From the NCBI GenBank assembly GCA_934246625.1, contig CAKQHZ010000003.1, forward strand, positions 30,001 through 62,000: a DNA stretch of 32,000 nucleotides, written 5' to 3'. A model generated the notes under the pieces. The model saw only the letters and a program-made list of their open reading frames with translations. It did not search any database and had not been told where the DNA came from. The DNA is from an uncultured Alphaproteobacteria bacterium. GTDB taxonomy: Bacteria; Pseudomonadota; Alphaproteobacteria; Rs-D84; CACZYB01. The position numbers were made by a program, and so were the translations under genes. Of this stretch, positions 1 through 32,000 are shown one piece after another (position 1 is the first letter of the stretch; every line of letters begins with the position of its first letter).

Positions 1-180
1 TCCGTGGAAATTTGCAAAAAATAGATTGCCATTTCTTTTTATTTCAATTTCGGGATTTTTGAATACAGAATATTCTCTTTCTTGAATTTTAGGAGCGATT
101 TTTTCATTTACGCATTTAACAGCTTCTGCAAAATCAAAATTTGCATTTTTTTCATAATTTGTTTTTATATCAATTTTCAT
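1..180 (-). CDS. hypothetical protein, N-terminal part only (continues past window start)
   Basis: Reverse-strand ATG at 178-180 with an AAAGGTG RBS 5 nt upstream. Reads MKIDIKTNYEKNANFDFAEAVKCVNEKIAPKIQ... and stays open to position 1. Absent from the ORF track because there is no stop in the window. No family recognised. Confidence 0.4.
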   Translation of the reverse strand, partial: MKIDIKTNYEKNANFDFAEAVKCVNEKIAPKIQEREYSVFKNPEIEIKRNGNLFFANFHG

Positions 181-322
181 AATAACACCTTTCTTTTTAA
201 CAATAATAAAGATATTTTACCCATATATTTTTATTTGTCAATAGTCTCAAAGAAAAATAATTGACAAACTTTACGAATATGTTAATTTAAAATACAAAGA
301 ATAATTAAATAAGGGGTGCAAA

Positions 323-538
323 ATGAAAAAAAGCCACAATATCATCTCATCAAAAGATATTTCAGAAATGCTTAATGCAATTAAATCTCAAAACAAAGAT
401 AAAAAAATCGAAAATATCCATTTGCATTTTAAAAACATTAATGGAAAGTGCAGTCTTTCTGCTGATGGTGAATTTGATGGAGTTTTTAAAGAATATGAGT
501 TTTTTAATAATGTGTTAAAGGAAGTTAAACAACGATAA
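323..538 (+). CDS. small hypothetical protein (71 aa)
   Basis: ORF track. AAGGGGTG RBS before the ATG, TTGACA (261-266) plus TAATTT promoter-like hexamers upstream, hairpin terminator immediately downstream. No family recognised. Confidence 0.5.
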   Translation: MKKSHNIISSKDISEMLNAIKSQNKDKKIENIHLHFKNINGKCSLSADGEFDGVFKEYEFFNNVLKEVKQR

Positions 539-566
539 AAAATCCCCTATAAAGGGGACTTTTTTT
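537..566. terminator. bidirectional rho-independent terminator
   Basis: Stem TCCCCT (543-548) / AGGGGA (553-558) with loop ATAA, flanked by an A-run upstream and a T-run (560-566) downstream. Sits between the convergent genes 323-538(+) and rpiB(-). Confidence 0.7.
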
Positions 567-996
567 ATGACATTTTTTCAATTCTTCGTTTATGACGTTC
601 CTCATTTGAAAAGGGGGTTGTCAAAAAAGCTGTTAAAAAATCAAGATTTTCCTTATTTGTAAAACTTCTTGCACCAAGGACAGCAACATTTGCATCATTA
701 TGTTCCCTTGAAAGTCTTGCTACTTCTGGACTATAAAGCAAAGATGCACGAATATGCTTATATCTGTTAATTGCAATACTCATTCCAACACCAGTCCCAC
801 AAATAAGAACACCAATATAATTTGGATTTTGTTCTATATATTTTGCCATTTTTTCTGCAATGTCAGGATAATCACAAGAATCTTTTGATTCTGTTCCAAC
901 ATCTTTTACATTATATCCTTCATCAGTCAAATAAGATTTTAAAAATTCCTTTAAATCAAAGCCAGCGTGATCAGAACCAATAACAATATTTTTCAT
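565..996 (-). CDS. rpiB: ribose-5-phosphate isomerase B (RpiB/LacA/LacB family)
   Basis: 143 aa. IVIGSDHAGFDLKE N-terminus, LICGTGVGMSIAINR core, REHNDANVAVLGAR and a C-terminal ...RHKRRIEKM, typical of RpiB. Confidence 0.9.
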   Translation of the reverse strand: MKNIVIGSDHAGFDLKEFLKSYLTDEGYNVKDVGTESKDSCDYPDIAEKMAKYIEQNPNYIGVLICGTGVGMSIAINRYKHIRASLLYSPEVARLSREHNDANVAVLGARSFTNKENLDFLTAFLTTPFSNEERHKRRIEKMS

Positions 997-1006
997 TATG
1001 CCTCCT

Positions 1007-1345
1007 TTAATCGCGTTTTTGTTTTAAATCTCCATTTATAAAGGCTCCATTTTCTATTGAAATATCCTTATGATAAATGTTGCCATTTATTCTTGCACTT
1101 GAGCCAAGATAAACTGATGTCGCATTTATATTTCCTTCAATATTTCCATGAACGACAATTTTTTCTACTTGGATAGAAGAGCTTTTAATTTTACCATTTA
1201 TTCCAACAATAAGAGTTTTACAAATAACATCACCTTCGATTGTTCCATCGACATAGATTTCAGATTCAGATTGAACCAACCCCTTTACATACATAGAGCT
1301 ACTTATCAAACTTGATGGTGTAATTTTTTTTGAAAATCCAAACAT
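1007..1345 (-). CDS. bactofilin (polymer-forming cytoskeletal protein, DUF583)
   Basis: 112 aa. N-terminal MFGFSKK resembles the bactofilin membrane-targeting peptide. Repetitive beta-helix pattern (VDGTIEGDV, IVGINGKI, VHGNIEGNI, ARINGNI, AFINGDL). Confidence 0.85.
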   Translation of the reverse strand: MFGFSKKITPSSLISSSMYVKGLVQSESEIYVDGTIEGDVICKTLIVGINGKIKSSSIQVEKIVVHGNIEGNINATSVYLGSSARINGNIYHKDISIENGAFINGDLKQKRD

Positions 1346-1356
1346 TTTATACCCCT

Positions 1357-2670
1357 TTATTTATTTTCGACTTTTACAAAAGCATAAGGATTTAATGCTC
1401 TTTTATTATGTCTTAATTCATAGTGAAGATGGGTGCCAGTGCTTCGTCCAGTAGAACCCGCAAGCCCAACTTTTGTTCCTTCTTCTATAATATCACCTTT
1501 TTTCACACTAACTTTACTTAAATGTCCGTAAAGAGTTGTAAAGCCCAAGCCATGGTCAACTTCCACTGCAAGACCATAATCACCACGAGGTCCAGCCTGA
1601 ATAACCTTACCAGATGCAGTTGCGTAAAGAGGAGTTCCCATTTTACCACCAAAATCAATACCAGTGTGCATAGCAGGAGTTTTCAAGAATGGGTCTGCTC
1701 TTACTCCAAATGGAGATGTAATTCTTATTCTTGTTTTCACAGGAGCACCAAGAGGAAGCATCTTTGTTGCCTTTGCCAAACCTTCCCAAAGATTTACCTT
1801 TATATTTGCATTTTTAAATTTTTGATTTAATTCTTCATCTGAAAGTTCAATGTTTTTAAGTGGAATATATTTGCCACCCAAACCTTCTTCTGATTCTTGT
1901 TGAACTTTTTTAATCAAAGTATTTCGATTTTTAAGCCTTACTTGTGAAAGAATAATATCAATTTTACTTAAAGTTTTTTCAAATTCATCAATTTTATCTT
2001 CGGCAAGAATTGTAATTTTATCAATCAAATTGTTTTGAAGTTCACGCATATTATTTAATGAAGTTTCCAATTTATTATTGCGTTCTTTAAGAAATATATT
2101 TTCATTAAGCACAACATTTTTTTCAAGTTCATTTTTTGTTGTTTTATACACAGGGTCCTTTATATCAACATTTGCCCAAGAAATTCCCTTTGTAAAATCA
2201 TTAAGTGAAGAATTTACATATTTTAATTCGGTTGAAAGAAGTAATTGATTTTTTATAAGGTTGTCTTTTTCAAGTTTTGTTAATGTTTCATTTTTTTCAA
2301 GTAAAGATATTACATTTTTTTGAGAATTTTCAATTTTTTTATTTATTGATTCGATAGTATCACGATAAGCACGTATATCAATAATAGTTTTATTAAATTT
2401 ATTCCTTGCATCTTGGATTTGCCTATCTTTTTCCTTTAATATTTCGGAATTAAGTAAATAAAATTTGCTTGTATATATCGACCAATATATTCCACCTGTA
2501 ATTATAACAAATAATGTAAATTGAAGAATAGGTGATATATGATAAAAATTTAGCTTTCCACGTTTGTTTGTGATAAACACACGTTCTTTAAAAATAATAT
2601 GAAATAAAATATTAAGATGTTCAAAAAAAGTTTTTTTATTTGGGTCTTTTTTTAGTATTACTTTTTTCAA
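1357..2670 (-). CDS. bitopic membrane M23 (LytM-domain) metalloendopeptidase with long coiled-coil region (LmdC-like)
   Basis: C-terminal M23 motifs are intact (HTGIDFGG..., GHLSK, STGTHLHYELR). A hydrophobic segment FTLFVIITGGIYWSIY follows a ~50-aa basic N-terminus, then a K/E/N-rich heptad-like region. I prefer the TTG at 2668-2670, which has AAGGAG 6 nt upstream, over the ORF-track TTG at 2718, which has no RBS. Confidence 0.85.
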   Translation of the reverse strand: MKKVILKKDPNKKTFFEHLNILFHIIFKERVFITNKRGKLNFYHISPILQFTLFVIITGGIYWSIYTSKFYLLNSEILKEKDRQIQDARNKFNKTIIDIRAYRDTIESINKKIENSQKNVISLLEKNETLTKLEKDNLIKNQLLLSTELKYVNSSLNDFTKGISWANVDIKDPVYKTTKNELEKNVVLNENIFLKERNNKLETSLNNMRELQNNLIDKITILAEDKIDEFEKTLSKIDIILSQVRLKNRNTLIKKVQQESEEGLGGKYIPLKNIELSDEELNQKFKNANIKVNLWEGLAKATKMLPLGAPVKTRIRITSPFGVRADPFLKTPAMHTGIDFGGKMGTPLYATASGKVIQAGPRGDYGLAVEVDHGLGFTTLYGHLSKVSVKKGDIIEEGTKVGLAGSTGRSTGTHLHYELRHNKRALNPYAFVKVENK

Positions 2671-2732
2671 TTTAGTCTCCTTATATACTAAGTATATAGG
2701 ATAATCCTTATAAATCAAGCATAATTTCTATT

Positions 2733-3668
2733 CTATTGAACAGATTGTTTATCTGGATAAAAAGTAAAGATTATATTCTTCCAATCTTGATAATATTCAG
2801 CAGGAAGATTGTATGGATTACATACGATAAGGGCTCTTCTTGCACTTTCTGCAACGGCAATAAACGAAGGAGAAGAGTTGCTATCTTGGTTTAAAATTTC
2901 AATATCATTTATATTTCCATCTGGAGCAATAGTTGTTTTAATAACTATTTTCATATTTTTAATATCCTTTGCTCCTGGGTCAATATTCCAACATGAGCGA
3001 AGTTTTATTCTTATTGCATCAATGTATGAAATTGATAATTGCTTTCTTAAATAATCTGCGGTTGAATTTTCCTGATATGATTGAGTTTTTGTATCAATAA
3101 CAGATGCGGAAATTCCTTTTTTCACTTCTGAAAAAACTTCTTCTTTTTGTTTTTTTTCTTTTTCTTGTTTTATTCCATCAACAGATGCAAGCAAATCATT
3201 TAACGAACCAATTCGTTCTTCGGCAAGATTTTTTTGCTTTTCATCAATCTTTTGTTTTGGTTCATTTTTTGATTTTGTTTGTGTTTCTGTAATCAAATCA
3301 CTTGATTCTGATTTTGTATTTTCAGTTACAACTTCCTTTTCTTGCACTTGTTCCTTTGCAACAACCTTTTGTTCAACAGGAGCATTGTAATCACTTGATT
3401 TTTTAGGAGTTGTATTAGCCTTTATTTCCTTTGAAGGAGCAGGGGGTAAAATAGTTTTTTTACTTACGATTGCATTGTCTAAATCTATGATAATAGGTTC
3501 ATTTTCGCCATGTTTAGGAAGAAAAACATTTAATTGAATATGTGGAGTTATCATTATCAATGTCAAAATAAAAATGTGAATTATCACAGAAATAATCAAT
3601 CCATCTTTAAGCAAAGGTGGAATAGAATTTACAGCATTAAAAGAGGTAAAACTGAAATGCTTTTTCAC
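2733..3668 (-). CDS. tolA: TolA-like cell envelope integrity protein
   Basis: N-terminal TM (LIISVIIHIFILTLIMI), long K/E/Q-rich linker, and a C-terminal TolA/TonB-C-like domain (SYIDAIRIKLRSCWNIDPGA...DGNINDIEIL...ARRAL). Lies immediately downstream of tolQ-tolR. Confidence 0.7.
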   Translation of the reverse strand: MKKHFSFTSFNAVNSIPPLLKDGLIISVIIHIFILTLIMITPHIQLNVFLPKHGENEPIIIDLDNAIVSKKTILPPAPSKEIKANTTPKKSSDYNAPVEQKVVAKEQVQEKEVVTENTKSESSDLITETQTKSKNEPKQKIDEKQKNLAEERIGSLNDLLASVDGIKQEKEKKQKEEVFSEVKKGISASVIDTKTQSYQENSTADYLRKQLSISYIDAIRIKLRSCWNIDPGAKDIKNMKIVIKTTIAPDGNINDIEILNQDSNSSPSFIAVAESARRALIVCNPYNLPAEYYQDWKNIIFTFYPDKQSVQ

Positions 3669-3672
3669 AAAT

Positions 3673-4095
3673 TTATCCTTTTTTATTTACCACAGGGTCG
3701 GTTTTAAGCCCGACTTTTTTAAGTCCCATATTTTTCAAATACCCCATTACTTCAATAACTTTTCCATATTGAGTTTTTGTATCACCACTTATCACAACAG
3801 ACATAGACGGATTTTGTTTAAGCATAGATTGAAGTTTGGTTTTTAATTTAGTTTGTGCAATTTTTTCCTTTCCAATAAAAATATTTCCATTTTTATCAAT
3901 CGTAATGTTAACAGCCTTTTCTGCCCCTTCAATAGCAGTTTTTCCACCCTTTGGAAGATTGACACTCATTCCAGTTGTAAGCATAGGAGCAGTAACCATA
4001 AACACAGACATCAAAATACACATCACATCAATCATAGATGTCAAATTGATTTCAGGTTTCGTCTGGCCGTATTTTTTATATTTTTTCACAAACAT
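3673..4095 (-). CDS. tolR: TolR (ExbD/TolR family)
   Basis: 140 aa. The INLTSMIDVMCILMSVFMVTAP motif is typical of ExbD/TolR. Lies between the tolQ-like and tolA-like genes. Confidence 0.8.
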   Translation of the reverse strand: MFVKKYKKYGQTKPEINLTSMIDVMCILMSVFMVTAPMLTTGMSVNLPKGGKTAIEGAEKAVNITIDKNGNIFIGKEKIAQTKLKTKLQSMLKQNPSMSVVISGDTKTQYGKVIEVMGYLKNMGLKKVGLKTDPVVNKKG

Positions 4096-4104
4096 TTACA
4101 TATC

Positions 4105-4803
4105 CTAATTATTGATATTTTCATCTATTTGACGAGAAATAATAGCAGTAAATTCTCCAGCAAAAGCCTCCAACTTCATAACATACTTTGTTAAATCTCC
4201 AGTAATTTTGTTATATCCAATAACCGCAGGAATTGCCACAATCAATCCCAAAGCTGTAGTTGATAAAGCAGTTGCAATTCCAGGGGCAATCACACCCAAA
4301 GTTGTGCTTTGACTTGCACCAATAGCAGAAAAACTTGTCATAATACCCCAAATTGTTCCAAATAATCCAACAAGAGGAGCAATACTTCCAATCATAGAAA
4401 GGAAATCGATACGTTCTTCTAATTTACCGACTTCTTTTTCAATAGTAATAGTCATAACACGGTCAATACGTTGATGAAGGTTCATTGTCTTTGACCCATT
4501 GTTTTTTGAACGAAGAAGAGGTGAAGATTTTTTCCATTCCTTCATCGCAGAAATAAATACCAAAGACATAGGGTCTGATGCCTTTGATTTTATTGAATTA
4601 AAAAGTTCGTCCAAAGAACCGCCACTCCAAAACTTTCTTTCAAAAATATCACCAGCAAGTTTTATTTTTTTGATAAAAAATACCTTTTCAATAATAATAG
4701 CCCATGAATAAATTGATGCAATTACCATAAGTATTGATGTAAGTCTTGTCATCAAATCAGAATCTGTAAATAAACTAAACAATGAAAATGTAGATGGTTG
4801 CAT
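4105..4803 (-). CDS. tolQ: TolQ (MotA/TolQ/ExbB proton channel family)
   Basis: 232 aa with three TM segments and the conserved C-terminal half (GSIAPLVGLFGTIWGIM...GVIAPGIATALSTTALGLIVAIPAV). Confidence 0.85.
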   Translation of the reverse strand: MQPSTFSLFSLFTDSDLMTRLTSILMVIASIYSWAIIIEKVFFIKKIKLAGDIFERKFWSGGSLDELFNSIKSKASDPMSLVFISAMKEWKKSSPLLRSKNNGSKTMNLHQRIDRVMTITIEKEVGKLEERIDFLSMIGSIAPLVGLFGTIWGIMTSFSAIGASQSTTLGVIAPGIATALSTTALGLIVAIPAVIGYNKITGDLTKYVMKLEAFAGEFTAIISRQIDENINN

Positions 4804-4887
4804 ATTAACACTCCTATATTATAAATAATATAATCTTTTTACTTCCTTTTAATTATAAACACAAGAGAAAAATTTGTTTATTTTGGA

Positions 4888-4917
4888 TAAAATAAAACCC
4901 CTTACAAAACGAAGGGG
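4888..4917 (-). terminator. rho-independent terminator after the 509-aa secreted-protein gene
   Basis: Stem CCCCTT (4898-4903) / AAGGGG (4912-4917), followed on the minus strand by a U-rich run (4891-4897). It starts about 24 nt after the stop at 4941. Confidence 0.65.
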
Positions 4918-4940
4918 TCTTTATTAAATATATTGTTTTT

Positions 4941-6470
4941 TTAGTTTGCTTGCCATGCATATCCAGCAGCACAAATTGGTCGACAACCACGTGGGGTTTC
5001 TGAATTTGCAGTGTTTTGACATTGAGCAACTGTTTGGTTTGCGGTGCAATATGGTGAACCATTTGCTTTTATACCATCACCAAAATATCCGTCATTACAT
5101 ACACAATTTTTTGTCTTAGCTATGTATGTAGCATTTTCATCGCAATCACTTGCTGATAAAGTTGTTACTTGAGTGCATGAATTTACACCATCTCCTGTAA
5201 AGCCAGATTTACATACACAAGAGCCATTTACAAGTTCGGCATTTGTTGCACAATTCAAAGTGCAAATAAATCCAGAACCAGAGTAATTTGCATTACATAC
5301 ACATTCTTTTGTATCAGCTTTGAATGTAGCATTGGCATCACAATCAGAAGCGGTTGTAAGTTTTTTACATTTCAAACCTTTACCATTGCTTGTATCTTCA
5401 TATCCAGAAGGGCAAGAGCAAGATTTTGTTCCAGAATTATATTTAGCAACAGAATCGCAAGGTGTACACTTTGGCTCACCATTTTCCAAAACAAAGATTT
5501 GATTTTCTGGACATGGTAATTTACAGGAAGCAACTCCCTTTGAACCAGCAGCAGAATAAAGTCCAGTTGCACATTGTTTACATTCTATACTAATAGATGG
5601 ATTTGATGCCAAAGGTTCCGCATATCCATTTTCAAGACATTCAAACATAAAAGCATCATCATCAGCAATATCCCAACTTCTTGTATTTTCATCACCAGTA
5701 ACATTTCTTGATGTAGAGTAAGCAGGAGCAATACAAGTTTCTTGGGTATTAGGGTGGATAAATTCCTTATTTAAATTTCTTTCAACTATTGCATTAAGAG
5801 GACAGATTTCAGAAACTCCAACACAAATTTTTATATTGTTAACTTCGGCTGGCACATAACCAGTTTTACATTTGAAATAGTATGCATCATTTGCCTTTAT
5901 CCAACTTGGAAGAACAGTCATATCAGAAGCATAAGAAGATACCTTTGCTTTTTCCCAAAGGAGTGCTTCAACCAAATCATCTTCTTGAGGAGTGCAACTT
6001 TTATTTTTTTGATAATAATAAGCATAAGTTTCAGCACCATCAGAATTTGTTCCACTTGCTTTTCGTGATAAAACTTTACCAACAGGACACCAATTTACTT
6101 TTCCTGTTTTTTGAGGGGTTGTAGTTGTTTGGCGAGTTGCATTTTGTGTTGATGCAATGCTTCCACGAGAAAACATACGATTCCTTTTAGATGAAGTTGT
6201 CGCAGCACGTCTTGTATTACCTCGTCCAGTAGTTGCGGCACGTCTTGTATTACCGCGTCCAGTAGTTGCGGCACGTCTTGTATTTCCACGACCAGTTGTT
6301 GCGGCACGTCTTGTATTTCCACGATTATTTCGTGAAGTTGAAGCTGCACGTTTAGTATTGCTTCTTGTTGAGGCCTGTCTTTTTCTTGAAGGAGCAGAAT
6401 CTGCATTCTCCACAAAAACAGTTATCCCCATAAACAAGATTATCAAAATCGCAGTTATATATTTCCTCAT
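4941..6470 (-). CDS. secreted Arg-repeat / Cys-rich protein, paralogue A (509 aa), unknown family
   Basis: Signal-peptide-like N-terminus MRKYITAILIILFMGITVFVENADSA. Start taken at the ATG at 6468-6470 (GGAGAGG RBS 6 nt upstream) rather than the ORF-track 6485. Contains RRAATTGRGNT x3 plus degenerate copies, a middle domain shared with 6499-7707, and 24 Cys in the last 214 aa. Confidence 0.8.
   Translation of the reverse strand: MRKYITAILIILFMGITVFVENADSAPSRKRQASTRSNTKRAASTSRNNRGNTRRAATTGRGNTRRAATTGRGNTRRAATTGRGNTRRAATTSSKRNRMFSRGSIASTQNATRQTTTTPQKTGKVNWCPVGKVLSRKASGTNSDGAETYAYYYQKNKSCTPQEDDLVEALLWEKAKVSSYASDMTVLPSWIKANDAYYFKCKTGYVPAEVNNIKICVGVSEICPLNAIVERNLNKEFIHPNTQETCIAPAYSTSRNVTGDENTRSWDIADDDAFMFECLENGYAEPLASNPSISIECKQCATGLYSAAGSKGVASCKLPCPENQIFVLENGEPKCTPCDSVAKYNSGTKSCSCPSGYEDTSNGKGLKCKKLTTASDCDANATFKADTKECVCNANYSGSGFICTLNCATNAELVNGSCVCKSGFTGDGVNSCTQVTTLSASDCDENATYIAKTKNCVCNDGYFGDGIKANGSPYCTANQTVAQCQNTANSETPRGCRPICAAGYAWQAN
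6205..6336 (-). repeat. tandem 33-bp in-frame repeat (4 units, last degenerate) encoding RRAATTGRGNT
   Basis: Units at 6205-6237, 6238-6270, 6271-6303 and 6304-6336, all starting gcacgtcttgtat on the plus strand. Visibly more GC-rich than the flanks. Weaker copies extend to about 6375. Confidence 0.9.
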
Positions 6471-6498
6471 ATTTAACCTCTCCATAAAATAAAACTAT

Positions 6499-7707
6499 TT
6501 ATTTTGTTGTTTTTACTGCTTCTCCCATATCACTTATAGTTGAGAAATAAGCATATTTATGATTAGTGTTTTGAAAAATTTCATACATATTTTCATACAT
6601 ATTTTCTAAATTAGTTATCGAACTATTTGTATTTTGCAACATTATTCCCCAATTTGCAACAAATTCTTTATAGATCTCTGCAAACCATTCAGAATCCTCA
6701 ATACTAACAACATTATAAACATCTGTTTTAAAGCTAATAACCTTTGCTTTAAGGGCTTCTAATTTCTTATAATCATTACTATCATTTTTCAATGTTGCCA
6801 ATTTGTTATTTATTACTGAAAGTAAATTATCAGTTAATTTTATAAAGGTATTTCGGAAATCAATATCATAAATATCAACACAATTCTCTAAACCTACAGT
6901 TCCTTCTGTGTGAGTATATGGACTATATTCAGGACAAGCATAACAAACATTTGATGAGGAATCTTCATAGTAATTTTTATTACACATCATTTTGTATGCT
7001 ACATCAGCAGATATATCGGAACGGTCATTTTCTTCACTTGATAATTTTTTTACCATTGCAAAACTTGGAATGTCACAAATTTCATTTGTTGATGGGTTGA
7101 TATATCCCTTTGCAGTTTTTTCAAGTGTTTTTCCAAGTGGGCATAATGTAGATTCTTCTATACATATATTCATACCATTTTTTACTTGAGGAACATAGCC
7201 GGTATTACAATTAAATATCCAAACATGTTTTCCCGCTATCCAAGATGGTCTTGTTAAATTTTCTTCTATTTTAGAAGAATAAAGATCTGTTGTTCCAGTT
7301 GTATTTGATGGAGTTGTGCAAGTTTCAGTTTTTGATTTATAAAAAACATCATTACCATCATCATCAGTCATTTTTTTAATAACTACACCAATAGGACAAT
7401 TATTTTTTGAATCTTTTGTTTTTGAAGATGCAACACCACTTGTTCCACCAACACCAGCATTTCTAAGTAAACTTCTTCCACCAACTTGACGACGATTTGT
7501 CGCAGCACGTCTTGTGTTTCCTGTGCCAGTAGTTGCAGCACGTCTTGTATTACCGCGTCCAGTAGTTGCAGCACGTCTTGTATTTCCACGACCTGTTGTC
7601 GCCGCACGTTTTGAATTACCTGAACGTCTTTTTGCTGAATAGCATAAATCAGCAAATGAACTTACAAATAAAATAAATGCGAAAATATATTTACATAATT
7701 TTCTCAT
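6499..7707 (-). CDS. secreted Arg-repeat protein, paralogue B (402 aa), unknown family
   Basis: Signal-peptide-like MRKLCKYIFAFILFVSSFADLCYSA, with AAGGAG 6 nt before the ATG. Contains KRAATTGRGNT / RRAATTGRGNT / RRAATTGTGNT repeats. The middle domain aligns by eye with paralogue A (CPxG, PSWI, CxTGYVP, ICxxxSxxCPL, IxPxTxExC). Non-Cys, helical-looking C-terminus. Confidence 0.8.
   Translation of the reverse strand: MRKLCKYIFAFILFVSSFADLCYSAKRRSGNSKRAATTGRGNTRRAATTGRGNTRRAATTGTGNTRRAATNRRQVGGRSLLRNAGVGGTSGVASSKTKDSKNNCPIGVVIKKMTDDDGNDVFYKSKTETCTTPSNTTGTTDLYSSKIEENLTRPSWIAGKHVWIFNCNTGYVPQVKNGMNICIEESTLCPLGKTLEKTAKGYINPSTNEICDIPSFAMVKKLSSEENDRSDISADVAYKMMCNKNYYEDSSSNVCYACPEYSPYTHTEGTVGLENCVDIYDIDFRNTFIKLTDNLLSVINNKLATLKNDSNDYKKLEALKAKVISFKTDVYNVVSIEDSEWFAEIYKEFVANWGIMLQNTNSSITNLENMYENMYEIFQNTNHKYAYFSTISDMGEAVKTTK
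7505..7636 (-). repeat. tandem 33-bp in-frame repeat (3 good units plus 1 degenerate), same family as 6205-6336
   Basis: Units at 7505-7537, 7538-7570, 7571-7603 and 7604-7636. Unit 2 differs from unit 2 of paralogue A at only one base. Confidence 0.9.
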
Positions 7708-7742
7708 ATCGGTCTCCTTTATAATCCTTTTTATTCGTTTAA

Positions 7743-7771
7743 ATTATAAAATTTTATTTCAGGTTTGTAAA
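7743..7771 (-). promoter_or_regulatory. sigma70-like promoter for the paralogue B-A operon
   Basis: Minus strand reads TTTACA (7771-7766), a 17-nt spacer, then TATAAT (7748-7743), about 35 nt upstream of the ATG at 7707. Confidence 0.55.
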
Positions 7772-7784
7772 GGAAAATATAAAC

Positions 7785-10700
7785 TTAGAAAGTAAATTCA
7801 ATATTATTGATTGTTTTGAAAAGCTCAAGGTTTTCAGTTGTTATATTGTATTTGTCATTAAGAGGTATTAAAACCCTTTTATTACCAATCGTTAAATTAA
7901 ATTCTATATGTGTATATCCTGGACCAATAGCTTCCAATGTTTTTTTAAGGGCAGGGACAGCATTTTCATCTTTTATCGTTATATGCAAAGTTCCATTAAG
8001 TTGTGTGTTAAGAGATAATTCCTCAACCGTGCTTCCAAACAAAGAAGTCCTTTCTGGGGAACATTTTACATCACAATAAATTGCAACAGGTTTGCCACTT
8101 TCCAAATATTCCTTTGTTCGTCCAGTATTCATACTTCTTTCAGAAAATAATATGTCAATACTTCCCTTTGTATCACTTACATTTGCAATATAAAATTTTT
8201 TGCCTGCCTTTGAAATACGACTTTTTAAGGTATCAACAATTCCTGCAAATGTTATTTTGGTATCAAGTTTGATTCCTGCAATTTCATCACTTTTTACAGC
8301 ATTAAGGCTTTTTAAAACATTTTCATAAATGTCAAGTGGGTGTGCGGACACATAAAAACCAATCGCTTCGTGTTCATACTTTAATCGTTCAAGAGGTTTC
8401 CAATCAATCGCCTCGGCAAGTTTAATGTCATCACGTTTCATTGTAAGTTCATCAAGGGCAAACAAACTTGATTGATTTGTTTCCTTATCTTTGCTTATTG
8501 AAGAAATCTGAGCCAAAATATATGATACATTTTCAAACATTTTTGCACGATTTGGTTCAAGACTGTCAAACGCACCTGCCTTTATAAGGTTTTCAAGCAT
8601 ACGGCGATTTAGATTCTTTGGGTCAACTCGCTCAATAAAATCAGTAATATTTTTAAATGGTCCGTTTTTCTCACGTTCCTTTACAATTTCCTTTACCACA
8701 CCGACACCAACACTTTTTACGGCGGACATTGCATATCTGATATTTCCATCTTCTTCCACAGAAAAATATTCAAATGATTTATTTATATCTGGACGAAGAA
8801 TTTTTATACCCATCTTTTTTATGTTATCTGCAAAAAAGGCAAGTTTATCAACATCTGCCATATCATAAGTCATAGTTGCAGCCATAAATTCAGCAGGATA
8901 GTGAGCCTTTAAATATGCAGTTTGATAACAAACCCAAGCATAACATGCCGCATGAGATTTATTGAAACCATAGTTTGCAAATTTTTCCATCAAATCAAAA
9001 ATTTTCATTGATGTTTCTTCATCAATATTGTGGTATTTAAGACAACCATCTTTGAAAATAACACGTTGTCTTTTCATTTCCTCTTTGATTTTTTTACCCA
9101 TCGCTCTTCGAAGCAAATCTGCGGAACCCAATGAATACCCAGCAAGAGATTTTGTCATTTCCATAACTTGCTCTTGATAAATCATAATACCATGAGTTTC
9201 CTTTAGTATTGGTTCCATCAATGGGTGAAGATATTCTACTGGTTCACCAAATTTTCGCCTAATATATACAGGTATATTATCCATAGGACCAGGGCGGTAT
9301 AGGGCAACAAGAGCGACCAAATCCTCAATTTTATCTGGTTTCATATTTAAAATCACGTCTTGCATACCTTTTGATTCAAGTTGGAATATACCAGCGGTAT
9401 TTGCGGAACCGATTAAATCATAGGTCGCCTTATCATCAATCGGAATATTTGAAATATCGATTTTGACATTGTGGTCCTTATACACCATTTCACAAGCCTT
9501 TTGAATAATGGTAAGGGTTTTAAGTCCCAAAAAGTCATATTTGATAAGGCCTGTGCTTTCCACATATTTCATATTAAATTGAGTTGCAGGAATATCTGAT
9601 TTATCATCTTTATAAACCGCAACTAATTGGTCAATAGGTCTGTCTCCTATAACAACACCCGCAGCGTGAGTTCCTGTGTTTCGGAAAAGTCCTTCCAACT
9701 TAACCGCGATATTGATAAGTCCCTTTAAAACTTCATCATTTTCCACAGCCTGAGCAAATTCTGGGATATATTTTAAACAATTTGGAATATTTGTATCAAA
9801 TTCCTTTTCTTCACCATCAACAACGGCTCGGATTTTCATTGGAATCATTTTACAAAGGTCATCACACTTTGTATATGGAATACGAAGCACACGACCAACA
9901 TCTTTGATAGTATTTTTTGCTTGAAGTTTACCAAATGTTATAATCTGACTAACACTATCAAAGCCATACTTTTCTTGAATATAATGGATAACTTCACCAC
10001 GACGGTCCTGACAAAAATCAATATCGAAATCAGGCATATTAACACGTTCAGGATTTAAAAATCGTTCAAAAAGAAGATTAAATTTCAATGGGTTTAAGTC
10101 AGTAATCTTCATTGCCCAAGCAACAATAGAACCAGCACCACTACCACGTCCAGGACCCACAGGAATATTATGTGCCTTTGCCCAACCAATAAAGTCTGCA
10201 ACAATAAGGAAATATCCAGGGAACCCCATTTGTATAATAATTCCAAGCTCATATTCCAATCTGTCATAATATGGCTTTTGCTCTTCTTCGGTTGTTATAT
10301 TTGCAATTTTAAGACGTTCTGCCAACCCCTTGTATGCTTTTTCTTTTAATAAAGTCGGTTCATCAGCACCTTTTTCCACGTGTGGAAGTAATGGTTTAGA
10401 ACCCTTTACCTTAAATCCACATCGTTTTGCAATATTGATAGTATTTTCAATTGCTTCTGGTAAATCAGAAAAAAGTTTCACCATTTCATCAGGTGATTTA
10501 AAATAATGTTCTTCGGTTTCATGACGACGATTTGTTTCATCAACAAATTTTCCATCTGTGATACAAAGCAAAATATCATGAGCCTGATACATATCCTTTG
10601 TTGCAAAATAACACTCATTTGTTGCGACAATCGGAATATTATGTTTGTATGCAATATCAAGGAAATCCGCCTCAGTCCTTATTTCATCTGCGATATTATG

Positions 10701-11231
10701 ACGCATTATTTCAATATAAAATCGCCCTTTAAATATATCAAGAAGTTCCAAACATTTCTTTTCGGCTAAATCCTTGTTTTCAATAAGTAATGCTTGCCCA
10801 ATTACACCCTTTACACCACCAGAAAGAGCAATCAAGCCTTCGCTTTTTTCTTTTAAATCTTCAAATGAAATATGAGGTAATTCATCTGGCTTTTTTTTAA
10901 GATAACAATAGGAAAGTAATTTGATTAAATTTTTATATCCTACTTCGTTTTGAACAAGCAAAATCAGTTGAGGATATTTAAGTCCCATAACAATATCAGA
11001 TGGAATATTAAAATCGACTGAAATTTGTGTTCCAAGAATAGGTTGTATGCCACCTTCTGGCACATATTTTGAAAATTCCGCACCACCAAAAATATTGTTT
11101 GTATCAGTAATTGCCACCGCAGGCATATTGTATTCCTGACACATTTTTACTATTTGTGGAACACGTAAAGCTCCTTCTGCTAAAGAATAAGCAGTATGAT
11201 TTCTTAAGTGAACAAAAGGAGCATAACTCAT
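7785..11231 (-). CDS. dnaE: DNA polymerase III alpha subunit
   Basis: 1148 aa. PHP N-terminus (FVHLRNHTAYSLAEGA), GPGRGSGAGSIVAW, PDFDIDF and HAAGVVI motifs, OB-fold C-terminus. Confidence 0.97.
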   Translation of the reverse strand: MSYAPFVHLRNHTAYSLAEGALRVPQIVKMCQEYNMPAVAITDTNNIFGGAEFSKYVPEGGIQPILGTQISVDFNIPSDIVMGLKYPQLILLVQNEVGYKNLIKLLSYCYLKKKPDELPHISFEDLKEKSEGLIALSGGVKGVIGQALLIENKDLAEKKCLELLDIFKGRFYIEIMRHNIADEIRTEADFLDIAYKHNIPIVATNECYFATKDMYQAHDILLCITDGKFVDETNRRHETEEHYFKSPDEMVKLFSDLPEAIENTINIAKRCGFKVKGSKPLLPHVEKGADEPTLLKEKAYKGLAERLKIANITTEEEQKPYYDRLEYELGIIIQMGFPGYFLIVADFIGWAKAHNIPVGPGRGSGAGSIVAWAMKITDLNPLKFNLLFERFLNPERVNMPDFDIDFCQDRRGEVIHYIQEKYGFDSVSQIITFGKLQAKNTIKDVGRVLRIPYTKCDDLCKMIPMKIRAVVDGEEKEFDTNIPNCLKYIPEFAQAVENDEVLKGLINIAVKLEGLFRNTGTHAAGVVIGDRPIDQLVAVYKDDKSDIPATQFNMKYVESTGLIKYDFLGLKTLTIIQKACEMVYKDHNVKIDISNIPIDDKATYDLIGSANTAGIFQLESKGMQDVILNMKPDKIEDLVALVALYRPGPMDNIPVYIRRKFGEPVEYLHPLMEPILKETHGIMIYQEQVMEMTKSLAGYSLGSADLLRRAMGKKIKEEMKRQRVIFKDGCLKYHNIDEETSMKIFDLMEKFANYGFNKSHAACYAWVCYQTAYLKAHYPAEFMAATMTYDMADVDKLAFFADNIKKMGIKILRPDINKSFEYFSVEEDGNIRYAMSAVKSVGVGVVKEIVKEREKNGPFKNITDFIERVDPKNLNRRMLENLIKAGAFDSLEPNRAKMFENVSYILAQISSISKDKETNQSSLFALDELTMKRDDIKLAEAIDWKPLERLKYEHEAIGFYVSAHPLDIYENVLKSLNAVKSDEIAGIKLDTKITFAGIVDTLKSRISKAGKKFYIANVSDTKGSIDILFSERSMNTGRTKEYLESGKPVAIYCDVKCSPERTSLFGSTVEELSLNTQLNGTLHITIKDENAVPALKKTLEAIGPGYTHIEFNLTIGNKRVLIPLNDKYNITTENLELFKTINNIEFTF

Positions 11232-11245
11232 TTAATTCCCTTTAT

Positions 11246-13909
11246 TTAGTCAAGTTTTCCATGACAATATTTGTATTTTTTACCACTTCCACAAGGGCAC
11301 ATCGCATTTCTACTTATATTAAGATTTGCATATTTATTTTCACTTTCACCATTAAAGTTGTTAAGTGCTTCTTGTGAAGTTGTCATATCGTCATTATCTT
11401 TGTCTTCGGTAAGTTCTTCAACTCCCTCTTGAGTAAAGTCAGTTTTTGAAATTATTTGAATAGTTTTATATTTCATTTTTAACATATTCTTTTCAAAAGT
11501 AATAAAAGCTTCACGTTTATATTCGTTAAGAGGGTCCTTTTGACCATAAGCACGAAGGCCAATACCTTGTTTTAAATAATCAAGAGAAAGAAGATGGTCC
11601 TTCCAAACTTGGTCCAAAGTTTGAAGCATAACTGATTTTTCAACAAATCTCATAAAATCAACAGAATATTTATCTTCCTGAGATTTTATTTGATTATCGG
11701 AAAGTTCCTTTACACGTTCAAATACAGTTTGAGGAGAAATTCCTTCATTTTCTTCTAACCACTTTTTTACATCAACTTTGATGCCTAAAGTTTCCATACA
11801 ATCTATTTCAAGGCCGTTGATATTCCAATCATCAGAAGAATTTGCATGAACAGGAATAGCTCTATCAACAATATCTTCAATCACATCTAAACGCATATCG
11901 TCAATATATGAATGAACATTATCCATTGACATAAGTTGATATCTTTGAGAATAAATAATTTTTCTTTGTTCATTCATAACATCATCATATTTAAGAAGAT
12001 TTTTTCTGATAGAAAAGTTATGAGCTTCCACTTTTGTTTGTGCTTTTTCAAGTGCGCGAGAAACCCAAGAGTGAGTAATTGCTTCACCTTTTTTAAGTCC
12101 AAGTCTTGAAAGCATAGATTTCATTCTTTCACCACCGAAAATACGCATCAAATTATCGTCCATAGAAAGGAAGAATTTTGATGCACCAGGGTCTCCTTGA
12201 CGACCAGTTCTTCCACGAAGTTGGTTATCAATACGGCGAGATTCGTGTCTTTCTGTTCCAATAACATAAAGTCCGCCAGCTTCAAGAGCGATTTTTTTCT
12301 TTTCTACAATATCTTTTTTGATTTCTTCAACTTTTTTCTTTATAAGCTCGGCATCTTCCATTCCTGCGGTTTCTTGTTTAACACGCATTTCCAAGTTTCC
12401 ACCAAGTTGAATATCCGTTCCACGACCAGCCATATTTGTTGCAATGGTAATTGCTCCTGGAACACCAGCTTGAGCAATAATATATGCTTCTAATTCGTGA
12501 TATTTTGCATTTAAAACTTGAGCTTTTATCCCAGAAGCAAGAAGTCGTCTGTTAAGAAGTTCAGATTTTTCGATTGATACAGTTCCAACCAACACAGGTT
12601 GTTTTTTTTCATGAAGTTGTTTTATAAGTTTTATAACTGCATCATATTTTTCCTCTTCGGTCAAATAAATTTCATCTTCGTAATCAATTCTTGCAATAGG
12701 GAGGTTTGTAGGAACCTCAATACACTTCAATTTATAAATTTCTTCAAATTCTTGTGCTTCAGTAAGTGCAGTTCCAGTCATACCAGAAAGTTTTGGATAA
12801 AGACGGAAATAATTTTGATATGTGATACTTGCCAAAGTTTGAGATTCACTTTGAACAGGAACATGTTCTTTTGCTTCTAAGGCTTGATGAAGACCATCAG
12901 AATAACGTCTTCCTTCCATAATACGACCAGTAAATTCATCAATAATATAAACTTGGTTATCTTTAACTAAATAGTCAACATCTCGTTTATAAAGTTTATG
13001 TGCAGTCAAAGCCTTATCTAAATGATGCACAACAGTAGCATTTGAAATATCATAAAGGTTTTTGATTTTTGTAATTTTCTTTTCATACAAAGCATTTTCA
13101 ACAAATTCCATACCGCTTTCAGTCAAAGTCGCATTTTTATCCTTTTCATCAACTTTGTAATGTTCTGGCAAAAGCAAAGGAATAACAGAATTTACTTGGT
13201 TATAAAGTTCTGATGAATCATCACTTGGTCCAGATATAATAAGAGGAGTTCTTGCTTCATCAATTAAAATAGAGTCCACTTCATCGACAATTGCATAATT
13301 AAAAGGTCTTTGAACCAAAGTTTCAAGTCTGAATTTCATATTATCACGAAGGTAATCAAATCCAAATTCGTGATTTGTTCCATAGGTTATATCACACTTA
13401 TATGCTTCACGTCGTTCATCATCGTCCATTTCAGTCAATATACAGCCACAACTAAGTCCAAGGAAGTTATAAAGTCTTCCCATCGAGTCAGAATCTCGTT
13501 TAGCAAGGTAATCATTAACAGTAATAACGTGAACACCTTTACCAGTCAACGCATTAAGATATACAGGAAGAGTTGCCACCAATGTTTTACCTTCACCAGT
13601 TTTCATTTCTGTAATTTTACCATCATGAAGAATCATACCACCAATAAGTTGAACATCATAATGACGTTGACCCAAAGTTCGAATTGCACCTTCTCTTGCA
13701 ACGGCAAAAGCCTCAACCAAAATATCGTCTAATGTTTCACCATTTGAAAGTCTTTCCTTAAATTCAAAGGTCTTTGCTTTAAGCTCTTCATCAGATAATT
13801 TTTGCATCATTGGTTCCAAAGCATTTATCTTTGAAACTTTTGCACGATATTTTTTTAATGCACGGTTATTTGCGGTTCCGAATACTTTTTTTATTACATA
13901 ATTAAACAT
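11246..13909 (-). CDS. secA: preprotein translocase ATPase SecA
   Basis: 887 aa. MKTGEGKTLVA Walker A, DEVDSILIDEARTPLIISG, TNMAGRGTDI, and a C-terminal zinc motif CPCGSGKKYKYCHGK. Its stop is 14 nt from the dnaE start, so the two are probably co-transcribed. Confidence 0.97.
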   Translation of the reverse strand: MFNYVIKKVFGTANNRALKKYRAKVSKINALEPMMQKLSDEELKAKTFEFKERLSNGETLDDILVEAFAVAREGAIRTLGQRHYDVQLIGGMILHDGKITEMKTGEGKTLVATLPVYLNALTGKGVHVITVNDYLAKRDSDSMGRLYNFLGLSCGCILTEMDDDERREAYKCDITYGTNHEFGFDYLRDNMKFRLETLVQRPFNYAIVDEVDSILIDEARTPLIISGPSDDSSELYNQVNSVIPLLLPEHYKVDEKDKNATLTESGMEFVENALYEKKITKIKNLYDISNATVVHHLDKALTAHKLYKRDVDYLVKDNQVYIIDEFTGRIMEGRRYSDGLHQALEAKEHVPVQSESQTLASITYQNYFRLYPKLSGMTGTALTEAQEFEEIYKLKCIEVPTNLPIARIDYEDEIYLTEEEKYDAVIKLIKQLHEKKQPVLVGTVSIEKSELLNRRLLASGIKAQVLNAKYHELEAYIIAQAGVPGAITIATNMAGRGTDIQLGGNLEMRVKQETAGMEDAELIKKKVEEIKKDIVEKKKIALEAGGLYVIGTERHESRRIDNQLRGRTGRQGDPGASKFFLSMDDNLMRIFGGERMKSMLSRLGLKKGEAITHSWVSRALEKAQTKVEAHNFSIRKNLLKYDDVMNEQRKIIYSQRYQLMSMDNVHSYIDDMRLDVIEDIVDRAIPVHANSSDDWNINGLEIDCMETLGIKVDVKKWLEENEGISPQTVFERVKELSDNQIKSQEDKYSVDFMRFVEKSVMLQTLDQVWKDHLLSLDYLKQGIGLRAYGQKDPLNEYKREAFITFEKNMLKMKYKTIQIISKTDFTQEGVEELTEDKDNDDMTTSQEALNNFNGESENKYANLNISRNAMCPCGSGKKYKYCHGKLD

Positions 13910-14042
13910 CAGTAAGCCTTTCCTCTAAAAAATTACTCTAAAATACTTTATTACTATTTAACTTTGTTAAGGTCAAGAATAAAAATCTTTTAAAATAAAA
14001 TAAGTTAATATATAATACCCCTATAAATATAGGGAGTAAATT

Positions 14043-14528
14043 TTGGAAAATAAAGATATAATTCATAAAAATATTACAAAATATATGAATTTAGCTTACA
14101 AAGAAGCACAAAAGGCTTTATTAAAAGAAGAAGTTCCTATTGGTTGTATAATAATTGACAAAACGGGGCAAATTTTAGCAAAATCTCATAACCTTGTTGA
14201 AACAAAATCAAATCCATTTTGTCATGCTGAACTTTTGGCAATACAAAAGGCTTGTAAAAAACAACACGAAAAATATTTAATGGATTGCAGTATTTTTATA
14301 ACTCTTGAACCATGTCCTATGTGTGCAACGGCAATATCATTTGCAAAAATAAAAAATATTTATATTGGTGCAGAGGATAAAAAGGGCGGGGCAATCCTTA
14401 ATGGTATAAAAATATTTGAAAATGCAAAAAATCTTTATAAACCAAATGTCAAAAGTGGAATTTTAAGTGATAAATGTTCACAAATACTAAAGGATTTTTT
14501 TAAAAATCTAAGAAATATAAAAAAATAA
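14043..14528 (+). CDS. tadA: tRNA-specific adenosine deaminase (CMP/dCMP deaminase zinc-binding family)
   Basis: CHAELLAI and LEPCPMCATAI zinc motifs, 161 aa. TTG start with AGGGAG 6 nt upstream. An internal ATG at 14085 is an alternative start. Confidence 0.8.
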   Translation: MENKDIIHKNITKYMNLAYKEAQKALLKEEVPIGCIIIDKTGQILAKSHNLVETKSNPFCHAELLAIQKACKKQHEKYLMDCSIFITLEPCPMCATAISFAKIKNIYIGAEDKKGGAILNGIKIFENAKNLYKPNVKSGILSDKCSQILKDFFKNLRNIKK

Positions 14529-14557
14529 TTGAAAAGGTGTTTTTTTTGTAGTAATAT
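14529..14557 (+). promoter_or_regulatory. sigma70-like promoter for the lipoprotein gene
   Basis: TTGAAA (14529-14534), 17-nt spacer, TAATAT (14552-14557), directly after the tadA stop. Confidence 0.45.
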
Positions 14558-14591
14558 AGTAAAGTATAAACGCTTTCCAAGGAGGAAAATT

Positions 14592-15179
14592 ATGAAAGTA
14601 GCAAACAAAGTAAAATATATATTAACTGGCTGTTTAATGTTGTTATCTGCATGTGCATATAATCCAACAATGTCAAACTCATCATCTTCAAGTGAAGATT
14701 TGCCTTATGTGTTCTCACATTTTACAGATATTCCTATACCTGAAGAATCTGTTATGAGTATGGAAAAAACAGATATTTATGGTAAAGATAACGAATGGGT
14801 TGGAAAGGTAGTATTCTCATCACCTTATGATGTAACTGGTATTTTCGACTTTTATATGACTGAACTTCCAAAATTTGGTTGGACAGAAGTAACATCAACA
14901 CGTGGAACATCACCTGTTCTTGTTTATGGTCGTTATCCAAGAATTATACTTATTCAACTACAACCTGAAAGATTTTCTGGTTCAACAGTAACAATGACAA
15001 TGTCTCCTGCTCCAAAAAGAAAGGATAGAAAGGAAAAGAAACAAGAAGCTCAAGCTCAATCACAACAAACATCTTCAACAACTGATGTATCACAAGCTGG
15101 TTCATTAGGTTTGGGTGATGCTTCTAATGTGTTTTACCAATCAAATTCAAATGGTGTAGGTGTTCCTCCACGTGTTTAG
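14592..15179 (+). CDS. hypothetical lipoprotein with Q/S-rich C-terminal tail
   Basis: ATG at 14592 preceded by AAGGAGG. MKVANKVKYILTGCLMLLSAC carries a lipobox-like LLSAC. The ORF-track start at 14529 is a TTG extension that overlaps the promoter-like site. No family recognised. Confidence 0.7.
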   Translation: MKVANKVKYILTGCLMLLSACAYNPTMSNSSSSSEDLPYVFSHFTDIPIPEESVMSMEKTDIYGKDNEWVGKVVFSSPYDVTGIFDFYMTELPKFGWTEVTSTRGTSPVLVYGRYPRIILIQLQPERFSGSTVTMTMSPAPKRKDRKEKKQEAQAQSQQTSSTTDVSQAGSLGLGDASNVFYQSNSNGVGVPPRV

Positions 15180-15203
15180 TAATTGAACTAAATAAAAAAG
15201 AAA

Positions 15204-15230
15204 ATACTCTCATTTGAGGGTATTTTTTTT
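15204..15230 (+). terminator. rho-independent terminator
   Basis: Stem ATACTCTC / GAGGGTAT (one G-U pair), loop ATTT, then a T7 run. Confidence 0.65.
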
Positions 15231-15296
15231 ATTGATAATTTGCTTTAATTCTTATATACTTATATGAGATAAATTTAACAAAGAAAGGAAACAAAT

Positions 15297-15959
15297 ATGA
15301 TTATGAAAAAATTTTCTCTTATAGCAATTTGTGCTTCACTTCTTGCAACATCATGCACAAGTATTGATCCATACACTGGTGAAAAAAAGACAAGTAAAAC
15401 AACTGTTGGTGCTGGTGTTGGTGCATTAACTGGTGCTGTTATCGGTGCAACAACAAGTAATTCAAAACATCGTGGTAAACATACATTAACTGGTGCTTTG
15501 ATTGGTGCAACTGTTGGCGGTGGAATTGGTGTTTATATGGACAACCAAGATAAACTTCTTCGCCAAGAACTTCAAGGAACAGGTGTAAGTGTTTCAAAAG
15601 TTGGTAATAACATAACATTAAATATGCCAGGAAACATTACTTTCAAAACTGCATCTTATGACTTATCACCAAACTTTTTTGATGTCTTAAATTCTGTTGC
15701 AAAAGTTTTGAAAAAATATGATAAAACAAAAATCGAAGTTGTTGGCCATACCGACAGCACAGGCAAACGTGCAACAAATATGACATTGTCATATAATCGC
15801 GCAAATTCAGTTGCAAAATATCTTAAGAACCAAGGTGTGAAGGCTTCACGTTTCACAATCGAAGGATATGGTCCTGACTATCCAGTTGCATCAAATGGAA
15901 CAAAGGCTGGTCGTGAACAAAATCGTCGTGTAGAAATAAAACTTACACCAGTTAAATAG
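15297..15959 (+). CDS. OmpA-family lipoprotein with glycine-zipper region (YiaD-like)
   Basis: Lipobox-like LLATSC, Gly-zipper GAGVGALTGAVIGA...GALIGATVGGGIGV, and an OmpA C-like domain (VVGHTDSTG...NMTLSYNRANSVAKYL...GYG...NRRVEI). Confidence 0.85.
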   Translation: MIMKKFSLIAICASLLATSCTSIDPYTGEKKTSKTTVGAGVGALTGAVIGATTSNSKHRGKHTLTGALIGATVGGGIGVYMDNQDKLLRQELQGTGVSVSKVGNNITLNMPGNITFKTASYDLSPNFFDVLNSVAKVLKKYDKTKIEVVGHTDSTGKRATNMTLSYNRANSVAKYLKNQGVKASRFTIEGYGPDYPVASNGTKAGREQNRRVEIKLTPVK

Positions 15960-15982
15960 TTCTTTATTTAACTAATTAAAAG

Positions 15983-16007
15983 GAGGATTTTTTAATCCTC
16001 TTTTTTT
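15983..16007 (+). terminator. rho-independent terminator
   Basis: Stem GAGGATT (15983-15989) / AATCCTC (15994-16000), loop TTTT, then a T7 run. Confidence 0.75.
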
Positions 16008-16052
16008 ATTTTTCGATATTGAAAAATATAAGTTTATTTTCAAAATAGATAC

Positions 16053-16081
16053 TTGCAAAATAAAAAGCAAGGTATTATAAT
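16053..16081 (+). promoter_or_regulatory. sigma70-like promoter for eno
   Basis: TTGCAA (16053-16058), 17-nt spacer, consensus TATAAT (16076-16081). Confidence 0.55.
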
Positions 16082-16096
16082 CTCAACTATATCTAA

Positions 16097-17401
<1,305 letters not shown>

Positions 17402-17413
17402 TGCTAAAAAGTT

Positions 17414-17443
17414 GTAAGCCTAGGTTTTCATACTCAGGCTTAC
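17414..17443 (+). terminator. hairpin after eno (weak terminator or attenuator)
   Basis: Stem GTAAGCCT (17414-17421) / AGGCTTAC (17436-17443), followed only by the short run TTCTT. ssb starts 20 nt later, so read-through is plausible. Confidence 0.4.
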
Positions 17444-17462
17444 TTCTTAAAAGGAGAAAATT

Positions 17463-17909
17463 ATGGCAGGTTCAATAAATAAAGTTATATTAGTAGGAAA
17501 TCTTGGAAAAGATCCAGAAGTTAAACACTCACAAGATGGCAACAAAATTGTAACATTTAATGTTGCAACAAGTGAAACTTGGAAGGATAAATCAGGTGAA
17601 AAAAAGGACAGAACAGAATGGCACAGAGTTGTTATCTTCTCTCCTGGTCTTGCTGATGTAGCTGAAAAATATTTAAAAAAAGGATCAAAAGTTTATGTGG
17701 AAGGACAACTCCGCACACGTAAATGGCAAGATGCTTCAGGTGCTGATAAATATTCAACAGAAGTTGTTTTATCTGGCTTTAACGCATATATGATTATGTT
17801 AGATAAAACTTCAGGTGGCGACTTTGATTCTTCTGAATCTGTTGGAAGCGATGCTGGTTGGGATAATTCCGACGCATCAGTTGATATTGATGATGAAATC
17901 CCATTCTAA
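17463..17909 (+). CDS. ssb: single-stranded DNA-binding protein
   Basis: [16 protein letters not shown]-fold N-terminus, TEWHRVV, and an acidic tail ending DDEIPF. Confidence 0.95.
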
Positions 17910-17929
17910 AAGTATCTATATAACAAAGT

Positions 17930-17955
17930 AAAACTCCTCTTTATGGGGAGTTTTT
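17930..17955 (+). terminator. rho-independent terminator of ssb
   Basis: Stem AAACTCCTC (17931-17939) / GGGGAGTTT (17945-17953) with one G-U pair, running into a T-run. Confidence 0.65.
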
Positions 17956-17961
17956 CATATT

Positions 17962-17996
17962 AAAAAAGCAGGGTGTTTATCCCTGCCTTTTATTTT
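17962..17996. terminator. bidirectional terminator hairpin
   Basis: Stem GCAGGG (17968-17973) / CCCTGC (17981-17986), with A6 upstream and a T-rich run downstream. On the minus strand it begins 4 nt after the stop of the 17990-18175 ORF. Confidence 0.6.
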
Positions 17997-18175
17997 GCGT
18001 ATGCATTGATTCTTCGTAAATATTCGGTTTCAAGAATTTTATTAACCGTATTAAATTTATTTTGTGTTTTATTTTGTTTTATTTCCAAAACAATTTTGTT
18101 AATTGACATAAAGGCAACAGCCTTTTTAATTGAATCTAAATTCTTATACAATTTTCCATCAAATAATATTTTCAT
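17990..18175 (-). CDS. small hypothetical protein (61 aa)
   Basis: ORF track. GAAAAGG RBS-like sequence upstream of the ATG, a dedicated terminator just downstream, and a TTGACA-containing promoter-like sequence about 70 nt upstream on the minus strand. No family recognised. Confidence 0.35.
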   Translation of the reverse strand: MKILFDGKLYKNLDSIKKAVAFMSINKIVLEIKQNKTQNKFNTVNKILETEYLRRINAYAK

Positions 18176-18310
18176 TTTTTTTACCTTTTCTTTGTGTGTG
18201 TTTTTTTATAAGGTTATTAAAATATATCAAAATAAAACATTTGTCAATGCTTTTGACCTTGTAAATAGTCCTAAGAAATGATATACTTATTTAGATAATA
18301 GGAGACCAAA

Positions 18311-18862
18311 ATGATTTGTGATAATTCTGAATACATAGAAGTTGACGGTGTATGCTACAGAAAAAATGTTGGTATTATAGTTTATAATTGTGAAGGCAAA
18401 GTCCTTATTTGTGAACGAAACCAAGAAAAAATTGATTACAAATGGCAATTTCCACAGGGTGGAGTTGACACAGGTGAAAAAACTGATGAAACTGCACTTC
18501 GTGAATTATTTGAAGAAACAGGTATAAAAAACGCAAAAATCGTTTTCAAAGATAATGTTTGGCGAGCATACAAATTTCCAGCAGTTTTAAAGTTTTCAAG
18601 GAAATATCACGACTACTATAAAAATGTAAAGGGTCAAATTCAAAAATGGTTTTTGGTTGAATTTTGTGGTGATGACAGCGAAATAAAAATTCCATCTGAA
18701 GAATTTACGGATTACAAATGGGTAAAACTTTCACATGCAATCACACGAAAAGTTGTTCCATTTAAAAAGGAAGTTTATAAAAATGTCATAAAAAAGATGA
18801 TTCCTATTTTAAATGATATTATGAAATCCAAATCAATTTGCAAAAAATGTAAAAAGAAATAA
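18311..18862 (+). CDS. rppH: RNA pyrophosphohydrolase (NUDIX hydrolase, RppH-like)
   Basis: YRKNVGIIVYN...WQFPQGGVDTGEKTDETALRELFEETGI matches the Nudix box GX5EX7REUXEEXGU and the RppH-type N-terminus. Basic C-terminal tail KSICKKCKKK. Confidence 0.8.
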   Translation: MICDNSEYIEVDGVCYRKNVGIIVYNCEGKVLICERNQEKIDYKWQFPQGGVDTGEKTDETALRELFEETGIKNAKIVFKDNVWRAYKFPAVLKFSRKYHDYYKNVKGQIQKWFLVEFCGDDSEIKIPSEEFTDYKWVKLSHAITRKVVPFKKEVYKNVIKKMIPILNDIMKSKSICKKCKKK

Positions 18863-18871
18863 TTTTACCTC

Positions 18872-18900
18872 TTGCAAAAAGAAGCGAATCGTGATAATAT
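18872..18900 (+). promoter_or_regulatory. promoter-like element with extended -10
   Basis: TTGCAA (18872-18877), 17-nt spacer, then TGaTAATAT (TG at 18892-18893, -10 at 18895-18900). Confidence 0.45.
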
Positions 18901-18935
18901 ATAAACCATAGACATTGAGAATAAGAAACAAACAA

Positions 18936-18972
18936 CTCTTTGAAAGACTGATTACCTTTAAAGGGATTTTTT
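18936..18972 (+). terminator. hairpin plus T-run between rppH and groES
   Basis: Outer stem CTCTTT (18936-18941) / AAAGGG (18960-18965) and inner stem AAAG (18943-18946) / CTTT (18956-18959), with one bulge and a 9-nt loop, followed by T6 at 18967-18972. The stem is AT-rich, so stability is modest. Confidence 0.45.
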
Positions 18973-19009
18973 ATTTTTATAAAAACTTTGATTTATTTTG
19001 TTTTATCTA

Positions 19010-19038
19010 TTGAAAAAAAGGATATTCACTATTATATA
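19010..19038 (+). promoter_or_regulatory. proximal promoter-like element for groES-groEL
   Basis: TTGAAA (19010-19015), 17-nt spacer, TATATA (19033-19038), about 30 nt before the groES ATG. The -35 resembles both the sigma70 and sigma32 (CTTGAAA) consensus. Confidence 0.45.
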
Positions 19039-19068
19039 TTACTTTGTAATAAATCTATGGAGGTAATT

Positions 19069-19359
19069 ATGAATTTTAAACCATTATTTAATAATATTCT
19101 TATTGAAAGAGTTGATGAAGAAACAACTACAAAGGGCGGAATTATTATTCCTGATACTGCAAAGGAAAAACCTTCTCGCGGTCGTGTCCTTGCCGTTGGT
19201 GAAGGTGCAACTCTTGAAAACGGAACAAAACAACCTATGTCAGTAAAGGTTGGTGATGTAGTTCTTTTCTCTAAATGGGGTGGAACTGAAATTAAACTTG
19301 ATGGTAAAGATAGAGTTATTATGAAAGAAACTGATGTTTTAGGCATCATTGAAGAATAA
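19069..19359 (+). CDS. groES: co-chaperonin GroES
   Basis: MNFKPLFNNILIERVDEETTTKGGIIIPDTAKEKPSRGRVLAVGEG is canonical GroES. ATG at 19069 with GGAGGT at 19059-19064. The ORF-track start at 18988 is an upstream extension. Confidence 0.95.
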   Translation: MNFKPLFNNILIERVDEETTTKGGIIIPDTAKEKPSRGRVLAVGEGATLENGTKQPMSVKVGDVVLFSKWGGTEIKLDGKDRVIMKETDVLGIIEE

Positions 19360-19368
19360 GGAGAATAA

Positions 19369-21024
<1,656 letters not shown>

Positions 21025-21050
21025 AAAACTTCTTTATAAATCAAAAGAAA

Positions 21051-21076
21051 GGGCATTTGAAAAAATGCTCTTTTTT
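21051..21076 (+). terminator. rho-independent terminator of groESL
   Basis: Stem GGGCATT (21051-21057) / AATGCTC (21064-21070) with one G-U pair, then T6. Confidence 0.7.
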
Positions 21077-21077
21077 A

Positions 21078-21106
21078 TTGACAAAACTTATTATTTTTTG
21101 TATTAT
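21078..21106 (+). promoter_or_regulatory. near-consensus sigma70-like promoter
   Basis: TTGACA (21078-21083), 17-nt spacer, TATTAT (21101-21106), about 30 nt upstream of the ATG at 21138, which has an AAGGAGG RBS. Confidence 0.6.
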
Positions 21107-21137
21107 ATATCCAATATAAGTAAAAGGAGGTAATCCG

Positions 21138-21629
21138 ATGAAAAGAGTTCCCGATAAAAAAGTAAAAAGAGGTTTAACACTTTCTAAAGTTTCTCTTTTA
21201 GGTTTAGAACAAAAGGATTTTACTGATTTCTTATATTCCTATGGCGAATTCAATAAAAATGTTTCTATAAACGAAATTTCCACACTTAACAAATTCAAAC
21301 ATATTACTGAAAAAGGGGCTTTGCTTGGCTTAAATACAGAAGAAAAAGGAGAAGAAACCTTAATTTTCGGTGGTGGTGATTATTCTGTGAACTTAATATA
21401 TGCAAAATGTTTAAGTTATGATTCCAAACTTGCTTCTTCACATCTTGTTGAATCAGTAGAAGAAGATGCAAAATTTGATAAACATATTTCTGTAGAAGAA
21501 AAAATTTTCAATGAACAACTTATAAACTTATCAAAGGATTTAAAGGATTCAAATCATTGTTATGGTGTGTTGTTCAGTAGTAATTCAATAATCACAGTTT
21601 TATCAGGTATAAAACAAAATAAAAAATAA
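21138..21629 (+). CDS. hypothetical protein (163 aa), soluble, unknown family
   Basis: ORF track, with a strong promoter and RBS upstream. No TM segment, signal peptide or motif I recognise. Confidence 0.6.
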   Translation: MKRVPDKKVKRGLTLSKVSLLGLEQKDFTDFLYSYGEFNKNVSINEISTLNKFKHITEKGALLGLNTEEKGEETLIFGGGDYSVNLIYAKCLSYDSKLASSHLVESVEEDAKFDKHISVEEKIFNEQLINLSKDLKDSNHCYGVLFSSNSIITVLSGIKQNKK

Positions 21630-21692
21630 ACCCATTATACACATAATAGAGATTATGCGACAAACTACTTTATAAAATATAGGGAGATATTT

Positions 21693-21920
21693 ATGAAAAA
21701 GTCAGAACTTGAATATATAGATAACCTTTCAAGACAAATTCGAAATCAACTTAAAAACTTAACTGATGAGGAAGTTGCAAAGGGATTATCAGAATTACAA
21801 TCTTTGACTGCACCATCAAGTGATGATATATTAAAAAAATCACTTTATAGTATGGAAAATAAAAATCGACAAATTATAGCTGAATATAAAAACAAAAACT
21901 CTTCCAAAATTTTTGATTAA
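21693..21920 (+). CDS. hypothetical small helical protein (75 aa)
   Basis: ORF track. AGGGAG RBS 7 nt upstream and a terminator immediately downstream. Confidence 0.5.
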   Translation: MKKSELEYIDNLSRQIRNQLKNLTDEEVAKGLSELQSLTAPSSDDILKKSLYSMENKNRQIIAEYKNKNSSKIFD

Positions 21921-21925
21921 AAAAT

Positions 21926-21950
21926 AACCTCCTAATGGAGGTTTTTATTT
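21926..21950. terminator. bidirectional rho-independent terminator
   Basis: Stem AACCTCC (21926-21932) / GGAGGTT (21937-21943), loop TAAT, A-run upstream and T-run downstream. Sits between convergent small genes. Confidence 0.75.
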
Positions 21951-22180
21951 TAGTGTAATTTTTGTATCAAATTGTATTTTAAAATTATTGTTTTTACATA
22001 CTTATCAAAATCCTTATTATTTTCCTTTTGATATTTTTTTATTTTATTAAATGATTGTTGAGGTGTTAATTTATTTTTTGATACAAAATCAACAAGTTCA
22101 TCATATCTTGCCTTCATTTTTATTTCTAAATCCAAAGATTTTTCCTGTAAATGAATAATTCTTTTTTCAATAAGTTTCAT
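21950..22180 (-). CDS. hypothetical small helical protein (76 aa)
   Basis: ORF track. AAGGAG RBS 6 nt upstream of the ATG. K/E-rich and probably coiled-coil. No family recognised. Confidence 0.45.
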   Translation of the reverse strand: MKLIEKRIIHLQEKSLDLEIKMKARYDELVDFVSKNKLTPQQSFNKIKKYQKENNKDFDKYVKTIILKYNLIQKLH

Positions 22181-22205
22181 ATTTTTCTCCTTTTTATAAA
22201 TCTAT

Positions 22206-22229
22206 AAAAAAAGAGGCTATAAAGCCCCC
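22206..22229 (-). terminator. rho-independent terminator after rpoZ
   Basis: On the minus strand: GGGGGCT-TTAT-AGCCTC (6 bp including one G-U pair), followed by U7 (22212-22206). Confidence 0.55.
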
Positions 22230-22250
22230 TATTTTAATTTTATATAAACT

Positions 22251-22613
22251 TTAAGCAATAGTTTTTAATTCTTCTTCAGAAACATTGTTTAATTTTTCTG
22301 CATTTTCATCATCAAGAACTATATCGCTCATAATTTCTTTTTCAATAAATTCTAAGTCGTGATTTTCTTCACTATTTTCCTTATTTTGAACATTGTTTCT
22401 GTATGTTAAAATTAAGTTATCACGTAAATTTTCAATATTTAATTTATCATCTGCAATTTCACGAAGAGCAACAACAGTATTTTTATCATTATCCTTTTGA
22501 ACAAAAGCAGGTGTTCCATTTTGAAGTTCTTTAGCTCTTTCAGCAGAAAGGACAACTAATTCAAATCTATCTTTAACTTTTTTCATACAATCTTGAACTG
22601 TAATTCTTGCCAT
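22251..22613 (-). CDS. rpoZ: DNA-directed RNA polymerase omega subunit
   Basis: [30 protein letters not shown] is the canonical RpoZ N-terminus. Confidence 0.85.
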
Positions 22614-22700
22614 TTTAAACTCCTTTTAATAAAACTATTGATATTTTATACACTAAATATATAATCTTATCAAGAGTTTTTTTTAATTTTAGGATATAAA

Positions 22701-23984
22701 ATGAATAACGATATAAAAATTATTACTTTTGGTTGCAGATTAAATATTTTTGAATCAGAAATTATAAAAAAAAGAATTGAAAATGCAAATATTTCAGATG
22801 TAGTTGTTTTGCATACTTGTGCTATTACAGCCGAAGCAGAACGCCAAGCCAAACAACAATATCGTAAAATTGTAAAGGAAAACCCAACTGCAAAAATTAT
22901 AATTACAGGTTGTTCTGCACAAAATTCAGTTGATTATTATAAAAAGCAACCTAACATTCTTGCAATACTTGGCAATCGTGAAAAATTGATACAAAAATAT
23001 TATGATGAAATTGCAAAGGATTTATCAAAGGCTCCATTTGTCTTTGTCGGTGAAGTCCTTAAAAACCCACCTGCTCTTATCGAAATAAAGTCAAAGGACG
23101 AACTTTTTAAATTTGATGGCAAAACAAAGGCTTTCGTTCAAATACAACAAGGTTGCAATAATCGTTGTTCTTTCTGCATTGTGCCATTTACAAGAGGTAA
23201 AAATCAAAGTTTCAGCGAACAAAGTATCCTTAACCAATGTAAGGGATTTATAAAAAAAGGATACAAGGAAATAATTTTAACTGGTGTTGATATTTCCGCC
23301 TATGGAAGTGATACAAAGGATAAATCCTTGTTTTCAATCGTAAAGAAAATATTGGATAGCTTCCCTACCCTTAAAAGATTAAGATTGTCATCACTTGACC
23401 CAGCCAAAAGCTATGACCAAATTATTGGATTGATGAAACTTGACAATCGTCTTATGCCACATTTTCATTTATCAATCCAAGCAGGTGATAATAAAGTTTT
23501 AAAAGATATGCGAAGACGCCACAATCGTGATGACATAATAACCCTTTGTAAAAAAATACATAAGGCAAATAAAAATGCTGCCATTGGTGCAGATATTATT
23601 GTGGGCTTTCCAGATGAAAGTGATGAAGAATTTAAAAATACTTATAAACTAGTAAAAAAATGTAAAATCACACATTTGCACGTATTTCCATATTCTATTC
23701 GTGAAGGCACAAAGGCCGCAACAATGAAAAACCAAATTCCAGAACATATAAAAAAGGAACGTTCTTTGAAATTACGAACTTTGGGTGAAAAATTAAAATA
23801 TAAGTTTATCAAAAGTCAAAGAAGAAAAATTCATACAATCCTTGTTGAAAAGGATAATAAGGGCTATACCGAAAACTATATTTCAGTAAATATTTTGGGT
23901 GAAAAAATTAAACCAAATACTATTGTAAAGGCAAAAATAGTAAAGGTTGAAAAGGATTGCACAGCCTTTGCTAAAATAGTTTAA
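22701..23984 (+). CDS. mtaB: tRNA t6A37 methylthiotransferase MtaB (radical SAM, MiaB-like)
   Basis: N-terminal TFGCRLNIFESE (MTTase domain), radical-SAM cluster motif CNNRCSFCIVP, C-terminal TRAM-like region, 427 aa. Confidence 0.8.
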   Translation: MNNDIKIITFGCRLNIFESEIIKKRIENANISDVVVLHTCAITAEAERQAKQQYRKIVKENPTAKIIITGCSAQNSVDYYKKQPNILAILGNREKLIQKYYDEIAKDLSKAPFVFVGEVLKNPPALIEIKSKDELFKFDGKTKAFVQIQQGCNNRCSFCIVPFTRGKNQSFSEQSILNQCKGFIKKGYKEIILTGVDISAYGSDTKDKSLFSIVKKILDSFPTLKRLRLSSLDPAKSYDQIIGLMKLDNRLMPHFHLSIQAGDNKVLKDMRRRHNRDDIITLCKKIHKANKNAAIGADIIVGFPDESDEEFKNTYKLVKKCKITHLHVFPYSIREGTKAATMKNQIPEHIKKERSLKLRTLGEKLKYKFIKSQRRKIHTILVEKDNKGYTENYISVNILGEKIKPNTIVKAKIVKVEKDCTAFAKIV

Positions 23985-24715
23985 CCTATTGCTTTACCAT
24001 CACAAAGTAAAGATTTCGCCCTGTCTGTATATTCTCCATTTTCCTTATGAAGAACTATTGGCGGATAAATGACCGAAGGAGATTTGTTTGACTTTTTTGC
24101 ACGAACAATAACTCTATTGGCTATTTCACCTTTTTTTGAATAAAGCAAAAATATTTCAATTTTACCCATATTTGCTTTTTTAAGTGAATATATAATATCA
24201 TCAAGCCTGTCTGCTTTATGTATAACAATAAATGTTCCTGTTGCATTTAATCGTTTTACCGAAGATAAAATCCAATCCTTTAAATCAATCCCTGTTTCAT
24301 TATGAGCAATCGCCTTTATTTTATCAGAACAACTTTGTCCTGTATAATATGGTGGATTTGTTATAACTATATCAAAAGATTTTTCCTTAAATTGCTTTGA
24401 TGGATTTAAGATATTTTCATTGATTAGTTCAATCCTATCGTCAAATCCATTTTCAATACAACTTTGTTTTGCAAGCTCCAACATTTCATTTTGAATATCA
24501 ATTCCAGTAATTTTTACATTTTTAAACCTATAAGCAGTGCAAAGGGAAATTCCACCACCCCCTACTCCAACGTCTAAAATAGTTGCTGATTTTTTAATAA
24601 TCTTTTCATCAATAGCCGAAGCAACTAACACAGCATCACTTGAAACCTTTAATCCAGTTTCAAATTGCACTATTTTAACTTTACCATTAAGCAATGTATT
24701 TATTACTGTTTTCAT
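23981..24715 (-). CDS. class I SAM-dependent N6-adenine methyltransferase, tRNA m6A37 (TrmN6/YfiC)-like
   Basis: LLNGKVKIVQFETGLKVSSDAVLVASA N-terminus, ILDVGVGGGGISL SAM-binding motif, VITNPPYY catalytic motif. Its stop overlaps the mtaB stop by 4 nt (TTAA). Confidence 0.7.
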   Translation of the reverse strand: MKTVINTLLNGKVKIVQFETGLKVSSDAVLVASAIDEKIIKKSATILDVGVGGGGISLCTAYRFKNVKITGIDIQNEMLELAKQSCIENGFDDRIELINENILNPSKQFKEKSFDIVITNPPYYTGQSCSDKIKAIAHNETGIDLKDWILSSVKRLNATGTFIVIHKADRLDDIIYSLKKANMGKIEIFLLYSKKGEIANRVIVRAKKSNKSPSVIYPPIVLHKENGEYTDRAKSLLCDGKAIG

Positions 24716-24784
24716 ATTCTTAAATCTTGCATTTATAACTTTTATATTATATCATAATAAATGATATTTATAAAGGAGAAAAAA

Positions 24785-25711
24785 GTGTTTGAAGATGGAA
24801 ATATTTTTGAAAATAATAGCGATATAAACTTAATTACTGATGTTGAAACAAGTATGAATAATACAACTCAACAAAACGGTGATGAAACACTTCAAACATC
24901 TGAAATGACGACAACTCCATTAAAAGATGAAGTGATTACACCCGAAAATCAAACAAAGGAAAATGTTAAATCAACAGGTGTCTCAACCTATATTTCTGTT
25001 CCTGATATAACAACAGAAAAGCAAATTTGCAATCTTAAAATGTTAACCGTTTGGGATAAAATAAATATGTGGACGGTCTTTCTTTCCATTGCAATATTGC
25101 TTATCTTTTTTGGGAAAGAAGGCTTTGAAAAATTGGCACAAAAAATAACAAAGGTATTAAAAAATTTTCAATTTATAATAAATATTTTGTTCTTTGCCTT
25201 AACTATAACTGTATTTTTATATCCAAAGTTTTTTAACAGCGGTATTTCTGGCAATATAAACATTTTTACAATGATTGAATTCGCATTATTTATATTTCTA
25301 AATTCTGCAACAACAATATTTATTATTGAAAAGTTTTTGAAAAAGAAAAACTTTATTTTCAAGGATAAAAAAGTTTCATTTTCTGGCATATCATTTTTAA
25401 AGAAAAGTTTATGGACCTTTACATTTACAAGTCTTTTATTTTTCTTTTTTACCGAAGCACAAATTGCATATATTCTATTATATATACTTACAAGTTTGAC
25501 TTTAATAATTGTATTCAATCAACTTGATTATACAGGATTAAATTCAATCAAACATATATCTTATTTACTTTTAAGTATTCAACTTTTTTTAATTGGAAGC
25601 CTTATTGGAATTTACACAATTTTAATACTTGGTGCAATTTTTACAGGCTATTATTTATCAAACACTGATGATAACAAAAAATTATCAAAGACCATAAAGA
25701 ATATTATCTAA
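24785..25711 (+). CDS. polytopic membrane protein, unknown family
   Basis: GTG at 24785 has AAGGAG 6 nt upstream; the ORF-track ATG at 24761 has no RBS. About 95 aa of polar T/E/N-rich N-terminus is followed by roughly 6 hydrophobic segments. Its stop is 9 nt before the lgt start. Confidence 0.6.
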   Translation: MFEDGNIFENNSDINLITDVETSMNNTTQQNGDETLQTSEMTTTPLKDEVITPENQTKENVKSTGVSTYISVPDITTEKQICNLKMLTVWDKINMWTVFLSIAILLIFFGKEGFEKLAQKITKVLKNFQFIINILFFALTITVFLYPKFFNSGISGNINIFTMIEFALFIFLNSATTIFIIEKFLKKKNFIFKDKKVSFSGISFLKKSLWTFTFTSLLFFFFTEAQIAYILLYILTSLTLIIVFNQLDYTGLNSIKHISYLLLSIQLFLIGSLIGIYTILILGAIFTGYYLSNTDDNKKLSKTIKNII

Positions 25712-25720
25712 GGAGCAAAT

Positions 25721-27319
25721 ATGACATTTCCTAATATATCACCGATAGCATTTGAATTTCTTGGTTTCCCAATTCGTTGGTATGCTTTGGCATATATCGC
25801 TGGATTTATATTGTCATTTTATCTTATAAAATATATGTTAAGACAATCAACAAATAATACTATATCATATAAGGATTTAGATGACCTTTTCACTTATATG
25901 ATTTTTGGTATAATCCTTGGTGGTCGATGTGGATATGTCCTTTTTTATAACTTTCAATATTATATATCAAAGCCATTAGAAATTTTTCAAATTTGGCATG
26001 GTGGTATGTCATTTCATGGCGGACTTATCGGAAGTATAATTGCCATATATTTATGGTGCAAAAAATACAATCAACATTTCTTTTTTGTTGCCGATTTTTT
26101 AAGCATTTGCACACCAATAGGTTTATTTTTTGGTCGTATTGCAAACTTTATAAATGGAGAATTATATGGACGAATTACCACATCAAAATTTGGTATAGTA
26201 TTCCCAAACACAAATGGACTTCCACGATACCCAAGCCAATTATTTGAGGCATTAAGTGAAGGACTACTCCTTTTCATACTCCTTTTTTCATTAAGAAATG
26301 TAAAAAAAATTCGAAATCGTTATGGGGTTCTTTCTGCTATATTCATAGGAGGTTATGCAATTTCAAGAATATCAATGGAAAACTTCCGTGAACCAGATGC
26401 ACAAATTGGGTTCCTTCCTTTTGGACTAACAATGGGACAACTTTTAACAATCCCTATGTTGATTTTTTCAATTACAGCAATCATATATTTGTTAAGAAAA
26501 AATGAAACCGAACAAACTTTCATTACCTCACCATTATTAAATAATACAAAATTTGTATATAATAGATTTTTTACTCGTAATGGTGGCGTTTCCACAGGTG
26601 TTTTTGAATCTTCCAATGCAAAATTTGAAACATCTGATGACTATGATAATGTAAAGAAAAATCGTGAAATTTTACTATCTTCTATTGGGCTTGATGCCAA
26701 TACATCACTTATAACATTAAATCAAAAACATACAAACGAAGTAATAGTTGTAAATAAACATCACAGGCCAGTCAAAGATTATCTTTCAACCGAAGCCGAT
26801 GGACTTTTATCCACAACACCCAATATTGCCATTGGAATTTTAACTGCGGATTGTGTCCCTGTTCTTTTGATTGATGAAGAACACAAAATTGTTGGAGCAA
26901 TTCATTGCGGTTGGCAAGGTATTTATAAGGATATTATTAAAACAACTGCCTTAAAATTAAAGGCATTAGGTGCAAATTTATCAATGGTAAAGGTTGCTAT
27001 TGGACCATGCTTAAAGCAAAAATCTTATGAAGTTGATTTTGACTTTATGGAAAAAATTGTTGCACAAAACAAATCTTATGAAAAACTTTTTAAACAAAAA
27101 AAGGATAATAAAAACAAATATCTTTTTGATTGCACAAAATATTGTATTGAAAAGCTAAAGACAGAAGGTTTTAAAAATATCGAAGTTCTTAATTTTGATA
27201 CTTATACACAAAAGGATTTATTTTTCAGCTATCGAAGAAGCATTATTACAAAGGATTTTGCAGAAACACCAACTGACGAAGGAAGAATCCTTTCCATAGT
27301 TGCATTGAAAAATGAATAA
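25721..27319 (+). CDS. lgt: fusion protein: prolipoprotein diacylglyceryl transferase (Lgt) plus PgeF/YfiH (DUF152, purine nucleoside phosphorylase / peptidoglycan editing factor family)
   Basis: Residues 1 to ~265 carry Lgt motifs (IRWYALAYIAG, WHGGMSFHGGLIG, GRIANFINGELYGR, PSQLFEA). Residues ~270 to 532 carry YfiH motifs (FFTRNGGVS, NQKHTNEV, EADGL, ILTADCVPVLL, GAIHCGWQG, AIGPC...YEV). One uninterrupted frame of 532 aa. Confidence 0.85.
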   Translation: MTFPNISPIAFEFLGFPIRWYALAYIAGFILSFYLIKYMLRQSTNNTISYKDLDDLFTYMIFGIILGGRCGYVLFYNFQYYISKPLEIFQIWHGGMSFHGGLIGSIIAIYLWCKKYNQHFFFVADFLSICTPIGLFFGRIANFINGELYGRITTSKFGIVFPNTNGLPRYPSQLFEALSEGLLLFILLFSLRNVKKIRNRYGVLSAIFIGGYAISRISMENFREPDAQIGFLPFGLTMGQLLTIPMLIFSITAIIYLLRKNETEQTFITSPLLNNTKFVYNRFFTRNGGVSTGVFESSNAKFETSDDYDNVKKNREILLSSIGLDANTSLITLNQKHTNEVIVVNKHHRPVKDYLSTEADGLLSTTPNIAIGILTADCVPVLLIDEEHKIVGAIHCGWQGIYKDIIKTTALKLKALGANLSMVKVAIGPCLKQKSYEVDFDFMEKIVAQNKSYEKLFKQKKDNKNKYLFDCTKYCIEKLKTEGFKNIEVLNFDTYTQKDLFFSYRRSIITKDFAETPTDEGRILSIVALKNE

Positions 27320-27991
27320 TTATTTTTGATTATCAAGTTTATCAGTATTAACAAATACTTTGATTTTACCTAAAAAAGTATAGGTATCATTTTGTTTAAA
27401 ATTAAATCCTTCACCAAAAATTTTACCGAAATAAGTATTTGCCCTTATTGGTTTATTTCCAGTAATTTCATTTGTATTAAGATGGATTACAGCCTCATCT
27501 GTAAAAACTTCATTATTTTCATTATCAACTAAATAGATGTTATCATTAAACATCATTTCATTATCCTTTTTTACAAAGGTTCCATTATCACAAGTTAAAT
27601 CAATCCAATCCGCATTTTTAAAAAACACTTTTGCATTGATTTTTGAAAAATACATTAAATTATCAACACGATTTTCTTTGAAATTTCCAATTTTAAGGGA
27701 AAACATCATACCATTATTGCCCTGTCCATAAAAAGAGCTGTTATCCATAGTAAATGAAATTTTATCAGCACTTTCCAATTTTGGAACATCAATTTTAATA
27801 CTTTTTATTTCATTAAGTTCAGGAGCAAGAATAATTATACCTAAAAATATTGCAACAATAGAAGGCAAAGCTATTTTAAGCAAAAAAACCACCCTACTAT
27901 GAGCAGTTTTTTGCTTATATATTTTTTTTATAGTTTTGCTATACGCTTTAACTTTTCGTTGAAATAAGCTTAGGTATTTCAATTTAAGCAA
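27320..27991 (-). CDS. lptC: LptC-like LPS export periplasmic protein (membrane-anchored)
   Basis: N-terminal TM (VVFLLKIALPSIVAIFLGIIILA) then a beta-rich ~160-aa domain. Lies directly downstream of kdsD and overlaps it, which is the usual lptC position. The TTG start is uncertain (an internal GTG just before the TM is possible). The call rests on context and topology more than on motifs. Confidence 0.5.
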   Translation of the reverse strand: MLKLKYLSLFQRKVKAYSKTIKKIYKQKTAHSRVVFLLKIALPSIVAIFLGIIILAPELNEIKSIKIDVPKLESADKISFTMDNSSFYGQGNNGMMFSLKIGNFKENRVDNLMYFSKINAKVFFKNADWIDLTCDNGTFVKKDNEMMFNDNIYLVDNENNEVFTDEAVIHLNTNEITGNKPIRANTYFGKIFGEGFNFKQNDTYTFLGKIKVFVNTDKLDNQK

Positions 27992-28958
27992 CCCCAGCTT
28001 TTAATAAATCATGGAATGAAATAATACCAACTGGTTTTTCATCATTATCAACGATAAACATTGTTTGAATTTTATTTTCATTCAATTTTAACAATGCTTC
28101 TGATGCCAAAGTATTTGATGTAATAGTTTTAGGAGATTTTGACATAACTTCTTCTGCGGTTTTTGACATAATATTAACACCTTCGTGAAGTCTACGTCTT
28201 ATATCACCATCGGTAAAGATACCACATATTTTGCCATTTTCATCAACGACACCAACACAACCAAATCTTACACGTCGTCCCATTACATCAAGTATTTCCA
28301 TCATAGACGCATCTTTTTTAACAATAGGAAGTTCTGATGATGTGTGCATAAGTTCAGATACCTTTAAAAGAGAAGCCCCAAGTTTGCCATTTGGGTGCCA
28401 ATTTCTATACATATCACCAGTCAATCCCTTCATATTTTCCAATACATAAATAAGAGCATTAGAAATCGCAGACAAAAGTATAATTGATGTAGTAGGAGCC
28501 TTTCCAATAACACAAGTTTCACATACATCAGGAATTGTAATATTTATATCAGCAACTTTACCAAGTGAACTTTCAGAATTATTACAAATTGCAATAAGTT
28601 TCAAACCAAAACGTTTTGCATAATCCACAACATTTTTCATTTCTTTTGTTTCACCACTATTTGACATAGCAATAATACAATCATTATCTTCAATAATACC
28701 CATATCACCATGAGAAGCCTCTGCACAATGAAGAAAGAAAGATTTTGTTCCAGTAGATGCAAGTGTAGTAGCAAGTCGTCTTGCAACATAACCTGATTTT
28801 CCCATACCTGTAACAATAACTTTACCCTTTAATTCATTTGCAATGTAATTAACTGCTTCAACAAAGCCATAAGGGAAAGTATCAATTAACTTATTTAAAG
28901 CATCAATATCCTTATGTAAAACTTCTTTTGCTAAATCAATAATTTTTTCATTAACCAT
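27984..28958 (-). CDS. kdsD: arabinose-5-phosphate isomerase KdsD (SIS plus tandem CBS domains)
   Basis: GKVIVTGMGKSGYVARRLATTLASTGT, EASHGDMG, SNSGET, and two C-terminal CBS repeats. Start taken at the ATG at 28956-28958 (AAGGAG 6 nt upstream) rather than the ORF-track 28979. Confidence 0.9.
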   Translation of the reverse strand: MVNEKIIDLAKEVLHKDIDALNKLIDTFPYGFVEAVNYIANELKGKVIVTGMGKSGYVARRLATTLASTGTKSFFLHCAEASHGDMGIIEDNDCIIAMSNSGETKEMKNVVDYAKRFGLKLIAICNNSESSLGKVADINITIPDVCETCVIGKAPTTSIILLSAISNALIYVLENMKGLTGDMYRNWHPNGKLGASLLKVSELMHTSSELPIVKKDASMMEILDVMGRRVRFGCVGVVDENGKICGIFTDGDIRRRLHEGVNIMSKTAEEVMSKSPKTITSNTLASEALLKLNENKIQTMFIVDNDEKPVGIISFHDLLKAGVA

Positions 28959-28971
28959 AGGAAACTCCTTT

Positions 28972-29697
28972 TTAATCATTTATAAATAAGATTTCAACTG
29001 AATTTGTTTTATCCTTGTTATGAGTTTCATCTTCCAAAACCATAATCATAGTTTGTGAAGTTGGAATACCCTTATCAAGGAATATTTTTCTTGTATTAAG
29101 CAATCTTGAAAATGCAATATTTCTATCTGTATTATTTGTATAATAAGACATTATTTTCAATGTTGAGTTTTGATTGTCTTTTGCTTTTTGAATCAAGGAA
29201 GAAACTTTTTTCACATCTGATTTTGAAACATCTTCTTGATTTGGTTTAAATTTTACAACAACATCAGGTGTCTTTTTCACAGGTTGTTTTACAACTTCAA
29301 CCTTATCTTCTGGTTTCAAAGGAGAAACAAAATCTTCTTCCTTTACTGAATTTGCCAATTTTTCAGCTGCCCTTAAAAGTTCTTTTGCTTCATCAATATT
29401 TTTATCTGTTCTTACATCGTCATCATTTTTTTTAATCTCAGGCATAACATTATCATCTGAAATTTCAAGGTTATTGATTTCTTTAACTTCTGTTGTAGGT
29501 AAAACATCAATTACATAAATAGGCTTTGATGCAACAGATTTCAAAGTCAAAGTATCCTTAGGAGTGTCTGCCTTAAATTGTAAATTTTGTTTAACTGGAT
29601 TTTTAAGTTTTACAGGTTCAAAAAATTTTAAATCACTTGCAAAAATATCATTTGCAAAACCTAATGTAAGAGTGAAAAATAATACAAACTTTTTCAT
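28972..29697 (-). CDS. secreted hypothetical protein, possibly with a degenerate OmpA-C-like tail
   Basis: Signal-peptide-like MKKFVLFFTLTLGFANDIFA with an AGGAGG RBS, and a K/E/D/V-rich middle region. The C-terminal NNTDRNIAFSRLLNTRKIFLDKGI loosely matches the TD...N..LS..RA..V...L...G pattern of OmpA-like domains. That part is a weak by-eye match. Confidence 0.55.
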   Translation of the reverse strand: MKKFVLFFTLTLGFANDIFASDLKFFEPVKLKNPVKQNLQFKADTPKDTLTLKSVASKPIYVIDVLPTTEVKEINNLEISDDNVMPEIKKNDDDVRTDKNIDEAKELLRAAEKLANSVKEEDFVSPLKPEDKVEVVKQPVKKTPDVVVKFKPNQEDVSKSDVKKVSSLIQKAKDNQNSTLKIMSYYTNNTDRNIAFSRLLNTRKIFLDKGIPTSQTMIMVLEDETHNKDKTNSVEILFIND

Positions 29698-29723
29698 ATA
29701 ATCCTCCTATATATTCCTAAATC

Positions 29724-30503
29724 TTACTTTATTATAATACTTGTTAATTCAGATTGTAAATAACTATTTCCACAAATAACCAAATCTGCTTCAAAAACTC
29801 TATCTGTGATTTTACCTTCTTTGTCATAAGCACGAATAATTGCACCTGCTTCCTTTGCAATCAATACACCAGCAGAAATATCAAATACATTCTTGCCCTT
29901 TCCAATATAGGCATCAATTATACCTGCTGACAAATAACCTAAATTTAAGGCATCAGTATTCAAATTTTGTAGGGATACATTAGTCTTTAACTTAATATCT
30001 TCTGGATTATTACCAGAATAAATAATAAGAGATTTTTTATAATCCTTTCTTGGTGATACACGAATTCTTCTTGTCATTCTTGTTTCACTAAGGAAAGCAC
30101 CACCACCATTTTCTGCATAAAACATTTTATCAAGCACAGGATTATAAATCACCCCGGCAATAAGTTTCTTTTGTTCTTGAAGGGCTATTGATATAGAAAA
30201 GAAAGGAAAACCATGAACATAGTTTTCAAATCCATCAATAACATTGATAATAAATCTATGAGAAATATCACTACCTTTTATTTCAGAAGATGGAGTTAAA
30301 ATTCCGTATTTAGGTCTTGCTTCTAAAAGGTTATCAATCAAAGTTTTTTCAATTTTTACCTTTGAAGCATTTGCAAAATTTTCACTACCATTGATAGAAG
30401 ATTGAAGTTGCTCAATTTCACCAAAATCTCTTAACATAAACCTTGCGATTTTTTGACACACATTTGTCATTATATGTAAGTTTGCAGATAAATTTGTTTC
30501 CAT
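29724..30503 (-). CDS. inositol monophosphatase (SuhB/IMPase) family protein with divergent active-site motifs
   Basis: 259 aa with the overall IMPase layout. Motif 1 reads FIINVIDGFENYVHG where WVIDPLDGTTNF is expected. Motif 2 reads FDISAGVLIAKEAGA where WDxAAG...EAGG is expected. Confidence 0.75.
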   Translation of the reverse strand: METNLSANLHIMTNVCQKIARFMLRDFGEIEQLQSSINGSENFANASKVKIEKTLIDNLLEARPKYGILTPSSEIKGSDISHRFIINVIDGFENYVHGFPFFSISIALQEQKKLIAGVIYNPVLDKMFYAENGGGAFLSETRMTRRIRVSPRKDYKKSLIIYSGNNPEDIKLKTNVSLQNLNTDALNLGYLSAGIIDAYIGKGKNVFDISAGVLIAKEAGAIIRAYDKEGKITDRVFEADLVICGNSYLQSELTSIIIK

Positions 30504-30567
30504 TTTACAACTCCTATTTACGATTTTATTTAATATATAAAATTAGATTATAAAAAAATTTTTATTT

Positions 30568-30573
30568 TTGCAA
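30568..30573. promoter_or_regulatory. palindromic TTGCAA hexamer, possibly a shared -35 for divergent promoters
   Basis: TTGCAA is self-complementary. On the plus strand GATAAT follows after 18 nt (toward gpmI). On the minus strand TATAAT follows after 15 nt (toward the SuhB-like gene). The spacings are not ideal, so this is tentative. Confidence 0.3.
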
Positions 30574-30681
30574 GCAAATTTTCAAAGAAAAGATAATATT
30601 CTTTTTACAAAGTTGTAATTGATTTTCACTTTCAAAAGTTTTAAGATAATAAAATATTAAATAAAAAAATAGGAGATAATT

Positions 30682-32000
30682 ATGGAAAAAATAAAACCTG
30701 TAGTTTTATGTATTCTTGATGGTTGGGGTTATAACCCAAGCAAGGTTGGTAATGCTATTGAACTTGCACAAACACCAAATTGGCACAGAATGTTAAAGGA
30801 ATATCCTCATAATCTTATTGAGGCAAGTGGTGAAGCCGTAGGACTTCCAGAAGGTCAAATGGGTAATTCCGAAGTTGGCCATACAAACATTGGTGCTGGT
30901 CGTGTTGTAATGCAACTTCTTGGTATGATTGAACAATCAATCAAAAATGACACATTAAAGGACAACGAATATCTAAAGGAATTTGTTGAAACTGTAAAAT
31001 CAAATGGTGGAGCATGCCATCTTTTGGGACTTCTTTCAGATGGTGGTGTTCACGCACATATAAAACATATTATTGCTCTTGCAAAGGCTATTGAAACATC
31101 AGGTATCAAAATTTATTTCCATGCAATTACAGATGGTCGTGATACACCTCCATCATCAGCAGTTCAATATATGGAAGAATTTTTAAATGCAACAAAGGAG
31201 CTTTCAAATTTAACAGTTGCAACTGTTTCTGGACGTTATTATGCAATGGACCGAAACAAAACATGGGACAGAACTAAACTTGCCTATGATGCAATGGTTG
31301 AAGGTAAAACAATCAATAAATTCACAAATCCTATTGATGCAATAAAGGAATCTTATGCAAATGGTAAAACCGACGAATTTATTGTTCCAACTGCACTTGA
31401 AGGATACAATGGTATGACAGACGGAGACGGAGTTTTAATTGCAAACTTCCGAGCTGACCGTGTTCGTCAAATTGCTGATGCCTTGGCAAATCCAGAATTT
31501 AATCAATTCGAACGAGACAAAGTTGTAAAATTCTCTGCACTCCTTGGTATGGCAGAATATTCAGTAGAACTCGACAAATTCTATAAAACACTATTCCCAG
31601 CCCAAGCATTAAAGAACATTTTTGGTGAAGTAATTGCAAAAGAAGGTCTTTGTCAACTTCGCATTGCGGAAACTGAAAAATATGCACACGTAACATTCTT
31701 CTTTAATGGTGGCGAAGAAAAAACATTTAATTGTGAAGAAAGAATTTTAATTCCATCACCTGCTGTTGCAACTTATGATTTAAAACCTGAAATGTCAGCT
31801 TATGAAATCACAGAAAATCTTGAAAAAGTAATTGCAGAAGACAAGTTTGATGTAATAATTGTAAACTATGCAAACGGAGATATGGTTGGACATACTGGTA
31901 TCGAAGAAGCTGCACAAAAGGCTGCTGTTGCAATCGATAATTGTATTGCACGTCTTGAAAAGGCTGTTCTTGCAAAACATGGGGTTCTTCTTATTACTGC
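30682..32000 (+). CDS. gpmI: 2,3-bisphosphoglycerate-independent phosphoglycerate mutase, N-terminal ~439 aa (runs off window end)
   Basis: My own translation from the ATG at 30682 (AGGAG RBS at 30671-30675): MEKIKPVVLCILDGWGYNPSKVGNAIELAQTPNWHRML...GLPEGQMGNSEVGHTNIGAGRVV, the canonical GpmI N-terminus. Absent from the ORF track because there is no stop in the window. Confidence 0.95.
   Translation, partial: MEKIKPVVLCILDGWGYNPSKVGNAIELAQTPNWHRMLKEYPHNLIEASGEAVGLPEGQMGNSEVGHTNIGAGRVVMQLLGMIEQSIKNDTLKDNEYLKEFVETVKSNGGACHLLGLLSDGGVHAHIKHIIALAKAIETSGIKIYFHAITDGRDTPPSSAVQYMEEFLNATKELSNLTVATVSGRYYAMDRNKTWDRTKLAYDAMVEGKTINKFTNPIDAIKESYANGKTDEFIVPTALEGYNGMTDGDGVLIANFRADRVRQIADALANPEFNQFERDKVVKFSALLGMAEYSVELDKFYKTLFPAQALKNIFGEVIAKEGLCQLRIAETEKYAHVTFFFNGGEEKTFNCEERILIPSPAVATYDLKPEMSAYEITENLEKVIAEDKFDVIIVNYANGDMVGHTGIEEAAQKAAVAIDNCIARLEKAVLAKHGVLLIT

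Follow-up and report, generated by a model that had tools for sequence, protein, structure and literature searches.

An operon between dnaE and tolQ encodes two paralogous, fast-evolving members of a protein family from gut Alphaproteobacteria

The analyzed window, a 32,000-nt stretch of DNA from an uncultured alphaproteobacterium, contains a two-gene operon (B-A), located on the complementary strand between dnaE and tolQ. As shown in Table 1, each gene is preceded by a Shine-Dalgarno sequence, that of A lying within the 28-nt gap between the genes; the corresponding spacers of orthologous loci are 20–25 nt long, each with a GGAG-type Shine-Dalgarno. The two ORFs and their spacing agree with the sequence-only reading, as does the paralogy of the products (39% identity over 235 aa, E 3e-43, BLASTP).

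Table 1. Features of the B-A locus (positions within the window; aa, residues of the encoded protein).
Feature	Position	Strand	Description
Gene B	6499..7707	-	402 aa; ORF
Gene A	4941..6470	-	509 aa; ORF, start MRKYIT
Promoter-like site	7743..7771	-	TTTACA-N17-TATAAT; ~40 nt 5′ of the B start codon; consensus scan 11/12
Shine-Dalgarno of B	7714..7719	-	AAGGAG, ahead of ATG; read directly from sequence
Shine-Dalgarno of A	6477..6483	-	GGAGAGG, within the B-A spacer, ahead of ATG
Intrinsic terminator 3′ of A	4884..4921	-	10-bp GC-containing stem, then T-run; hairpin and T-run at 4921–4894
B leader, aa 1–24	7636..7707	-	MRKLCKYIFAFILFVSSFADLCYS; Sec-type n-region and h-region
A leader, aa 1–25	6396..6470	-	Best 15-residue Kyte-Doolittle average 2.79
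B polycationic tract, aa 25–78	7474..7635	-	16 K/R, 0 D/E; ~3.5 GN(T/S)(R/K)RAATTG(R/T) units
A polycationic tract, aa 26–105	6156..6395	-	23 K/R, 0 D/E; 4 GNTRRAATT(GR/SS) units
33-nt tandem array in B	7502..7617	.	TRF 3.5 copies, 83% matches, score 139
33-nt tandem array in A	6205..6323	.	TRF 3.6 copies, 94% matches, score 196
B linker, aa 79–101	7405..7473	-	Gly/Ser-rich
A linker, aa 106–125	6096..6155	-	Thr/Gln-rich, without acidic residues
B shared domain, aa 102–280	6868..7404	-	10 Cys; profile E 4.7e-66 for B cluster representative P0005, aa 103–288
A shared domain, aa 126–320	5511..6095	-	Mostly beta; internal duplication of a ~85-aa unit
B C-terminal tail, aa 281–402	6502..6867	-	Cys-free; lineage-specific, hypervariable
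A C-terminal EGF-like array, aa 321–509	4944..5510	-	Three C-x10-12-C-x-C-x10-16-C units

The pair had been credited with a promoter and a terminator of its own, and both are present and conserved in orthologous loci. Promoter-like sites are not enriched in this AT-rich stretch (13 found, compared to 15.6 expected from shuffles), and the promoter owes its credibility to conservation in orthologous loci, not to the consensus match itself. In L010, L011, L012 and L003 (-35 hexamer TTGATA in the last), TATAAT and a -35-like hexamer separated by 17 nt are as far from the B-like start as in the window, the hexamers being kept and the spacer sequences differing between orthologous loci. A hairpin with a T-run was found 3′ of A in all six loci compared, with differing stem sequences, and tolQ has a separate conserved upstream element of its own. 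Retention of the promoter hexamers and the terminator hairpin, while the surrounding sequence diverged, indicates that the B-A operon is insulated.

The pair is found at this position in at least four further species-level lineages, and in five such lineages it immediately precedes tolQ-tolR-tolA-like-M23-bactofilin. The locus is not an island: its GC content (0.32–0.36) is the same as that of the window, and synteny of the pair extends to other species-level lineages. It is ancient and syntenic, and the earlier description “accessory-looking” does not hold in the sense of recent acquisition. The window also encodes LptC, a KdsD-like protein, Lgt, Tol and an OmpA-domain (Pal-like) protein; the source organism is a diderm with LPS.

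Both proteins consist of a hydrophobic leader, an acid-free repeat tract, an uncharged Ser/Thr/Gly linker, a 10-Cys shared domain and an unrelated C-terminus, in this order. The B leader (best 15-residue Kyte-Doolittle average 2.2) has no variable columns among 10 strain alleles, and the A leader shows no nonsynonymous changes relative to L018. A candidate lipobox in the B leader, ADLC, was ruled out by reading the sequence (L at -1), in agreement with the lipobox having previously been reported as absent. The repeat unit of both proteins, GNTRRAATTGR, is 11 aa (33 nt) long, and the 33-nt arrays substantiate the Arg-rich tandem repeat proposed for both genes. Every nucleotide difference among the four perfect repeat units is synonymous, the closest pair of units spans both genes (B41 and A62; 1 of 33 nt different), and the number of units in A varies between strains from two to four.

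The polybasic tract starts 1–4 residues past the leader, at least seven basic residues lying within 20 residues past the h-region. The C-terminal flank of the hydrophobic segment carries a charge of +7 over 20 residues and of about +19 to +24 in total, compared to +2 for the N-terminal flank. In E. coli, positive charge early in the mature chain inhibits Sec export. Basic residues directly after the h-region are, moreover, at odds with the positive-inside rule (PMC6589146). On both grounds the position of the tract is an anomaly for simple Sec export, one that the sequence-only reading missed, and export is predicted, not proven.

The AF2 model of the A shared domain (pLDDT 86, pTM 0.71) is accompanied by evidence of internal duplication, its two halves matching each other in hhalign (probability 89%, E 2e-6). 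The last ~50 aa of the domain resemble an ephrin-receptor/TNFR-like module, at scores below threshold: weak Ephrin_rec_like (PF07699) Pfam matches were obtained for four of nine members, together with weak NCD3G and TNFR_ELAPOR1 matches, and the pattern F-x-C-x2-G/N-Y ... C-x2-C-P/A-x-G-x-Y ... G-x4-C is shared with Ephrin_rec_like, GCC2_GCC3 and TNFR repeats. The rest of the domain gave no match in Pfam, NCBIfam or the PDB sequence profile. Foldseek searches of PDB and BFVD (viral) with the A shared domain returned no significant match either, TNFR Cys-rich domains being the best insignificant ones; the first ~130 aa, for which no match was found, are apparently a distinct duplicated unit according to hhalign.

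The C-terminus of A is an EGF-like array, which closes with a conserved PRGC-x3-C-x2-G-x2-W motif and whose architecture is kept in orthologues. A profile search with its sequence matched the EGF region of uromodulin (E 1.2e-5), and the AF2 model of the C-terminal 190 aa (pLDDT 75) is a rod of disulfide-knotted beta-hairpin modules, like the EGF arrays of animal NELL/NEL, Notch, Delta and uromodulin. Foldseek matches include NEL (E 7e-5; probability 1.0), NELL2 EGF1-6 (E 1e-4; probability 1.0) and Notch1 EGF20-24, with overall ranges of E 7e-5 to 9e-4 and probability 0.95–1.0, and the signature C-x-C-x2-G-[YF]-x-G-D-G is common to A and the animal arrays. However, the units of A contain four Cys instead of six, matches to Pfam EGF models fall below gathering cut-offs, the context is bacterial and the total Cys count is odd. 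The sequence-only reading, which could name no family, was therefore right about the bulk of the shared domain, covered by no characterized family in the searches listed above, and was superseded as regards the A C-terminus and, at sub-threshold scores, the last shared module. The B tail is absent from B-like orthologues of other species-level lineages and has no PDB sequence match. Counting confirmed 24 Cys in the last 214 aa of A and none in the last 122 aa of B; mature B contains 10 Cys and mature A 31, an odd number conserved in seven orthologues, which corrects the even number previously assumed. Several CxxC pairs are present in the proteins. No beta-barrel, autotransporter domain or known outer-membrane export signal was identified in A or B using Pfam and NCBIfam, and no toxin or enzyme domain using Pfam, NCBIfam, PADLOC and PHROGs.

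Analysis of the distribution of the family revealed 62 matches among 1.84 billion cluster representatives, all traced contigs being animal- or human-gut MAGs; the family is small, previously undescribed and from gut Alphaproteobacteria. The exact B protein is on record in five contigs (12 members in its 90% cluster) and the exact A protein in four (28 members). All 33 N-terminally complete representatives have a hydrophobic leader followed by a tract of 70–171 aa with a net charge of +8 to +36, and the core motif [KR]R[AS]A[ST] occurs 59 times across the family, compared to 1.6±1.2 in composition-preserving shuffles. Behind the conserved N-terminal part the C-terminal modules are swapped: other members contain bona fide Ephrin_rec_like repeats downstream, and Gly_rich_2 regions, both above the Pfam cut-off, the latter also matching a phage tail PHROG. 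P0016, the only protein showing the leader on different cargo, combines the same leader and KRAAT repeats with unrelated cargo. As for genomic context, L013 contains a B-like gene after dnaE with no tol genes following, a P0007-type homologue sits elsewhere than at the dnaE-tolQ position, and one homologue has VirB3 and VirB4 genes in its neighborhood.

Identity to orthologues is 36–43% for B and 34–38% for A, compared to ~91% for secA and tolQ and 82% for dnaE. Between-strain dN/dS values are 0.93 and 0.53 (B) and 0.34 and 0.24 (A), against 0.009–0.07 for dnaE and secA and 0–0.08 for TolQ, TolR and M23 (Fisher tests versus housekeeping genes, p 7e-15 for B and 2e-12 for A). The ratio peaks in the C-terminal parts (B tail 1.14, A EGF-like region 0.46), and 39% of columns are variable in the tail of B strain alleles versus 16% in the shared domain. 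The value near 1 in the B tail may result from a relaxation of constraint and not from diversifying selection.

Poly-G tracts were found in relatives of the pair. A homologue located elsewhere carries a 5′ tract whose length is G7, G8 or G9 depending on the sample, the flanks being all but identical (one SNP). These lengths, taken from assemblies rather than reads, change which of two start codons, if any, is in frame. P0016 is out of frame at G9, and in three other species-level lineages the syntenic B-A operon is preceded by tracts of G8–G10. The arrangement in the homologue, with two start codons in two frames, recalls H. influenzae lic1A. The relatives, whose G tracts lie at the 5′ coding end or upstream and vary in length by sample with a change of frame, resemble the phase-variable surface-protein genes of Neisseria and Haemophilus; the general mechanism is that of simple-sequence contingency loci (PMC5084427). 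The window's own operon differs in having no poly-G tract and no G or C run of six or more.

The best explanation, which we put a little short of an even chance, is that A and B leave the cytoplasm, are rich in disulfides and act as variable binding proteins on the surface or outside the cell, tethered by their N-terminal polycation. B-A is a self-contained operon for two anciently duplicated family members, whose products would be exported, oxidized in the periplasm and brought to or beyond the cell surface. Arguments against this are that no lipobox, beta-barrel, autotransporter domain or known outer-membrane signal was identified, that the basic residues behind the h-region conflict with simple Sec export, and that the window's own locus is free of poly-G. 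The N-terminal polycation may serve as an electrostatic tether next to the cell, binding an anionic polymer, of which the organism's LPS is the simplest candidate, as the architecture and analogy suggest. The basic GW modules of Listeria InlB are a non-covalent electrostatic surface anchor on an anionic envelope polymer and can also bind host glycosaminoglycans. They are folded, SH3-like and C-terminal in a Gram-positive protein, whereas the candidate anchor of A and B is a disordered N-terminal repeat in a diderm, and the likeness is one of analogy only.

A second comparison is offered by chlamydial OmcB, likewise a Cys-rich envelope protein of a diderm, in which a short, strongly basic N-terminal domain comes after the signal peptide, is surface-exposed, binds heparan-sulfate-like glycosaminoglycans and is responsible for adhesion (PMC2229832). 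A and B are related to it in neither sequence nor fold and gave no OmcB-related Pfam match; the OmcB body is without EGF-like or ephrin-like modules, and its basic domain (26% basic) has one or two XBBXBX motifs, in contrast to the 55–80-aa acid-free tandem repeat of A and B (~30% basic), whose core motif, [KR]R[AS]A[ST], is another one. Binding of heparan sulfate by OmcB (PMC2229832) favors an unlikely, though not negligible, alternative, namely that A and B are secreted soluble host-aimed factors, whose EGF-, TNFR- and ephrin-receptor-like modules mimic or bind host extracellular proteins and whose tract binds host polyanions (heparan sulfate, sulfated mucin, DNA) instead of the cell's own surface. 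The domain types typical of animal extracellular proteins, the gut origin of every traced contig, one XBBXBX match in A (SKRNRM) and the VirB3 and VirB4 genes near a homologue point the same way. However, the repeat units fit neither XBBXBX nor XBBBXXBX heparin-binding motifs, no secretion route was found, the EGF-like similarity is generic and points to no particular host ligand, and a tract beside the leader with a distal variable end better suits a cell-proximal anchor.

It is improbable that A and B are periplasmic partners of Tol, the M23 peptidase and bactofilin that serve envelope integrity or division and whose polycation contacts peptidoglycan or inner-membrane anionic lipids. The conserved position upstream of tolQ and a Sec leader without an outer-membrane targeting signal, which implies the periplasm by default, would fit such a role, but the conserved terminator and the separate tolQ element part the pair from tol, in L013 no tol genes come after the B-like gene, and the P0007-type homologue sits at another place. 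Moreover, dN/dS values of 0.5–1 are unexpected of housekeeping partners, and phase variation, as in the relatives, is unusual for core envelope machinery. Very improbable is an uncleaved reverse anchor, with the N-terminus out and the C-terminus in, a metal-binding Cys-rich body and a tract that binds nucleic acid or lipid in the cytoplasm: the charge asymmetry described above, read by the positive-inside rule, and the CxxC pairs are set against AF2 models with EGF-like and beta-hairpin ladder folds, as in disulfide-dependent extracellular domains, against members with Ephrin_rec_like and Gly_rich_2 above threshold, and against Cys positions that are EGF-like (C-x-C-x2-G-[YF]) and not those of zinc ribbons. 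The swapped C-terminal modules and the phage tail-fibre-like Gly-rich domain of some members recall polymorphic toxins or bacteriocin-like proteins, with a conserved N-terminal trafficking part and variable effectors; this is the least probable reading, as the searches named above gave neither toxin nor enzyme domains for A and B, the C-terminal modules are repeats of a binding type, and downstream of the pair comes a terminator and then tolQ, with no small immunity-type gene.

The earlier proposal of an envelope or host-interaction system is in keeping with the high speed at which the pair evolves and with its phase-variable relatives, which together suggest variable cell-surface binding proteins. 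Under the preferred explanation, that of tethered surface or extracellular proteins, the C-terminal tips (the EGF-like array of A and the Cys-free tail of B) would be outward-facing binding or antigenic surfaces, which may diversify under pressure from host immunity, phage or competitors.

Genes A and B, whose products are paralogous (39% identity over 235 aa in BLASTP, E 3e-43), lie between dnaE and tolQ with B preceding A. Inspection of the ORFs, the Shine-Dalgarno sequences 5′ of each ATG (AAGGAG in B, GGAGAGG in A), the 28-nt gap between the genes, the paralogy, the repeats, the promoter and the hairpin showed that the sequence-only reading had described this locus accurately. It had also assigned the pair its own promoter and terminator. 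The TTTACA-N17-TATAAT match upstream of B by itself proves nothing, since promoter-like sites are no commoner in this AT-rich stretch (13 found) than in its shuffles (15.6). However, in the orthologous loci a -35-like hexamer and TATAAT, 17 nt apart, lie at the same distance from the B-like start, with different spacer sequences, and a GC hairpin with a T-run, differing in stem sequence, is found 3′ of each A-like gene. This phylogenetic footprint supports the predicted organization of B-A as a self-contained operon insulated from tolQRA, and both assigned signals can be retained. Co-transcription with tolQRA was rejected, as the terminator is conserved. Between this terminator and tolQ, all species-level lineages compared contain a further conserved element, TCTCTTGTNTTTATA, which is probably a tolQ promoter or regulatory site. 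tRNA and Rfam scans of the window identified nothing.

Coordinates of the features of the A/B locus and of related loci (positions without a prefix refer to the window; L numbers denote contigs of relatives)
Feature	Position	Strand	Description
Gene B	6499-7707	minus	ORF, 402 aa
Gene A	4941-6470	minus	ORF, 509 aa counted from MRKYIT
dnaE	7785-11231		flanking gene
tolQ	4105-4803		flanking gene
Promoter-like site	7771-7743		upstream of B
GC hairpin and T-run	4921-4894		
Conserved element preceding tolQ	4804-4883		also in orthologous loci
33-nt tandem array in A	6205-6323		Tandem Repeats Finder: 3.6 copies, 94% matches
33-nt tandem array in B	7502-7617		Tandem Repeats Finder: 3.5 copies
Leader of B	aa 1-24		hydrophobic h-region
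Leader of A	aa 1-25		hydrophobic h-region
Polycationic tract of B	aa 25-78		16 K/R, 0 D/E
Polycationic tract of A	aa 26-105		23 K/R, 0 D/E
Linker of B	aa 79-101		low-charge, Ser/Thr/Gly/Gln-rich
Linker of A	aa 106-125		low-charge, Ser/Thr/Gly/Gln-rich
Shared domain of B	aa 102-280		acidic, pI about 4.8
Shared domain of A	aa 126-320		acidic, pI about 4.8
C-terminus of B	aa 281-402		no Cys
C-terminus of A	aa 321-509		20 Cys
ORF in TolA-like position	2733-3668	minus	311 aa, after tolR
LGT/Cu-oxidase_4 fusion ORF	25721-27319	plus	532 aa; LGT aa 8-256, Cu-oxidase_4 aa 284-507
Poly-G tract, P0007-type gene	L001:8029-8037		G9; also L002, L016, L017
Poly-G tract, P0007-type gene	L015:421-428		G8
Poly-G tract, P0007-type gene	L014:326-332		G7
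P0016	L006:127-215		
Tract upstream of B-A operon	L003:7044-7051		also L004, L009
Tract upstream of B-A operon	L010:7567-7576		
Tract upstream of B-A operon	L012:1573-1582		
Tract upstream of B-A operon	L011		interrupted
Tract in membrane-protein gene	L007:19673-19681		G9/C9; also L008:13311-13319
VirB3 and VirB4 genes	L001:1-386		type IV secretion

The shared domain was modelled with AF2 as a mostly beta structure (pLDDT 86, pTM 0.71). An hhalign comparison of its first half with its second gave a probability of 89% (E 2e-6, 72 columns), and the domain therefore contains an internal duplication of the unit CP-x-G/N ... C ... F-x-C-x2-G-Y ... C. Neither A nor B matched a Pfam or NCBIfam family above threshold, and a PDB sequence profile search with the shared domain returned nothing. 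Comparison of its model by Foldseek gave no significant match with PDB (best E 0.046, TM about 0.2, to the Cys-rich ladders of TNFR and CaSR) or BFVD (best E 0.042), values that do not place it among the TNFR Cys-rich domains. By all of these searches the shared domain lies outside characterised families, as had been proposed. Its last ~50 aa produced weak Ephrin_rec_like, NCD3G and TNFR_ELAPOR1 matches in four of nine members. The best Ephrin_rec_like match to the shared domain (PF07699, cut-off 23.1 bits) was below the cut-off, with E 0.0033, and A itself gave none; the cut-off was reached only in downstream repeats of the homologue P0040. At this below-threshold level, the last module may be ephrin-receptor/TNFR-like.

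Downstream of the leader, A contains 31 Cys and B 10, and these numbers are constant in all seven A-like orthologues and all ten B-like proteins, respectively. The even number of Cys claimed earlier thus fails for A; its conserved odd count would imply a free thiol or an intermolecular disulfide, with the unpaired residue possibly located among the three Cys of the terminal PRGC-x3-C-x2-G-x2-W motif. A Foldseek search with the AF2 model of the A C-terminus (pLDDT 75) identified NEL and NELL2 EGF1-6 (E 7e-5 and 1e-4, probability 1.0) as well as Notch1 EGF20-24, with probabilities of 0.95-1.0 across NEL, NELL2 and Notch and low TM-scores (about 0.25), which flexible rods can be expected to give. 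In the PDB sequence profile search this region matched the EGF region of uromodulin (E 1.2e-5). The Pfam cut-offs were not reached by A for EGF_3 (23.7 bits vs 28.5), EGF_2 (19.3 vs 22.1) or EGF_TEN (22.9 vs 65). As modelled, the A C-terminus is an array of four-Cys EGF-like units at the fold level that fails the Pfam thresholds, and this architecture is kept across species-level lineages. The B tail matched nothing in Pfam or among PDB sequences and is missing from the B-like orthologues of other species-level lineages. The statement that these proteins belong to no nameable family consequently holds at the level of Pfam and NCBIfam, but not for the fold of the A C-terminus.

Word-indexed searches of 5.8 billion proteins recovered only 13-14 clusters related to A and B. 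An exhaustive comparison of the shared-domain profile with 1.84 billion cluster representatives gave 62 matches at E <= 1e-3 (48 of them at E <= 1e-10), including the cluster representatives of A (E 3e-63) and B (P0005; 5e-66) among the top matches; the weakest cover only the last ~50 profile positions, i.e. a generic Cys-rich repeat. The family was defined by a leader, an acid-free tract containing [KR]R[AS]A[ST] and a domain of ~175 aa with the pattern C-P...C...C...C-P-L...C...C...C-x2-C, to which A and B conform; 8 of the 14 invariant columns of its alignment are Cys. All 33 N-terminally complete representatives consist of a leader, a tract of 70-171 aa (50-74% Ser/Thr/Ala/Gly/Asn, net charge +8 to +36), the shared domain and a variable C-terminus. 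The repeat period varies between members, but 59 occurrences of the core [KR]R[AS]A[ST] were counted, compared to 1.6 ± 1.2 (maximum 7) in composition-preserving shuffles, although tandem copies inflate such counts; the looser R[AS]A[ST] is found at least twice in 24 of the 33, a figure subject to the same inflation. Recurrence of the core between representatives less than 50% identical to each other is nevertheless real. Other members have C-terminal repeats of the Ephrin_rec_like type or a C-terminal Gly_rich_2 domain, each scoring above the Pfam cut-off; for the Gly_rich_2 region a phage tail PHROG was a further match. Members with a name are MAGs labelled “Alphaproteobacteria bacterium” or “bacterium”, and the contigs that were traced stem from the gut of humans (Hadza), bank vole and water deer and from comparable sources. 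A literature search on RF32 yielded nothing on the A/B family.

A search with B identified a single case, P0016, in which the leader and KRAAT repeats precede an unrelated body, which hints that the N-terminal part may be a portable module. P0016 has a Gly-rich C-terminus, lacks the shared domain and carries the same GGGKTxVKSNxY extension and h-region.

The tracts of A and B have a pI of 12. Between any two of their four perfect GNTRRAATTGR units, 1-4 of the 33 nt are different, every change being synonymous, and the closest pair (A62 and B41, 1 nt apart) spans the two genes, which outside the repeats share ~30% identity. Such similarity suggests gene conversion, peptide-level selection or a combination of the two. 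The 33-nt repeats are in frame, so that copy number (two, three or four in A among strains) alters tract length only. Compared with the strain represented by L018, dS reaches 0.48 in the tract (window 6156-6395) and linker of A and 0.10-0.12 in the rest of the gene, a pattern compatible with units having been shuffled or converted instead of changing by point substitution. The unit does not fit the heparin-binding motif XBBXBX, for which a single SKRNRM was found in A only. When the tract alone served as protein query, 1214 word candidates were obtained, none with E <= 1.

A Sec signal peptide was taken to comprise a positive n-region, an h-region of 10-20 residues, a polar c-region having small residues at -3/-1 and a neutral or acidic mature N-terminus. 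In A and B the n- and h-regions are present and invariant among strains, and candidate cleavage sites can be read as ADS|A and CYS|A, respectively. Basic residues begin 1-4 positions past the likely cleavage site, amounting to at least +7 within the first 20 residues, in nearly every family member. Sec export is inhibited by positive charge early in the mature chain, and the strongly basic mature N-termini of A and B would argue against efficient export by this route. Either the proteins are handled differently, or their topology is not as it seems. A lipobox ([LVI][ASTVI][GAS]C) is absent, as the sequence-only reading had stated: in B the sequence is F-A-D-L-C, so that -1 is L and -2 is D, and A is Cys-free through residue 127. 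The Tat motif S/T-R-R-x-F-L-K does not precede the h-regions, as the n-regions consist of MRK only and the RR pairs lie past the h-region. Pfam and NCBIfam gave no match of A or B to autotransporter, two-partner secretion or outer-membrane beta-barrel domains; with C-termini formed by an EGF-like array and a Cys-free tail, the noted lack of a beta-barrel-like terminus was likewise upheld.

A simple-sequence contingency locus was taken to be one whose expression is altered by the length of a mutable tract (homopolymer or short repeat) located in the promoter or at the 5′ end of the coding region. The window contains no G or C run of six or more, and its A and B genes are not of this type. In relatives, the P0007-type gene, a homologue at another locus, has a poly-G tract 28 nt into its coding region, with flanks essentially identical between samples (one SNP) and a length, taken from assemblies and not from reads, of G9 in four contigs, G8 in one and G7 in another. 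G9 is in frame with the first ATG and G8 with the second; for G7 there is no in-frame start, and the gene caller begins inside the h-region, giving P0011. The tract thus looks like a three-state translational phase switch. In the P0016 gene (G9), a well-placed ATG (Shine-Dalgarno GGAG) meets a stop after 15 codons and G10 would restore the frame, and this gene is probably a contingency locus. A “GGGK/GGVK” N-terminal extension in at least eight family representatives is the product of such a tract. In three other species-level lineages, the syntenic B-A operon also has tracts of G8-G10, located between its conserved promoter and dnaE (G8 in all three assemblies of one species); the 77-nt intergenic region of the window lacks them. 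Their context, TTTACA-N9-10-G(n)-TAA, places them as the spacer of a second -35-like/-10-like pair; they may represent a second, length-sensitive promoter or the relic of a 5′ coding-region tract. Taken together, the poly-G tracts of the relatives show the traits of simple-sequence contingency loci (PMC5084427), all lengths being those of assemblies and not of reads. Poly-G leader DNA found no match in the JGI metagenomes, a collection from which the lineage seems to be absent.

In the window's own lineage, beyond its left end and adjoining rplM and rpsI, the gene of a 458-aa polytopic membrane protein (no Pfam match) has a G9/C9 tract in its 3′ part. It may be a second contingency locus, possibly encoding an envelope glycan-modifying enzyme.

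A scan of the genome collection with a narrow B-like alignment, which gave five loci, formed the basis of the synteny analysis. The order secA-dnaE-B-A-tolQ-tolR-tolA-like-M23-bactofilin-rpiB is common to L003/L009, L010, L011 and L012, representing other species-level lineages, and to the near-identical strains L007, L008 and L018. In L013 a B-like gene lies 3′ of dnaE and is not followed by tol genes, and the P0007-type homologue has an SH3-domain gene and tsf as its neighbours; the association with tol is therefore one of position and not a requirement. On contig L001 (Hadza-gut genome), VirB3 and VirB4 genes lie about 7.6 kb away from this homologue.

Across species-level lineages, identity is about 91% for secA and tolQ, 82% for dnaE, 36-43% for B and 34-38% for A. 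The dN/dS ratios of B and A exceed those of pooled housekeeping genes (Fisher tests in the L018 comparison, p 7e-15 for B and 2e-12 for A).

Pairwise dN/dS between the window and two near-identical strains
Gene	vs L007 (dS about 0.03)	vs L018 (dS about 0.1)
B	0.93	0.53
A	0.34	0.24
secA	0.07	
dnaE	0.05	0.009
tolQ	0	0.02
M23	0	0.04
tolA-like	0.21	0.12

By region (L018 comparison), dN/dS is 1.14 for the B tail and 0.46 for the EGF-like part of A; the shared domains give 0.17-0.38 and the leaders 0. Variable columns in ten B alleles make up 39% of the tail and 16% of the shared domain and are absent from the leader. The C-terminal ends are therefore the least constrained parts, and from pairwise counts their fast change may reflect either positive selection or relaxed constraint.

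Two other ORFs of the window deserve mention. The 311-aa protein in the TolA-like position has a low-complexity Lys/Glu-rich middle, no Pfam match and about 60% identity across species-level lineages (83-92% for TolQ and TolR). A separate single ORF fuses LGT (prolipoprotein diacylglyceryl transferase) to a YfiH/PgeF-type Cu-oxidase_4 domain.

The organism has an envelope with LPS, Tol and an OmpA-domain (Pal-like) protein. A and B would be exported, oxidised binding proteins, surface-associated or extracellular, in which the N-terminal polycation tethers the chain to an anionic envelope polymer, probably LPS, and the C-termini face outward; the succession of leader, polycation, flexible uncharged spacer, conserved stalk and variable tip would be the layout of an N-terminally anchored fibril or adhesin. 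This reading is favoured by the disulfide-needing domains, of types usual in extracellular proteins, the LPS envelope, the order of parts, the fast-changing tips and the phase-variable relatives. We hold the mechanism tentatively, at slightly less than an even chance, and the descriptive part with much higher confidence. One rival is a reverse anchor with the body in the cytoplasm. The positive-inside rule indeed predicts that such a basic flank would be kept there (PMC6589146); this topology is given low weight solely because the downstream folds are disulfide-dependent. A polymorphic toxin was judged very unlikely, as no toxin domain was detected in A or B with Pfam, NCBIfam, PHROGs or PADLOC and A is followed by a terminator and tolQ, not by an immunity gene. 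An origin from phage or a defence system was dismissed in the absence of PHROGs and PADLOC matches to A and B. The locus is also no recent horizontal-transfer island: its GC content (0.32-0.36) equals that of the window, and the pair keeps its gene neighbourhood in other species-level lineages.

A bolder proposal, which we consider unlikely, is that the acid-free [KR]R[AS]A[ST] tract following the leader is a portable module of a new kind, which sorts or anchors proteins for display on the diderm surface, carried on several unrelated cargoes and forming a phase-variable, fast-diversifying surface repertoire of an uncultured human-gut lineage. A dedicated export or attachment route would recognise the tract, or the tract would bind LPS, overriding the Sec charge block. 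In some relatives a poly-G-encoded N-terminal extension precedes the leader.

The nearest functional analogue of A and B is chlamydial OmcB, a Cys-rich protein with a basic N-terminal domain after the signal peptide, which binds heparan sulfate (PMC2229832). The proteins are not homologous: the Pfam matches of A and B were all weak and either EGF-type or unrelated, and the XBBXBX motif of OmcB is not their repeat. The family is best filed as a new one within the broad kind of modular, variable, Cys-rich secreted or surface proteins, and its unusual N-terminal module could prove to be something new.

To our knowledge, almost nothing is known of how uncultured gut Alphaproteobacteria of humans (including the Hadza), voles and water deer meet hosts, phages and neighbours. 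The A/B locus is the fastest-evolving feature of an otherwise strongly conserved region, and variable tips, repeat-number variation and poly-G frame switching in relatives are classic marks of exposed, selected surface molecules; the family is therefore a concrete candidate for the adhesins, antigens or phage receptors of this lineage. Bacterial EGF-like arrays are uncommon and raise the question of host mimicry or acquisition from eukaryotes. The tract after the leader contradicts the usual Sec rules, yet is found in every N-terminally complete family member, and if A and B really are exported, this would suggest that proteins can be exported or anchored in a manner so far unrecognised.
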